Positions 1-64,000 of a stretch of DNA of 64,000 bases are shown here, in pieces; within the stretch, counting starts at the first letter, position 1; every line of letters starts with the position of its first letter. The notes below the pieces were generated by a model. The model did not search any database, was not told where the DNA came from, and worked only from the letters and a program-made list of their open reading frames with translations. The position numbers and the translations under genes are program-made. The stretch is from a virus. Lineage: Duplodnaviria; Heunggongvirae; Uroviricota; Caudoviricetes. The stretch is from the IMG/VR virus record IMGVR_UViG_3300017917_002560, positions 10,096 through 74,095 of that record; one strand, written 5' to 3'.

Positions 1-1115
1 TGTAAGATTGTTCCTGAAGCAAGAGTGCTTACCGCTGGAATGTTGTACCATCCACGATTTACGTTGATTGTAGTCAAATCAGGAACATCAACAATCTGTG
101 ATATTTCCATGTCTGACACAACGTACACATTGTTGCCAATTGAAATATTTGCACCGGCGCCGTTGGTGTTGTTTCGACGACGCACTACAGTCAGCGCATT
201 GGTCAATACTGATGTAACTGCCATAATTTCGTAAACTCCAGCAGTGTCAGTTTGCACAATGATATACTCACCAGCACTAATGCCTGCGGCAGAAGCGTTG
301 GTTACGTTGACTGTTGTGGTTGCTGTGCTAGTAATGTTGGCCACAGCAATGGTTGTACCACCCGATGTTGGTCGTCCAACAATTAGAATATTGTCACCAG
401 CAGTGAATCCAGTTGTACTGGCCACGGTGAATGTTCTCTCAGCTGAACTGTTGATATTGGCTGTTGTGTAATTTGAGGTAAACGGAGTAACGTTACCTTG
501 AGTTTGACTGATCAACAATACGTAATCATCTGCTACCCACGGTGCTGTGCCTTGGTTTGCCAATCGAACAGCAGTGTCAACGTTGCTGGAAATAGTGTCA
601 GTACTGGCGATGTAAGTCAAATATCCGTTGGTGTTGTACACCAGGTCAGCACCAATATCTTCGTAAAAACCAGGAATGTTATTGGTAGTGCTAACGTTCT
701 GCCACTTGGTTTGTTGTAGACCATATTCAAAGTCAGCGTCAATCAGTGATTGCGGGTTAGCAACACGACTACGTCCAATTGCGTCTTGTTCAAAATCCCA
801 AGGCTCGGTTTGAACTGCCTGAGACTCATAATAAATTGCCAAGGCATCGGCAGCATTCATTGAACTAGTATCAAAGTTCAATGTCAGTGTAGTTACGCCA
901 GCATAGGCATACGGAAAGTTGGCATTGCCACCTTGTCCACTCCAACTCACTGTTCCCCCTAAATTGGGATCGCTGAAATTATAGATACAAGTATTTGTCG
1001 TGGTGTTATATATGGCCAGGAAGTCTTCAAGATTAACTCGACCCTGTACTTCAATTGTTCCTAATCCTGACGTACCTGGTGAAAATACGTAATCATAAAT
1101 TCTGCTTCTTGCCAT
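1..1115 (-). CDS. Virion structural / tail-associated protein, 5' part (runs off the left edge; not in the ORF track)
   Basis: ATG at 1115-1113, 3 nt after the TAA of the upstream gene. Manual translation MARSRIYDYVFSPGTSGLGTIEV...PQSLIDADFEYGLQQTKWQ stays open to position 1. Lies within the fibre gene cluster. Confidence 0.75.
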   Translation of the reverse strand, partial: MARSRIYDYVFSPGTSGLGTIEVQGRVNLEDFLAIYNTTTNTCIYNFSDPNLGGTVSWSGQGGNANFPYAYAGVTTLTLNFDTSSMNAADALAIYYESQAVQTEPWDFEQDAIGRSRVANPQSLIDADFEYGLQQTKWQNVSTTNNIPGFYEDIGADLVYNTNGYLTYIASTDTISSNVDTAVRLANQGTAPWVADDYVLLISQTQGNVTPFTSNYTTANINSSAERTFTVASTTGFTAGDNILIVGRPTSGGTTIAVANITSTATTTVNVTNASAAGISAGEYIIVQTDTAGVYEIMAVTSVLTNALTVVRRRNNTNGAGANISIGNNVYVVSDMEISQIVDVPDLTTINVNRGWYNIPAVSTLASGTIL

Positions 1116-1118
1116 TTG

Positions 1119-1517
1119 TTAAACTCCAAAAATTATTGAATCTGCCAGCAAACGTGCTTTGAGTGTGGTGTTAAATTTGTCATAACTCACACTGGCCGGT
1201 GCCAATTTACTATTTGTAACTGTCGCATCGCTGGGCGTTCCAGTATATAGTGTGTCGCCCATGATAATACCAAAAAACGTTGTCAAAGGGGCAGGTGGGT
1301 TTGCAAAACTAATTGTTGGTCCTGAAATACTAAAATCAACATCGGGATTCAGCACACTACCGGCCAATACCACCATCATGGCATAAGCAGTGGGCGGCGT
1401 GACTGCTTGCCCGCCCACAGTGATATTAAATGTTGTCAATAACCCGTTGAATTGCGGGGTTAGATCATCCATTTTTCTGTAGTTACCAATTTGCGGTACG
1501 TTACCTACGTATGCCAT
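1119..1517 (-). CDS. Small tail-fibre-associated structural protein (132 aa)
   Basis: MAYVGNVPQIGNYRKMDDLTPQFNG... type N-terminus seen in aquatic myovirus fibre clusters; SD AAGGA upstream; tightly packed with its neighbours. Confidence 0.65.
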   Translation of the reverse strand: MAYVGNVPQIGNYRKMDDLTPQFNGLLTTFNITVGGQAVTPPTAYAMMVVLAGSVLNPDVDFSISGPTISFANPPAPLTTFFGIIMGDTLYTGTPSDATVTNSKLAPASVSYDKFNTTLKARLLADSIIFGV

Positions 1518-1526
1518 GTTTTTTCC

Positions 1527-4500
1527 TTAAATTTTACCCACAACAACTTCAATTGTGCCTTCGGTGCCGTTGAAATCGGCTAGAGCTTTACCAATTACAC
1601 TGCCAATGCGTGGATTAGCTTCTGCTCGTGCCATGCCGTAACCAGCTGACACCATCATGTCGCCTTTCTTAACTGGACCTAGTACTCTTGTTGGTACTCT
1701 ACCAGTCAACGCAACCACAGCTACATTCTTGCCTTCAAGTCCACTGTTCATGATATAACTTGGATTGGTAGATACCACGCCAGCTACTCTAGTATCACTA
1801 TCAATGTGACTCAATGAAACTTCGGCTGGTCCACCAAATATCAACACAGTGCCCGGTGGATATTCTGCGTCAGCTTCGTAGCACTCTGCCAAGTCAGCGT
1901 ATTGTGCTGATGTTGCTTTAGCAAACACAGTGTTAAAGTATCCAGTTGCACTGCCAATGTTACCAACTCCGTTGGCACCAGCATTGACTACGTTGCCCAG
2001 TGTTACGTTACCAGTTGATACCGATAAACTGCCACCTGTGATTGCACCAGTTACTGCCAAAGATGTCAATGTGCCTAGGCCAGTGATATTAGTCTGACTG
2101 GCAGTTTGTACTAAACCATAATAATTACCGTTGATGTTTAGTGCATCAACGTTGCCGCTGGCACTTAAACGAGCAGTGTTGACGTTGCCGCCTACCACGT
2201 TGCCAGATGCGGAAAGTGTAACACCTTGTACCAACGCCGCACTAATAATGTTACCACCGTTGACGTTACCGCTTGCGCTGATGCTGGTTCCAGTTACTGC
2301 CCCACCAACAATGGTACCTAATATATTACCACCAGTGATGTTACCTGTGGCACTGATAGATCCACCTGTAGTGATGTTGCCACCAGTTACGTTGCCTGTG
2401 GCTGTAATCAAACCAGCAGTGCGCAAGTTGCCGCCATCAATGTTGCCAGTTACGTTGACTGTTGAACCAGTGTGTGTTGTAGCGTTGACGTTGGCGCCAC
2501 CCAATATGTTACCACCAGTGATGTTACCTGTAGCACTGATTGTTCCTGCGGTAGAGAAGCTACCGCCTGTCACAGCACCTGTGGCACTGACTTCGCCAGC
2601 TGTGGTAATGTTTCCGCCAACAACGTTGGCTGTAGAAGTTATTGTGCCTGTGGCAGTAATTAAACCAGCAGTTGATATATTCCCGCCAACCACGTTGCCA
2701 ACTACACTCAATAGTGAAGCTACTCTAACTTGTCCAACGCCGTTTGGTGTTAGAACAATGTTGGCGTTGGCTGCTGTTGTTGCAATATCAAGCTGATTAG
2801 TGTCATAGATGCCACCAGTAAGGTTCAAACTTGCGCCATTGATGTTGGCCGCTGAAACAACGTTACCAGTTGCTGAAATAATTCCACTGGCAGTGACACC
2901 GGCTGCTGTAACGCCGCCCACGGCTGTAATTAATCCAGTACTAATAATGTTACCGCCAGTGATGTTGCCAGTTGCTGTAATTAGGCCGCTGGCATTGATG
3001 TTGGCCGAAACTACATTGCCACTGGCGCTGAGTGTAGTACCTTGTACCAATGTGGCTGCCAACAAGTTGCCACCGCTGATGTTTGCTGTACCAGTAATAA
3101 TGTTACCAATTGCACTGACCACGCCAGTTGAATTGATATTACCACCAGTGATGTTTGATGTAGTGGCAATCTGTGATATCACGTTGCCGCTTAGGCTCAA
3201 ACTTGTACCTAAAAATACTGTGCCAGTGATGTTACCAGTGGCAACAATGTTGGCAGTGGCGCTGAGGTTTGCCGCAGATACTAACTGAGTTGCCAACAAG
3301 TTGCCGCCAGCTACGTTACCGCTAGATGTAATGTTACCTGTGGCAGTAATCAAGCCAGCTGTGTTGACATTACCACCTGTGACGTTGCCAGTGGCGCTGA
3401 TTGCTCCACCTGCGCCAATTGCACCTGTTGTAGAAATGTTACCACCAATTACGTTGGCAGTTGCACTGATAGCCCCAACAGCGTTGATAGATCCACCTGT
3501 GCTGATGTTACCACCAGTGATGTTACCTGTGGCTGTGATTAATCCACTGGTTACAATATTACCACCAGTGACGTTGCCAGTGGCGCTGGAAATTCCAGCG
3601 GTCAATAAGTTACCACCAGTGACGTTGCCAGTTGCTGAGATTGTCCCAGTTGCCGAAACAGCTCCACCAGTTATGATGTTACCACCTGTGATGTTGCCAG
3701 TTACGCTGGCTAGTCCGCCAACAAAAGCATTGCCTGCTACACCTAATCCACCTGCTGTACGCAATGCACCAGTAGTTGTACTGGTTGATGTTGCTGTACT
3801 GGTAATGTTTGCGTTACCAGTAATTTGTACGTTGCTTCCGGCTGCTGGATCTAATGTGATATTACCAGCATTGGTTGTAACTGTCAATGCGCTGGTGTCT
3901 CTAATGCCACCAGTAATGTTTAAGTTACCACCATTAATGTTGCCAGTTGTTGTTATTGTGCCTGTGGTAACAAGATTTGCACCAGTTACGTTGCCTGCGG
4001 CGCTGACTTGACCAGCTGTTAGTATATCGCTGGTTGCACTCACAACTCCAGCACTGAGTAAATTGCCTCCAGTGATGTTGCCTGTAGCAAACACTGTGTT
4101 GGTAGCAGTAAAGTTATTGCCGTAAACGTCGCCTGCGGCGCTGACAATACCTGCTGTTCGGACGTTGCCGCCAGTTACGTTGCCACCTGCACTGGCTTGA
4201 CCAGCTGTGAACACATTACCAGCAGTAATGTTACCAGTAGCAGTAATCAGTCCTGGTGTTTCAATATTACCACCAAACACTCTACCAGTAGCAGATACTT
4301 CCCCGCCACTTAAAATGTTTCCGCCTGATAAGTTACCACTGCTGGTGATGTTGCCAGCGGCACTGATTCTAGTGGCTGCTGACACACCTTGTGTGTTGAC
4401 GTTACCAGCAGATATGATGTTACCACTGGCGCTGATAAATCCTGTTACGTCAACACTGACTGAAGTAACGTTGGCTACTTGTGCCCCAGCAACATTCATT

Positions 4501-5525
4501 ACAATGTTACCGTTGGGGCTAGGGATTATTACCTTGCTACCGCTGTTGAAGATTTGTGTTGGGTCGCCTTGGGTGCCAGTTAAGAAAAAGCCGTTACCAA
4601 CAAAATATGTACCAGAAACGTTGCCTGTGGCGCTGAGATTGGCTAGCACCAAGTCATTGTATTGGAAGCTAGGGTCTGTGGTATCAACAGTGGTTGTTGG
4701 ACGTGCTGTTAAGTTTCCAAATAGTTTGTATCGTTGATCAGTGATGTCTCGGAAATAACCAGTGTAACGAGTTTGATCAGTAAAGTATTCAGCAATGACA
4801 CCCATGTCATAAGTGTCACCAGGGTTGGCATTGGCCAAGAAAATAAACGGATCATTGACTTCCAAACTGTCAGTACCAGTTGTAGTAAATGTTCCGTTAA
4901 CTGTAAAATCGCCCACGCAAGTGATGTCACCGCCAACGTTTAGGTTGCCAATAATGCCTGCACCGCCACCAATTTGCAATGCACCAGTTGCAACACTGGT
5001 ACTCTGTGTGGTATTTGTGGTTTTTATTAATCCGTTGCCATTAATGTTGCCAGCAACGCCAATACCGCCTTGAACTGTAACGGCACCGGTTGTTACGTTG
5101 GTTGACTGCGCTTGTCCGTTAAATGTAGCACGGTTAGCACCACCCACTGTGGCCACCATTGTTGTGGCATTAGCCCAGTAAAAACCTGTGTTGTTGGCTG
5201 CAACTGAAACAATACCAGGTGCGCCTACTGTACCAGCTTGGAAAACTGTGGCTGTTAAATCAAGACTGTTTAGCGCACCAGCTCTGAATGTAACAGCAAT
5301 ATTATCGCTGCCACTGCCTGGTACGGTATTAAACAACAATGTTGTATTGTTGGCAGTGTAGTCAACAAATGGTACTTGTAACGTTCCATCAACAATTACG
5401 TCAATGTCTGATGCCGAAGCAATAGATCTTGACAGTGTAAATTGAATGGTAAGGGCGTCCCCGCTGAAAAAATCAGTACTGGTATTCAGTAACGGGGTAT
5501 TGGGGTCAAGACCTAGGTAGCTCAT
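1527..5525 (-). CDS. Long tail fibre protein (1332 aa) with Gly/Asn repeats and a C-terminal peptidase-G2/intramolecular-chaperone-like domain
   Basis: Many SATGNITGGN-type repeats. The C-terminus ATSAQYADLAECY...RVAGVVSTNP...VALTGRVP...IGKAL resembles the autocleaving chaperone domains of phage fibres. Confidence 0.8.
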   Translation of the reverse strand: MSYLGLDPNTPLLNTSTDFFSGDALTIQFTLSRSIASASDIDVIVDGTLQVPFVDYTANNTTLLFNTVPGSGSDNIAVTFRAGALNSLDLTATVFQAGTVGAPGIVSVAANNTGFYWANATTMVATVGGANRATFNGQAQSTNVTTGAVTVQGGIGVAGNINGNGLIKTTNTTQSTSVATGALQIGGGAGIIGNLNVGGDITCVGDFTVNGTFTTTGTDSLEVNDPFIFLANANPGDTYDMGVIAEYFTDQTRYTGYFRDITDQRYKLFGNLTARPTTTVDTTDPSFQYNDLVLANLSATGNVSGTYFVGNGFFLTGTQGDPTQIFNSGSKVIIPSPNGNIVMNVAGAQVANVTSVSVDVTGFISASGNIISAGNVNTQGVSAATRISAAGNITSSGNLSGGNILSGGEVSATGRVFGGNIETPGLITATGNITAGNVFTAGQASAGGNVTGGNVRTAGIVSAAGDVYGNNFTATNTVFATGNITGGNLLSAGVVSATSDILTAGQVSAAGNVTGANLVTTGTITTTGNINGGNLNITGGIRDTSALTVTTNAGNITLDPAAGSNVQITGNANITSTATSTSTTTGALRTAGGLGVAGNAFVGGLASVTGNITGGNIITGGAVSATGTISATGNVTGGNLLTAGISSATGNVTGGNIVTSGLITATGNITGGNISTGGSINAVGAISATANVIGGNISTTGAIGAGGAISATGNVTGGNVNTAGLITATGNITSSGNVAGGNLLATQLVSAANLSATANIVATGNITGTVFLGTSLSLSGNVISQIATTSNITGGNINSTGVVSAIGNIITGTANISGGNLLAATLVQGTTLSASGNVVSANINASGLITATGNITGGNIISTGLITAVGGVTAAGVTASGIISATGNVVSAANINGASLNLTGGIYDTNQLDIATTAANANIVLTPNGVGQVRVASLLSVVGNVVGGNISTAGLITATGTITSTANVVGGNITTAGEVSATGAVTGGSFSTAGTISATGNITGGNILGGANVNATTHTGSTVNVTGNIDGGNLRTAGLITATGNVTGGNITTGGSISATGNITGGNILGTIVGGAVTGTSISASGNVNGGNIISAALVQGVTLSASGNVVGGNVNTARLSASGNVDALNINGNYYGLVQTASQTNITGLGTLTSLAVTGAITGGSLSVSTGNVTLGNVVNAGANGVGNIGSATGYFNTVFAKATSAQYADLAECYEADAEYPPGTVLIFGGPAEVSLSHIDSDTRVAGVVSTNPSYIMNSGLEGKNVAVVALTGRVPTRVLGPVKKGDMMVSAGYGMARAEANPRIGSVIGKALADFNGTEGTIEVVVGKI

Positions 5526-5857
5526 TAGGTGATTTCCATGATACTCATAACAACATCAACACTGGATGCGGCACTGCTTTGGACATAAATTTTGTCGCCA
5601 GTTTCTAACACTACTTTTTGATCTCCACCAACTACTACCAAGCTTGATCCTGAACTAATTGGAGCTGTAGTTAGCAAACTGGTATTGGCTGATCCATCAT
5701 TGATAAACACGTTTGCGCTCACAGTTGAGCCCAAAATGTTTGTCACAGTCAATCCAATTATGACAGAGGTTGCGCCAGCACCCACTGTGTAGCTTCCTAC
5801 TATAGTGGGTGTTGTTCCTACTGATCTGCTGAGTTTTCTTTTAAACGTATTTGCCAT
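5525..5857 (-). CDS. Small conserved phage structural protein (110 aa)
   Basis: MANTFKRKL...IIGLTVTN...VVVGGDQKVVLETGD; the stop overlaps the next start (TAATG); beta-rich protein typical of fibre clusters. Confidence 0.7.
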   Translation of the reverse strand: MANTFKRKLSRSVGTTPTIVGSYTVGAGATSVIIGLTVTNILGSTVSANVFINDGSANTSLLTTAPISSGSSLVVVGGDQKVVLETGDKIYVQSSAASSVDVVMSIMEIT

Positions 5858-5861
5858 TTTA

Positions 5862-8800
5862 TTATCCTAGTGCTATTGCCAATGCCACTGCATCTGCCAC
5901 TGTTGCTACCTGAGCACCTGCAATATTTATGGTGCTACTTGCGACGATATTATTGCCAGTGATGTTACCAGTAGCAGTTATATTTCCTGCTGTCAACGCT
6001 GTGATGTTGGCACTGGTTCCAAGAATGCTGGCTGCTTGAATTCTGCCTGTGACATCTAAATCTCTTGTGCTAACCAAATCTTCTACAAATACATCATTCT
6101 GCACAGTTAAACTAGCAGACATTATTACATCTGGAGTCACAGTTATTGCGGAACTGTCTCCACTGTCAATCAGTGTTGTAAAGATTGGGCCATAAACACC
6201 ATTGGTACCTATGACGTTGCCACCGGCCACATTGGCTGTAGATGTTACGTTTCCAGTTGCTGTTACAGCACCAGTTGAAACGTTTCCGCCTGTGATATTA
6301 CCAGTTGCTGAAATTATACCTGGTGTATCAAAATTAGCACCAGTTACATTGCCGTTTGCAGTGATCAGTCCAGCTGTTGATACATTGCCACCTATGATGT
6401 TGCCAGTTGCACTGATCAATCCACCAGTGATAATGTTTGCACCGCTGACGTCGCCCAGTGCCGCAACCTTGCCGCTGGAATTAACGTTGCCACCCGAAAT
6501 GTTGGCAGTTGCAATAACTTGTCCGCTGGCTACAACATTACCACCACTGACGTTGCCAGTATTGGTCGTAATGTTACCAGTTGCGCTGACAATACCGCCA
6601 GTGTTGATATTACCACCTGTGACGTTGCCAATACCACTGATCTGTGCACCGCTCAGTATGTTACCACCAGAAATGTTTCCAGTGTTGGTCGCAATGTTAC
6701 CTGCGGCACTGATTGCACCGCCAACATTGATGTTGGCTGTTGCACCGTTGGTTGCAAATGTGCCAGTGATGCTGAGTGCGTTTGTGGTTTGATCAAATGT
6801 AAATCCGCCACTTTGCCCAATTATGCCATTGTTGTTGTACAGCACACGGGTGTTGCTACCAGCACCCAAAGTGATGTTACCAGTGATATTACCAATAAAG
6901 TTTTGTGCAATGACGTTTGTAGCACTGATAATGTTACCAGCTGACGAAATCTGAGTGGTTGATATTAAGTTACCACCTGTGATGTTGCCGGTAGCTGTAA
7001 TTAATCCACCTGTGCCGATGTTGCCACCAGAAATGTTGCCACCAGCATCAATCAAACCAACTACACTGAGTAACCCGCTGGTGTTGATGTTACCACCAAC
7101 AACGTTTCCAATTGCACTGACCAATCCTGCTGTATTGACGTTGCCACCAATTATGTTACCTGTGGCACTGACAGCACCAGCAGTACTCAAACCGCCAACA
7201 GTGGCTGTTCCAGTTGCTGATACTGCGCCCCCAGTGTTGATGTTACCACCAACCAAATTACCAGTGGCACTGACTTGACCAGTTGACAACAAGTTGGCAC
7301 CAGTTATGTTGGCACCAGTGATTGAACCAGTTGCTGTGATCAGTCCAACGGTTACAACGTTACCACCTACAACGTTACCAGTTGCACTTACAGTGCTTGC
7401 GGCAACTATGCCAGTGTTTAAGTTTCCGCTGTCAACGTTGCCAGCAACGCTGATCAGGCCTGGTGACAGTATGTTACCGCCTGCAATGTTACCGGTTACA
7501 TTGAATGCACTGACTACGTTGCCACTTAGACTCAAACCAACAGCGTTTAGATTACCGCCTGTGATGTTACCAGTTGCAACAACAGTGCCTGGGGTTGTGA
7601 TACCACTGGCAGCCACTGCGCCAGTTACGTTAAGCGAGCTTACTACGTTGCCGCTTAGGCTCAATCCAACAGCATTTAAGTTACCACCAAATATGTTTCC
7701 AACTGCGCTGACAATACCAGTTGTGGCAATGTTTCCACCTGCAATGTTTCCAGTGTTTAGTAAATCGCCATTGTTGATAACATTACCAGCAGTGATGTTG
7801 CCTGCGGCTGAAACAGCACCGGCTGTGGTGATGTTGCCACCTGTAACATTGGCTGCTGATGTAATTGTTCCTGTTGCTGTAATTAATCCAGCTGTGTTGA
7901 TGTTGCCGCCAACTACGTTTGCTGTTGCAGAAAGTGTTGTGACATTTACTGCTGTGGCATCAACGTTTCCTGCTGTAGTAATATTACCACCAACTAGGTT
8001 ACCAGTGGCGCTGACTAGGCCAGCTGTGTTGACATTACCACCAACTAGGTTACCAGTGGCGCTGACTTCGCCAGCAGTAGTTAAGTTACCACCAACAACG
8101 TTTGCTGTGGCACTAACTAGTCCTGCTGTGTTAATGTTACCACCAACAACGTTGGCTGTAGCACTGATTACTCCAGTTGCCGAAACTGCACCACCAGTTA
8201 CAATGTTACCACCAGTGACATTGCCAGAAACACTTACAACTGAGCTGTTTAACGTGCCAACTACGAATGTACCATACTGATTTACTGTAACAATGTCATT
8301 GGCAATTGATACGTCAATTGCGGCAATTATGCTGTTGGCGCCATTGTCGTAACCAATAAACGCAGACTTTTCTGCGCCATCATAATACCAAAGTTGTTCG
8401 CCGCGATCTTTGCCGTCATTTGTGATCAACGGAGCATTGTTTGGCCCACGGCCAATACCAATTATGGGATCTTCAACGTGCAGGCTGTTGATGTTGATGT
8501 AGCTGGTATTGCCGTTTACAATCAAATCGCCACCAACAATGACATTGCCTGTTGTGGTCATTGTACCAGCTGTAATTTCACCTGTGGTGTTGACGTTTCC
8601 GCCTATGACATTGGCCACTGCGCTGACTGCGCCCAAACTATTGATGTTACCAGTTGTGATGTTACCAGTTACACTCAAACTGGCCAATGTTCCAATACCT
8701 GTGGCTTGTACGCCAGTTAGTAAACTACCATTACCAATGTAGTAGCTGGCTGAAATATTGCCAACTGCTGTGATTTCGCCTGGTGTCAGTACATTGCCAC

Positions 8801-11800
8801 CAGTGACATTGCCAGTTATGTTGAGAGGACTTACTACGTTGCCACTTAGACTCAATCCAACTGCATTTAAATTACCGCCTGTAATGTTTCCAGTGGCAGT
8901 TACCAATCCTGCGGTGTTAAAGTTTGCGCCGCGAACATTGCCAGATGCTGACACAACACCGGTTGCACTGACATCAGTGGTTAATACATTACCACCAGTG
9001 ATATTACCAGTGGCACTGACTTGACCAGTTGTAGTTACATTGCCACCTATGATATTAGCACCACTAGTAATAGTGCCTGTAGCAGTGATCAATCCACCAG
9101 TAACAATATTGCCACCTGTGACGTTGCCGCCGGCTGTGACTTCTGCGCTGGTAACCAAATTGCCACCAGTTACATTGCCCAAAGCTGATACTACACCAGC
9201 TGTTAATAAATTACCACCTTGTATGTTTCCAGCCACAGTGGCTGTTTGTACTGTTAATGCTTGATCAATGCCATCCAACAGCAAACTACTATCGTCGGCA
9301 AACACTGAACCTTCTAGATCGCCAACAAATCTCAGAGCTGTCATTACTCCAGCAGTGTTGATGTTGCCACCAACAACGTTGCCCAAAGCACTGACTGTGC
9401 CAGCAGTGTTAATGTTGCCACCTATGACATTACCACTAGCAGTTAGTGTTACTGCACTGACTTGTGCTGTAGCTGAAATACTGTTACCAGACTGTATATC
9501 GCCGGTTGCACTTACTATACCAGCAGTATTAATATTTCCACCAGAAATATTGCCTGAAGTGGTTATAGCCGATGTTGTGTTTATTGGGCTAATAATGTTG
9601 CCACTCAAACTCAAGTTAGTAGCATTTACATTTGTAGCCGTTACATTGCCAGATATATCTGCTTGTGAGGCAAACAATCTGTTATCAACTGCATCAACTA
9701 TTAGTGTAGAGTCATCAGCAAATACTGACCCAACCAAATCACCGCGGAATTCAGTAGCTGTTACTGTGTTGGTAATGTTAGCGTTTGCACCAAAAATGGT
9801 TGCTGTAGCTATAACATTACCTCCTGCGGTGACTTCACCAGCTGTGTTGATATTGCCACCTATGACATTACCAGTTGCTGTTACCGTGCCAGCAGTGGTC
9901 AAGTTGCCACCTATGACATTGCCGCTTACTGACGCTAGTCCAGCTGTGTTAATGTTGCCACCTATGACATTACCAGTAGCCAATACTTCGCCAGCAGTAT
10001 TGATATTGCCACCTATGACATTGCCGCTTACTGACGCTAGTCCAGCTGTGTTAATGTTGCCACCAACTACGTTACCGGTTGTGGTAATTGATCCACCAGT
10101 ATATGTGGTTGCAATGATGTTTGTAGCATTGACGTTTGCACTAGTAACATTGGCTACAGCACTGATTGAACCAGTACTGTTAATTGTTCCAGCCTGAACA
10201 ATACCACTTACTGTGGCGTTGTTTGTAAAGATTTCGTTGCTAACTGCATCAACAATCAAAGTGCTGTCGTCAGCAAATACTGAACCAACCAAGTCACCTT
10301 CAAATCGTACAGCACTCAAAGTGTTGTTGACAACAATGTCATCACCAGTGATTGTGCCAGCTACAGTGAGACCACCCGGATACATTGTAATAACACCCGG
10401 TACACCTGAGATATTACCAACAATATTTCCGTCAGCCAAAGGAATGTTAAGTTCTGTAGTACCTTGTGCAATCTTGATTGCGGCACCAACGTTGGAGCTA
10501 GCAACCACACCGGTCAAGCCAGCACCGTTGCCAATAAAGATACCGTTTATGGCAGTAATGTTACCAATGGCAGTGATTGCACCAGTTGTGTTAACGTTGT
10601 TGGCTTCAACGTTACCGGCTGTGTTAATATTGCCACCACGGATGTTGCCCACGGCACTTACAACACCTGCGGTATTGACGTTGCCACCTGCTATGTTACC
10701 AGACGCTGTTACGGTCGCTGTGCTTACACCATTTGTAACATTGACGTTGTTGCCGATCAAGTTGCCGGCTGCGCTGACAACGCCATTAGATAGTACATTT
10801 CCGCCAGTGATGGTATCAGTTGCAACAATTTGTCCAGCTGAAGAAACGTTACCACCTAAAATATTTCCAGTAGCACTCACTGTGCCACCTGTGGCCACGT
10901 TGCCACCTGTCACTGTTCCAGTGGCACTCACTGTGCCACCTGTGCTTAAACCACCAACTGTGGCTGTACCAGTGGCACTGATTACGCCAGATGTTCTTAA
11001 ATTACCACTGTCAACGTTGGCTGTAACGCTTAGAGCTGTGCCAGTGATGTTTGTGCCTGCAACATTGCCACCAGTGATGTTGCCTGTGGCGCTGATTGTT
11101 CCAGAAGTTTGTAAATTTCCACCAACCACATTGCCATCGGCGCTGACTGTGGTACCACGTACCAACACAGTGCCAACAATGTTGGCACCTGTAACATTGC
11201 CTGCTGTACTGATGTTACCACCAGTCACAGTGTTGACTGCTACAACATTGCCACCACGTATGTTGCCACCTGCGCTGACAACGCCTACTGTATTGACATT
11301 TCCGCCAGTGATGTTACCAACCGCAGTTAAGTTACCAGATGTGTTGATACCCAACGGTGTGGCATCAAGAATATTGCCTACACCGCTGATGATACCACTG
11401 ATGTTTCCGTTCACACCAGTAATACTCAAAACTGTTGTGCCATTACCTAACTGGCTGGCATTGATATTACCGCTGACAGTGACGTTGGACAAGAAGCCGC
11501 CGTCACCTAAAATATATTGTCCTACAACGTTACCAGTTGTGCTGAGTCCGGCTGCTCTAACTGTACCAGTGACATTGGCGTTGGTTACGATGTTTCCGCC
11601 TAGACTCAATGTTCCAGCACGAACCTGGCCAACTGCATTTAAGTTACCACCAACATTGGCATTGGCTCCAACACTCATTACTCCTAGCACACTGGCATTG
11701 CCATTGACTTGTGTATTATAAAGTGCAGTAATGTATCCGGCTTGTATATTGCCAGTGAATGTCTCTAAGAAACTTTGTACATTGGCATTGCTGTACTGAG

Positions 11801-12668
11801 CTGGCAAACCTGTCAGGAACGCACCGTTACCCAAAACGTAGGTACCACTGACATTACCAAATGCAAACATTTCTCCGCCAACTGTGACTTGGCCAGTTAC
11901 ACTCATGCCAGCAGTAGACACCACTACTTTGTTTGCGCCAGCTACACCAATATTGACATTACCGTTGGGAGTGGCAATTGCCACGTTGCTGGTGCCGTTG
12001 GTAATAGCGTTACCGCCAACTTCACCTGTGCCTTGAATTGTAAATGTACCACCTTGCTCGTTGGTAATCACAACGGCTGTGGCATTGCTGGTGATGCTGG
12101 CTGTGTTTAAGTAGATTGAGTTACCGCTGAAGTAACCATCACGCCATTTGGCTGTGGGAGATCCTAAATCGTATGTTGAATCTGCCGACGGCAGTAAGTT
12201 GCCGGCAAAAGTTGTTGCAAATCTGCTGAACACTGCTGTGTTGCTGGTGTTCTGGATGTTAATTGTTACGTTACCGCCAGATGTGACTTGTACGTTACTG
12301 GTGCCATTTACTAGATTAGAACTAGGAGCGGCTACTACTCCTGTGAGACCACTGCCGTTACCTACAAAGTACGCGGCATAAACTGTGTCAAATCTTTTAG
12401 CAGGACTACCTAGATCTCGAACAGCATCAATGCTGGGCACAACTGAGCTATTGACTTGAATAACCCCAATACCGTTGGCTGCAATTACAATGTCGCTGTT
12501 TACGCCGTTTACAGTAATTGTGTTATTGGCTATTACAACATTACTGCCCACCGGACCGGCGGTATAAATTTCCGTGAAATTTTCATTTACGGCGTTAAAT
12601 GCGCTTCTTAATTGTTCACCTGTTCCGTCATTGGCTTGTGCGCCAATGTTAATAATTTGTTGTGCCAT
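5862..12668 (-). CDS. Very long tail fibre protein (2268 aa) with a T4 gp9/gp10-like N-terminal anchor motif
   Basis: N-terminal INIGAQANDGTGEQLRSAFNAVNENFTEIY matches the gp9/gp10-type attachment motif. It has dozens of 17-aa GN repeats, and TAAATA lies upstream. Confidence 0.85.
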   Translation of the reverse strand: MAQQIINIGAQANDGTGEQLRSAFNAVNENFTEIYTAGPVGSNVVIANNTITVNGVNSDIVIAANGIGVIQVNSSVVPSIDAVRDLGSPAKRFDTVYAAYFVGNGSGLTGVVAAPSSNLVNGTSNVQVTSGGNVTINIQNTSNTAVFSRFATTFAGNLLPSADSTYDLGSPTAKWRDGYFSGNSIYLNTASITSNATAVVITNEQGGTFTIQGTGEVGGNAITNGTSNVAIATPNGNVNIGVAGANKVVVSTAGMSVTGQVTVGGEMFAFGNVSGTYVLGNGAFLTGLPAQYSNANVQSFLETFTGNIQAGYITALYNTQVNGNASVLGVMSVGANANVGGNLNAVGQVRAGTLSLGGNIVTNANVTGTVRAAGLSTTGNVVGQYILGDGGFLSNVTVSGNINASQLGNGTTVLSITGVNGNISGIISGVGNILDATPLGINTSGNLTAVGNITGGNVNTVGVVSAGGNIRGGNVVAVNTVTGGNISTAGNVTGANIVGTVLVRGTTVSADGNVVGGNLQTSGTISATGNITGGNVAGTNITGTALSVTANVDSGNLRTSGVISATGTATVGGLSTGGTVSATGTVTGGNVATGGTVSATGNILGGNVSSAGQIVATDTITGGNVLSNGVVSAAGNLIGNNVNVTNGVSTATVTASGNIAGGNVNTAGVVSAVGNIRGGNINTAGNVEANNVNTTGAITAIGNITAINGIFIGNGAGLTGVVASSNVGAAIKIAQGTTELNIPLADGNIVGNISGVPGVITMYPGGLTVAGTITGDDIVVNNTLSAVRFEGDLVGSVFADDSTLIVDAVSNEIFTNNATVSGIVQAGTINSTGSISAVANVTSANVNATNIIATTYTGGSITTTGNVVGGNINTAGLASVSGNVIGGNINTAGEVLATGNVIGGNINTAGLASVSGNVIGGNLTTAGTVTATGNVIGGNINTAGEVTAGGNVIATATIFGANANITNTVTATEFRGDLVGSVFADDSTLIVDAVDNRLFASQADISGNVTATNVNATNLSLSGNIISPINTTSAITTSGNISGGNINTAGIVSATGDIQSGNSISATAQVSAVTLTASGNVIGGNINTAGTVSALGNVVGGNINTAGVMTALRFVGDLEGSVFADDSSLLLDGIDQALTVQTATVAGNIQGGNLLTAGVVSALGNVTGGNLVTSAEVTAGGNVTGGNIVTGGLITATGTITSGANIIGGNVTTTGQVSATGNITGGNVLTTDVSATGVVSASGNVRGANFNTAGLVTATGNITGGNLNAVGLSLSGNVVSPLNITGNVTGGNVLTPGEITAVGNISASYYIGNGSLLTGVQATGIGTLASLSVTGNITTGNINSLGAVSAVANVIGGNVNTTGEITAGTMTTTGNVIVGGDLIVNGNTSYININSLHVEDPIIGIGRGPNNAPLITNDGKDRGEQLWYYDGAEKSAFIGYDNGANSIIAAIDVSIANDIVTVNQYGTFVVGTLNSSVVSVSGNVTGGNIVTGGAVSATGVISATANVVGGNINTAGLVSATANVVGGNLTTAGEVSATGNLVGGNVNTAGLVSATGNLVGGNITTAGNVDATAVNVTTLSATANVVGGNINTAGLITATGTITSAANVTGGNITTAGAVSAAGNITAGNVINNGDLLNTGNIAGGNIATTGIVSAVGNIFGGNLNAVGLSLSGNVVSSLNVTGAVAASGITTPGTVVATGNITGGNLNAVGLSLSGNVVSAFNVTGNIAGGNILSPGLISVAGNVDSGNLNTGIVAASTVSATGNVVGGNVVTVGLITATGSITGANITGANLLSTGQVSATGNLVGGNINTGGAVSATGTATVGGLSTAGAVSATGNIIGGNVNTAGLVSAIGNVVGGNINTSGLLSVVGLIDAGGNISGGNIGTGGLITATGNITGGNLISTTQISSAGNIISATNVIAQNFIGNITGNITLGAGSNTRVLYNNNGIIGQSGGFTFDQTTNALSITGTFATNGATANINVGGAISAAGNIATNTGNISGGNILSGAQISGIGNVTGGNINTGGIVSATGNITTNTGNVSGGNVVASGQVIATANISGGNVNSSGKVAALGDVSGANIITGGLISATGNIIGGNVSTAGLITANGNVTGANFDTPGIISATGNITGGNVSTGAVTATGNVTSTANVAGGNVIGTNGVYGPIFTTLIDSGDSSAITVTPDVIMSASLTVQNDVFVEDLVSTRDLDVTGRIQAASILGTSANITALTAGNITATGNITGNNIVASSTINIAGAQVATVADAVALAIALG

Positions 12669-12730
12669 AGATAATCTCGGTCCTCTGGTGTATTTACCAA
12701 AAACCTACGATTGCTTTTTACGGAAAACTG

Positions 12731-14629
12731 TTAAGCTGTTCTAGTGTAAACCAGGTATGAACCACTGCTAGCGGTTACATTAGCAATGGATGTTTGGAAA
12801 CTCAAGCTCACAGTAGTGTTGGCTGTGTGACTGAAAAGTCCTGTAACCCGCAGAGTTCTAGCATCTGTACCAGTGCTGTTGTAAGTGGTAGAGACGTTGT
12901 CGCTTGTGGTTTTTGTTGCTATGTTCAATGCTGAAGTTGCCGTGGTTTGAATTTCTGTTGTGTACACACAATCTCCAGCTGGGAAGTTTACTGCGGGGGC
13001 CACTGCGGTTGATCCGCTGGGAATTAGAACAACATACGCTTGAAACTTATATACCTGATTGGCCAATGCAATAAACTGCAAAGAGCCAATGGGCTCAGGG
13101 GTAGCCAAACTTAGTTCATAATCTGTTGTTTGTAACACAAGATTATCAACGTTGATGCCCGGGCCACCAAACGACTGTCTGATTGATACGTTTCCGGCTG
13201 TGATATTGCCGGTTGTATTAATGTTGCTTATAGAATTGATGTCACTGAGTACGTTGCCAGTCAAACTTAAATTTGTAGTGTTAACGTTACCGCCAGAAAT
13301 GTTGGCAGTTGTGGTAATGGTACCCACGGTGTTAACAGCACCCAAAATGTTACCAGTCAAACTCAAAATACCAGTATTGACATTGCCACCAGTGATGTTG
13401 CCGGTGGCGCTGATTAGCCCGGCTGTTGTAACGTTAGCTCCGGTGATGTTGCCAGTTACTGCTAGGGCGCCAGTGATGTTTGCGCCGGCTGTTGTGGCTA
13501 CAACAGCGTTAACGCCGTTTGGTGCCAACGACACATTGCCTGATGCGGCTGTAATAATGCTTATAGCGCCAGTGTCAACAATGTTACCGCCAAGATTGAT
13601 ATTATCAACAGTTAAATTACCCACAGTACTAAAGCCTGTGGCTGCAATAATACTATCGCCCAATACGTTACCGGTAGCAGAAATTCTAGTATCAATGTTT
13701 AAGTTACCACCAGTGATGTTGCCCACTGTGCTGATACCAGCTGTGCCTGCACCCAAAAAGCCACCAGAAATAATGTTTCCGCCGTTGATGTTACCTGTAG
13801 CGGTAATTAATCCGCCAGTGATAACATTGCCGCCTGTAACGTTGGCAGTGGCACTGACTTGGCCAGCAGTAATTAAGTTTCCACCTGTGATATTGCCTAC
13901 TGCGGTAAATGTTGAACTGCCATACATTGTGCCTTGCACTGTGAACAAATGCACCGGAGCGGTGTTGCCAACCCCAACATTACCAGTACTCAATACAGTA
14001 ACTTTGGTTGTGGCCGCGGCACCAGCAGTTGATGTTAGAATTTGAACACTGGCATTACCCAGTGTACTTGATGCAACAGTTCTGACAGCGGCAGTTACTC
14101 TAGGGCCGCCGCCAACTGAGTTATTGGTAAACCACTCAACTGCACCCAATACTTGCCCATCGGCGACGCTGACATCAGTGTCAGTGAATCTAATAGTGGG
14201 CTGGGCAGTGCTGGCATCTCTAGAGATCCAAACGTTGCCAGCTGTGTTAATATTAGCGCCAGAAATATTACCAGTTGCTGTAATAAGCCCAGCAGTGTTG
14301 ACGTTGGCTCCTGTAAGGTTGCCAGTGGCTGTAATATAACCTGTGACATTTGCGCCAGCTGTGCTGAACACTGCTATGTCAGGAGTTCCGTTTATGTTGA
14401 TGTTGACATTACTACCCGGTGAAGGGATTGTAACGCTGGTAGTTCCGTTAAAGATGTTATCAGCCGCAATATTACCAGTCAGGCTAGCATTGCCAGTGAC
14501 TGTAAGATCGCCATCAATAACGAACGAGTTGACGTCCACGGTCATGTTTGTTGTTAATATTTCAACAACATCTCCCGTGTTTATTGTTTTGATTACATAA
14601 TCACCGCTGATACGCTTAACAGTTGCCAT
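12731..14629 (-). CDS. Tail fibre/appendage protein (632 aa)
   Basis: Same GNITGGN repeats plus a GNVGVGNTAP fibre-type motif; TAAATA and SD AAGGA upstream. Confidence 0.75.
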   Translation of the reverse strand: MATVKRISGDYVIKTINTGDVVEILTTNMTVDVNSFVIDGDLTVTGNASLTGNIAADNIFNGTTSVTIPSPGSNVNININGTPDIAVFSTAGANVTGYITATGNLTGANVNTAGLITATGNISGANINTAGNVWISRDASTAQPTIRFTDTDVSVADGQVLGAVEWFTNNSVGGGPRVTAAVRTVASSTLGNASVQILTSTAGAAATTKVTVLSTGNVGVGNTAPVHLFTVQGTMYGSSTFTAVGNITGGNLITAGQVSATANVTGGNVITGGLITATGNINGGNIISGGFLGAGTAGISTVGNITGGNLNIDTRISATGNVLGDSIIAATGFSTVGNLTVDNINLGGNIVDTGAISIITAASGNVSLAPNGVNAVVATTAGANITGALAVTGNITGANVTTAGLISATGNITGGNVNTGILSLTGNILGAVNTVGTITTTANISGGNVNTTNLSLTGNVLSDINSISNINTTGNITAGNVSIRQSFGGPGINVDNLVLQTTDYELSLATPEPIGSLQFIALANQVYKFQAYVVLIPSGSTAVAPAVNFPAGDCVYTTEIQTTATSALNIATKTTSDNVSTTYNSTGTDARTLRVTGLFSHTANTTVSLSFQTSIANVTASSGSYLVYTRTA

Positions 14630-15217
14630 TTAGAGATCCTTTGTGTTATTTATGCGGTCTAAGAACTCTGTCATGGGCATGTGTGCCATGTTGGGAATTT
14701 TTCTGAACTCTGCTATTTCAGCTGTAGTCGATCCCATTACACGAAAAAACGTAGTGTTAGGAAATGTTTTTGCAATCTGCTGAATTTGCCTCATCCAGTT
14801 TCCGCTAAAAGTAGGCCGAGCCGAGCTCTTTTTGTAAAATTCAGTGTCTGCGTAAATGTTATTGAATTTGTCCCCAGGTAGTGGCCCAAGATCAAACCCC
14901 AACATATAAACATATAAATTGCCGTCTTGCGCCGCAATTGCTGTTGCCACAGGCCCTGAACTAAACCCATACCACTCTTGAGGTATTTTGAGCGCACCCA
15001 TGCCAGGAACAGGCTTTCTGGTGTACATTCTGGTTTGCATTTGCACACCTTCTTCTTGTATTCTTGTGGCAATGGGCCGGTCTGTACTAACCAACACTGT
15101 GGGCACAAATTCTCTATACAGTGCATTGCACCCATAGATGGGCCCAAACTCTCGAAGTTGGTGTAAGTTTACTGCTTGGCGACTAACGCCATTTCCAAGT
15201 ACAAATGCTCTAGTCAT
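14630..15217 (-). CDS. DUF115/MptE-like (glycosylation-associated) protein (195 aa)
   Basis: N-terminal AFVLGNGVSR...YGCNALYR...VLVSTD and later YMLGFD motifs, characteristic of DUF115/Maf-like Rossmann-type proteins. Confidence 0.55.
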   Translation of the reverse strand: MTRAFVLGNGVSRQAVNLHQLREFGPIYGCNALYREFVPTVLVSTDRPIATRIQEEGVQMQTRMYTRKPVPGMGALKIPQEWYGFSSGPVATAIAAQDGNLYVYMLGFDLGPLPGDKFNNIYADTEFYKKSSARPTFSGNWMRQIQQIAKTFPNTTFFRVMGSTTAEIAEFRKIPNMAHMPMTEFLDRINNTKDL

Positions 15218-15223
15218 AAAAAA

Positions 15224-15248
15224 TCCTCCCAGTATGTAGCTGGGAGGA
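15224..15248 (-). terminator. Intrinsic-terminator-like hairpin overlapping the SD of the downstream gene
   Basis: On the minus strand: TCCTCCCAG-CTACATA-CTGGGAGGA followed by TTTTTT and then ATG. Confidence 0.6.
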
Positions 15249-15265
15249 CCTTGTGCAGTTACAAA

Positions 15266-16027
15266 TTAAGATGTAACGTTGTCTACGATACCCAAATTGA
15301 TACCAGTTTGAGCTGTACCTGACTTGATCACAGTGCCTTCGTCTGTGAAGAAGTTGGCAACATAACGAACATCGTTTGTTACTTCGGCTTGTGTAAAGCC
15401 GTTACCACCAGTAAAGTCAAGCAAGAACTTGTTGGTCAACTTGCTGAGTGGAGTAGCTGTACTGTCGCCAGTTGATTCAGTGAATGTAATAGCCATCAAG
15501 CCCGCCGCTGGAGTTACGTCATTGTCTAGTACACATACGCCAACTGAATTAGCAACACCGTCACCGGCACCGCCAACTGAAGTAGCTGTAAACACATCAC
15601 CAACACCAGCACTTGCGGGTGCGCCAGCCAATGTCCAGTTGGTTGTTGTGCCTAGAGTAGCAATTTGATATGCTTGACCAACCACAAAGCTGCCGTCGTT
15701 GACACCAGTGGTATCGCCCACTAGATACTTACGTGACCCTTTCTGACGGATGATATATCCGGCAGCAACACCAATGCCTGTGCCGTCGGATGCGGCAATG
15801 TTAACAATTACATCAATTCTTGGATTTGTTGCAGTAGGTGCGTCTGTAGGTGCCGCTCCACCAACTACACCTAGGTACTGAGTACCACTTAGTGTGTCAG
15901 CAGTGTTGACCACAGGGTTGGTCAAACTAGCAAAGTTTGGAAAACCTAAGTCAATACCTACGGCTGCGCCAGGTGAACCTTGGCCAGAATTAGCTGAATA
16001 TTTTTGAATTTTGAGAGGACGTCCCAT
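15266..16027 (-). CDS. Conserved virion structural protein (~253 aa; start moved to MGRPLKIQK)
   Basis: SD AGGAGA precedes the ATG at 16027. Gly/Ala/Thr-rich; late promoter upstream and terminator downstream. Confidence 0.65.
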   Translation of the reverse strand: MGRPLKIQKYSANSGQGSPGAAVGIDLGFPNFASLTNPVVNTADTLSGTQYLGVVGGAAPTDAPTATNPRIDVIVNIAASDGTGIGVAAGYIIRQKGSRKYLVGDTTGVNDGSFVVGQAYQIATLGTTTNWTLAGAPASAGVGDVFTATSVGGAGDGVANSVGVCVLDNDVTPAAGLMAITFTESTGDSTATPLSKLTNKFLLDFTGGNGFTQAEVTNDVRYVANFFTDEGTVIKSGTAQTGINLGIVDNVTS

Positions 16028-16112
16028 TTTGTTTTCTCCTTTAAAGAAGCCCAATGCGGGTTCTAGCCGCTACGCGGTGGGTTTTAAGCTCCGCATAAAA
16101 CGCATTATTGCG

Positions 16113-16141
16113 TTGACTTGTATTTATGGAAAATGTACAAT
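16113..16141 (+). promoter_or_regulatory. sigma70-type promoter overlapping a divergent late promoter
   Basis: TTGACT-17 nt-TACAAT on plus; TAAATA on minus at 16121-16126 sits inside the spacer. Confidence 0.55.
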
Positions 16142-16168
16142 AGTGTTTCGCAACCATTAAATATTGTC

Positions 16169-17317
16169 ATGAACTCAGACTTTTTAGTTGCACAAGGCAA
16201 CGATCATCGTGCCAATCGTAGATATCCTGAAGCTTTGCAATGCTATGCGTTGGCTTTTTCGCAAGATCATAACTCCGGCGCCGCCTTTAACAATTACGGC
16301 AATGTGCTGAGAGAAATGGGATTTCCAGATCGAGCTGTGCCGTTTTTACAGCATGCCGCTATCATTGATCCCACCAGCATTACAGCAAAATTTAACTTGG
16401 CTGTGAGCTATCTGCTCATGGGCGACTATCAACGTGGTTGGCCAGCATACGAATCCCGATGGAATTACGAGCATTTGGCTGGTACAGAACCACAGTTTCC
16501 TCAACCACGTTGGCGCGGCGAAAGTTTGCAGGGCAAAACTATTCTTGTTGTAGGCGAGCAAGGACACGGGGACAATATTCAGTTTGTGCGTTTCATTTAT
16601 AACTTGCATGTACTAGGTGCCAAGGTCAAACTTCAAGTCACTGATGGATTGGTACCACTGCTAAAGCATAGTCCCATCATGGAACGTGTGGGCACTTACA
16701 CTGACGACATGGGCGAGTTTGACTACTGGGTACCTATTATGAGTATCCCCGGTATCCTAGGTGTTACTATCGAAAACTTACCACGTCCAGTTAACTATCT
16801 AAATGCCGATGCTGGACTAGTGCAAGCTTGGCAACAACGTTTAGGGCCAAAGACTCGCATGCGTGTGGGCTTGAGTTGGAGTGGACGTAGAGACTCATGG
16901 TTGAATCAACACAAGGGCATGCCGTTTGATGTTGTGTGCCAAATGATTGCAGACAACCCACAATACGAGTGGATTAATTTACAAATTGATGCCACACCCG
17001 AAGAAGAAGCCGAGCTAGCTCGTTTGGGGGTTAGTATGTTTCCCAACAGTATTGCCAGCTTTGCCGAAACAGCCGCATTGATGATGCACATGGATGTGGT
17101 TATCTCTGTTGATACTGCTGTAGCACACCTTAGCGGTGCGTTGGGCAGACCAACATGGGTTCTGTTACAAAAGTTTTCCACAGATTGGCGTTGGTTACTC
17201 AACCGTGATGACAGCCCTTGGTACAGCACTGCCAGACTGTTTAGACAGCCAGACTTTGATGATTGGACAAGTGTTACCAAACGTGTTGGCCAATTTCTGT
17301 CGTGGTTTAAAGTTTAA
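16169..17317 (+). CDS. TPR-repeat glycosyltransferase (GT-B, GT9-like C-terminal domain)
   Basis: TPR motifs (AFNNYGNVLREMG, AKFNLAVSYLLMGDYQRGW) followed by GEQGHGDNIQFVRF and DVVISVDTAVAHLSGALG. Start placed at the ATG 16169, just after a TAAATA. Confidence 0.8.
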   Translation: MNSDFLVAQGNDHRANRRYPEALQCYALAFSQDHNSGAAFNNYGNVLREMGFPDRAVPFLQHAAIIDPTSITAKFNLAVSYLLMGDYQRGWPAYESRWNYEHLAGTEPQFPQPRWRGESLQGKTILVVGEQGHGDNIQFVRFIYNLHVLGAKVKLQVTDGLVPLLKHSPIMERVGTYTDDMGEFDYWVPIMSIPGILGVTIENLPRPVNYLNADAGLVQAWQQRLGPKTRMRVGLSWSGRRDSWLNQHKGMPFDVVCQMIADNPQYEWINLQIDATPEEEAELARLGVSMFPNSIASFAETAALMMHMDVVISVDTAVAHLSGALGRPTWVLLQKFSTDWRWLLNRDDSPWYSTARLFRQPDFDDWTSVTKRVGQFLSWFKV

Positions 17318-17335
17318 GTCGTATAATACAAACAT

Positions 17336-17409
17336 GCGCTAGGCCCGTATGGTACGGGAGAAGCCTCTAAAACTTCCGATAGTGGGTTCGATTCCCATCT
17401 AGCGCACCA
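17336..17409 (+). tRNA. tRNA with CUA anticodon (amber suppressor)
   Basis: Acceptor stem GCGCTAG/CTAGCGC, A73 and encoded CCA. D arm CCCGT-ATGGT-ACGGG. Anticodon arm GAAGC-CTCTAAA-ACTTC (C31-A39 mismatch). T arm GTGGG-TTCGATT-CCCAT. TATAAT lies at 17322-17327. Confidence 0.88.
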
Positions 17410-17615
17410 AGGCAGCGGTTTCTTTTTTTAAGTTGAATCCAGTATGAGTTGCACGGTAAGCTAGATAAATCCGTGGGCAGGCAATAGTATCAAAATGTAA
17501 CTTAAATGACAGCCAGGAAAGACTGGCACTAATAAATAAATTTGTAGGATGGTCCTACAAACCAACACTCTTTAAAAGATAGGTGTTTAGAGTGTACACC
17601 GTAAAAGGAGAAATC

Positions 17616-18359
17616 ATGATGTATGAATCAAAAATGGTCGCCGCCATTAAAGTAAACGGCAAAGTCCTACGTGAATTCAAGGACACAGTGCATATTCCAT
17701 TCTCTAGCGAATATAGCATTTTACTAAAAAACCTCAACACACAACGAGCAGTAGTCAATGTTTTCATTGATGGCGAAAACATAGTACCCAACGGCCTAGT
17801 GCTCAATGCTGGACAAGAAATTGATCTTGAACGATCAATCAAAAACGGTAACTTAACCGAGGGCAATCGTTTTAAGTTTATTGAACGCACTGGCTCTGTA
17901 GAGGCACATCGTGGTGTCAAGCTCGAAGATGGTATTGTACGAGTTGAGTTCCAGTTCGAACAACCACGTCCAATTTGGACCAACATCACATATAGCAACA
18001 ATCAAATTTATCCACAAGGTAGTATCCTGCGTGGTATGAACAACAGTGTTGGCCCAGTTGGTTCAGTGACTTGTTCTGCTACATACGACAGCTATTCTGC
18101 ATCAGCTACATCAGCCGTTGCCAACGACGTTGGCATTACTGTGCCTGGTAGCAAAAGCACTCAGTCTTTTTCAACTACCTATGTTGGCGTCCTAGAATCA
18201 ACTAAGCACACCATGGTGTTTAAACTATTGGGTGGTGAAGCTGTTAAGCAAGCTGTCACTGTCAAGCACAAACCCAAGTGTGTCACATGTGGCAAGCAAA
18301 ATAAAGCAACGGCAAAATTTTGTACAGAATGTGGCACGGCTCTAGAAATTTTTGCTTGA
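17616..18359 (+). CDS. Hypothetical protein with a C-terminal zinc ribbon (CxxC...CxxC)
   Basis: SD AAGGAG before the ATG at 17616; C-terminal KCVTCGKQNKATAKFCTECG. Confidence 0.75.
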   Translation: MMYESKMVAAIKVNGKVLREFKDTVHIPFSSEYSILLKNLNTQRAVVNVFIDGENIVPNGLVLNAGQEIDLERSIKNGNLTEGNRFKFIERTGSVEAHRGVKLEDGIVRVEFQFEQPRPIWTNITYSNNQIYPQGSILRGMNNSVGPVGSVTCSATYDSYSASATSAVANDVGITVPGSKSTQSFSTTYVGVLESTKHTMVFKLLGGEAVKQAVTVKHKPKCVTCGKQNKATAKFCTECGTALEIFA

Positions 18360-18384
18360 CACAGTGCAATCAATCATATATAAT
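18356..18384 (+). promoter_or_regulatory. Perfect-consensus sigma70 (early) promoter
   Basis: TTGACA (18356-18361)-17 nt-TATAAT (18379-18384). Confidence 0.8.
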
Positions 18385-18517
18385 GAGCACATGTTAGTAA
18401 ATTATATCATACTAGTATAGGTCATTAAACACTTATTATCTGCCCGGACTACTCCTCGTCTGACCAGCTTGGATGTCGCGGGCTTTTTCACGACCGTAAC
18501 TTTTAAAGGAGATCAAA

Positions 18518-19066
18518 ATGTCGTAGATTGAATATGCTTGCAAGGACGTAGTGTTCCATTTTAACAAAAAACACTTAGAAGACGAGACCATTCCTATGTG
18601 GGTCTTAAAAACACATGGAGAAACTTTTTATGTTGATCATGTCGAAGCTGACATGTCATGGAGTACAAAAGAAACGCCCAATAACTCACACACCAAAGGC
18701 AGTATCAAGTTCAAAGAAGTGTTGCTTCAAATTGACGAGCACAACTGCGCAAAGTTAAGCAAGCTATCTGTAATTGACAAAATTCGCTTGCGCAATCAAA
18801 AGCTAGGCATTACTCGAATCTTATTTGGGTGGAACAGCGACATCCATAAAGCATTAAAAAACAATGAGTTCAAGCACAGCCCTTTTAAAAATGTCGAGGG
18901 AGCATGCGGCACTAGCTATGTTGTATGTGACTTGTTGAAAAAAGAAGAAGCAACGTTTGCTGGGTTGAAATATCATTTTCGTGTGCTGATGCCAAACGAA
19001 ATGTATTATCAGTTCTACGACAGCAAGGAAAAGTATATCGATGAGATATACGAAGACGACGACTAA
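18518..19066 (+). CDS. Hypothetical protein (182 codons) with an in-frame amber codon at position 3 (MS*IEYACKDVVFHFNKKH...)
   Basis: SD AAAGGAG-atcaaa-ATG TCG TAG ATT GAA TAT GCT TGC AAG GAC GTA GTG is in frame with the track ORF 18551..19066. Confidence 0.7.
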
Positions 19067-19593
19067 CCAATACGCCAAACGCTACCGTCTGACCACACTG
19101 GCACAATGTTGCTGCCACCGTCTGTGATCTGGGCACCAAAGTTGCCTGCGGCTACTAAATTGGCATCATTGGCAAATCCGCGGAGACCAGTATTGCCAGC
19201 AGGATTAGGAAGATTGTTCAAGGGCATTACATCAAATATCATATATTTGGCTGAAAGTTGATCCAAGGCTCCAATTGTGTTGGCAAGAATGTTGTTAGTG
19301 ACAGAGATGTTACCACCGGTAATGTTGCCTGTAGTTGAAATAGTGTTGGATCCAAATGCGGCCAACAATGTTACTACGTTAGCATTACCATAATTGCCAG
19401 CTGACGAAACAGCAGTCAGCTGACCAGAATTATTGCCTACATATATTGCAGGTGGATTAGTCTCAAGATTAACTACAAGTTCGCCCGGACGTGCGTTGCC
19501 GTTGTATTGCGCTAGAGTGATCTGCGCATTGTCTTTCATTACAGCACGGCTTATACCTGTAATGTCATCATATGGTGGTGGTGAATTTGCCAT
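19063..19593 (-). CDS. Small structural protein with one GN fibre-type repeat (176 aa)
   Basis: TAAATA directly upstream; contains STTGNITGGNIS; ends in TAG, overlapping the convergent gene's stop. Confidence 0.65.
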   Translation of the reverse strand: MANSPPPYDDITGISRAVMKDNAQITLAQYNGNARPGELVVNLETNPPAIYVGNNSGQLTAVSSAGNYGNANVVTLLAAFGSNTISTTGNITGGNISVTNNILANTIGALDQLSAKYMIFDVMPLNNLPNPAGNTGLRGFANDANLVAAGNFGAQITDGGSNIVPVWSDGSVWRIG

Positions 19594-19613
19594 AACAATA
19601 TTTATATAACCAA

Positions 19614-19640
19614 CAAAAAAGGGCCTTGCGGCCCTTTTTG
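19614..19640. terminator. Bidirectional intrinsic terminator after the major capsid gene
   Basis: AAAAAGGGCC-TTGC-GGCCCTTTTT; GCAA tetraloop on the minus strand. Confidence 0.85.
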
Positions 19641-19662
19641 TGTTTTCGCAATCCGTATTGGA

Positions 19663-20859
19663 TTAACTGAAAGACAAGTTGCTGACAGCGATCTCGCCAA
19701 CATAGTCACCGGCGTTACCAAAGCTTGATGCTGTGTTGGTAAGTTCGATGTATCCGTAACGAGTCATGAAGCTCACGACTGGTTCGAATGTTGTTGGATC
19801 AAGAACAACGCCACTGCTCATCAACGGAATGTATGGGCAGTAGAATGCTGGAGCGTCAGCTTCGCTGGTGCCCTTATAACCAACCAACACTGGTGTAGTG
19901 TCGCTAGCATAAGAGTCAACAAACACACGCATTGCACCGTTCAATGTACCAACAAACTTGGTGTTTGTAGGTGCTTCGAATGTGCCTTCTGTTGTGCGAG
20001 CAAAAGCTGAAGTTGTTGCAGATTGCAACACTGTCAAAGCGGCAGAGCTTACAACAGCGTAGTTACCAGCGCCACGACGTGTACGCTGAGCGATCAAGTT
20101 AGCAACACGGTTGATTAGAACTGCCAATGCGGCGTGCTCGTCACCAACGAATGTAGCTGTACCAGATACAGTAGCTTGGTTGTATGTGAACTCAGTTGCG
20201 GCCAAACTGCGTAGGCTCAAGAGAATCTCTTGGTCAATTTCAGCAGTAATTTCTTGTGCTAGAGCAGCCATGATTTCTGCTTCAACGTCAATACCATGCA
20301 TGGCTTGTGCGTCTTGTGCAGATTCAAATGTCCAGCGAGCTTGCAACTTGCGTGTCTTAGCTTCAACAGCTTGCTTCAAGATCTGAACGGAAATTTGCTT
20401 ACCGCCAGTACCTTCCATAGTAGCTGTGTTACCACCATTGTAACTGGTTGTGCTATCAGTATCTTTAGGTACTGTAGAATATGCAGTTGCAATTGTGAAT
20501 GGGCTCAAAGCTTCTTGACCAGCTGTGACGCTTGTAGCGGCAGCACTGTTGTCTGTCAAGCTCTGTGCATAGCGAACACGCAGAGTGTGGATCTGACCAA
20601 CTGGGCCAGTCATAGGCTGAACACCTACCAACTCGTTAGCGATAACTGTTGGCATCACACGGCGGATAACTGGTAGAATCACACGGTTCAATGTAGCGAT
20701 ATTACCAGCAGTTGTGCTACCAGCACTTGCGTTTTCCTTCAAATACTTACGAGTATTTTCAAGAATAACTTTCATGCTGTTGCGTTTGGTACCACTTAGA
20801 CCCTCAAGAAGGGCCTCTTTGGTTTCATCCCAACGACTTTCTAATAGTTCTTGTGACAT
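19663..20859 (-). CDS. gp23: Major capsid protein (T4 gp23 family)
   Basis: VGVQPMTGPVGQIHTLR, AKTRKLQARWTFESAQDAQAMHGIDVEAE and FYCPYIPL motifs, ending MTRYG. Confidence 0.97.
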   Translation of the reverse strand: MSQELLESRWDETKEALLEGLSGTKRNSMKVILENTRKYLKENASAGSTTAGNIATLNRVILPVIRRVMPTVIANELVGVQPMTGPVGQIHTLRVRYAQSLTDNSAAATSVTAGQEALSPFTIATAYSTVPKDTDSTTSYNGGNTATMEGTGGKQISVQILKQAVEAKTRKLQARWTFESAQDAQAMHGIDVEAEIMAALAQEITAEIDQEILLSLRSLAATEFTYNQATVSGTATFVGDEHAALAVLINRVANLIAQRTRRGAGNYAVVSSAALTVLQSATTSAFARTTEGTFEAPTNTKFVGTLNGAMRVFVDSYASDTTPVLVGYKGTSEADAPAFYCPYIPLMSSGVVLDPTTFEPVVSFMTRYGYIELTNTASSFGNAGDYVGEIAVSNLSFS

Positions 20860-20880
20860 TTACGTCTCCTGTTTATTAAA

Positions 20881-21978
20881 TTAAAGCCCTGCCAGACGCT
20901 TGAGGTCAATCACGTTGCTAGTAGCCTCGTGACTTTCTTCTTGCTGGTTCGGAACATTTTTATCACCAGTTGCTACGGACACGGACTCTGCAATCACTTT
21001 TGTGGCTCTTGCAGAACGATCTTCCAATACGGCTGGTAGATATTTTTCGAAAGCACCTTTCAGACGACTTGTCTGAACACTTTCGAGCAAATTACGCATG
21101 ACTTCAGCTTTTTCCTTGTTTAGAGGAGCTAGCAATTCACGCATAGTAGCTTCACGCTCGTTGCTCTCTTTAAGCATGCGTACTTCGCGTTCTTTGGACT
21201 CAACGATGACTTTCGCCTTTTCGGTGAGTTGGATGGCTTCCGCCAATTTTGTATCTTTGTCAGACAATAGCTGATGCAACTTGCGCACTTCGGCTTTCTC
21301 ATTGAGGTGAGTAGCACCAAATTCTGCGGCGTATGCTTCAAAAATACGACGACCAAAATTGTTCTCACGAGCAACTTTGATATCTTCTTGCAATTGTGTT
21401 AGTTCGGCCTTTAGATGACGGCTAACTGCTTGACTCATCTTTTCAGCAGATTCTTTTACGAATTTTGCTTTCAAAGTTTCAAGTTTGCTACGTGCTTCGC
21501 GAACCAAGCGAACCTTGGTTTCCACAACTTCACGTTTGTCTTGAGCAAATTCTTGAATTTCACGAGCCAATGCTTGCACAACAAATCCTTCTAGTTTTTC
21601 TAGTCCTTCATTGTGTGTGCGACGATCTTTACGTAATTCGCTAATTTCTTCAGCAAGTTTTGTCACCAAGAAGCCGTTAAACTTCTGTGCTGACTCTTTC
21701 ATCTTGACTTGGAACTTAACTCGATCTTCTGCAAGTGCTTGCTTTTCGGCTGCCACTGCTTTAATCTCTTCTGCAAGACCATCTGTTACCATCTTATCTA
21801 GGGCTTCTACCATTACTGTTTTGTCGTGCTGATAGCGTTGTGCAAACTCTTCGCGGAGTTCTGCACTGATCTGTTCACGTGCTTCGTTGAGCTTTGATTC
21901 CCACGCTTCGTTGAGAGTTAAGCCTACTTCTTCAGTGATCAGGTTACTATCCAGCAAAGGTTTAATTGCGTCAAACAT
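20881..21978 (-). CDS. gp22: Prohead core scaffold protein (gp22-like)
   Basis: Coiled-coil E/K-rich protein located between the protease and the capsid gene, as in T4 order. Confidence 0.8.
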   Translation of the reverse strand: MFDAIKPLLDSNLITEEVGLTLNEAWESKLNEAREQISAELREEFAQRYQHDKTVMVEALDKMVTDGLAEEIKAVAAEKQALAEDRVKFQVKMKESAQKFNGFLVTKLAEEISELRKDRRTHNEGLEKLEGFVVQALAREIQEFAQDKREVVETKVRLVREARSKLETLKAKFVKESAEKMSQAVSRHLKAELTQLQEDIKVARENNFGRRIFEAYAAEFGATHLNEKAEVRKLHQLLSDKDTKLAEAIQLTEKAKVIVESKEREVRMLKESNEREATMRELLAPLNKEKAEVMRNLLESVQTSRLKGAFEKYLPAVLEDRSARATKVIAESVSVATGDKNVPNQQEESHEATSNVIDLKRLAGL

Positions 21979-21990
21979 TCCTGGTTCTCC

Positions 21991-22632
21991 TTAGATTTTG
22001 AGATCTCTAATGAGGCGTTTAATTTCCTCACCTAAGTATCTCTGTACTTTGTTGTCCACACCAGCTTCGCGGGCCATCTCATAGATTCTATGACCGTGCT
22101 TCATATTCATGAGCCCTTCATAGATCGCTTGGGGATACGCATTTGGTGCGCTGGGTTGGGCAACTACATCAATAGTGACTATTTCAAAGTCACTAACGTG
22201 TCCGGTTCTATCGTCAACGTTTCCACTACCACGACTACTCACGCCCAGTTTTACACCACTTTGCAACAATGTTTTAATCAAGTTGCCCATTGGAGTAGGC
22301 AATATTTTCAGTTTGCCGCAACCAGCATGTCCGTCCATCCACATGCTTTCAACACTGTGACACACTCGATCCAAGTTGATTTTTAAATCATCTGGATGGT
22401 CCACTTCACCTAAAACGGAGTTACCGTCACGGATCTGCTCGTTGATGGTCTCAACTGCCTTGATAATTTCATGGCGTGGGTAAATTCTTTCATTTGCATT
22501 GCGCTTGTCGCCTTCAATACAAATGCCTTTGAGATAGAGGTTTTTACCACCAGTAGCCGCATCGGACTCTTCCAACACTTGAATGTTGGCCTGGTGGAAC
22601 GTTAGATCTTCTCTTAGGTAACGTGATGACAT
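21991..22632 (-). CDS. gp21: Prohead protease (gp21, peptidase S80/U9)
   Basis: LYLKGICI...NANERIYP, LGEVDHP, LGVSSRGSG and DVVAQPSAPNAY motifs. Confidence 0.95.
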   Translation of the reverse strand: MSSRYLREDLTFHQANIQVLEESDAATGGKNLYLKGICIEGDKRNANERIYPRHEIIKAVETINEQIRDGNSVLGEVDHPDDLKINLDRVCHSVESMWMDGHAGCGKLKILPTPMGNLIKTLLQSGVKLGVSSRGSGNVDDRTGHVSDFEIVTIDVVAQPSAPNAYPQAIYEGLMNMKHGHRIYEMAREAGVDNKVQRYLGEEIKRLIRDLKI

Positions 22633-22639
22633 TTACGTC

Positions 22640-23488
22640 TTAGCCTTTAGCAAGTGGTGAGCGTGTGTTAACACCGCTGGCTTGTGATGTCACAGGCTTA
22701 GGAGCGGCTGTTTTAAACGCACCTTTGGCAGCGTCTTGTGGGCCCTTAACCCCCAACTCTTTGGTACTATTACTGTATGCACCAGGAGCATCATGACGAC
22801 CACCCATTTCGCCACCAGCGTGTACTGGTTTGCCAGCCATGCCAGTTGCGCCACTGTTAGCGGCAACAGTAGACTTCTTGTTTACTCCGCCTTCTTCACT
22901 TGTGGTTGGTTTTGGAGCGGCTTTTAAGCTAACAGCTTCCATCATGCCTGGCTCTTCTAGGTCCATTTCTTCAGTGTCGTCGACTTCGATTGCATCTCCG
23001 CCTTCGTCAGCGCCAAAATCGTCGCCGTCGCCTTCCATGCCTTCATCGCCCATTAGTTGTTCAAATTCGGCCATTAGCTGATCAAGCTTGCTTTCCAAGT
23101 CCATGATGTCGTCCTTGGTAGCTGGCTCATCACCGCCTTCGGAACCTTCGTTACCAAAGTCGCCGTCTTCGCCTTCTTCATCTTCGCCTTCCATGTTGAT
23201 GTCGCTTTCTTCTTCCATCTCAACGTCATCAATTAGGTTATCGGCTGCATCGCCGCCCATGGCTGCTTGGTCGCTTTCTTCAACATCTTCAACTTCTTCG
23301 TCAAGTTCTTCTTGACCTTCTTCAATGTCTTCGGCTTCTTCAATGTCTTCAGCTTCATCTAATTCGTCTTGCATTAGATTTTCGTAAATTTCACGACTTT
23401 TTTCCACAACGATATTGTGGAAAAGTTCTTTGGCTTTCGCCTCTTCATCATTGATCACGTATTCGATCAATTGTTCAAATCTGTTCAT
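22640..23488 (-). CDS. Highly acidic prohead core-like protein (282 aa)
   Basis: E/D-rich low-complexity protein between portal and protease, where T4 has gp67/gp68; TAAATA and SD AGGAG upstream. Confidence 0.6.
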   Translation of the reverse strand: MNRFEQLIEYVINDEEAKAKELFHNIVVEKSREIYENLMQDELDEAEDIEEAEDIEEGQEELDEEVEDVEESDQAAMGGDAADNLIDDVEMEEESDINMEGEDEEGEDGDFGNEGSEGGDEPATKDDIMDLESKLDQLMAEFEQLMGDEGMEGDGDDFGADEGGDAIEVDDTEEMDLEEPGMMEAVSLKAAPKPTTSEEGGVNKKSTVAANSGATGMAGKPVHAGGEMGGRHDAPGAYSNSTKELGVKGPQDAAKGAFKTAAPKPVTSQASGVNTRSPLAKG

Positions 23489-23591
23489 AAGGAAACTCCT
23501 GTAGGTAAAGTGTACTATTATTTAATAGTGTGGTTAAAAACTGTGTGTTTATCGGCAGAAAAAGGCAGATATTTGACAAGTTTGTCAAAAT

Positions 23592-23810
23592 TTATGCAGC
23601 CGGGGCAGGAGGTGGAGAATATTGCTGTTTGATCTGTTTGAGTTTCTCTTTGTACTCAAATGTTCTAACATCATTCATTTTGCGCAGTTTGTTAAGTTGT
23701 CGCAGAGTGAGACGTGTTTTACGCAAGTCCGACAAGCGGACTTGACTGTTATCTTGTGATAGATCCTGATAAGCATCAGGTTCTTTTTTCCAGAATTCTT
23801 GTAGCAACAT
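23592..23810 (-). CDS. Small hypothetical head-module protein (72 aa)
   Basis: TAAATA 6 nt before the ATG; RKTRLTLRQLNKLRKM; lies between portal and core genes. Confidence 0.65.
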   Translation of the reverse strand: MLLQEFWKKEPDAYQDLSQDNSQVRLSDLRKTRLTLRQLNKLRKMNDVRTFEYKEKLKQIKQQYSPPPAPAA

Positions 23811-23818
23811 ACAAGTAT

Positions 23819-25621
23819 TTATGCGCCGGCTGCTGGAGGCGCACCACCGCCTGCGGGCAATACTCCGCCAGGACTCATAGCACCCGGAGCTTCAGCGCCA
23901 GCTGTGGTAGGTGCTCCACCAAATTGATCCATACCAGCAACTTGTTCGCCAGTTTGCAAGTCGCTTTCAATGCCACCTGGGGTAATGCCCACGCTACGTA
24001 AGTCTTGCCCCGAAGAAGTTTGTAGATCAGGTTGATCACGCTCTTCTCTCCAGAGCTCTTCGTTCTTCTTGATTTCTTCCTCAGTCAATCCCAAGAAACG
24101 TTCAAGCAAGAAACGCTTGCTCATGTAAGGCAATGCTTCTAGCGAAGTAAATGCTCCAATTCTGGTAGTATCCAATTCGGCTTGGCGATAGCTGGCAAAG
24201 TTTTGAGGTGGGTTAAACTTCAACGAGAACAAACTAGAGTCAATGTTAAATCCTCTCCACTTGAGAAACATTTTAAATTCGTCATCTAGTTTTTGTGCAA
24301 TCGCTGTTTGCAAACGCTCGCAGTATTGATTAAAACGGTATTCTTGAATCAGTGCTGTGCCCACTTTACCGTCGCTCATGGCGCGATCTGAATCGTCTGG
24401 TCCTGTGGGCAAATAGCTACTTGGCACACGCAAGCCACGTGCCATTTTATTGTTAAAATATTTTAAGTCGTCAATTTCGCCTAGATTTTGACCGCCTTGC
24501 AGTGTGTCAACTGAACTACCGCGACCGTCTGACGTTTGTGGGAAGAAGTAATCTTCGTTAATGCTGAGTGGGTTATAACTAGCATCCATCATGTTGTTGC
24601 CGCCGCCAGTTACTGTGGGGATTCTACGCTGGTGCATTTCGTTTTTAACACGCTCAACAAACTGCATAGCAAGGTGGCTAGGCATGTTACCAACGTCAAT
24701 TTTAAACACACGACGTTCTGGAGCACGACTTACACGATAGATAAGCACAGCATCTTCCAACAACTCTTTTTGCTTGAATACTTTGTAAATCTGTTCTAGC
24801 ACACTGCGTCCAAAAGGCCAAAATACGTCAAGACCTTCGTTTAAACTCATGTGAACAACGTGCTTGGCATCAATGCAAGTTTCGTTCATGGCTGTCATGA
24901 AACGACTGTTGCCCACACCGCCGCCAGTGCCGCCATTGGGCATGGTGTAGTTTGCGGCACCTGTGATTGATCCAGTCACAGGGTTGGTCATGTAGTCAGT
25001 TGTGGTTTTTTGCGCCACACTCATGTTCTGGAAATTGGGGTTAATGTCACGAATCACATATTGCTCAGGACGCTTGCCTTCGCTTTCATTTACAATGATT
25101 CTTGACACTTTGCTCATGTCAACCCACATCATTTCAAATGTTTCTGGGTCACGCACAAACACTTGATCGCCGTACTTAATGGTGTTGCGGAACAGTTTGA
25201 ATATGCGCTGATCTAACTGATTAAGCTTGGTCCACTGCTGTAGCTGTTTGCTAATAATATCAACTTCGTGATCAGTGGGCTTGTCGTTGTAAAAAATATC
25301 AAACGGTGTGTTATTTTGTTCGTTTAGTTGTGTAGAGAACTCAGCAATGATGTCTAAGCAAGCATTGATTTCTGAATCCATGTCCATGTTTTCGTATTGG
25401 TTGTAACGCTGAATACGGTTAGGATGTCCTGAGTAAACTTCTGGCAATCTACTTGCATAGTTACGGAACACAAAGTCCGGAGGCATGCCATTGTAGCCGC
25501 CGTTGTTGCGGCCATATCCGGGCAAACCAAATTGGTTACCACCCGAAATTGGGCTCATGACACCTGAGGTGTCTGCTACCTTGAAATACTTTTTCCAGCC
25601 TTGCTTGTTTTGATCTGCCAT
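23819..25621 (-). CDS. gp20: Portal protein (T4 gp20 family)
   Basis: IYRVSRAPERRVFKIDVGNMP, EDYFFP...GRGSSVDTLQGGQNLGEIDDLKYF and LRVPSSYL motifs. Confidence 0.96.
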   Translation of the reverse strand: MADQNKQGWKKYFKVADTSGVMSPISGGNQFGLPGYGRNNGGYNGMPPDFVFRNYASRLPEVYSGHPNRIQRYNQYENMDMDSEINACLDIIAEFSTQLNEQNNTPFDIFYNDKPTDHEVDIISKQLQQWTKLNQLDQRIFKLFRNTIKYGDQVFVRDPETFEMMWVDMSKVSRIIVNESEGKRPEQYVIRDINPNFQNMSVAQKTTTDYMTNPVTGSITGAANYTMPNGGTGGGVGNSRFMTAMNETCIDAKHVVHMSLNEGLDVFWPFGRSVLEQIYKVFKQKELLEDAVLIYRVSRAPERRVFKIDVGNMPSHLAMQFVERVKNEMHQRRIPTVTGGGNNMMDASYNPLSINEDYFFPQTSDGRGSSVDTLQGGQNLGEIDDLKYFNNKMARGLRVPSSYLPTGPDDSDRAMSDGKVGTALIQEYRFNQYCERLQTAIAQKLDDEFKMFLKWRGFNIDSSLFSLKFNPPQNFASYRQAELDTTRIGAFTSLEALPYMSKRFLLERFLGLTEEEIKKNEELWREERDQPDLQTSSGQDLRSVGITPGGIESDLQTGEQVAGMDQFGGAPTTAGAEAPGAMSPGGVLPAGGGAPPAAGA

Positions 25622-25637
25622 GGTTTATTATTTATAG

Positions 25638-28600
25638 TTAATTCGCTGATGCTCTAAGTAATCTTGTACTAGCTTCAGCTGACTGACTGTTGGTTCTAGC
25701 AATGTTTTGCAGTACCGACAACATCTCGGCTTGAATGCCAGAATCAGCCGTTTTCTCAGTCATCTGTTTTACCATTTCAGACATACTGGTTTGGAATTCT
25801 TCTTTCATTTTGGTAATCACAGACGATGCATCGTTAGTGTTGGTTACCATGACTTCCTTGATACGTTCCCCAATATCGTTACCAATGTCTGGTCCCAGTG
25901 CTTTAGTGCCAACGTCAAGAGCAGCCATGTCGTAGTTTGCCAACATATCCGATCCCATCATTTGCTTCCAAGTTTTGGGATCAGTGATTATTTTTGACTG
26001 TTGATCAAGCGCACCGACTTTGCCAGCAATTTGTTCTAGCACTTTTAAATCTGTGCCCATGGGACTCATGCGGTCCTTGACGTCGTTGATACCGGCTACT
26101 CTAGGATTAAAATCACTGCCAGCGCCAGGCTTCTTTTTATCAATCCCAGTAAGCATTGCATTGGTCAGGCCTTCAAGAGTTGTTTTAAACGATTCTTGAC
26201 CAAATGATCCACCGGCCACTGCGCTGAGTTTGGCCATAACATCAGTGAGTCGATCAATACCTGGCATAGAAACCGGTACTGCACCGCCTTTGAGCGGAAT
26301 AATTGCTTCAGTATCGTGCATTTCAAGATCGGGTTTATAACCTGATGATGGTCCGCTTAGTACAAGCCCGTCACGAGCTTGGAAATGCACTGGATCGTTG
26401 GGCACTTTTTGTGACAGGCCTTGGCGATTCATTGCGGCAACTGCCGCAGGATCTTGATATTGTTGAATATCAACTGCTTCGCCTTTTTCATGCAGACTGC
26501 GACCAGGCTTGCCCACTTTCATACCAGTGGGCCCAATACCAGGACGTCCAGCGGCCACTGTTTCGTCGTACAGTCTTTGCTGATCTTCAGAATCTCGCTT
26601 GGCGCTGTTGATCTGTATAGGCTTGCCAGTGGCTGCTTTGTATTCTTCGGCAGCTCTAATTACAGCATTTTTAATACCGCTGTTCAGTCCTTCAAATGCT
26701 TCTTTGGATCCAGATCTAGCAGTAAATTTTAAGATATCGTCAAGCTTGGTTTGTTGCTCAGGTCCAGCTTCGCCTTCAGGCGGCTGTGGAGTCAGTGGAG
26801 GTGGTTTAGTAGCTCCGCCTGCGGCCCCGCCACCAGATGGAGTTCCTTTGGCAGTAGGTGCCGAGGGTGCTGATGGAGCAGGGGCAGCCGCACCACCTCC
26901 ACCTCCTGCGCCCGCAGGCGGTGCACCATTGGCTGAAGGTGCCGCAACAAATCTACCTTGCTGTTTGAGATATTCAGTTTCGGCAGCCACACGCTCGGCT
27001 TGGGCTTTGTCAACAACCCCTTGAATCGCTTTTTCGCCACTACTACTAACTAGGCCTACACCTTTGGCAATGACTGAGCCAGCACTTTCAAGCAACTTGG
27101 CCGGTGCTTGTTGCGCCTTTTCCCAGAATGTAGCCTGTGCTGTGTTAGCTTCGTCTTGTGCCTGAACTTTGCTTTTTTCTTCGTCTACTTCGCCAATGCC
27201 AAACATCTTATTAAGAGCCTTGGATGCATCTCGTGTTGTTTCAGCCAGCTTGATCATTGCTGTTTGTGCTGGTGCAATGCCTGCTTTGACAAAGCGTTCA
27301 GTAGCTTCGTTTGCTTGAATTTGTGTGTTTATTAACTTGGCTTGATTGTTAACTAACTGATCGCCTGAGCCACTCAGTGTCTTGGTTTGATCTTCTTGGA
27401 TCTTGGTTAGCTTTTCTCTAATGTCGCCTTCAGCCAAGGCTTTGAGCTTGATGTCCCCGGACAAGTCACCAAAGGTCTGATTGTACGTACCAATCTGACC
27501 CATTGTTGCGCCCATTTCTTCAACAGTTTTACCATGAGCGGCAGCAACTCGTTGCGCACCTTCGGCAGCATCCATTTGCCCGGCACTGATTGCCTGAGCA
27601 ACACGCATGCTTTCGCCTTGTGTGCCCATCAATGATTTTTGTGCGGCTTCAGTTTGAACGTTGTTGGTTGAAATGTCTGCAAAGCCTTGGGCGGCTTCTT
27701 TGCTTTGACTTCGCAATACTAGGTATGTGTCTTCCAGCGCCTTGGCTTCTTTATCTCGGCCTTGCTGGCGTAGTTCCATGAGCTTGGCGCCAAAGCGTTC
27801 TTGCGCACGAATTTCTTCACGTGATTTTTCTTGTTCTTCACGAGTCATACCTGTGAGCTTGGTCAACGCATCTTGCTCAACCAAATACTTTCTAGTACTC
27901 TCAGCTAACTCGTTTGCTGTTTTATTTTGTGTTTGGCCAATCTGCGATTGTAAACGCAAATAGCCCATGCTGGCTTTGGCTTGTTCCTCTGCGGACATGC
28001 CCAAGCGCAAAAATCCTTCGCGGCTACCTTCCATGGCCTTGCCCATGTCAGCAAACTTTTTACGACCTTCAAATACTGCTCCGCCGAACAGAGCCATGTC
28101 TTTAGAGTTTTCGCTGACCATGCCCACAAAGCTGTCCAGCTCGTTCATGCTTAGACCAAGCTTCTTGGCATCCTCAAACACACCGGTCATGCCATCGCTG
28201 GCTGCGGCACCTGATTTAGCTAATCCGCTGTAACCTTTGTACAGCTTGTCAGCCATGTCATTGGCTGCTTTGGTATATGCAGTCAGCGCACCAACTGCGG
28301 CAGTGGCGCCAGCTACAAGTAGTTTGAATACTGGACCACCAGGGATCAAGAACGTCAGTGCTACACCAGCGGCTGTGGCCGCTTCGCTCATGGCATCTAA
28401 ACTGTTGTTAAATGCCCCAGCACCTTTTTGCCCATCGTACATGGCCTTGGCCGAGCCCATGGCTGCTTTGGCCACAGATCCCAATGCATTGGCTGCGGCT
28501 TCACCACCAGCTTTGAGTTCTTTGGCTCGAGCCTCACTACCAGATTTTAAAGCAGCCGCAGTTTCTTCGGTGATTCTGCCGTAACGACGCATCTCGTCAT

Positions 28601-36745: not shown

Positions 36746-37331
36746 AGATTTCAATTTCTCTACAGTCAGGGTAGCCAGTCCAGTTGATTTGGTTCAAAGT
36801 AAAATCACAACGAGATAATTTTTCAATACCCAGCTCGGCTTCGTTGGGAGTCATTTTGTAATGAAACCCTAGTTTAAATTTCTTTTGTGATTCCCAAGGC
36901 AATATAGTCAAATCTCTGCCATCGTAACGTTGCAGTTTTATTGTTTCGTAAGCGGCTTGGTCATCTAACAACAGCGCACCGCCGCGGTGCAAGTCCAGTG
37001 GTTTACCACGACCAAAACTCACACAAGTAATAGTGCCGGCCTTATACATGCCTGGAGTGAGTTGTCGTGCGCTGTCAATGATTCTTGTTCCATAAAAGCG
37101 ATATTGTCCGGTCCACTGATCATCTAGTAATTTGTATCTAATTCCCAGCTTGTGCATTGTCATCAACACACTGAGATAGTTATATGCTGAAAATTCTGTG
37201 TACTTTATTTGATCATAGCGCATGGCCAGCTCAATGGCATGGGTGCAACAGTCTACAGCCACAGCATATGGTGCACCGGTGTATGCTGCCAGCTGTGTTT
37301 CAAATTCACTAATTTTATAAAATGGATCCAT
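36738..37331 (-). CDS. DegT/DnrJ/EryC1-type sugar aminotransferase (short form)
   Basis: FETQLAAYTGAPYAVAVDCCTHAIELA and CVSFGRGKPL (PLP lysine region) motifs; SD AAGGA before the ATG at 37331. Confidence 0.8.
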   Translation of the reverse strand: MDPFYKISEFETQLAAYTGAPYAVAVDCCTHAIELAMRYDQIKYTEFSAYNYLSVLMTMHKLGIRYKLLDDQWTGQYRFYGTRIIDSARQLTPGMYKAGTITCVSFGRGKPLDLHRGGALLLDDQAAYETIKLQRYDGRDLTILPWESQKKFKLGFHYKMTPNEAELGIEKLSRCDFTLNQINWTGYPDCREIEIYE

Positions 37332-37332
37332 G

Positions 37333-38316
37333 TTATTCCTTTGTGGCTGTAGCAATACAAACATCTATAAGTTCTTGCACAGTTTTTGTGTGCCGGAACC
37401 CAATGTCTTGGGCTTTTGCACTGCTGGGGATTCTCACAATGACATCATCTTTGTAGCTGGTAACAAAGTGCGCCCGGAAGTCATCGATTCGGCCTGACTG
37501 TTGCCAAATCATACGTGCTAGTTCAATAATATGCGTAGGTGTTTCACTGCCTAAGTTGTAAGCTTGTTGACTGGTCTCTGGTAGCCAGCTAGCACGTGCA
37601 ATGGTTTCAGCAACGTCATCAATCCAAGTAAAACAACGAACTTGATTGCCATTGCCAAATATTTCCACTGACTCACAGCGATCTAGCACAATCTTTTTAA
37701 TAAAATCTGTGAACACATGAGCAATGCCTGGCTCGTTTTCAAATTGCTCCAATGGAGTAATGATGTTGAACGGGCGCCAAATTACATAATCTAATCCGTA
37801 TTGGCGATGGTATTCTTTTACTAATTTTTCGCCAAACAGTTTGCTTAGGCCGTATCCAGTGTGCGGACATGGTAGGTCTTCTACCATGTCTTCTGTGAGT
37901 GGAAATGTTGCGGCACGTTCATAAACCATGCTACTAGATAGATATGCAACTTTTTTTACTTGCCAACGAGCAGAAGCTGCCAACACAGAATGAGTACTGG
38001 TAGCATTGCCGGCAAGAATGTCAGCACTGTATTTGTGGAATCCCACTACGCCATAAATCTGTGCGGCACAGTGCAAAACATAAGTGGGACGAAACTGATC
38101 AAACACAGTGTCCACCCAGGCATGATCGCACAAGTCGCCTTGAACAAACGTGTAGTCTCGGTCACGCTCTTGATGTCCGTATCGTGCGCAATTGTCAACA
38201 CCAATGATGTTGTACTCGTGAGAAATCTTTTTAATAATCCACTGCGCAAGTGAGCCTTCGCTACCGGTGATTAATAGTCGGGGTAGATCATTTTTTAATG
38301 AAAGTGTTGTTGTCAT
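37333..38316 (-). CDS. NAD-dependent nucleotide-sugar epimerase/dehydratase (extended SDR)
   Basis: LITGSEGSLA glycine motif, HCAA, SSSMVY, YGLSK (YxxxK) and RCFTWIDD. Confidence 0.9.
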   Translation of the reverse strand: MTTTLSLKNDLPRLLITGSEGSLAQWIIKKISHEYNIIGVDNCARYGHQERDRDYTFVQGDLCDHAWVDTVFDQFRPTYVLHCAAQIYGVVGFHKYSADILAGNATSTHSVLAASARWQVKKVAYLSSSMVYERAATFPLTEDMVEDLPCPHTGYGLSKLFGEKLVKEYHRQYGLDYVIWRPFNIITPLEQFENEPGIAHVFTDFIKKIVLDRCESVEIFGNGNQVRCFTWIDDVAETIARASWLPETSQQAYNLGSETPTHIIELARMIWQQSGRIDDFRAHFVTSYKDDVIVRIPSSAKAQDIGFRHTKTVQELIDVCIATATKE

Positions 38317-39064
38317 TTAAGATAGCATCAAACAATGTGTTGGGTATGTTGTGTTGTTTTAAAAATTCAGTAAATGCCGCTGTGTCTTTGGGCAAACACT
38401 TGCCGCCAAATCCTCGCAGTTGGTCTGAACATCTTAGATAGCTGTCGTGTGCAATGACTTTTCTAGTGATTGCGGCACCTAATACTTTGTTGTAGTCTGC
38501 GCCCATGCCTTGGCAAGACTCATAGAAAACGTTGGCAAACACAATTCGCAATGAATTAAATGTGTTCACAAAATATTTAGTAAACTCAGCTTCGGTGTGT
38601 GATACTCTAAAAAAGTCTTTACTGAAGTCTTGATGCAGTGTTTTGACCATTTCAAATACATCGTCGCGGTCACACCCCACAATTAATTGTTGTTGTTGTT
38701 CTAAATAATCTTCTGTGGCATGGTCCTGACGCAAAAATTCAGGAATAAAACAAATGTTGAGATTGATGTATTTCTTACAGAACTCATCTGTGGTGCCCGG
38801 AGTCATAGTAGACTTGATTACCACTAACTTTTCGTAATAGAACTCATTGAGTTGCTCCAGCGCCCAATCCACAGCAGACACATCACATGTGCCATCTTCC
38901 AATGTGTTGGTAGGTACACAAATAAACACAGCATCAGTGTCTGTAACAGGCAGGAATGAAGTGCTGTATTTGGGATCATAAGTCACAACAGCGTGACCGA
39001 TTTTGGTGTAGTTGTTGTAGATAGCTTGGCCAACCACACCTAAGCCAATGATACCAATTTTCAT
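38288..39064 (-). CDS. ugd: UDP-glucose/GDP-mannose 6-dehydrogenase (short, 258 aa)
   Basis: IGIIGLGVVG, FICVPT, IKSTMTPG, PEFLR and GFGGKCLPKD (catalytic Cys); lacks the usual C-terminal domain. Confidence 0.85.
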   Translation of the reverse strand: MKIGIIGLGVVGQAIYNNYTKIGHAVVTYDPKYSTSFLPVTDTDAVFICVPTNTLEDGTCDVSAVDWALEQLNEFYYEKLVVIKSTMTPGTTDEFCKKYINLNICFIPEFLRQDHATEDYLEQQQQLIVGCDRDDVFEMVKTLHQDFSKDFFRVSHTEAEFTKYFVNTFNSLRIVFANVFYESCQGMGADYNKVLGAAITRKVIAHDSYLRCSDQLRGFGGKCLPKDTAAFTEFLKQHNIPNTLFDAILNDNNTFIKK

Positions 39065-40077
39065 AAGTTTTGATATATCTTTAAAAGCAGTTTAGAATCG
39101 TAAAACTCACTTTCAATGTTGGTGAGTTGGTCTGTAATGATTTGATCTACACTTTCAAATTTGACTTCGCCGGGGGCCATGTCAGTGTCTACGGCAGAAC
39201 TCTTTGTGGGCACCAAGGCCATTTCTCTCAAGCCATAGTCTTTGACAAATGTGTCTTTGATGAAGTTGGCTTCTTCGTAGCTAATTTCAATGTCTAGTTC
39301 CACACGCACATGCATGTTTTGTTTCAACAGCGACGGCGCATTGTCAATCAAGTTGCCCAACTTCAATACACGATATGTGGGCTGATTGGGCCAAGCATGA
39401 TACACAGGCTTTTGCCCCCACTTAAGAATCATAACACCGCGGTCGTCGTCGCCAGCGTCAGCATAGTTGTGTGGGAAAGCATTACCAATGTAGGTAATGT
39501 TGGCTTTGGTCTGACGCTTGTGAAAGTGTCCAGTAAACACATGCCCAAAACCTGACAGTTGTTCTCTGCGGATCTCGCCATGATCTGGCATTTCTACCAT
39601 GGCGTTCATTAAGTAGCCCGGCAGTTCAAAGTGACCAAATAAATAGTCGCCGCCCATTTTGGCTAGCTTTTTATGATCGTCGCCCACAAGCCACGGGGCA
39701 ACTACAACACCGCCACTGTTAAACCAATCGTTGCAGATATGCACATTGGGCAAGTGCTTGGCCCACTCTACACTTTGGATGTCACGTTTGTCACGATAAT
39801 ACAAGTCGTGATTGCCAGGGATAAAGTAAACCTGTTCAAAATTGGCGTTGAGATGTTCCAATGCTCGCAAACTGTAGTTGAGAGTCATGATGTTTAGATT
39901 GGCACGGTTGTTGTGCCAATCGCCCAGGAACAAACATGTTTCACAGCCTTGAGAGCGAGCCAACTCAGTGGCCCACTTTACAAACTTCAAACAGTCTTCG
40001 TTGTGTAGTTGGCTGTTGCTTTTGAGTCCAAAATGGATATCTGTAAAAACCGCAGCCTTTTTGAATAAGGTAGTCAT
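39061..40077 (-). CDS. gp47: Recombination endonuclease nuclease subunit (T4 gp47; Mre11/SbcD-like)
   Basis: Metallophosphoesterase motifs TDIHFG, LGDW, GNHD and GHFH. Confidence 0.95.
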   Translation of the reverse strand: MTTLFKKAAVFTDIHFGLKSNSQLHNEDCLKFVKWATELARSQGCETCLFLGDWHNNRANLNIMTLNYSLRALEHLNANFEQVYFIPGNHDLYYRDKRDIQSVEWAKHLPNVHICNDWFNSGGVVVAPWLVGDDHKKLAKMGGDYLFGHFELPGYLMNAMVEMPDHGEIRREQLSGFGHVFTGHFHKRQTKANITYIGNAFPHNYADAGDDDRGVMILKWGQKPVYHAWPNQPTYRVLKLGNLIDNAPSLLKQNMHVRVELDIEISYEEANFIKDTFVKDYGLREMALVPTKSSAVDTDMAPGEVKFESVDQIITDQLTNIESEFYDSKLLLKIYQNL

Positions 40078-40089
40078 TTAGTGATTATA

Positions 40090-40986
40090 CTACTCATCAG
40101 TAGTAATCACAACCTCACTGGGCATATACGTAGGATCCTTTTTGCCAGCGTTCTGACGAGTCCAGCTTGGGTTCAAACCGTTCATTTCCAAAATGTCATC
40201 ACGGATATTTTGCATCTTCTTTTCAATGTTCAAAATACGTGTGAAGCTGTTGGTAATTGCGGCAGTGTAGTAAGCAAATGGATTTTGCGATTTGGATTCG
40301 TCAAACTGCAACCCAATTTGGCTAAGTTGTAGCAGAGCTTGGCCCCGCATTTCTTCATTATAGGTATAACCACGCCAGTTGCTACGTGTGGCATATCGTT
40401 CACACAGTTTCATAAACATCATGGCCAACTTGCGAGTCATAGTGCCGTGATCCTTGGAGAACTCTCCGTGCTCCAGATCGCCTTTCCAGTGCGACTTGCC
40501 TACAATATACGGTACCTTGTGCTCGTTAATTCTGTAGTGAAAGAATGGAGGAAAGTTAACTCTAATGTGTGTGGGATCCAGCACAGGTACATCAACAATG
40601 TCTTCAATGCTGTCGTCAACTACATCTTCTAAGTCTAGGATGTCTTCTAATCTGCGCTTTTTTGGGGCAGTTTTGCTGACTTTTTTAGGTGCTAGTGGTA
40701 TATGTTCCCATGTTGTGATTCTAAAAACAATGTCTGTATTGGGAATCTTTTTGGGGTCTAGCACAATACCGGTTTCTTTTTTAATGCGCTCTGCACGTAG
40801 TCTACGAGCTTCGGCAATGGTTTTTTGATTTATTTTTGCAACACTGGGCAAGATCATGTCGTATTGATGATCGGCTACAGGATCACGGAAACTACAGTAG
40901 GTGTTCTTGCTTAGGTGTATTTCTTTTAAGATATCTCTATTGTTGAGATAGTTGACTTTGGGTGCAGTCTTGGGAATAAGTGTCAT
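40090..40986 (-). CDS. gp55: Late-transcription sigma factor (T4 gp55-like)
   Basis: NYLNNRDIL...NWRGYTYNEEM...FDESKSQNPFAYYT...F..IEKK; immediately upstream of gp47, as in T4. Confidence 0.85.
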   Translation of the reverse strand: MTLIPKTAPKVNYLNNRDILKEIHLSKNTYCSFRDPVADHQYDMILPSVAKINQKTIAEARRLRAERIKKETGIVLDPKKIPNTDIVFRITTWEHIPLAPKKVSKTAPKKRRLEDILDLEDVVDDSIEDIVDVPVLDPTHIRVNFPPFFHYRINEHKVPYIVGKSHWKGDLEHGEFSKDHGTMTRKLAMMFMKLCERYATRSNWRGYTYNEEMRGQALLQLSQIGLQFDESKSQNPFAYYTAAITNSFTRILNIEKKMQNIRDDILEMNGLNPSWTRQNAGKKDPTYMPSEVVITTDE

Positions 40987-41013
40987 ACTTTTATTGTCTC
41001 CAGAGTATTACTT

Positions 41014-41041
41014 ATTGTAGCATAAAAACAACACTTGTCAA
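41014..41041 (-). promoter_or_regulatory. sigma70-type promoter for the gp55-gp47-sugar-gp46 operon
   Basis: Minus strand TTGACA-16 nt-TACAAT, followed by SD GGAG. Confidence 0.7.
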
Positions 41042-41099
41042 CCATTTTCTTTAAAGACGCCGTTTAAAAAATGGTTAAATACGCTATAGGAATACTGAC

Positions 41100-43127
41100 A
41101 TGGCATACGATCCACGCAAAGCGGCAACGTACAATAAACTAAGAAAATCTGGCTTATCAGAAGATGCAGCCTTGGCGCAGTCTGGCATCAGCAATGCCGA
41201 GATTGGTAATTATGCTATTGGCATGAACGGCGAGCTAGGCTCTGTTGTAGCCGGAGGCGGTAAAGTTGCTGGTGTTGATTATGACAAACTGTCGGCTGCT
41301 GAGTTGCGAGAACAAGCTAGATTTGATCAAGGTCTACAAACCACTGATTACGATCAAACAGCCAGTGGACGGCCTGCACAACAACCGGTTAAAAAATATT
41401 CATCATACACTTCTGTCAGTACAGAAACTGTAAGCGGTGGCGGCTCAACAACTGTGGTGTCAAGACCTCCCAAAGACACCGCAGCCAGCAATGCAGTTCA
41501 GCCTGCTATTAATGCCAAGCAAGCTGAAATAGATCAGTTCATCAAAGATAACCCCAGTAACTTTGCTAGAAAAAAGCAAGGATTACCACCGCTAACTCCT
41601 GAAGAAGCTGCCGCAAGACAGTCACAGTTAGACAGCTTAAACAATCAGCGCGGCGAGTTAGTTAACCAACAAAATGCTGCCAAGGAAGCAGTTCCTCCAG
41701 CAGTTACCACAGTCCCAAACACCACAACCACCACAGCTACAATTACATCGGTTACGTCATCAACTAACCAACCAGTTAACTTCAACAATGACGAACAGCT
41801 AAGTCAACAAACCGAAGCAGCCATTGATGCTGATCTTCCCACTGCCTCCACTGAAGGTAACAGTGAAAGATCGCCAAATCCAGTTGATGATGCCACACTG
41901 GTGCCAGATGACACAGTTGAGATTCCCGAAACCTTTGAGCCAGAGTTTGTTGAAACTGATACTGGATTAAATGTTTTAGATGAAGATTTGGCAAACCAAG
42001 ACAATGTAGAAAGTTTTGAACCACTGAATCAAGAGTTTGATGACGGTGGCGGCGAGTTTGTTGAACAAGATGGTTTGTTTGTATTGGCTGAAGAAGCTGA
42101 GCCTGTACCCGACGAGGATGGCTTTGTTGAATCTGACACTGGGTTATTGGTATCACAAGAAGATGTTGATGCCGAAAATGATGAAGCATTGTTCCGTCAA
42201 GAGCAAGAAGACCAAGAAGGCCCAACATTGCTGGGTGGCGACGATGACGACGAATCAGCTAATGCAGCCAGCACCAAGGCCAAGCTAGCAGAAACACAAC
42301 AGCAAGCAACAATACAGCAACGCTATAATCAAACCACTCAAGGCGATTGGCGGGTGCGTCTGCGACTAGCACCTGGCGCTAACTTTTTGTATAACGATCC
42401 CAGCAATTCATTGCTGGCACCACTGCGAGTCAGCAACGGAGTAATATTCCCATATACTCCAACTATTTCCACAAGCTTTACGGCCAACTACGACAAGTAT
42501 GATTTAACGCATTCTAACTATCGTGGGTACTTTTACAAAAATTCTGCAGTGGGCGATATTTCAATCAATGGCACATTTACTGCGCAAGACACTAGCGAAG
42601 CCGCATATCTGTTGGCTGTGATTGTGTTCTTGCGATCAGTTACAAAAATGTTTTATGGCAAAGACGAACTACGTGGTGCACCGCCCCCACTGGTTGAGTT
42701 GTCAGGGTATGGCCAATATCAATTCAATAATCACCCTTGCCTGGTCACAAGCTTTAACTACAGTTTGCCTAACGATGTAGACTATATTAGAGTCACTCCC
42801 AACAACCAAGGTATCAACTTAGGCAATCGCCAGAATCAAGTTAGTTCAAGTCCTGGTAGTACTATCCAAGATGCCGCAAGACGGTTGGGAACGCTGATTA
42901 ATTTGGCATCGGGGCAACCGGGAGTACCACGAGGCGCAGTTGGCTCTCCAGTGGATCTTGGCTCAGTAAATTCCACAGTGGCCGGTCTTGGGCAGTCCAC
43001 TTATGTTCCTACAAAAATGGAGATACAAATTACATTGCTGCCAGTACAAACACGACAACAAGTCAGTCAACAGTTCTCAGTTAAGAACTTTGCCAACGGT
43101 AATCTACTCAAAGGAGGATTCTGGTAA
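41100..43127 (+). CDS. Baseplate/tail-tube initiator-like protein (gp48/gp54-like C-terminal domain) with a long acidic N-terminal extension
   Basis: C-terminal WRVRL...GVIFPYTP...YD..THSNY...TAQD..EA.YLLA...FLRSVTKMFYG...PPP region resembles a tube-like fold. TAAATA upstream; first gene of the baseplate operon. Confidence 0.6.
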   Translation: MAYDPRKAATYNKLRKSGLSEDAALAQSGISNAEIGNYAIGMNGELGSVVAGGGKVAGVDYDKLSAAELREQARFDQGLQTTDYDQTASGRPAQQPVKKYSSYTSVSTETVSGGGSTTVVSRPPKDTAASNAVQPAINAKQAEIDQFIKDNPSNFARKKQGLPPLTPEEAAARQSQLDSLNNQRGELVNQQNAAKEAVPPAVTTVPNTTTTTATITSVTSSTNQPVNFNNDEQLSQQTEAAIDADLPTASTEGNSERSPNPVDDATLVPDDTVEIPETFEPEFVETDTGLNVLDEDLANQDNVESFEPLNQEFDDGGGEFVEQDGLFVLAEEAEPVPDEDGFVESDTGLLVSQEDVDAENDEALFRQEQEDQEGPTLLGGDDDDESANAASTKAKLAETQQQATIQQRYNQTTQGDWRVRLRLAPGANFLYNDPSNSLLAPLRVSNGVIFPYTPTISTSFTANYDKYDLTHSNYRGYFYKNSAVGDISINGTFTAQDTSEAAYLLAVIVFLRSVTKMFYGKDELRGAPPPLVELSGYGQYQFNNHPCLVTSFNYSLPNDVDYIRVTPNNQGINLGNRQNQVSSSPGSTIQDAARRLGTLINLASGQPGVPRGAVGSPVDLGSVNSTVAGLGQSTYVPTKMEIQITLLPVQTRQQVSQQFSVKNFANGNLLKGGFW

Positions 43128-43426
43128 TGGCCAATTACGAAGCAACCAGTCCGTACTTCCTTACACAGTACAGTCAATTCTTTCTTGATGTCATGGTCAA
43201 CCGACCAATACCTCAGCAAAGCGATGATCTTAAGACCACTATAAACTTAACGTATCAATACAGACCAGACTTGTTGGCATACGACTTGTATGGTACACCA
43301 ACACTGTGGTGGGTGTTTTATCAACGCAACCCCAACACACTTACAAAACCACCGCTGGATTTCAAAGCAGGTACCACAATATACCTACCAAAAGAATCAA
43401 CACTTAAATCAGTTCTGGGGTACTAA
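43127..43426 (+). CDS. gp53: Baseplate wedge protein (gp53/LysM-like)
   Basis: YQYRPDLLAYDLYGTPTLWWVF motif. Confidence 0.8.
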   Translation: MANYEATSPYFLTQYSQFFLDVMVNRPIPQQSDDLKTTINLTYQYRPDLLAYDLYGTPTLWWVFYQRNPNTLTKPPLDFKAGTTIYLPKESTLKSVLGY

Positions 43427-43429
43427 TCC

Positions 43430-46327
43430 ATGGCAGATCCAATACTACCGGACACACTGGAAGATGGCGATGGCGACATTGGCCTTGACGCAGAAACAGT
43501 TACCTTAGAAGAAAGTCAAGCAGTTGACGAATACTCTCCTGAGTACGAAGGAGAGTTACTGGCCGAACCATTGGAATTGCCTCCAGGCGCAGAACCAGAT
43601 GAAGCCACAGCACTCAACGAAGAAGACGGTCCTATACTACTCAATGAAGAGTCAGGAGACTTAACCACCAGCGAAGGTGCTGGTGCAGATGACGATGCTG
43701 GCTCGCCAGGATCAAATACTGGAACATCAAGAACTACTGGAACACCCAGCAACTCTTCCACTGGTGGTGCTGGTGGAAAAATCACACCACAGCCCAATAT
43801 ACTAGATAGATTTGCTTCGTACACTTATTCGGCATCGGTGTACATGCTAACCCCTGAACAACTGGATGCATACTCACGCAACGGTCGCCGCAATGTACAA
43901 GGATATAACTTGATAATGCAAAGCGGTGGTGCCCCTAACAACGTTGGTGGTCCGCAAGGCGGGCAAGGTCCGGCCAATGCCGGACGTAATCCATTTTTTC
44001 CGTTGGACTATTACATTGACAGCATAACACTTACCAACAACTTGTTTGGCAAAAGTACCAACGCCGCGCACAGTGTTGTGGACATGAAGTTCACAGTAAA
44101 CGAACCCAACGGTATCAGTTTGATTGACAACTTGTACAAGGCCGCACAAGACTTGGCTCCAAAAACAGCAGCCGGAACAGTTAACTATGCGGCTGTGGTA
44201 TATCTCATGGTCATACGTTTTTATGGCCAGACTATTGATGGTAAAGTTCAACAAGTTGGTGCAGCCGATCCCAAGACTGGCCTCAGCGATGCCAATGCCT
44301 TGGTTGAAAAGTTTATCCCATTTAAGATCAAGGAAATCAAATTTACTATTGCCAACAAACTTGTAACATACGAGTTTGATGTGGCGCCTATTGGGCAAAT
44401 GGTTGCCGCGGGCACACGTCGTGGTACTATTCCAGCTGACATCGAACTCAGTGCCACAACAGTGGGCGCCATGCTCACAGGCGATGCACAATACAGTGGA
44501 GCAACTGCTTCGGCCACCAGTCCTGGTGCAAGTACAACTCCGGGCTCAGCCGCAGGCAATGATGGCAGAACTTCTACCAGTGCACCAGCTAATGAAAATC
44601 CAGCATCGCCGGCCAAGGCCAATAGCGCACCTAATAACAAAAAGACTATCAAACAAGGCTTGATTGCGGCCATGAACGATTTCCAGAAAGAGCTAGTCAA
44701 AAAAGAAATATATGATGTAGCTGACGAATATGTGCTGGAATTTGCCAACGGTGCCGAAGCCATACGTGATGGCAAAATTGCTAAAACAGACAAAAAAGTC
44801 AACAAGAGTGCAACCCCAATGAGTCAGGCACCTAGCCAAAATACACAGAGTGCTAGCCCAGACAAAAGCAACATGGATGTTACTGCACGTAACTGGGGAG
44901 TCACAGCTGGTATGCAACTGGTGCAAGTGATAGACATGATTATTCGCAACAGCACATACATTACCGATCAAGCTGTGGTCATAATTGACGAGGAAACTGG
45001 CAAGCCTGTGCCCAACCCCAAGGCTGGCACCAAGGGCATGAAATGGTTTAATATTGCCATGAAAGTCACACAGTTAGACTATGATAAAAAGCGCAACGAT
45101 TTTGCTCATCGTATTACCTATATCATTGAGCCATACACTCTGACAGACTTTAACAGTCCGTATTTCCCAATTGGTAACTTCCGAGGAGTACACAAGCGTT
45201 ATCCATATTGGTTCACTGGGGAGAACACTCAGGTCCTGGATTACCAAGCCAGCTTTAACAAGCTATACAATCTTACCGTGAGTGGTGCCGACGGCAACAG
45301 CGCACTCAATAGTGTACGTAAAAAATACACATCCAGCATGCGTGACATTGCGTTCTATCAGTATCAAGCTCGCAGTACAGAATCTGCACAAGGCGCCGAA
45401 GGCAAAGCCAACGAGCTAGCCGCATCAGCCGCAGAATACCTCTACAACCCCAGCGACAACGCCAACGCTAAAATACGTATTATTGGTGACCCTGCTTGGA
45501 TTCAGCAAGGTAGTATCACTAACTTTGTAGACAGCAAAAGCGTAAGTTACGGACCATTCTTGCCCGACGGTACTATAAATTTTGAAGTCAACGATGTAAT
45601 GTTTGAGATTTCTTGGCAAAAACCGCAGGACTATAATTTAACCACAGGCGTTGCAGATCCATATTCCTCACCAGGCAGATCGTTTGGGGATCGCACACCA
45701 ATTCAAAGTGTAGTGTACAGAGCCAAGAGCGTGGTAAGTGAATTCCGACAAGGTAGATTTGAGCAAACAGTTGAAGGCACACTGTACACTTATCCTGTGC
45801 CCGAGGGCACCAACAAGGCCACAACAGCCAGCAACCCTGTTGCTAATTCTTCTGGCAGCAACGGCGCAGATACCAGCGATAATTCTGACACTGAACGTGT
45901 ACCGTTGGGCGAACAAACTATCAACACTGGAGATAGAACCAGCGGTGATCAAAATGACACTGATGAAGAACTGGTACAGTTGGGCGGCCCCGGGTTTGAT
46001 GATTTTTCTCAAAGTGCCGAGTATGAAAATTACGGTGGACCTGGCCTAGTAGCAGAACCAGATTTAGACTTTGTAGACCCTGGGGCAAGTTCAGGAGAGT
46101 TTGAAGATGATACCTTGTTTCCCGACGACACGGTTGGCATTCCCGACGAAGCAGAAGTTGGCGTTGACAGCAATGGTGAGGAAGTCAGTGTTGGTGCTGG
46201 CGGAATTCCCTCCAGTGGACGAATAACAGCCGACCAACGTGCGGCGATAAATCAAGATATAAGCGGGTTTGATGTAGAGTTGAGTCCACAACCAGCTAAT
46301 CCACAAATCATAGCTAGAGATTGGTAA
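43430..46327 (+). CDS. Baseplate hub-like protein (965 aa) with acidic terminal extensions
   Basis: Lies between the gp53-like and gp5-like genes; conserved-looking core (NILDRFASYTY, IRIIGDPAWIQQ, GRFEQTVEG). Confidence 0.6.
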   Translation: MADPILPDTLEDGDGDIGLDAETVTLEESQAVDEYSPEYEGELLAEPLELPPGAEPDEATALNEEDGPILLNEESGDLTTSEGAGADDDAGSPGSNTGTSRTTGTPSNSSTGGAGGKITPQPNILDRFASYTYSASVYMLTPEQLDAYSRNGRRNVQGYNLIMQSGGAPNNVGGPQGGQGPANAGRNPFFPLDYYIDSITLTNNLFGKSTNAAHSVVDMKFTVNEPNGISLIDNLYKAAQDLAPKTAAGTVNYAAVVYLMVIRFYGQTIDGKVQQVGAADPKTGLSDANALVEKFIPFKIKEIKFTIANKLVTYEFDVAPIGQMVAAGTRRGTIPADIELSATTVGAMLTGDAQYSGATASATSPGASTTPGSAAGNDGRTSTSAPANENPASPAKANSAPNNKKTIKQGLIAAMNDFQKELVKKEIYDVADEYVLEFANGAEAIRDGKIAKTDKKVNKSATPMSQAPSQNTQSASPDKSNMDVTARNWGVTAGMQLVQVIDMIIRNSTYITDQAVVIIDEETGKPVPNPKAGTKGMKWFNIAMKVTQLDYDKKRNDFAHRITYIIEPYTLTDFNSPYFPIGNFRGVHKRYPYWFTGENTQVLDYQASFNKLYNLTVSGADGNSALNSVRKKYTSSMRDIAFYQYQARSTESAQGAEGKANELAASAAEYLYNPSDNANAKIRIIGDPAWIQQGSITNFVDSKSVSYGPFLPDGTINFEVNDVMFEISWQKPQDYNLTTGVADPYSSPGRSFGDRTPIQSVVYRAKSVVSEFRQGRFEQTVEGTLYTYPVPEGTNKATTASNPVANSSGSNGADTSDNSDTERVPLGEQTINTGDRTSGDQNDTDEELVQLGGPGFDDFSQSAEYENYGGPGLVAEPDLDFVDPGASSGEFEDDTLFPDDTVGIPDEAEVGVDSNGEEVSVGAGGIPSSGRITADQRAAINQDISGFDVELSPQPANPQIIARDW

Positions 46328-46330
46328 AAT

Positions 46331-47830
46331 ATGGCAGAAGAAGTACAACGAAGTCGGGGTCGTCCCAGTAATTACAAACAAGACCGTGGTGGCACACCAT
46401 CGGAATATGGTCCGTTCTTGGGCATTGTAAAGAACAATGTGGATCCCACACGTTCGGGTCGTATGCAAGTGTATATTGAAGCGTTTGGCGACGGTGGTGA
46501 AAACGACGACAAAAAATGGGTAACTGTAAGTTACTTGCCACCGTTTTATGGTGCCACTCCTCCCGGCGGCGCAGCCAAGGAGGGCACAGGCGGATACCCC
46601 GGTAACCAAAACAGTTACGGTATGTGGTTCACTCCTCCCGACATTGGTGTCACTGTAGTTTGTATATTCGTCAATGGTGACCGTAGTCAAGGTTACTACA
46701 TTGGTGCAGTGCCTGAAAATGGCATCAACCACATGGTTCCAGCCATTGGTGCCGAAGCAAATTTCATACCCACCAACGCTAATCAGAAAGCATACTTTGC
46801 CAACGCACCGCTGATGCCGGTGACAGAAATCAACAACAACAATATCAAGTTAGACAACAATGCTAGATTCTTTGATCAGCCCAAACCTATACAAAGTGTT
46901 GTGGCTGCTAGTTTCTTCCAGCAAGGGGTGGCCAAAGACATAGAACGTGGTCCTATACGCAGTAGCAGTCAACGCGAGAGCCCCAGTGCTGTGTTTGGTA
47001 TTTCAACACCGGGTATCCCTATCTATCAAGGTGGCTTGGCACCGTCTGATGCTAGAAAAAAGCTTAACTCAGGCACAGTAAAACCTGGAGACCTTAAAGT
47101 TATTGGTCGCATGGGCGGGCATACATTTGTTATGGACGACGGTGACATTGACGGCAACAATCAGTTGTTCCGACTACGCACTGCCAAGGGTCATCAAATC
47201 ATGATGAATGATTCTGGCGACTTTTTACAGCTCATGCATGCCAATGGGCAAACTTGGATTGAGTTGGGTGTAGAAGGTACAGTAGACGTTTTCAGCACCA
47301 ACAGTGTGAACATTCGTTCACAAGGTGACATTAACTTACATGCTGATCAAGACATCAACATGTTTGCTGGGCGCGATATCAAAATGAAAAGCGCAGCCGA
47401 CACTACAATAGAATCCGCAGTTAACATGACACTGTCATCGCAGGCTGGCACTGTAATTTACAGCAAAGCCACAATTGGTATCAAAGCCGATGGTAGTCTT
47501 GCATTGCAAAGCGAAGGCGGTAGCTGGAACGGTGGCGGTAGCTTGGCATTTACTGGAGGTGGTATTGACCTAAATGGTCCTGCCGCAGCCGCTGTAGCCG
47601 CACCCACAGCATTGCAAAAAACTATATTGGACGACACAAAGTTCAGTAGCAGTACTGGTTGGCAAGTGGCTGCTGGGGATCTAGAAAGTATTGTGACTAG
47701 AGCACCAACACACGAACCCTATCCATATCACAACAAAGGTGTTGATGCCAAGGTTGTGTTTGAAGAAGGTAACGCACCGCCTCCAGCAAGCGAACCTGTA
47801 CCTGGTGGCGTGGAGATCCAAGCACTATGA
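46331..47830 (+). CDS. gp5: Baseplate central spike (gp5/VgrG-like OB fold plus beta-helix)
   Basis: GIVKNNVDPTRSGRMQV...SYGMWFTPPDIGVTVVCIFVNGD...YYIG OB fold; RLRTAKGHQIMMND and short beta repeats follow. Confidence 0.8.
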   Translation: MAEEVQRSRGRPSNYKQDRGGTPSEYGPFLGIVKNNVDPTRSGRMQVYIEAFGDGGENDDKKWVTVSYLPPFYGATPPGGAAKEGTGGYPGNQNSYGMWFTPPDIGVTVVCIFVNGDRSQGYYIGAVPENGINHMVPAIGAEANFIPTNANQKAYFANAPLMPVTEINNNNIKLDNNARFFDQPKPIQSVVAASFFQQGVAKDIERGPIRSSSQRESPSAVFGISTPGIPIYQGGLAPSDARKKLNSGTVKPGDLKVIGRMGGHTFVMDDGDIDGNNQLFRLRTAKGHQIMMNDSGDFLQLMHANGQTWIELGVEGTVDVFSTNSVNIRSQGDINLHADQDINMFAGRDIKMKSAADTTIESAVNMTLSSQAGTVIYSKATIGIKADGSLALQSEGGSWNGGGSLAFTGGGIDLNGPAAAAVAAPTALQKTILDDTKFSSSTGWQVAAGDLESIVTRAPTHEPYPYHNKGVDAKVVFEEGNAPPPASEPVPGGVEIQAL

Positions 47831-49131
47831 GCCAATTTACATTTATTGACCCCGAAACTGGAAAAGAATTCCTAGTCAAAGGAGCCGCTGGCTTAACAGA
47901 AGAGCAAGCGTTTGAAATATACAACAAACAAAAAGACGTTGGATCTTTGATTAACCTCAAGCCTGGGGACATACTCAGTGCAGCCAGCCAAGCCGCTCAA
48001 GGGCTAACCAGCGCTCTGTCGCAAGTTTCACAGGGTATTGCTGGCATTGCTGGTTCAGTAACTGGTGCATTAGGCGGGGCTATCAACAAAGCCACACAAG
48101 TGGCCACAGGGCTAGTGTCTGCACCTTCTCTCAGCAGTGGATTGTCAGGGGCACTGGGCACTGCACAAAGCTTGGCTAGTAAAACTGTAGCTGGTATTGC
48201 CAGCGCAGTAAAAACCTTGCCAGTGACCAATGGTATAAACATTGCAGACTATGCCAAGCAAGCTACAGCTCTAATGCCAGTGGGCAATTTGAGCCCAAAC
48301 AATCTCACAGCCACACTGTCGCAAGCATCTAAGTTAGTTGGGCAAGGTGCCGACGCTCTTACAAATTCTGCTGGCCTAGGCAAGTACGGGTTGGATTGCA
48401 CACAATTGGAACGTGCCGGATTTGTTAAACCTGGCACAGCAGGAAAATATCTAGCTTCTGGGGTTAGCGACTTAACATCAGTGTTAAACAGTCCAGCAGT
48501 ATGGACCGGCAAAGACGGAGTAGCCAACGTAGACAAACTGTTGAGCTCAATACCAAAACAAGATGCTATTCAACAAGGATTAATGGCCACTGGACTGCAA
48601 AGCGTATCACAGTTGGGAATACCAATTGACAAGCTTAACCCCAAAGAGTTAGCTGGTACAGCACTCAATGCCGCAAAGTCAGCCGGAGACACACTAAAAT
48701 GGGCCGCAGGGCAAGCACTGCCAACTGACGTGCTTAACAAATTTAATACAGCAGCCAAAGACGCATCGTTTGCAGTGGATTTTAGTGAGTTAAAAATTGA
48801 CAGCGCAATGGCTAGCGAAATTGTCCCCCCAGCACTCAATGCCACTGTTGATAGAAAAACTCTCAATGCCGCAGTTAACCGTGTGGTTGGTAACAAAAAG
48901 ATTCCTGAAGTTTCGTTTGATATTCCTGAATCTATTACTTCAGCAGCCGCTGGGGCAAGCTCAAGTGTTAATCAAGGGTTATATTCTAGCACAAAAGATG
49001 AAGATCTCACATATACTGGGTCTGACCCGCTGGTTTGGGATCGAATCAATGCCGAAAGATTGCGTAGAGGATTACCAGGGCTGGCAGCAATTGGATATCC
49101 TAGACCGCCTGATGAACCCAGGGTTGCATAA
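47827..49131 (+). CDS. Hypothetical baseplate-associated protein (434 aa)
   Basis: Overlaps the gp5-like stop (ATGA); Ala/Gly/Ser-rich; embedded in the baseplate operon. Confidence 0.6.
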   Translation: MSQFTFIDPETGKEFLVKGAAGLTEEQAFEIYNKQKDVGSLINLKPGDILSAASQAAQGLTSALSQVSQGIAGIAGSVTGALGGAINKATQVATGLVSAPSLSSGLSGALGTAQSLASKTVAGIASAVKTLPVTNGINIADYAKQATALMPVGNLSPNNLTATLSQASKLVGQGADALTNSAGLGKYGLDCTQLERAGFVKPGTAGKYLASGVSDLTSVLNSPAVWTGKDGVANVDKLLSSIPKQDAIQQGLMATGLQSVSQLGIPIDKLNPKELAGTALNAAKSAGDTLKWAAGQALPTDVLNKFNTAAKDASFAVDFSELKIDSAMASEIVPPALNATVDRKTLNAAVNRVVGNKKIPEVSFDIPESITSAAAGASSSVNQGLYSSTKDEDLTYTGSDPLVWDRINAERLRRGLPGLAAIGYPRPPDEPRVA

Positions 49132-49146
49132 TCAATAAATATTGAT

Positions 49147-49521
49147 ATGACTACTTTTATCGGCTTCAGTACAATAGGGCAAAACAAAAAATTTACCTTG
49201 GTAGATTTCCCGCTAATCAAGCGTGACTTTTTGAATGCCCTTAACATACGCCAAGGCGAATTGCCAGGCCGCCCAGCGTATGGTACAGTGATGTGGGACT
49301 TTATTTTTGAAAACCAAATTGAAGAACTACAGCGAAATATTGAAGTTGAAATACAACGTGTGGCTGGTGGTGATCCACGTATTCAAGTCAGCAACATACA
49401 GGCCTTTCCCCAGGAAAATGGAATCTTGATTCAACTTGAAATCGCCATTTTACCTACCACTAATGCAGAAATCCTAAGCATTTTTTTCGATCTACAACAA
49501 CGTCGCGCCAGTTACATCTAA
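49147..49521 (+). CDS. gp25: Baseplate wedge subunit (gp25/GPW family)
   Basis: IKRDFLNALNIRQGELPGRPAYGTVMWDFIFE...DPRI motif; TAAATA upstream. Confidence 0.9.
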   Translation: MTTFIGFSTIGQNKKFTLVDFPLIKRDFLNALNIRQGELPGRPAYGTVMWDFIFENQIEELQRNIEVEIQRVAGGDPRIQVSNIQAFPQENGILIQLEIAILPTTNAEILSIFFDLQQRRASYI

Positions 49522-49572
49522 AACTAAGCCGTTTTTTATTCTAATAAATACTAGAAGCGAGGCTTAGTACGA

Positions 49573-52500
49573 ATGGCAAAGACAACCAGACAAACCGCAA
49601 TATTTGGCGTTGAAGATTGGAAACAAATATATCAGACCTATCGAGAGGCTGATTTCCAAAGTTATGACTTTGAAACACTGCGCAAGAGTTTCATTGATTA
49701 TCTGCGTTTGTACTATCCTGAAACTTTCAATGACTACATTGAATCCAGTGAATTTATTGCCTTGTTGGACGTCATTGCGTTCATGGGCCAAGCACTGGCT
49801 TTCCGCACAGACTTAAACACTCGCGAAAACTATTTAGATACTGCTGAACGTAGAGATTCTGTCACACGTCTTGCCGACTTAGTAAGTTACAGCGCAAAGC
49901 GCAACACAGCCGCTCAGGGATTTTTGAAAGTATTCAGTGTTGTTACAACAGAAAACGTTGTTGACTATACTGGTACTAATTTAAGCAACGTTACTGTAAA
50001 CTGGGCAGACCCCACAAACCCTGATTGGCAAGAGCAGATTACTACGATCATAAACGCGGCGCTGGTAGACAGTCAAAAAATTGGTCGTCCAGGCAACCGC
50101 CAAACTATTTTGGGTGTGCGCACTGACGAATACTCTATTAACTTAGTGCCCGGCTTTTTGCCTGTGGTTCCCTACAATGCCACAGTTGACGGTATTGCTA
50201 TGCCGTTTGAAGCAACTACATCAACATCTGTGGGTCGTAACTATGTTTACGAACCAAGCCCAGTGGCCAATGGCGTTTTTAACATTTTATACAAAAATGA
50301 TCAGTTGGGCTTTGACAGCGCCAACACTGGTTATTTCTTTTTCTTCAAACAAGGAACACTGCAAAACCAAGATTTTAACTTGGCTGAACGCATTGCTAAC
50401 CGCACAGTAAACATCAACGTTGAAGGTATCAACAACGAAGACCGTTGGTTGTTCCAGTTAGACAACGTGGGAAATATTGCACGTGAGTGGCAGTATGTAG
50501 AAAACATCTATGCCGGTGCAGTGGAACAAACTGCTGGCCTGCGCCCAATATACAGCACAACAAGTCGTGCCAATGACCAAATTACAATGAACTTTGGTGA
50601 CGGTGTGTTTTCAGAAATTCCTGTGGGTATTTTCCGTGCCTATGTACGTGCATCAAACGGTTTGCAATATATCATCAACCCAGAAGAAATGCAAAACGTA
50701 GTGTTGCCTATCAGTTACATCAGTCGTAACGGCAACTTGGAAACTATTACATTTACATGTGGCATCACACGCCCTGTGAGCAATGCACAGAGTCGTGAAC
50801 CCATTGCAGAAATCAAACAACGTGCTCCGGCTCGTTACTACACACAGAACCGCATGGTCAACGGCGAAGATTACAACCTCTTCCCATACACACTGTACAA
50901 CTCAATTATCAAATCCAAGGCAGTAAACCGTGCGTCAATTGGCACAAGTCGTTATCTTGACTTAGTGGATAACACTGGCAAATATTCTAGTACCAATACG
51001 TTTGGTAGTGATGGTGGATTGTGGAGAGAAAATGTATTGCCTACAATTTTGTTCTCTTGGACAAACCGCAACGAAATTGCTGACGTTATTATAAATCAGA
51101 TTCAGCCTAGAATTACTCAAAGTACATTGAAGCAGTTCTATTATGCTAACTTCCCACGCAAGTTGGCCAACGTATTTGATTTTGTGTGTACTGGTACTAC
51201 AGCTACGCTGAATACAATTACAACAAACTCTGAAGAATTTTTTGCTTTAGCAGCCGCAGGTCAAATTACATCTGGGTCCCCCATTGTGTTTGCTGATCCC
51301 ATTGGCGGCCTTACTGCGGGACTGCCGTACTATATTAGAAGTATCAATCCCAACAACTTTACATTTACTGTAAGTACTGCGCCCAATGGTTTGAACTCAA
51401 CACTGACCACAGCAACTGGTAATATGCCAACAACTGTGACATTGACCACAGGTGGCACCAACTGGAATCAAAGCACTACATTGGCTAACGAAACCACTGG
51501 TTACTTTAGAGATGTTTTAAATTCTCCTGTGTCAATTGGTGAATCAACATCTACAGTACTAAGATACGGTGTAGTAGGAAGCTTGATTAGATTTATTCCG
51601 CCCACTGGTTATTATTTTGATCGCAATAATAAACTACAGCTTGGTGTACCAACACGTGCTGATGAGCGCACAGAAATTTGGGCTAGCCCAATTCGTATCA
51701 TTGGCGATGGTGACAACGCTGGCCTTGGCAACTTGTTGAACGGCTCAGGGCCTGTAACATTAAACAACTTTGTGCCCACAGGCGCTATTGTTGACACAAT
51801 TATTCCTGTGTTTACCACAGACCTGCCATTTAGTATTCAACAGCAAATGACCGAGCAGTTCTTGTTGCTAAGAAACTTTGGTCTTGGTTACGACAACGAT
51901 GGTACTGTGACTGGAGTTCCTTACAGCTGGTATGTTATTAACAGCACAAACCTGGCAACAGATGCACCATTCAGCGAAGAGTATGCCGGCAACACCAGCG
52001 GTGCAAACCTTGACGCAAGTTGGATAGTACAGTTTGTAGTGTTGAATCAAAACTACACAATTACATTCCGAGGATTGCAATACAACTTTGGTTCAGTGTT
52101 GCAAACACGTTTCTTCTTCTATGACGGCCAGCAAGTTTACGATAGTCGCACTGGTACAGTGATCAAAGATTTTGTTAACATCTTGGCAGTGAACACACGC
52201 CCAGACTCTGCGCTACCACTACCTGGCGACATTCCTGTTACAATCACAGGGCAGCCTGTAGAAAGCGACGGCTATGTTGATGACTTCCAAGTGCTAGTGG
52301 GATTCCGCGACAGTGACAACGACGGTGTGCCAGATAACCCAGACTTTTTTGACGAAATTGTTGCGCCAAGCATCAACGCTAATCAAAAGTTTGTGTTCCT
52401 AGAACAAACAGTTGACTTTGACAACTTACAACGTTATGTGTTGGCAGAGCCAGGTCGTGTCAACAGTGACTATGCAACACTTAATGATATTGAAGCAGAA

Positions 52501-53268
52501 AAGTTCCAGTGGACGCCTGGACAAATATTCTATGCATACAGCCAAGATAGGTTCTATGAACTCAGTAGAGAAGTTACAGGCAACTTGCTATTGACTTTGG
52601 TAACTGGCTGGATTGCAAGAACTGGCCGCCAGAGCTTGTATTATCAGTATCGTCACAACTCACCGTTGACCAATCGTATTGACCCAGGTACTACAAACAT
52701 CATTGACTTGTATGTTGTTACCCAAGAATACTATACATCTTATCAAAATTGGTTGCGTGACACAACAAACACAGTGCTTGAACCTGAACAGCCCAGCATT
52801 GATGATTTGAACACAGCATATCAAAATTTGCAAGACTATAAAATGATCAGCGACAACATTGTGTTGAACTCAGTGACGTTCAAGCCGTTGTTTGGCGCCA
52901 AGGCCGCAATCACATTGCGTGCCACAATCAAAGTGATTCGTGCCCAAGGCTCAACAGCCAGCACAAGTGAGATTAAGAGTTCAGTGATTGCACAGATGAA
53001 TAATTACTTTAGTATTGACAAATGGAACTTTGGAGACACATTCTACTTTTCAGAACTGGCAGCGTTCTTGCACCGTCAGTTGGGAACAATCATCAGCTCG
53101 GTAGTGTTGGTGCCCTTGGATCCAGAAAAGAGTTTTGGTGATTTATATGAAATACGCAGTCAGCCCAACGAGATTTTTGCCAATGCGGCAACCGTTGACA
53201 ACATTGATGTGATTGAAGCACTAACAAGTACAAACTTGAGAACAGCACCAGGTAGTGGAGTAATTTAA
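49573..53268 (+). CDS. gp6: Baseplate wedge protein (gp6 family)
   Basis: DFETLRKSFIDYL, NTRENYLDTAERRDSV..LA, FGDG and IKQRAP...QNRMVNGEDY motifs. Confidence 0.9.
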   Translation: MAKTTRQTAIFGVEDWKQIYQTYREADFQSYDFETLRKSFIDYLRLYYPETFNDYIESSEFIALLDVIAFMGQALAFRTDLNTRENYLDTAERRDSVTRLADLVSYSAKRNTAAQGFLKVFSVVTTENVVDYTGTNLSNVTVNWADPTNPDWQEQITTIINAALVDSQKIGRPGNRQTILGVRTDEYSINLVPGFLPVVPYNATVDGIAMPFEATTSTSVGRNYVYEPSPVANGVFNILYKNDQLGFDSANTGYFFFFKQGTLQNQDFNLAERIANRTVNINVEGINNEDRWLFQLDNVGNIAREWQYVENIYAGAVEQTAGLRPIYSTTSRANDQITMNFGDGVFSEIPVGIFRAYVRASNGLQYIINPEEMQNVVLPISYISRNGNLETITFTCGITRPVSNAQSREPIAEIKQRAPARYYTQNRMVNGEDYNLFPYTLYNSIIKSKAVNRASIGTSRYLDLVDNTGKYSSTNTFGSDGGLWRENVLPTILFSWTNRNEIADVIINQIQPRITQSTLKQFYYANFPRKLANVFDFVCTGTTATLNTITTNSEEFFALAAAGQITSGSPIVFADPIGGLTAGLPYYIRSINPNNFTFTVSTAPNGLNSTLTTATGNMPTTVTLTTGGTNWNQSTTLANETTGYFRDVLNSPVSIGESTSTVLRYGVVGSLIRFIPPTGYYFDRNNKLQLGVPTRADERTEIWASPIRIIGDGDNAGLGNLLNGSGPVTLNNFVPTGAIVDTIIPVFTTDLPFSIQQQMTEQFLLLRNFGLGYDNDGTVTGVPYSWYVINSTNLATDAPFSEEYAGNTSGANLDASWIVQFVVLNQNYTITFRGLQYNFGSVLQTRFFFYDGQQVYDSRTGTVIKDFVNILAVNTRPDSALPLPGDIPVTITGQPVESDGYVDDFQVLVGFRDSDNDGVPDNPDFFDEIVAPSINANQKFVFLEQTVDFDNLQRYVLAEPGRVNSDYATLNDIEAEKFQWTPGQIFYAYSQDRFYELSREVTGNLLLTLVTGWIARTGRQSLYYQYRHNSPLTNRIDPGTTNIIDLYVVTQEYYTSYQNWLRDTTNTVLEPEQPSIDDLNTAYQNLQDYKMISDNIVLNSVTFKPLFGAKAAITLRATIKVIRAQGSTASTSEIKSSVIAQMNNYFSIDKWNFGDTFYFSELAAFLHRQLGTIISSVVLVPLDPEKSFGDLYEIRSQPNEIFANAATVDNIDVIEALTSTNLRTAPGSGVI

Positions 53269-56200
53269 TGGCCCGAGTACGTTCGGTAGACTTTTTACCA
53301 GAAATTTTTAGAACTGAGCCCAATAAACAGTTCTTGGCAGCCACCCTTGATAATTTAATTCAAGAGCCAAAGTTTAAAAAGACACAGGGCTTTGTTGGTC
53401 GTAGTGTTGGTCCTGGTATCAACCCCAATGACAAATACGTAGTTGAACTCAACAAAACTCGTGCCGACTATCAATTGGAACCTGGTGTTGTCAGCTTACG
53501 CCCAGATACAAACGAGATCCAAGATGCTATCACCTATCCAGGTATAGCAGATGCTATTAAGTTTCAAGGCGGCTTGGGTAATCGTGCTGACTTGTTGTAT
53601 GAGAGCGAGTACTATACTTGGGACCCGTTTGTTAACTACGATAGTTTTGTAAACTTTAGTCAGTACTACTGGTTGCCCGAAGGTCCAGACGCAGTGGATG
53701 TATTTTCCACAGGTGTGCCTATTACAAACAATATCACAGTCACACGTGAAAACGGCGTTTACACTTTTAGCGACGTAGTGGGCGAAAACCCTACATTAGA
53801 ATTAGTACGTGGTGGCAACTACACATTCCAAGTGGCACAGAACGATAAAGAAACTGTAAATTATCGTGTGGGCAACAAAGGCAATGGTAGCTATACCATT
53901 GACAATATTAGCAATCCAACACTGACACTGGTTCGTGGTAACACCTATGTGTTCAACCTTACATTGCAAGGTGTGTATCCATTCTGGATTAAAACCGCAC
54001 CTACTCTAGGCTTGGCTAATGCATACAACAGTGGCGTCACACGTAACGGTGCCACAATTGGTTTGATTACTTTCACTGTGCCACAAGATGCACCTGACAC
54101 ACTGTATTACATTGCTCAAGACCAAAGCAACATGCAAGGTGTGTTTAACATTGTTGACGGCGAAGCTGGCACCGGTCCTGGTTTTTGGATTCAAACCAAC
54201 CCAGGTATTACTGGTCGTGTACCCACAACACCGAACATCAGTTCACGAGATGTGTTTGGCGTACTAAACAACGGTGAAGACCTTGGTACTGTGGTATTCA
54301 ATGTGCCTACAAAAACAGCACAGCAGTACTACTATGATCTTAATACATTTGGTACACCAGTTGATTTAATTACTGAACTAAAATTTGAGCAAATCAACAA
54401 CCAGCGTGTAGACGTGTTCTTGGAACAGTTTGGCGGCATTGACGGTATTACAAACCTCAACAACCGTACACTGATTTTCTTGAATCCACTAACAGATGCA
54501 GTTGACGGCGGTTGGGTAAGAACCACACGTTTTGATCCGTTGGCACAAGATCCCAACAACAATTCGTTGCTGGGCAGTTTTGATTCAACACTGTACAGTC
54601 AAACTACAGAAATTGAGCCCGAGTTAAGATATCAACTGTGGCAAATAACTTACGAAATCAGCAATGGCTATGCATACATGCAACTCAACCGTTTGGCTGA
54701 TATTCCGACACTGGATAAATTTACAATTCGTTACGGTAACGAATACAGTAACACCAACTGGTTCAAGGATGGTAGTGGCAAGTTCCAGCAAATTCCGTTG
54801 CTGACTGCGGTCAACGATATCTTGTACTACCAAGACGGCACAGACCCAGAAATCTTTGGTCAGATCAAACTTATTGATGCGGCTGGTAGAACCACGCTTG
54901 ACATTGACAGTATTATTGGGCAGAAAAATTACACCAGCCCCAACGGCATAGTGTTCACCAATGGATTAAAAGTTGTGTTCCGTGGCGTAGTTGAGCCAGC
55001 CAGTTACGGCTCAGGCATCTACACATTTGACTGTACAGCCACAACTGACCAAATCAATGCCATTACTACAACAACAACTGATCCACTGTATGTAGGACAA
55101 CAAATTACATTCAGTGCTCCTACTCTAGGCGGGTTGATTGCTGGTCAAACATACTACGTACAGAGCATTATAAATCAGTTCCAATTTACTGTAAGTTCAG
55201 TGTTAGGCGGTACCGCAGTGACACTGAGCACAGCCTTGGGTGTAATGACTGCTACCAGTATCAACTACAGAGAATATTATGTGTCTGGGGTTGGCACAGC
55301 AATTCAATTATTGCCTGTGGCAAATTTTGTCACACCAGAAAGCTATGTAATTGATGCCAATGACAGTACAATATTAGCAGAACCCAGTGAACCTGATTAC
55401 ATTACAATCAGTCGAGCCAGCCAAGACCTTAACCCATGGTCACGCAGTAACCGTTGGTTCCACGTTGATGTTATCAACGCCACAGCGGCGTATAACAACG
55501 CTGTAGCAGTGCTAGACAATAACCGCAGAGCCAAGCGTCCAATTTTACAGTTCCGTCCAAACATTCGTTTGTTCAACATGGGTACTGTAAGCAAACTTGG
55601 TGTAGACATTATTGACTTTGCTACAGCAGATGCATTCAGCTCTATTCAGGGGTCTACTGGATACACCACTGATGGGTACCAACTAGTCAATGGCACTAGA
55701 GTTATTTTTGCCGCAGACACCGACGCAGAAATTAGAAACAAAATTTGGGTAGTTGAATTTGTCAACCCCGACAGCTCAACCCTGACTACAGCTGATAAAC
55801 TACAGCAAGGACTGATCTACACTATTGTGAATCTAGGTACCACTGATTGGAATGCAGTAGCAGGTACCACAGGCGTGTCATACACTGTTGGCAGCGTAAT
55901 ACGAGCAGTAGGAGCCGGCACCGGCACAGGGTTGGCTGAGTTTAATCAACCAATTATTAATTTGACTTTGGCCGATGACGGATTAGTATCAGTTGACGAA
56001 TGTACATTTGTGCTCAACGGCAACACCACAAAAGGAAAAACTTACTGGTACAACGGGGTTGAGTGGATACTAAGTCAACAGAAAACCAGTATTCAACAGC
56101 CTCCACTGTTTAACGTGTATGACAGTGATGGTATCAGCTTTGGCGATCAAGTCAAGTATCCATCCAGCGACTTTGTTGGTAGCAAGTTGTTTAGCTATGC

Positions 56201-59200
56201 ACCGGGAGAAACTGGTATCCTTGACCCTATTTTAGAATTCTCACTACAGTATCTCAGCATTGAAAACGTTGGCGACATTGTGTTTGATAACAATCTCTAC
56301 AAAGATACGTTTGTTTACACATTGGACAACATCAGTGTTACATTAGACATCAGTTCGGGGTCAGCAAGAGAATACAGTGACCGCATTAACTACCAACGAC
56401 TAATTGGCTGGCAAAATGCTGTAACAACATCCAAGACTTATCAACAGTTTAAGTTTATCTATGATGGCACCACGCTAAAATTAGACATTCGTGCCACCGA
56501 GCAGTCACAGAGCATTGTGCCTGTATTGAAAATTTATGTTGGCAGCGAATTCCAAGACCCCAGCAAGTATGTGTATGCGACAACCGCAGACAGCACTACT
56601 GTTACTCTTAAAAATGAGTATGTACTAGGTGACATTATTGAAGTTTTGGTTCTTAGCGAACAAACAAGTAAAGCGGCCTTCTACCAAGTTCCTATTAACT
56701 TAGAGAACAACCCGCTCAACGTCAATAGCCCTAACTTTACTTTGGGCACAATTCGTCAGCACTATCAAAGTATCTGTGAAAACTTACCAACTATCACAGG
56801 CTCTATCACAGGCGCAAACAACACACGTGACCTAGGCAATATTGGTCCATATGGTTTGATTATTCTACAGCAGAGTGCTCCGTTGACCTTGGCTGGGTAT
56901 TTCCTACGCAGTGAAAAATACAACATTTTCAATGCGTTGAATTACAACAGCCGTGAATACATTAAATTTAAAAATTTGGTGTTAGAGTCTGTTACACAAC
57001 AAACATTGAACTTCCAAACTCCGGCGCAGATTCTTGACACTGCTATTTCCGATCTCACAGCTGGTAAGATTGACACGCAGAGTTTCTACTGGAGTGACAT
57101 GTTGCCTTCGGGCGCAGTGTATGTTGAAAACACATATCCTGTGACATTTATTACTAGCAACGTGTTTGACACAGTGCAAGTGTATGATTTTACATCATCA
57201 AACTACTTTGGCCTAAGTGTATATCTCAATGACATATTGCTAACCCGTGATTTGCAATATGTTGTAGCCACAGATGGACCCCGACTCACTATTACAGTAG
57301 CGTTGAATCCCGGTGACACTGTGGTCATCCGTGAATACAGTGCTACCTATGGTAGCTTCTGCCCCAACACACCAACCAAGCTAGGTTTGTATCCAGCGTA
57401 TCGTCCAGAAATTCGTGTGCAAAAAACCAGCACTGGCAATCAGTCTGTAATTGTTGGCCACGACGGCAGTATTACCAAAACATTTGGCGACATTAGAGAT
57501 GAAGTGTTGTTGGAATTTGAAACTAGAATTTACAACAACTTAAAGCTTGACGGTAACCCAGTGCCACTGAGCGTGGCCGAAGTACTACCAGGCCAGTTCC
57601 GCAACACCGGTTATACCTCAGCTGAAATCAACAATATTTTAAACAGTGATTTCTTGAGCTATGTGGCATGGAACAAATTAGATTACAAAGAACAAGATTA
57701 TCAAAACAACAATCCGTTTAGTTACAACTACAGTGCCGCACAAAGCAGACTAGATGGCAAAAACTTGCTAGGTGCATGGCGCGGTATCTATCGTTATTAC
57801 TATGATACACAACAACCCGAGGACACTCCTTGGGAAATGTTGGGATTATCTATCAAGCCAGACTGGTGGGATTTGACTTACGGTACAGCACCATATACAA
57901 ACCAAAACTTTGTGTTGTGGGATGACCTTGAAGCTGGTTATGTGCGCGATCCTGTGGTACCTTACTACTTGCCTGAATATGCACGTCCTGGATTGAGCAA
58001 AGTAATACCCACTGGTGACGAAGGCGCATTGCTAGCACCACTAGACAGTGTTGTTAGCACTTACGATCCCAATCAGTTCCGCAAGAGTTGGGCTATCAAC
58101 GATGGTAGCCCAGTTGAAGCATCATGGTGGAACAGCAGTGCATATCCGTTTTCTATCATGCGCTTGCTGGCATTAACTAAGCCAGCTAAGTTCTTTGCAT
58201 TGTTTGCCGATAGAGATTTGTATAGATTCAATGAAGAATTTGATCAGTACCTATACAACAATCGTTATCGTTTGGACGCCAACGGGGTTGAAGTCTACGG
58301 CGACGGTGTTAGCAAAGCCAGTTACATTAACTGGATTGTAGACTACAACCGTCAAAGCGGTATAAACAGCACAAAAGAATTGCAGTCCAACTTGGCCAAC
58401 CTTGATGTACGTTTGTGCTACAGAATGGCTAGCTTCTCAGACAAAAAGTTTATCAAACTGTTTACTGAAAAGTCTAGCCCAAATTCCACAAACACAAGCT
58501 TTTTGATTCCTGACGAAAGCTACAACTTATTGCTGTACAAGAACCAACCATTTGATCGAGCTGGATACAGCTCTGTGTTGATTCAGCGTGTACCAGGCGG
58601 CTTTACAGTGTTTGGTTACAGTACTACACAACCTTACTTTAGTACTGTACAGAGTCAGCCCACTGGCAAACTACAAACAATCACCGCGGCTGGCGTTACA
58701 GTTCGTGTGCCTACATTCTACACTGGCAAGATAGTACAAGTCCCATATGGCTATGTGTTCAGCGATATTACAGCAGTCAGTGACTTCTTGTTAAGTTACG
58801 GCAAGTTCCTTGAAACACAAGGACTAACATTTACCAACGTTGCCAATGGCTATCAACTCAACTGGCGCCAAATGGTCAGTGAGTTCTTGTATTGGAGTCA
58901 GCAAGGCTGGGAAGATGATTGCTTGATTGCATTAAATCCCTTGGCATTTAGACTCAGTGTGTCTAAACCTTATGCAGTTGTTGATTCAATTCGCGCTCAA
59001 ACTTCAGAGAATGTGTTGTTGGATCAGAACCGCAAAGAGTTACCAACTCGCAATCTCAACATTGTTCGTGAAGGCAATACTTTCACAGTGGAACCACTGA
59101 ACGATCAAACTTTGAGTTTTATTGACCTCAAGTACACCAGCTATGAGCACATGATTGTGCTGGACAACGTGTCTGTGTTCGGCGACTTAATTTACAATCC

Positions 59201-62200
59201 GCCCACAGGTGCAAGACAAAGTCGTTTGAATTTAACAGCCGTGACCACAACTGAGTGGAACGGTACTGTGGATGCACAAGGCTTTATTCTTAATCAGGAC
59301 AACGTTGAAGAGTGGACTGGTCTAAGAGTATATGCCAAAGGTGAAATTGTCAAGTACAAAGACAGTTACTGGAGCGCCGCTAAGATCGTGCAACCCAGCA
59401 CAACTTTCAATTTCAACGATTGGATACAAAGCGATTACGAACAAATTGATCTTGGCTTGTTGCCTAACTTGGCCAACAAAGCAGATCAGTTGGCCAATAC
59501 TTACAGCCTTAACACAGCTAACTTAGAACGTGACGCAGACTTGTTGAGTTATGGGTTGATTGGTTTCCGACCACGTCAATACTTGGCAGCAATTGATCTA
59601 GACGACGTGAGTCAGGTCAACGTTTACAGACAATTCTTGAACACCAAAGGTACATTGCAAGCCGCTGAATTGTTCCAGCAAGTGAACCTTGGTAAAGAAC
59701 TTGCTGATTATCAAATTTACGAAAACTGGGCAGTACAGCGAGCAGTGTATGGTGCCAACGCAAACCGTAGCTTCTTTGAACTACGTTTGAATCGTGCCAA
59801 CTTGTCTGCAAGTCCAAGCTTGGTTCAAGTAATTGGCCCACAAGAAACCAGCCAGGCTGACCAAACAGTTCAGCTTGGTGAAATTTGGAGACAGAGCTAC
59901 AAGATTACTAGCCCTGATATTTTACCAACTACATTGGCAGTACCCACAGACACAGCATTACCTAGCGCAGGGTATGTAAACCTTGACGATGTTGATGTCA
60001 CAGTGTTTGATATCAATGATCCGGCTAGCTTAGAAGCCAACTTAACTGAAATCAGTGTTGGTACATCTATCTGGGTAGCCAAAGTCAACGACTATGACTG
60101 GGACATTTATCGTGCAGAAGCAGTGCCCGGCACAGTGAGCCACGTGTGTGATAACTTAGATGGTACTAGCCGTGTAATATTCACACAACAACATGGTCTA
60201 ACAGCTGGTCAAAAGATCATTATTAGATTCTTTGACAGCGAAGTTGACGGCGTGTATGATGTGCTCAGCGTCAGCAACTTGACCACGGTTAACATTGCAT
60301 TTAGATTTACTGGCAGCCGTACTGTAGTAGACGGAACTGGCCTTGCATTTACTTTGGCCACAATGCGTGTAGCGCAAGCCAGCGATGTAGTTACATTACC
60401 ATATGCTAACCAGATCTCTGCTGGTTCCAGCGTTTGGGTTGACAACGATGGCACTGGCCGTTGGGTAGTGCTTGAAAAACAATCAGTGTTTTCACCCGTA
60501 AGTGAACTAGCTCCGCAAGAACTGGATGCTGGCGAAGGTTACGGTGCATCAGTTTCGCAGGCCGCTGATCGCTTTGCAGCCATGGTTGGTAGCCCACGCT
60601 ATGGATTTGGCACCGGTACAGAAGTTGGTGGAATTTACACTTATGTAAACAACTTTAGCTCAACTTATCAACCCATTAGCCCCAAAGAAGGCAGTGATGC
60701 TATCTTGACATTGGACGTACCGGGTGTTAGAAACTTTGGTAGCAGTGTTGATTTTGGTAACCAAGCATGGGCAGCCGCCGGCGCTCCTGGAAGTCTTGGC
60801 AAGCTTGGGCAAGCTGACAGTGGGTATATCAGTGTAATCTATCGAGACTACAACAGCTATGCTCCGGGCGAAAATCCTTATGTTAACTGGCAAGTAATTA
60901 CAACTCCAGGTGACATCAACAATGATCAAGGCCGCTTTGGCGAAGCATTGGTCATGTGTGCCAATGAAAATTGGTTGTATGTTTCGGCACCTGAAATCAA
61001 CAAAGTTTATGCGTTCAACCGCATTGACTATGTGATACAGTTCCTTAACACCATTGGTGACGGATTCACTAAAGCATACGACATCAGCGAAAACATACAA
61101 GTTAACCAAGCCACACAGATACAAGTCAAAGTCAATGGCATTGAACAAACACTAAACGTAAACTACAGTGTGAGTCTTGATTTCTCAACAGTGACATTTG
61201 TAACAGCGCCTGGCGCAGGATCGTTTGTTGAAATTGTTAGACCTCCCCTGGTGCAACTTGACTATGCACAGTACTACAGTTTAACAGCAACTGGTGTCGC
61301 AACTGGTACTGGTGCTTTGTTCTCAATCAAACGCATTCGTGGTACAATTGATGTAGGCGTGCAAAACGGCGGCAATAGTTATACCAACGGCGATACACTA
61401 ACTATCCCGGCTGCTAGCTTTGGTGGCGGTTCAAGCCCTGCCAATGATTTAACATTTCAAATTACAGTTGTTGGTGGTAAAATAACTGCGCTGACCAGCA
61501 TCAGTTACACACCACCTGCACTGACATCTACATTTACTCTAAGCACATACTTCTTTACTGTGGACAGTATCTATAGCTTCACAGTGTTGGTCAACGATGT
61601 GCTACAGCGTCCAAACATTGATTACACGTTTAATGACGTTACCAAACAATTGGTGTTTATTAACAACCCCGGTCTTGGTGCTATCATTAATGTTAGAGCA
61701 CAGAGTTACTTTGACTATGTTGGAGAATTGCCAACATCGGGTCTAGGTATTTTGGCCGGTAGCAAGTTTGGACATTCTGTAAGTTGTAGCACTGATGGCC
61801 GACAAGTATTGGTTGGTACACCAGCATGCACGGTTAACAATCAAGTTGAAGCTGGTTGTGTGTATGTGTTTGACAGAAACGTACAGCGTTTCACTTACAC
61901 CAACAACAGTACATTTACCTTGGCTGGTAGCGGGCTTGAGCCAGTGGCTGTGCTGGTCAATGGACAGTATCTTGTGAATCAGAACGTAACCATTGCCGGG
62001 CTGCCAAACACATACTCAGTCAGCGGCAGCACAGTTACAATTAATCAAACATTGAGCTACGGTGACACTGTTGAAATTGAAACCAACCAGTTCCGTGCGG
62101 CACAACGCATTGAGCAAGCTACTCCAGCAGAGTATTCTAGCTACGGCCAAGCAGTGGACCTATGCACCAACAACTGTAGTCTATACGTGGGTGCTCCTAA

Positions 62201-64000
62201 CAGCAGTTTACAAGCATACAAGGGCGGTGTTGTTGAACGTCAAGTCAACCAAGCTCGTATCTATGGAACAATTACATCTACAGTACCTAATCCAACACTG
62301 ACTGCTGGTGATACACTGAGAATCAACAACGTTGATATTGCAGTTCCTGCCGCACCCAACAATAACATTGCTGGTCTAGCCGCAGCCATCACAGCTGGTG
62401 CGCCCAACGCAACTGCCACAGTGACTTCATCTGGTTACTTGGTAATTTCTGTTACAAACTTTGATGCATCTGTGCCTGGAAACAGACTGCTAGTGTCTCC
62501 GGGCACTGTGGGATCTGTGTATGCCACACTGGGATTTGAAATGTTTGCATACACACAAACAATTTTCAGTCCATATCCAGTAGACTTTGCAAACTTTGGT
62601 GCAAGCATCAGCATTGACGACACAGCTACTACGCTGATTGTTGGCGCACCCAAAGGCACAATGTATTTGATCACTGTATTTGATGACGGTACTACAGACT
62701 TTGATGCCAACGCTACAACATTCTTTACCACACTGTTGCAAAGTGGCACAGTGTACAGTTACAACTTGTTGAGAGCCGCTGACAGCACTGTGGCCAATCC
62801 AGACAAATTTGTGTTTGGTGATCAAATTGCAATTACTGATGCATACTTCTTGGACCAAGTCGGTGCAGCCGTTGATTACTTGAGTGGCAGTTTGTGGATT
62901 GGTGCACCTGGCAGCGATGTTGGTGATTCTAGTACATCAAACTATGGCAAAGCGTTTGTGTGGCAGAATGCCAACCGAGCACTGAGTTGGAACGCCAAGT
63001 ATGTTCAACAACCCACAGTAGATGTTAGACTGTTGAATTCTGTATTCTTGTATGATCGTGTGACATCAGCTACAACAGAATTCCTTGACTTCTTTAACCC
63101 ATTACAGGGCAAGATACTTGGCGCCGCACGTCAAAACATTGACTTCATTGGAGCCGTTGACCCTGCTAGCTACAACGCTGGTCCTCTTAACGTTCGTGGC
63201 TCAACTTGGGGCTCGGATCATGTAGGCGAAATTTGGTGGGATATCAGTACTGTGCGCTTCATTGATCCTAACCAAGATTCAATTGTCTACGCCGCACGCC
63301 GTTGGGGACAAATATTCCCTGGCGCAAGAGTTGACGTATATCAATGGATTGCCAGCACTGTGCCACCAGCAGACTACGCTGGTCCTGGAACACCAGCCAG
63401 TTTGTTGAGCTACAGTATCAACACTGTTCTCAGCGATGATGGTACATTCAACACTGAATACTTCTTCTGGGTACGTGGCTTAGCCACAGTTGCTACAAAC
63501 AAAGGTAAGTCGCTCAGCGTCAACAGTATCAGTAACTACATTGCTGATCCTAGATCAACAGGTATTGCATACCTTGCCCCAATTGATTCTAGCACAGTGG
63601 CATTGTATAACTGCGAAACATTGATTGAAGCACAAGACACAATCTTGAACATTGAGTTTGATCAACAGTTGACTGAAAACAACGTTCACGTTGAATACGA
63701 ATTGATCCCACAAGATCGTGCCAGCGGATTCCTAAGTGATAACTTGTATCGCAAGCTTCAGGACAGCTTCTGCGGCGTTGACACATTTGGTAATACAGTA
63801 CCGGATCCAACTTTGAGTCCAGCTGAACGTTATGGTGTTCAGTATCGTCCACGTCAAAGTATGTTTGTTAACCGCTTTACTGCGCTGAAAAACTACATCA
63901 CACGTGTTAACTCAATTTTGTCACAGTACCCAGTAACCGAAAATCGTGTGTTAGCGTTACTAAACAGCAGTGAACCAGCTCCTGGGCCAACCAGTGGTTT
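53268..64000 (+). CDS. Giant virion/baseplate structural protein, >3,570 aa (runs off the right edge; absent from the ORF track)
   Basis: ATG overlaps the gp6 stop (TAATG) and reads MARVRSVDFLPEIFRT.... Spot translation at 55, 58, 60 and 64 kb stays in one coding-like frame (...LNSSEPAPGPTSG). The track lists no stop-terminated ORF in this frame. Confidence 0.85.
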   Translation, partial: MARVRSVDFLPEIFRTEPNKQFLAATLDNLIQEPKFKKTQGFVGRSVGPGINPNDKYVVELNKTRADYQLEPGVVSLRPDTNEIQDAITYPGIADAIKFQGGLGNRADLLYESEYYTWDPFVNYDSFVNFSQYYWLPEGPDAVDVFSTGVPITNNITVTRENGVYTFSDVVGENPTLELVRGGNYTFQVAQNDKETVNYRVGNKGNGSYTIDNISNPTLTLVRGNTYVFNLTLQGVYPFWIKTAPTLGLANAYNSGVTRNGATIGLITFTVPQDAPDTLYYIAQDQSNMQGVFNIVDGEAGTGPGFWIQTNPGITGRVPTTPNISSRDVFGVLNNGEDLGTVVFNVPTKTAQQYYYDLNTFGTPVDLITELKFEQINNQRVDVFLEQFGGIDGITNLNNRTLIFLNPLTDAVDGGWVRTTRFDPLAQDPNNNSLLGSFDSTLYSQTTEIEPELRYQLWQITYEISNGYAYMQLNRLADIPTLDKFTIRYGNEYSNTNWFKDGSGKFQQIPLLTAVNDILYYQDGTDPEIFGQIKLIDAAGRTTLDIDSIIGQKNYTSPNGIVFTNGLKVVFRGVVEPASYGSGIYTFDCTATTDQINAITTTTTDPLYVGQQITFSAPTLGGLIAGQTYYVQSIINQFQFTVSSVLGGTAVTLSTALGVMTATSINYREYYVSGVGTAIQLLPVANFVTPESYVIDANDSTILAEPSEPDYITISRASQDLNPWSRSNRWFHVDVINATAAYNNAVAVLDNNRRAKRPILQFRPNIRLFNMGTVSKLGVDIIDFATADAFSSIQGSTGYTTDGYQLVNGTRVIFAADTDAEIRNKIWVVEFVNPDSSTLTTADKLQQGLIYTIVNLGTTDWNAVAGTTGVSYTVGSVIRAVGAGTGTGLAEFNQPIINLTLADDGLVSVDECTFVLNGNTTKGKTYWYNGVEWILSQQKTSIQQPPLFNVYDSDGISFGDQVKYPSSDFVGSKLFSYAPGETGILDPILEFSLQYLSIENVGDIVFDNNLYKDTFVYTLDNISVTLDISSGSAREYSDRINYQRLIGWQNAVTTSKTYQQFKFIYDGTTLKLDIRATEQSQSIVPVLKIYVGSEFQDPSKYVYATTADSTTVTLKNEYVLGDIIEVLVLSEQTSKAAFYQVPINLENNPLNVNSPNFTLGTIRQHYQSICENLPTITGSITGANNTRDLGNIGPYGLIILQQSAPLTLAGYFLRSEKYNIFNALNYNSREYIKFKNLVLESVTQQTLNFQTPAQILDTAISDLTAGKIDTQSFYWSDMLPSGAVYVENTYPVTFITSNVFDTVQVYDFTSSNYFGLSVYLNDILLTRDLQYVVATDGPRLTITVALNPGDTVVIREYSATYGSFCPNTPTKLGLYPAYRPEIRVQKTSTGNQSVIVGHDGSITKTFGDIRDEVLLEFETRIYNNLKLDGNPVPLSVAEVLPGQFRNTGYTSAEINNILNSDFLSYVAWNKLDYKEQDYQNNNPFSYNYSAAQSRLDGKNLLGAWRGIYRYYYDTQQPEDTPWEMLGLSIKPDWWDLTYGTAPYTNQNFVLWDDLEAGYVRDPVVPYYLPEYARPGLSKVIPTGDEGALLAPLDSVVSTYDPNQFRKSWAINDGSPVEASWWNSSAYPFSIMRLLALTKPAKFFALFADRDLYRFNEEFDQYLYNNRYRLDANGVEVYGDGVSKASYINWIVDYNRQSGINSTKELQSNLANLDVRLCYRMASFSDKKFIKLFTEKSSPNSTNTSFLIPDESYNLLLYKNQPFDRAGYSSVLIQRVPGGFTVFGYSTTQPYFSTVQSQPTGKLQTITAAGVTVRVPTFYTGKIVQVPYGYVFSDITAVSDFLLSYGKFLETQGLTFTNVANGYQLNWRQMVSEFLYWSQQGWEDDCLIALNPLAFRLSVSKPYAVVDSIRAQTSENVLLDQNRKELPTRNLNIVREGNTFTVEPLNDQTLSFIDLKYTSYEHMIVLDNVSVFGDLIYNPPTGARQSRLNLTAVTTTEWNGTVDAQGFILNQDNVEEWTGLRVYAKGEIVKYKDSYWSAAKIVQPSTTFNFNDWIQSDYEQIDLGLLPNLANKADQLANTYSLNTANLERDADLLSYGLIGFRPRQYLAAIDLDDVSQVNVYRQFLNTKGTLQAAELFQQVNLGKELADYQIYENWAVQRAVYGANANRSFFELRLNRANLSASPSLVQVIGPQETSQADQTVQLGEIWRQSYKITSPDILPTTLAVPTDTALPSAGYVNLDDVDVTVFDINDPASLEANLTEISVGTSIWVAKVNDYDWDIYRAEAVPGTVSHVCDNLDGTSRVIFTQQHGLTAGQKIIIRFFDSEVDGVYDVLSVSNLTTVNIAFRFTGSRTVVDGTGLAFTLATMRVAQASDVVTLPYANQISAGSSVWVDNDGTGRWVVLEKQSVFSPVSELAPQELDAGEGYGASVSQAADRFAAMVGSPRYGFGTGTEVGGIYTYVNNFSSTYQPISPKEGSDAILTLDVPGVRNFGSSVDFGNQAWAAAGAPGSLGKLGQADSGYISVIYRDYNSYAPGENPYVNWQVITTPGDINNDQGRFGEALVMCANENWLYVSAPEINKVYAFNRIDYVIQFLNTIGDGFTKAYDISENIQVNQATQIQVKVNGIEQTLNVNYSVSLDFSTVTFVTAPGAGSFVEIVRPPLVQLDYAQYYSLTATGVATGTGALFSIKRIRGTIDVGVQNGGNSYTNGDTLTIPAASFGGGSSPANDLTFQITVVGGKITALTSISYTPPALTSTFTLSTYFFTVDSIYSFTVLVNDVLQRPNIDYTFNDVTKQLVFINNPGLGAIINVRAQSYFDYVGELPTSGLGILAGSKFGHSVSCSTDGRQVLVGTPACTVNNQVEAGCVYVFDRNVQRFTYTNNSTFTLAGSGLEPVAVLVNGQYLVNQNVTIAGLPNTYSVSGSTVTINQTLSYGDTVEIETNQFRAAQRIEQATPAEYSSYGQAVDLCTNNCSLYVGAPNSSLQAYKGGVVERQVNQARIYGTITSTVPNPTLTAGDTLRINNVDIAVPAAPNNNIAGLAAAITAGAPNATATVTSSGYLVISVTNFDASVPGNRLLVSPGTVGSVYATLGFEMFAYTQTIFSPYPVDFANFGASISIDDTATTLIVGAPKGTMYLITVFDDGTTDFDANATTFFTTLLQSGTVYSYNLLRAADSTVANPDKFVFGDQIAITDAYFLDQVGAAVDYLSGSLWIGAPGSDVGDSSTSNYGKAFVWQNANRALSWNAKYVQQPTVDVRLLNSVFLYDRVTSATTEFLDFFNPLQGKILGAARQNIDFIGAVDPASYNAGPLNVRGSTWGSDHVGEIWWDISTVRFIDPNQDSIVYAARRWGQIFPGARVDVYQWIASTVPPADYAGPGTPASLLSYSINTVLSDDGTFNTEYFFWVRGLATVATNKGKSLSVNSISNYIADPRSTGIAYLAPIDSSTVALYNCETLIEAQDTILNIEFDQQLTENNVHVEYELIPQDRASGFLSDNLYRKLQDSFCGVDTFGNTVPDPTLSPAERYGVQYRPRQSMFVNRFTALKNYITRVNSILSQYPVTENRVLALLNSSEPAPGPTSG

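What the first reader, a model, noticed from the sequence alone, without database searches (positions are those of the whole stretch)
17336..17409. Amber-suppressor tRNA (CUA) in a phage that otherwise uses the standard code
Seen: a complete cloverleaf with encoded CCA, anticodon loop CUCUAAA, a short 5-nt D loop and a C31-A39 mismatch. Known: CUA tRNAs accompany TAG-recoded phages, where late genes are full of TAGs. Here the longest late ORFs (2268 and >3570 codons) contain no in-frame TAG. The tRNA therefore seems to serve selective read-through rather than recoding.
Basis: partly seen in the sequence, partly recalled or inferred. Interest (0 to 1): 0.75.

Follow-up and report, generated by a model that had tools for sequence, protein, structure and literature searches.

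The report
Phage stop-reading tRNA gating one gene
A large freshwater T4-like phage that otherwise uses the normal genetic code carries a tRNA that reads the UAG stop codon, and its evident target is one nearby gene that keeps a UAG as its third codon, a pairing kept in more than 70 related phages including a cultured Rhizobium phage.

Summary
The tRNA(CUA) at 17336-17409 is real. ARAGORN calls it, Rfam scores it 41.5 bits, and it belongs to a family of at least 28 distinct phage sequences with strong compensatory covariation. Every member carries the anticodon CUA.

The tRNA is not an orphan. On the same strand, 1.1 kb downstream, gene 18518-19066 starts SD-ATG-TCG-TAG and continues in frame for 179 codons. 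In 60 distinct contexts from about 80 loci the TAG is invariant. Codon periodicity begins right after it. The ribosome-binding site tracks the upstream ATG whatever the leader length (2-9 codons). A family tRNA lies nearby in 71 of 82 loci and elsewhere on the contig in two more. Five large related contigs without the gene have no CUA tRNA. Cultured Rhizobium phage RHph_I1_18 has the same pair, and the gene is unannotated there.

My reading is a gene-specific amber "lock and key". Expression, charging, the inserted residue and the protein's function are not shown. Earlier reports of this scan describe the same module on other genomes. I found no publication describing it.

The parts
17322..17327 (+). 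TATAAT, a -10-like hexamer 8 nt upstream of the tRNA 5' end; possible promoter of the tRNA
   Evidence: Read directly from the sequence. TATAAT or TATAAAT-like hexamers sit at the same distance in L087, L088, L082 and L180. No good -35 element; function not tested.
17336..17409 (+). tRNA with anticodon CUA (reads UAG), CCA encoded, G1-C72, C2-G71, A73, C31.A39 mismatch
   Evidence: ARAGORN; Rfam 41.5 bits; family alignment A2 and covariation; own covariance model R1 scores it 88.2 bits.
17616..18359 (+). 247-aa protein with a C-terminal zinc ribbon, lying between the tRNA and its target in this genome only (elsewhere in L083, absent in most loci)
   Evidence: Pfam Zn_Ribbon_1, E 3.1e-7; homolog upstream of the tRNA in L083; absent in L087 and L088.
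18356..18384 (+). Consensus sigma-70-type promoter TTGACA-17-TATAAT in front of the gated gene
   Evidence: 12 of 12 matches. A consensus match only; not conserved in loci where the tRNA directly abuts the gene.
18385..18517 (+). Structured leader: conserved UAGGUC motif predicted to pair with the start/amber region, a covarying hairpin followed by a U run, then SD AAGGAG at 18506-18511
   Evidence: RNAalifold on 5 loci: 24 pairs, 5 with compensatory changes. Present only in the subgroup next to the capsid gene.
18518..19066 (+). Amber-gated gene: ATG 18518-18520, TCG, TAG 18524-18526, then 179 sense codons and TAA; 182-aa product if the TAG is decoded
   Evidence: Sequence. TAG invariant in 60 of 60 distinct contexts, and third-position bias starts after the TAG. 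SD-ATG spacing is 5-9 nt whatever the leader length. More than 1375 homolog clusters. Confident two-domain model, pLDDT 85.6.
19063..19593 (-). 176-aa gene of the same variable island that ends in TAG (next in-frame stop 15 codons on); a possible collateral read-through target
   Evidence: ORF list and extension analysis. No family match.

Best explanation
The tRNA is a phage-encoded amber suppressor whose dedicated target is the UAG at codon 3 of the neighbouring gene 18518-19066. Ribosomes start at the SD-ATG and meet UAG two codons later. They make the conserved 182-aa protein only if the charged CUA tRNA beats release factor 1. So the protein's synthesis is tied to the presence and activity of the phage's own tRNA, as a two-part lock and key. 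All other genes seen on the contig use UAG, if at all, as a stop.

Shown: the tRNA's structure and covariation, the invariant TAG, translation of the frame after it, initiation geometry upstream of it, and co-occurrence of gene and tRNA.

Inferred: the tRNA is transcribed, processed, charged by a host synthetase, and suppresses. The inserted residue is unknown. The acceptor end is unlike tRNA-Gln. The nearest cellular acceptor stems are tRNA-Arg and tRNA-Leu, and by textbook identity rules U35 plus A73 would favour Lys. What the gate is for (timing, sensing the state of translation, or keeping the two genes together) is also inferred.
For: 1. The tRNA is real and under selection. A pattern scan with the anticodon left free returned only CTA. 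All 71 family members scoring above 60 bits have CTA.
2. The TAG is fixed in 79 of 79 loci and 60 of 60 distinct contexts. The next codon is Ile with synonymous variation (ATT 55, ATC 4, ATA 1). Differences by codon position after the TAG are 6848/4584/17343, against a flat 26559/27690/27457 before it.
3. SD-ATG spacing stays 5-9 nt for leaders of 2, 3, 4 and 9 codons, while SD-TAG spacing ranges 11-32 nt. No conserved canonical start follows the TAG.
4. Linkage: 71 of 82 loci have the tRNA on the same strand, mostly 100-1400 nt upstream and in some cases abutting the SD. Two further contigs have it 3.1 and 8.5 kb away. The remaining loci are contig ends or 11-kb fragments.
5. Five large related contigs lack the gene and have no CUA tRNA.
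6. The pair sits in unrelated neighbourhoods: GT9/capsid; RNR/PAAR/AhpC; a tRNA region of Rhizobium phage RHph_I1_18.
7. In this contig it is the only convincing in-frame TAG.
8. In TAG-free distant homologs the equivalent position is M, T, R or N, so any residue would do there. This fits a gate better than a special amino acid.
Against: Several probably genuine genes on the contig end in TAG (for example 19063-19593 and 40090-40986). An efficient suppressor would extend them, which is a cost.

One distant homolog locus (L171) has a CUA tRNA directly upstream of a copy without TAG, so linkage does not strictly require the amber codon.

The contig is only about 35% complete, so other targets may exist.

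The function of the gated protein is unknown, so no purpose for the gate can be demonstrated.
Confidence: 0.72

Rival explanations
1. General suppressor. The tRNA's main job is genome- or host-wide read-through of UAG terminators (C-terminal extensions of phage or host proteins, host shut-off, or buffering of nonsense mutations). The amber gene would then be a passenger or reporter of that activity.
For: TAG terminates up to 13 of 130 tiled ORFs here, including 19063-19593 in the same island. L171 shows a CUA tRNA beside a TAG-free homolog. The literature offers these roles for orphan suppressor tRNAs (PMC8386662).
Against: No TAG-terminated gene has a long or conserved in-frame extension; median 24 codons, maximum 71. 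The tRNA co-occurs with, and is physically tied to, one gene family across unrelated genome contexts.
Confidence: 0.1
2. Mini-ORF and reinitiation. The TAG is a true stop of a 2-9-codon upstream ORF. The conserved protein is started at the adjacent AUU/AUC/AUA by termination-reinitiation, independently of the tRNA.
For: The codon after the TAG is always Ile (ATT in 55 of 60), and AUU is a known rare start codon (established knowledge, e.g. infC). TAG-free distant homologs place their ATG at exactly the TAG position.
Against: ATC and ATA also occur. No canonical start overlaps the stop. The model does not explain why a CUA tRNA accompanies the gene in every sufficiently covered contig and is absent where the gene is absent.
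Confidence: 0.07
3. Transitional state on the way to TAG recoding. A standard-code phage acquired a suppressor tRNA and has only its first in-frame TAG (the model of bioRxiv 10.1101/2021.08.26.457843).
For: That preprint reports suppressor tRNAs in standard-code relatives of recoded phages. TAG is the rarest stop here.
Against: The same single TAG at the same position is kept in 60 distinct contexts at 62-100% protein identity and in a Rhizobium phage, with no spread to other genes. It looks stable, not transitional. GC is 44.6%, not the low GC that the model invokes.
Confidence: 0.05
4. Inactive relic or a non-translational role. The tRNA-like gene would be a processing signal, a decoy for host nucleases or a recombination site, and the gene would be a pseudogene.
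For: ARAGORN misses many family members because of odd D arms (against 53). The bottom anticodon-stem pair is mismatched in most members.
Against: Acceptor and T stems are 100% paired with compensatory changes. U33, A37, G18G19, the T loop and CCA are conserved, and the anticodon is invariant. The gene shows coding periodicity and a confident fold.
Confidence: 0.03

Closest known systems
TAG-recoded ('code 15') phages with phage-encoded suppressor tRNAs, and their 'code-change modules' (bioRxiv 10.1101/2021.08.26.457843; crAss-like and Lak phages)
   Same: A phage-encoded CUA tRNA is proposed to override UAG in a standard-code host, with stop-codon decoding used to control which phage proteins are made.
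   Different: In those phages tens of late genes carry in-frame TAGs. Here there is one gene with one TAG at a fixed early position, the rest of the contig uses the standard code, and the tRNA is physically tied to that gene. Nothing here supports Gln as the inserted residue.
Classical amber suppressors (E. coli supE/supF; T4 psu tRNAs, McClain 1970 as cited in PMC8386662)
   Same: An elongator tRNA with anticodon CUA. The anticodon loop CUCUAAA is the same as that of supF (my own recollection of the supF loop, not tested here).
   Different: Those are laboratory mutants of sense tRNAs that rescue accidental nonsense mutations. This is a natural, conserved, covarying family with a conserved natural target, and it has no close sense paralog in the phage (at most 68% identity).
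Gene-specific stop-codon decoding by dedicated tRNAs (selenocysteine selC/SECIS; pyrrolysine pylT/pylS)
   Same: A dedicated tRNA plus a conserved in-frame stop at a fixed position of a protein family.
   Different: The tRNA lacks the Pyl and Sec hallmarks (see Membership tests). No synthase or synthetase partner was seen next to it. The position is not conserved as any residue in TAG-free homologs, so a special amino acid is unlikely.
Engineered amber-codon gene switches with orthogonal suppressor tRNAs (synthetic biology; from my own knowledge)
   Same: The same logic: an early amber codon makes expression conditional on a suppressor tRNA.
   Different: This one is natural, phage-borne and conserved. 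There is no dedicated synthetase, and charging presumably relies on a host enzyme.

Membership tests
Canonical elongator tRNA (Rfam RF00005) | Cloverleaf with a 7-bp acceptor stem and 5-bp T stem, T loop UUCGAUU, G18G19, U33, purine 37 | tested here: met
   Rfam 41.5 bits against gathering 29. Acceptor and T helices are 100% paired across 28 sequences with compensatory changes. The D arm is atypical: one linker base and a long stem.
Canonical elongator tRNA (Rfam RF00005) | Is transcribed, processed and aminoacylated | not testable with these tools
tRNA-Pyl (pylT) | 6-bp anticodon stem, 3-nt variable loop, no G18G19 and no T-psi-C sequence | tested here: not met
   The anticodon stem is 4-5 bp, the variable loop is 5 nt, GG is present in the D loop and the T loop is UUCGAUU. 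The ARAGORN label 'Pyl' reflects the anticodon only.
tRNA-Pyl (pylT) | Accompanied by pylS/pylBCD | not tested
   No aaRS-like gene lies among the neighbours examined. The whole contig was not searched for pylS.
Bacterial initiator tRNA (amber-initiator reading) | Mismatch at 1-72 and three G-C pairs at the bottom of the anticodon stem | tested here: not met
   G1-C72 is invariant. The anticodon stem is GAAGC/ACUUC with a mismatched bottom pair. The SD also tracks an upstream ATG.
TAG-recoded (code 15) phage | Many in-frame TAG codons in phage genes, so that ORFs are fragmented under table 11 | tested here: not met
   91.7% coverage under table 11, no gain with TAG read as sense, and one convincing in-frame TAG on the contig.
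TAG-recoded (code 15) phage | Phage-encoded Sup(CUA) tRNA | tested here: met
TAG-recoded (code 15) phage | TAG decoded as glutamine | tested here: inconclusive
   The Q in database homologs stands where the DNA of all 79 loci has TAG, so it is most likely a code-15-style translation. The acceptor end (G1-C72, C2-G71, A73) differs from the phages' own tRNA-Gln (U1, G73). Cellular tRNAs with the same acceptor strand are mostly Leu, then Arg.
Amber-gated gene plus suppressor tRNA module (as noted repeatedly by this scan, unpublished) | Conserved in-frame TAG within the first ~10 codons after a good SD-ATG, and a CUA tRNA in the same genome, usually same strand and nearby | tested here: met

The most novel reading that the evidence does not exclude
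The pair is a self-contained natural translational sensor or timer. Output of the gated protein (an OB-like beta domain, a ferredoxin-like ACT/RRM-type domain and an acidic tail) reports the ratio of charged suppressor tRNA to release factor 1. This would let the phage read the state of the host translation apparatus, for example tRNA-targeting defence or the stage of infection, and switch a function accordingly. The module moves between phage genomes as a unit because each half is useless without the other.
Probability: 0.15. Interest if true: 0.85.

Novelty: new variant of a known kind. Interest (0 to 1): 0.74.

Why it matters
Suppressor tRNAs found in phages that use the standard code have been treated as unexplained, or as first steps towards recoding. 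Here the tRNA has a specific, conserved, single-codon target next door. That gives these orphan tRNAs a concrete job: stop-codon decoding used as a gene-specific switch, not a change of code.

It also shows that gene callers mis-handle this large family of more than 1375 clusters. They truncate the gene, translate it with TAG=Q, or leave it unannotated, as in GenBank MN988519.1.

The module is small, natural and present in a cultured Rhizobium phage, so the idea can be tested directly. It could also serve as a compact natural part for conditional expression.

Tried and rejected
- **Genome-wide TAG recoding.** Rejected.
- **Programmed C-terminal read-through of TAG-terminated genes.** No long or notable extensions.
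- **tRNA-Pyl and amber-initiator readings.** Rejected on structure.
- **Gln at the TAG position.** I first inferred it from database homologs (MAQIEY...). I withdrew it when all 79 loci showed TAG in the DNA at that position.
- **Recent duplicate of one of the phage's 39 other tRNAs.** None is closer than 68%.
- **Second gated gene.** A radical-SAM gene at contig 89203 has a normal internal ATG start. PTH2 at contig 129601-129969 starts ATG-GAA with no TAG. Candidates in the tRNA array are spurious ORFs over tRNA genes.
- **Amber-terminated leader peptide (ATG...TAG-GTC) upstream of the gene.** It occurs only in one subgroup. The motif is better explained as one strand of a helix with the start region. 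Left open.
- **Function of the gated protein.** Nothing came from Pfam, PHROGs or NCBIfam, Atlas features, the PDB sequence profile or Foldseek PDB. VIA-align gave only Z 5-6 ferredoxin-like matches for residues 97-172 and Z up to 3.7 OB-like matches for residues 1-96. AFDB clusters and BFVD gave only uncharacterised proteins.
- **Search attempts.** A first, too strict, tRNA pattern found nothing. DNA similarity to isolated phages found only the capsid gene.
- **Neighbouring genes in other contexts.** RNR small subunit, PAAR, DUF454, AhpC, aldolase II and CMD include no synthetase or release factor.
- **Literature.** Three searches found no description of a single-gene amber gate with its own tRNA.

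Full report
**Observation.** ARAGORN finds exactly one tRNA in the window, at 17336-17409 (+), with anticodon CTA. Rfam's tRNA model matches at 41.5 bits against a gathering score of 29. The sequence shows an encoded CCA, the anticodon loop CUCUAAA, a non-standard C31.A39 pair, and one base between the acceptor and D stems. The D arm can be drawn as 4 bp with a 7-nt loop or up to 6 bp with a 3-nt loop.

**Genome context.** The window lies in a single 138,095-bp viral contig, about 35% complete by CheckV. It is a T4-like phage, with a Gp23 capsid gene at 19663-20859 and a Gp20 portal gene at 23819-25621. It carries freshwater RNA motifs. The contig has 39 other tRNAs in an array at its far end. 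The CUA tRNA sits alone, 100 kb away, and has no close paralog among them (at most 68% identity).

**Genetic code.**
- Under table 11 a greedy tiling gives 130 ORFs covering 91.7% of the contig, with stops TAA 78, TGA 39 and TAG 13.
- Reading TAG as sense adds essentially nothing.
- TAG-terminated ORFs have short in-frame extensions.
- Every TAG that joins two long open segments lies in an off-frame or antisense reading of a real gene.
- The phage is therefore not recoded.

**The tRNA is a family.**
- None of 80 capsid-gene relatives showed a tRNA by ARAGORN.
- BLAST and Rfam nevertheless found a homolog in L046, again with CUA.
- A pattern scan with the anticodon left free returned six viral contigs, all CTA.
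- Twenty-eight distinct sequences align with 95.5% of cells paired and 15 of 20 pairs showing double changes. This exceeds all 500 shuffles and all slid controls.
- G1-C72, C2-G71, A73, U33, CUA, A37, G18G19 and the T loop are conserved.
- The bottom anticodon-stem pair is C.A, A.C, U.G or A-U.

**The target.**
- Comparing neighbourhoods showed one conserved partner, the ORF listed as 18551-19066.
- Its real start is SD (AAGGAG, 18506-18511), ATG (18518-18520), TCG, TAG (18524-18526), then ATT GAA TAT and so on in frame.
- In 79 of 79 loci fetched with a family alignment, the codon before I-E-[YF]-A-C is TAG.
- In 60 distinct contexts the TAG is invariant. The following Ile codon varies synonymously.
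- Nucleotide differences show strong third-position bias after the TAG and none before it.
- The SD keeps a 5-9-nt spacing to the upstream ATG whether the leader has 2, 3, 4 or 9 codons.
- Ribosomes therefore start upstream and must decode the UAG.

**Co-occurrence.**
- My covariance model finds a family tRNA (above 60 bits, always CUA, same strand) in 71 of 82 loci. It is usually 100-1400 nt upstream and sometimes directly abuts the SD.
- Two contigs lacking a nearby copy have one 3.1 and 8.5 kb away.
- The rest are contig ends or 11-kb fragments.
- Five large related contigs (25-86% complete) have neither the gene nor a CUA tRNA.
- The pair sits in unrelated neighbourhoods, and the neighbours include no synthetase or release factor.
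- Cultured Rhizobium phage RHph_I1_18 has an 82-aa version with TAG at codon 6, followed 11 nt later by a tRNA(CUA). The gene is unannotated there.

**Limits and exceptions.**
- More distant homologs (40-58% identity) start with a plain ATG at the TAG position.
- One of these (L171) still has a CUA tRNA upstream.
- In this contig no other gene is convincingly amber-gated, and PTH2 is not.

**Which amino acid?**
- The 'Q' in database homologs is most likely TAG translated as Gln by gene callers.
- The acceptor end is unlike the phages' own tRNA-Gln.
- Cellular tRNAs sharing the acceptor 3' strand are mainly class-II Leu, and among class-I tRNAs Arg.
- By textbook identity rules, U35 with A73 favours Lys.
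- The residue is unresolved. It is probably unimportant, because the position varies in TAG-free homologs.

**The protein.**
- The AlphaFold model is confident: pLDDT 85.6 for the whole protein and 91.4 for the N-terminal domain.
- It has a beta-rich N-terminal domain, a ferredoxin-like C-terminal domain and an acidic tail.
- No search gave a convincing relative of known function.
- The N-terminal domain also occurs at the C-terminus of other small proteins of about 180 aa.

**Regulatory surroundings.** A consensus sigma-70 promoter precedes the gene here. In the subgroup next to the capsid gene, a structured leader is predicted to pair a conserved UAGGUC motif with the start/amber region.

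**Comparison and novelty.** The closest published system is TAG recoding with phage suppressor tRNAs. That work notes suppressor tRNAs in standard-code relatives as possible precursors. Other papers leave such tRNAs unexplained. I found no description of a single-gene gate. I reached it independently and re-tested it here.

**Verdict.** The interpretation (selective decoding, not recoding) is supported and made specific. Mechanism confidence is about 0.7, pending any experimental evidence.

Noticed in passing
window 32564-32700 (-) and 16025-16115 (-): Rfam finds a full-length Polynucleobacter-1 RNA (114.5 bits) and a freshwater-2 RNA (72.1 bits). The freshwater-2 match ends in the SD and ATG of gene 15266-16027, and it recurs at the same place in L046. 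These are hints to a freshwater, possibly Polynucleobacter-like, host.
   Followed up: no
L091 3552-3605; also L092-L096, L104, L111, L124, L149, L159, L168: Right after the gated gene, many relatives carry a tRNA-like 3' half: a T arm plus an acceptor strand ending GGTCCACCA, resembling the 3' end of tmRNA. My tRNA model scores these 23-28 bits. None is present in this window.
   Followed up: no
window 18385-18526; L087 3800-3931; L088; L098; L100: Structured leader. Conserved UAGGUCGU is predicted to pair with AUGGCCUA (start plus amber codon), enclosing a covarying hairpin followed by a U run. In these loci a short ORF (ATG plus 2-9 codons) also ends at that upstream TAG.
   Followed up: partly
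L171 2430-2670: A distant, TAG-free homolog has a CUA tRNA 150 nt upstream. Its leader contains ATG-ACC-TAG. If read through, this runs 33 codons and ends in an ATGA overlap with the main start, a possible amber-gated coupled upstream ORF.
   Followed up: partly
L181 (MN988519.1 9521-12724), 1477-1725 and 1737-1814: Rhizobium phage RHph_I1_18 has an unannotated 82-aa homolog with TAG at codon 6, directly followed by the tRNA annotated 'tRNA-Pyl(cta)'. This is an annotation gap in a cultured phage.
   Followed up: yes
window 17318-19662: The 2.3-kb stretch between the convergent TPR/GT9 gene and the capsid gene is a variable island. In L002 the two genes are only 184 nt apart. Here the island holds the tRNA, a zinc-ribbon gene, the gated gene and a TAG-terminated 176-aa gene whose N-terminus resembles a tail-fibre N-terminal motif (my own impression, not tested).
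   Followed up: partly
contig C1 125712-137318 (outside the window): ARAGORN's 39 array tRNAs cover 19 amino acids and include no tRNA-Tyr. One tRNA-Ile(UAU) is 92 nt long.
   Followed up: no
proteins P0003-P0122: Public protein collections hold this family in three forms: truncated at a downstream GTG or ATG, with Q at the TAG position, or absent. Short contigs were evidently called under a TAG=Q code.
   Followed up: partly

What the first reader, a model, noticed from the sequence alone, without database searches (positions are those of the whole stretch)
18356..19066. Candidate tRNA-gated genetic switch: strong promoter and SD, then ATG-TCG-TAG in frame with a 170-codon ORF
Seen: TTGACA-17-TATAAT, then AAAGGAG-6 nt-ATG TCG TAG ATT GAA TAT GCT TGC AAG GAC GTA GTG..., continuing in frame to 19066. 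It is the only internal in-frame amber I found in the window, and the CUA tRNA is ~1.1 kb upstream on the same strand. Inference: full-length protein (MS-x-IEYACKDVVFHF...) is made only once the phage's own suppressor tRNA has accumulated and is charged. That would act as a timer, a host-compatibility or charging sensor, or a safety lock on a toxic product. It would be a targeted single-codon use of stop read-through, distinct from genome-wide recoding. Alternatives are a GTG restart at 18551 (weak AAGGA, 4 nt spacing), a regulatory mini-ORF, or a pseudogenising mutation.
Basis: partly seen in the sequence, partly recalled or inferred. Interest (0 to 1): 0.88.

Follow-up and report, generated by a model that had tools for sequence, protein, structure and literature searches.

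The report
Phage gene gated by own suppressor tRNA
A large freshwater phage that otherwise uses the normal genetic code keeps a UAG stop as the third codon of one conserved gene and carries its own UAG-reading tRNA nearby. The pairing recurs in over 100 diverged relatives, and relatives with a UAA or UGA gate carry the matching tRNA, so it looks like a natural one-codon translational lock and key.

Summary
A perfect TTGACA-17-TATAAT promoter is followed by AAAGGAG, 6 nt, then ATG TCG TAG in frame with the ORF ending at 19066. A tRNA(CUA) lies at 17336-17409 on the same strand.

It is neither a mutation nor part of a code change. Of 118 distinct homologues from viral metagenomes, 113 keep SD-ATG-(1-9 variable codons)-TAG. 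The base after TAG is a purine in 111 of 113 and never T. Conserved residues begin directly behind the stop. GTG 18551 is not conserved. Most contigs carry a same-strand tRNA(CUA), often within 500 nt. Reading TAG as sense adds only 187 residues across the 138-kb genome.

- The N-terminal "FHFNK" domain is fused to, or overlaps in an operon with, PTH2 peptidyl-tRNA hydrolase genes that are gated the same way.
- The gate codon covaries with the suppressor anticodon: TAG with CUA, TAA with UUA (L237), TGA with UCA (Atu_ph07, against TAG with CUA in its relative Phosso).

Best reading: the protein is made only when the phage's suppressor tRNA decodes the early stop. Its role, perhaps matching a translation-rescue factor to read-through activity, is inferred. 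Nothing is experimental.

This scan found the same module earlier on other genomes. I found no published description.

The parts
17322..17327 (+). TATAAT-like -10 box 8 nt upstream of the tRNA 5' end (possible tRNA promoter)
   Evidence: Read directly. Inference only: the -35 element is weak. Related loci L051, L068 and L093 show a clear promoter followed by tRNA(CUA).
17336..17409 (+). Amber suppressor tRNA. Anticodon CUA in a CUCUAAA loop, encoded CCA, G1-C72 with A73, one nucleotide between acceptor and D stems, and a C31.A39 mismatch.
   Evidence: ARAGORN and Rfam RF00005 at 41.5 bits. It is the only CUA tRNA in the 138-kb record. About 50 distinct homologous CUA tRNAs lie next to the gated gene in other phages.
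17616..18359 (+). 247-aa protein with a C-terminal zinc ribbon, lying between the tRNA and the gated gene. It often accompanies the module.
   Evidence: Pfam Zn_Ribbon_1 at residues 221-243, E 2.9e-7. Homologues lie within 3 kb of the gated gene in 35 loci. It has a normal SD and ATG start.
18356..18384 (+). Consensus sigma-70-type promoter, TTGACA-17-TATAAT
   Evidence: 12/12 match
18442..18488 (+). Terminator-like hairpin (GCCCGGAC...GTCGCGGGC) with a UUUUU tract, in the leader between promoter and SD
   Evidence: Sequence and fold. The stretch folded as a whole is no more stable than shuffles (z 0.99). An equivalent hairpin with U tract lies between the tRNA and the SD in L051, L068 and L093. 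Its role is unknown.
18505..18511 (+). Shine-Dalgarno AAAGGAG, 6 nt before ATG
   Evidence: 106 of 113 homologues have an SD-like motif 4-16 nt before the ATG that precedes TAG.
18518..18523 (+). Start codon ATG and one leader codon (TCG). The leader varies in sequence and length (1-9 codons) among homologues.
18524..18527 (+). Gate: in-frame TAG plus the following A (a UAG-A context)
   Evidence: TAG is kept in 113 of 118 distinct homologues. The next base is A in 98, G in 13, C in 2 and T in 0. The window's two genuine TAG terminators are both TAG-T.
18527..18769 (+). N-terminal 'FHFNK' domain (residues 4-84), beta-rich, not in Pfam or PHROGs
   Evidence: Conservation and the AF2 model. The same domain occurs alone, fused to PTH2, or in an overlapping operon with PTH2.
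18770..19063 (+). C-terminal ferredoxin-like (ACT/RRM-like) domain and acidic tail
   Evidence: AF2 model with mean pLDDT 80. VIA-align Z is at most 5.3, to ACT and RRM folds, which shows only a generic fold. It is not PTH2: hhalign probability 0.5%.
19064..19066 (+). TAA terminator of the gated gene
   Evidence: Homologues end in TAA (72) or TGA (34) and rarely in TAG (4).

Best explanation
The gene at 18518-19066 is a suppressor-gated gene. Ribosomes start at the SD-preceded ATG 18518, read one codon and meet UAG at codon 3. If release factor 1 wins, only a dipeptide is made. If the phage's own tRNA(CUA) (17336-17409), charged by a host synthetase with an unknown amino acid, decodes UAG, translation continues into the 179-residue protein. 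Output of the protein is therefore set by the amount and charging of the phage suppressor tRNA.

Shown by comparison:
- the early stop, its purine context and the neighbouring tRNA are conserved;
- the residue at the gate is dispensable;
- the gate codon covaries with the suppressor anticodon.

Inferred: the protein carries a domain that is otherwise fused to, or in an operon with, PTH2 peptidyl-tRNA hydrolase. It probably works in peptidyl-tRNA or ribosome housekeeping, and the gate may scale such a factor to the level of stop-codon read-through that the tRNA causes. I give this last step about 0.3.
For: 1. Conservation. 113 of 118 distinct homologues have SD-ATG-(1-9 variable codons)-TAG, down to about 40% protein identity. 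These include two-domain and 80-aa single-domain forms and the cultured Rhizobium phage RHph_I1_18.
2. Coding continues right behind TAG. Ile/Val-Glu-Tyr-Ala-Cys shows synonymous variation (ATT/ATC/ATA, GAA/GAG, TGT/TGC). Invariant F13, F15, N16, K17, H19 and L20 lie before the first conserved Met.
3. No conserved restart codon. 56 of 113 variants have no ATG, GTG or TTG between TAG and the motif. The codon after TAG is AAA or AAC in some.
4. Context. The base after TAG is a purine in 111 of 113 and never T. By my knowledge of E. coli amber suppression (Bossi 1983; Miller and Albertini 1983), a 3' purine favours suppression. The window's genuine TAG terminators are TAG-T, with a further in-frame stop 3 and 15 codons on.
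5. tRNA linkage. 83 of 103 variants with enough flank have a same-strand CUA tRNA within about 3 kb, 40 of them within 500 nt upstream. More were found elsewhere in the contigs. The anticodon loop is CUCUAAA or UUCUAAA in all but two of the roughly 50 distinct tRNAs (UUCUAAC in those).
6. Codon-anticodon covariation in gated homologous genes.
- PTH2-FHFNK in L237 starts ATG ACA CAC TAA and the locus has tRNA(UUA). Relatives start ATG ACA CAC/CAT TAG and have tRNA(CUA).
- Phosso PTH2 has ATG AAG TAT TAG with two CUA tRNAs. Its Atu_ph07 orthologue has ATG ATT GGC GAA CAC TTT TGA with a tRNA(UCA) (PMC6102473).
7. No genome-wide recoding.
8. In TAG-less homologues the start Met sits where TAG would be, so the residue is not needed and the gate is regulatory.
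9. Link to PTH2. P0067 matches Pfam PTH2 at E 1.6e-7 and is fused to FHFNK. All 15 gated PTH2-like genes match PF01981. Six of 16 have an overlapping downstream FHFNK gene.
Against: - There are no expression, aminoacylation or protein data.
- The five TAG-less homologues still have a tRNA(CUA) nearby, so the tRNA is not kept only for this codon.
- One 93%-complete relative (the L035 contig) has the TAG gene but no CUA tRNA that I could detect.
- About 10 of 118 ORFs in the genome end in TAG, so an efficient suppressor has a cost.
- The tRNA is atypical: 41.5 bits, one nucleotide between acceptor and D stems, and a C31.A39 mismatch. Whether any host synthetase charges it is unknown.
- The ochre and opal covariation rests on one locus each.
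- The protein's function is unknown. Pfam, PHROGs and Foldseek give nothing specific.
Confidence: 0.74

Rival explanations
1. The ATG-TCG-TAG is a regulatory mini-ORF. The real protein starts downstream (GTG 18551, or by re-initiation at the codon after TAG), independently of the tRNA.
For: GTG 18551 exists in the window and the ORF from it is 171 aa. 48 of 113 homologues have GTG at that Val position. Two- to four-codon minigenes are known regulators, such as the lambda bar minigenes (my knowledge).
Against: - GTG is just one of several Val codons there (GTC, GTT and GTA in the others), and 56 of 113 variants have no start-like codon before the FHFNK motif.
- Residues between TAG and that Val are conserved, with synonymous changes.
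- The codon after TAG is Ile, Val, Asn or Lys and never ATG.
- This reading does not explain the tRNA linkage or the TAA/UUA and TGA/UCA covariation.
Confidence: 0.06
2. The early TAG is a leaky attenuator read at low level by host near-cognate tRNAs, so the protein is kept scarce. The phage tRNA(CUA) is kept for some other purpose and lies nearby only by inheritance.
For: The UAG-purine context is intrinsically leakier (my knowledge). TAG-less homologues keep the tRNA. One near-complete relative has no detectable CUA tRNA.
Against: - Tight same-strand adjacency, often 30-500 nt, holds across very different phage types and both gene architectures.
- The gate codon switches to TAA or TGA exactly where the phage tRNA is UUA or UCA.
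- The anticodon loop is the one favoured by efficient amber suppressors in E. coli (the E. coli comparison is my knowledge).
Confidence: 0.08
3. The phage is at an early stage of genome-wide TAG reassignment (code 15), and this gene happens to be the first recoded one.
For: Published work proposes that phages acquire a suppressor tRNA before recoding (bioRxiv 10.1101/2021.08.26.457843). TAG is the rarest terminator here (10 of 118).
Against: - The same single position, in the same gene family, is kept in more than 100 diverged phages of several sizes and architectures, with no spread to other genes.
- The position is always just after the start and the residue is dispensable. That fits a gate and not drift.
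Confidence: 0.04
4. Pseudogene or assembly error.
For: A stop at codon 3 would normally be read that way.
Against: The TAG is seen in over 100 independent assemblies and in cultured-phage genomes, and the downstream frame is intact and under purifying selection.
Confidence: 0.01
5. The tRNA(CUA) is an initiator-type tRNA that starts translation at UAG.
For: Engineered initiator tRNA(CUA) can start at UAG in E. coli (my knowledge; see also PMC6393288, listed).
Against: - The tRNAs have a G1-C72 pair and lack the three G-C pairs of initiator anticodon stems.
- An in-frame ATG with a correctly spaced SD precedes TAG in nearly all variants.
Confidence: 0.01

Closest known systems
Stop-codon-recoded phages with phage-encoded suppressor tRNAs (code 15 TAG->Gln and code 4 TGA->Trp; crAss-like, Lak and others; bioRxiv 10.1101/2021.08.26.457843, PMC9523058)
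   Same: A phage-borne tRNA(CUA) overrides a host stop signal, and the authors propose it controls when certain phage genes can be translated.
   Different: In those phages tens to hundreds of late genes carry in-frame TAGs and coding density collapses under code 11. Here one gene has one TAG, always within the first ten codons. The rest of the genome is standard code and the residue is dispensable.
Programmed stop-codon read-through in viruses (Q-beta A1 protein, MuLV gag-pol, alphavirus nsP4)
   Same: An in-frame stop with a favourable 3' context is decoded as sense to make a longer product.
   Different: Those use host near-cognate tRNAs at a few per cent to make two functional products in a fixed ratio. 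Here the decoder is a dedicated virus-encoded cognate suppressor, and the 'short product' is a 2-10-residue peptide, so the device is an on/off or dosage gate.
prfB (RF2) autoregulation through an early in-frame UGA
   Same: An early stop codon in the gene of a translation factor makes synthesis depend on the state of the termination machinery.
   Different: prfB escapes by +1 frameshifting and senses RF2. Here the escape is in-frame suppression by a tRNA, and the gated protein is not a release factor.
Laboratory amber-suppressor gating (supE/supF with amber mutants; orthogonal tRNA/TAG switches in synthetic biology)
   Same: The logic is the same: a gene with an early TAG is expressed only with the matching suppressor tRNA.
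   Different: Those are artificial. This is a natural, conserved pairing carried on one phage genome.
Suppressor tRNAs of standard-code jumbo phages with no known target (Xanthomonas phage XacN1, PMC5852040; Atu_ph07, PMC6102473)
   Same: Large phages with many tRNAs carry CUA or UCA suppressors although they use the standard code.
   Different: Those papers looked only at read-through of terminal stops. The XacN1 paper says its targets could not be identified. Here, and in Atu_ph07 and Phosso, the candidate target is a stop just after a start codon.

Membership tests
Amber suppressor tRNA | Cloverleaf tRNA with anticodon CUA | tested here: met
   ARAGORN and Rfam tRNA at 41.5 bits against a gathering score of 29. 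The loop is CUCUAAA.
Amber suppressor tRNA | Is transcribed, aminoacylated and decodes UAG on the ribosome | not testable with these tools
   No read data were offered. The support is indirect: conserved client TAG and codon-anticodon covariation.
Code-15 (TAG-recoded) phage | Many genes with in-frame TAG; large gain in coding density when TAG is read as sense | tested here: not met
   The gain is 187 aa out of about 41,700 across the 138-kb record, and only this gene is affected.
Code-15 (TAG-recoded) phage | Phage-encoded tRNA(CUA) | tested here: met
Programmed stop-codon read-through | Conserved in-frame stop with conserved coding sequence on the 3' side and a favourable 3' nucleotide | tested here: met
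   113 of 118 variants keep the stop, and the next base is a purine in 111 of 113. Invariant residues follow it.
Programmed stop-codon read-through | Two functional products (short and extended) from one mRNA | tested here: not met
   The upstream product would be a peptide of 2 to 10 residues, variable in sequence.
Regulatory minigene or uORF with independent main start | The main ORF has its own conserved start codon after the mini-ORF stop | tested here: not met
   56 of 113 variants have no ATG, GTG or TTG before the conserved motif, and GTG 18551 is only a synonymous Val variant.
PTH2 peptidyl-tRNA hydrolase (PF01981) | Sequence match of the window protein to the PTH2 profile | tested here: not met
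   No Pfam hit for P0001. hhalign of A1 against gated PTH2-like genes gives probability 0.5%. The window protein is an associate of PTH2 and not a member.
'FHFNK' domain family (unnamed; no Pfam or PHROG entry) | Conserved motif block: FHFNK, then PMW, then STKETP, then TKGS | tested here: met
   Alignment A1. The profile search found 173 representatives, 123 at E<=1e-10. The family includes PTH2 fusions.

The most novel reading that the evidence does not exclude
Phage suppressor tRNAs of all three kinds (amber, ochre and opal) have dedicated client genes: PTH2 peptidyl-tRNA hydrolases and the associated FHFNK-domain proteins. Each client carries the matching stop codon just behind its start. 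Together they form self-contained translational logic gates that tie production of translation-rescue factors to the phage's own stop-codon read-through activity. This would explain why standard-code jumbo phages carry suppressor tRNAs at all, a question that published work has left open.
Probability: 0.35. Interest if true: 0.9.

Novelty: new variant of a known kind. Interest (0 to 1): 0.8.

Why it matters
Suppressor tRNAs in phages are usually explained by wholesale stop-codon reassignment. For standard-code phages the literature states that no target could be found (XacN1, PMC5852040).

This module supplies a concrete, conserved target and a simple mechanism: one early stop codon acts as a lock and the phage tRNA as its key. 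If confirmed, it would be:
- a natural counterpart of the amber-suppressor switches used in synthetic biology;
- a new layer of phage gene regulation (timing, dosage, or a check that the host can charge the tRNA);
- a link between suppression and peptidyl-tRNA hydrolase biology.

It also has a practical side. Gene callers truncate or miss these genes. The RHph_I1_18 copy is unannotated, and the Phosso and Atu_ph07 PTH2 starts are placed too far downstream.

Cultured carriers exist (Rhizobium phage RHph_I1_18, Sinorhizobium phage Phosso, Agrobacterium phage Atu_ph07), so the idea can be tested directly.

Tried and rejected
- Function by sequence. Pfam and PHROGs give nothing for the protein.
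- Function by structure. Foldseek against PDB and AFDB clusters shows only small uncharacterised beta proteins for the N-domain. VIA-align against 48,000 chains gives only a generic ACT/RRM-like fold for the C-domain, Z at most 5.3. The atlas search failed on a server error.
- C-domain as a hidden PTH2. Rejected: hhalign probability 0.5%.
- Complex prediction of a natural operon pair (PTH2-like with single-domain FHFNK from L252, both with alignments). The verdict was no answer, score 0.08. This is no evidence either way.
- Isoacceptor origin of the CUA tRNA. Global alignment to 114 other phage tRNAs gave no clear parent, so the inserted amino acid remains unknown.
- Homologue proteins with Q at the gate position (P0034, P0039). 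Their DNA has TAG and the source pipeline translated it as Q. No DNA was available for P0002 and P0003.
- More ochre-gated relatives of L237. A metagenome scan with P0106 found none.
- Read mapping and expression.
- The genome's own canonical PTH2 (G000:129601-129969). It has a normal start and is not gated.
- Leader RNA fold of 18390-18560. It is not more stable than shuffles, z 0.99, and Rfam finds nothing but the tRNA.
- A PTH2-like tblastn of cultured phages did not return XacN1. I did not pursue it.
Full report
**What is in the sequence**

- A 12/12 sigma-70 consensus promoter lies at 18356-18384.
- A leader of about 130 nt follows.
- Then come AAAGGAG (18505-18511), a 6-nt spacer, and ATG TCG TAG (18518-18526), in frame with an ORF that ends at TAA 19064-19066.
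- A tRNA with anticodon CUA lies 1.1 kb upstream on the same strand (17336-17409). ARAGORN finds it and Rfam tRNA scores it 41.5 bits.
- A 247-aa zinc-ribbon protein gene lies between the tRNA and the gated gene.

The window is part of a 138-kb fragment of a large phage.

**Not a code change**

No other window gene has an internal TAG. Only two genuine genes end in TAG, both in a TAG-T context, with a further in-frame stop 3 and 15 codons on. Over the whole 138-kb record, reading TAG as sense adds 187 residues to about 41,700. Terminators are TAA 70, TGA 38 and TAG 10. There is a single CUA tRNA, and it lies outside the tRNA island.

**Comparative test**

A tblastn search of cultured phages found an unannotated homologue in Rhizobium phage RHph_I1_18. 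It starts ATG AGT GAG TTC ATG TAG and is followed within about 10 nt by a tRNA(CUA).

Three scans of IMG/VR gave about 190 loci. After removing duplicates there are 118 distinct protein variants.
- 113 have SD-ATG-(1-9 variable codons)-TAG.
- The base after TAG is A in 98, G in 13, C in 2 and T in none.
- The next residue is Ile in 88, Val in 13 and Asn in 8.
- The genes end in TAA or TGA, rarely in TAG.

The leader peptide varies freely (MS, MQ, MSM, MTQK, MTDLNPIAI and others). Residues right behind the stop are conserved and show synonymous codon variation.

56 of 113 variants have no start-like codon before the invariant FHFNK motif, while 106 of 113 have an SD before the upstream ATG. This excludes a pseudogene, an assembly error and a conserved internal restart.

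Proteins in the big database that show Q at this position turned out to be TAG translated as Q by the source pipeline.

**Linkage to the tRNA**

Of 103 variants with at least 2.5 kb of upstream sequence, 83 have a same-strand CUA tRNA within about 3 kb. It lies within 500 nt upstream in 40 and downstream in 9.

ARAGORN misses several of these tRNAs because they are atypical: a short D loop and a single nucleotide between the acceptor and D stems. Pattern and Rfam searches recovered them in L013, L037, L039, L040, L046, L070, L090 and L098. CUA tRNAs also turned up farther away in eleven other contigs.

The exceptions are mostly small fragments. One 93%-complete contig (L035) has none that I could find.

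**The five TAG-less variants**

These are L041, L042, L051, L068 and L093. In them the start Met sits exactly where the TAG would be, so the residue inserted at the gate is not needed for the protein. All five still have a CUA tRNA nearby or in the contig. The gene-tRNA partnership therefore goes beyond the gate.

*A link to PTH2.* The profile search showed that the roughly 80-residue N-terminal "FHFNK" domain occurs in four settings:
- alone;
- at the C-terminus of a helical domain in jumbo rhizobiophages;
- fused to PTH2 peptidyl-tRNA hydrolase (P0067: Pfam PF01981, E 1.6e-7);
- as a separate gene overlapping the stop of a PTH2-like gene.

Those PTH2-like genes all match PF01981 (15 of 15). 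They are amber-gated in the same way (for example ATG ACA CAC TAG) and have CUA tRNAs beside them.

*Covariation of gate codon and anticodon.*
- In L237 the PTH2-FHFNK fusion begins ATG ACA CAC TAA. The locus carries a tRNA(UUA) and no CUA tRNA.
- In Sinorhizobium phage Phosso, which has two CUA tRNAs, the PTH2 gene begins ATG AAG TAT TAG.
- In its relative Agrobacterium phage Atu_ph07 the orthologue begins ATG ATT GGC GAA CAC TTT TGA. Its only suppressor is a tRNA(UCA) (PMC6102473).

In both rhizobiophages the FHFNK-domain gene lies two overlapping genes downstream in the same operon. This covariation is the strongest available evidence that the early stops are decoded by the phage's own suppressors. 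The ochre and opal cases rest on one locus each.

**How it most likely works**

Initiation at ATG 18518 is supported by the SD spacing and its conservation. At UAG, RF1 competes with the phage tRNA. The UAG-A context and the CUCUAAA anticodon loop are those known to favour suppression in E. coli (my knowledge: Bossi 1983; Yarus' extended anticodon). Only read-through yields the protein. Which amino acid is inserted cannot be inferred.

The purpose is inferred. The domain travels with PTH2, and suppressor activity sends ribosomes past normal stops, which could increase demand for rescue and peptidyl-tRNA recycling. The gate may therefore scale such a factor to read-through activity. A timer, or a check that the host charges the tRNA, is equally compatible.

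The protein itself has an N-terminal beta domain and a ferredoxin-like C-domain with an acidic tail. It has no informative structural relative and is not itself PTH2.

**Comparison with what is known**

Published work describes genome-wide recoding with phage suppressor tRNAs (bioRxiv 10.1101/2021.08.26.457843; PMC9523058; PMC13037316). It also describes suppressor tRNAs in standard-code jumbo phages. For XacN1 the authors state that no target could be identified (PMC5852040), and for Atu_ph07 only general read-through was proposed (PMC6102473). Four full-text searches found no description of a gene-specific early-stop gate paired with a phage suppressor tRNA.

Earlier agents of this scan reached the same reading for the same module on other genomes, and for amber-gated PTH2 genes. 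Those notes are unchecked AI notes. I re-derived the conservation, the tRNA linkage and the PTH2 gating here. The fusion and operon link between FHFNK and PTH2, and the ochre and opal covariation, did not appear in the notes I was shown.

**Verdict**

I put the probability that the protein depends on the phage tRNA at about 0.7-0.8. Its purpose is open. It is a new variant of stop-codon recoding by phage suppressor tRNAs, of high interest and directly testable in cultured rhizobiophages.

Noticed in passing
L039:2193-2982: A GIY-YIG homing-endonuclease ORF is inserted right behind a duplicated copy of the gate leader (ATG TCG TAG ATC GAA TAT GCT TGT). An atypical CUA tRNA precedes it, and the intact gated gene follows at 2983. 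The conserved gate region may be a homing site.
   Followed up: partly
L101:339-801; L037:5256-5714; L013:2488-2568 (-); L098:3791-4259: GOLLD RNA occurs twice, a freshwater-2 RNA motif once, and a phage-borne betaproteobacterial-type tmRNA once, all within a few kb of the gated gene in related phages.
   Followed up: no
window 17336-17409 and homologous tRNAs (L013:2632-2701, L040:2105-2173, L046:2884-2955, L098:2879-2950): The CUA tRNAs are structurally atypical: one nucleotide between the acceptor and D stems, very short D loops, a C31.A39 mismatch and an encoded CCA. ARAGORN, and in places Rfam, miss them, so suppressor tRNAs in phages are probably under-counted.
   Followed up: partly
window 17616-18359: A 247-aa protein with a C-terminal zinc ribbon and an unassigned N-terminal part lies within 3 kb of the gated gene in 35 related loci, upstream or downstream. 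It may be a third member of the module.
   Followed up: partly
L002:387-881 and L003:432-881: The GenBank start sites of the PTH2 genes of Sinorhizobium phage Phosso (XYS97424) and Agrobacterium phage Atu_ph07 (AUZ95035) are placed too far downstream. The conserved N-terminal strand lies upstream, behind an early TAG in Phosso and an early TGA in Atu_ph07. The RHph_I1_18 homologue (L001:1477-1725) is not annotated at all.
   Followed up: yes
L237:667-4595: The ochre-gated PTH2-FHFNK gene sits among Tad2-like and Acb2/Tad1-like anti-defence genes. It lies next to a tRNA-Gly(UCC) that appears to be split by an HNH-endonuclease ORF (2290-2860).
   Followed up: no
L101:2748-2819: An atypical tRNA with anticodon CCA (Trp-like) occupies the position directly upstream of a TAG-gated gene, where relatives have the CUA tRNA. 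The contig is a small fragment, so a CUA tRNA elsewhere cannot be excluded.
   Followed up: no
window 18442-18488: A terminator-like hairpin with a U tract lies between the consensus promoter and the SD of the gated gene. The equivalent element lies between tRNA(CUA) and the SD in L051, L068 and L093, together with a short CTAGGTT-like motif. It could be an attenuator or a processing site.
   Followed up: partly
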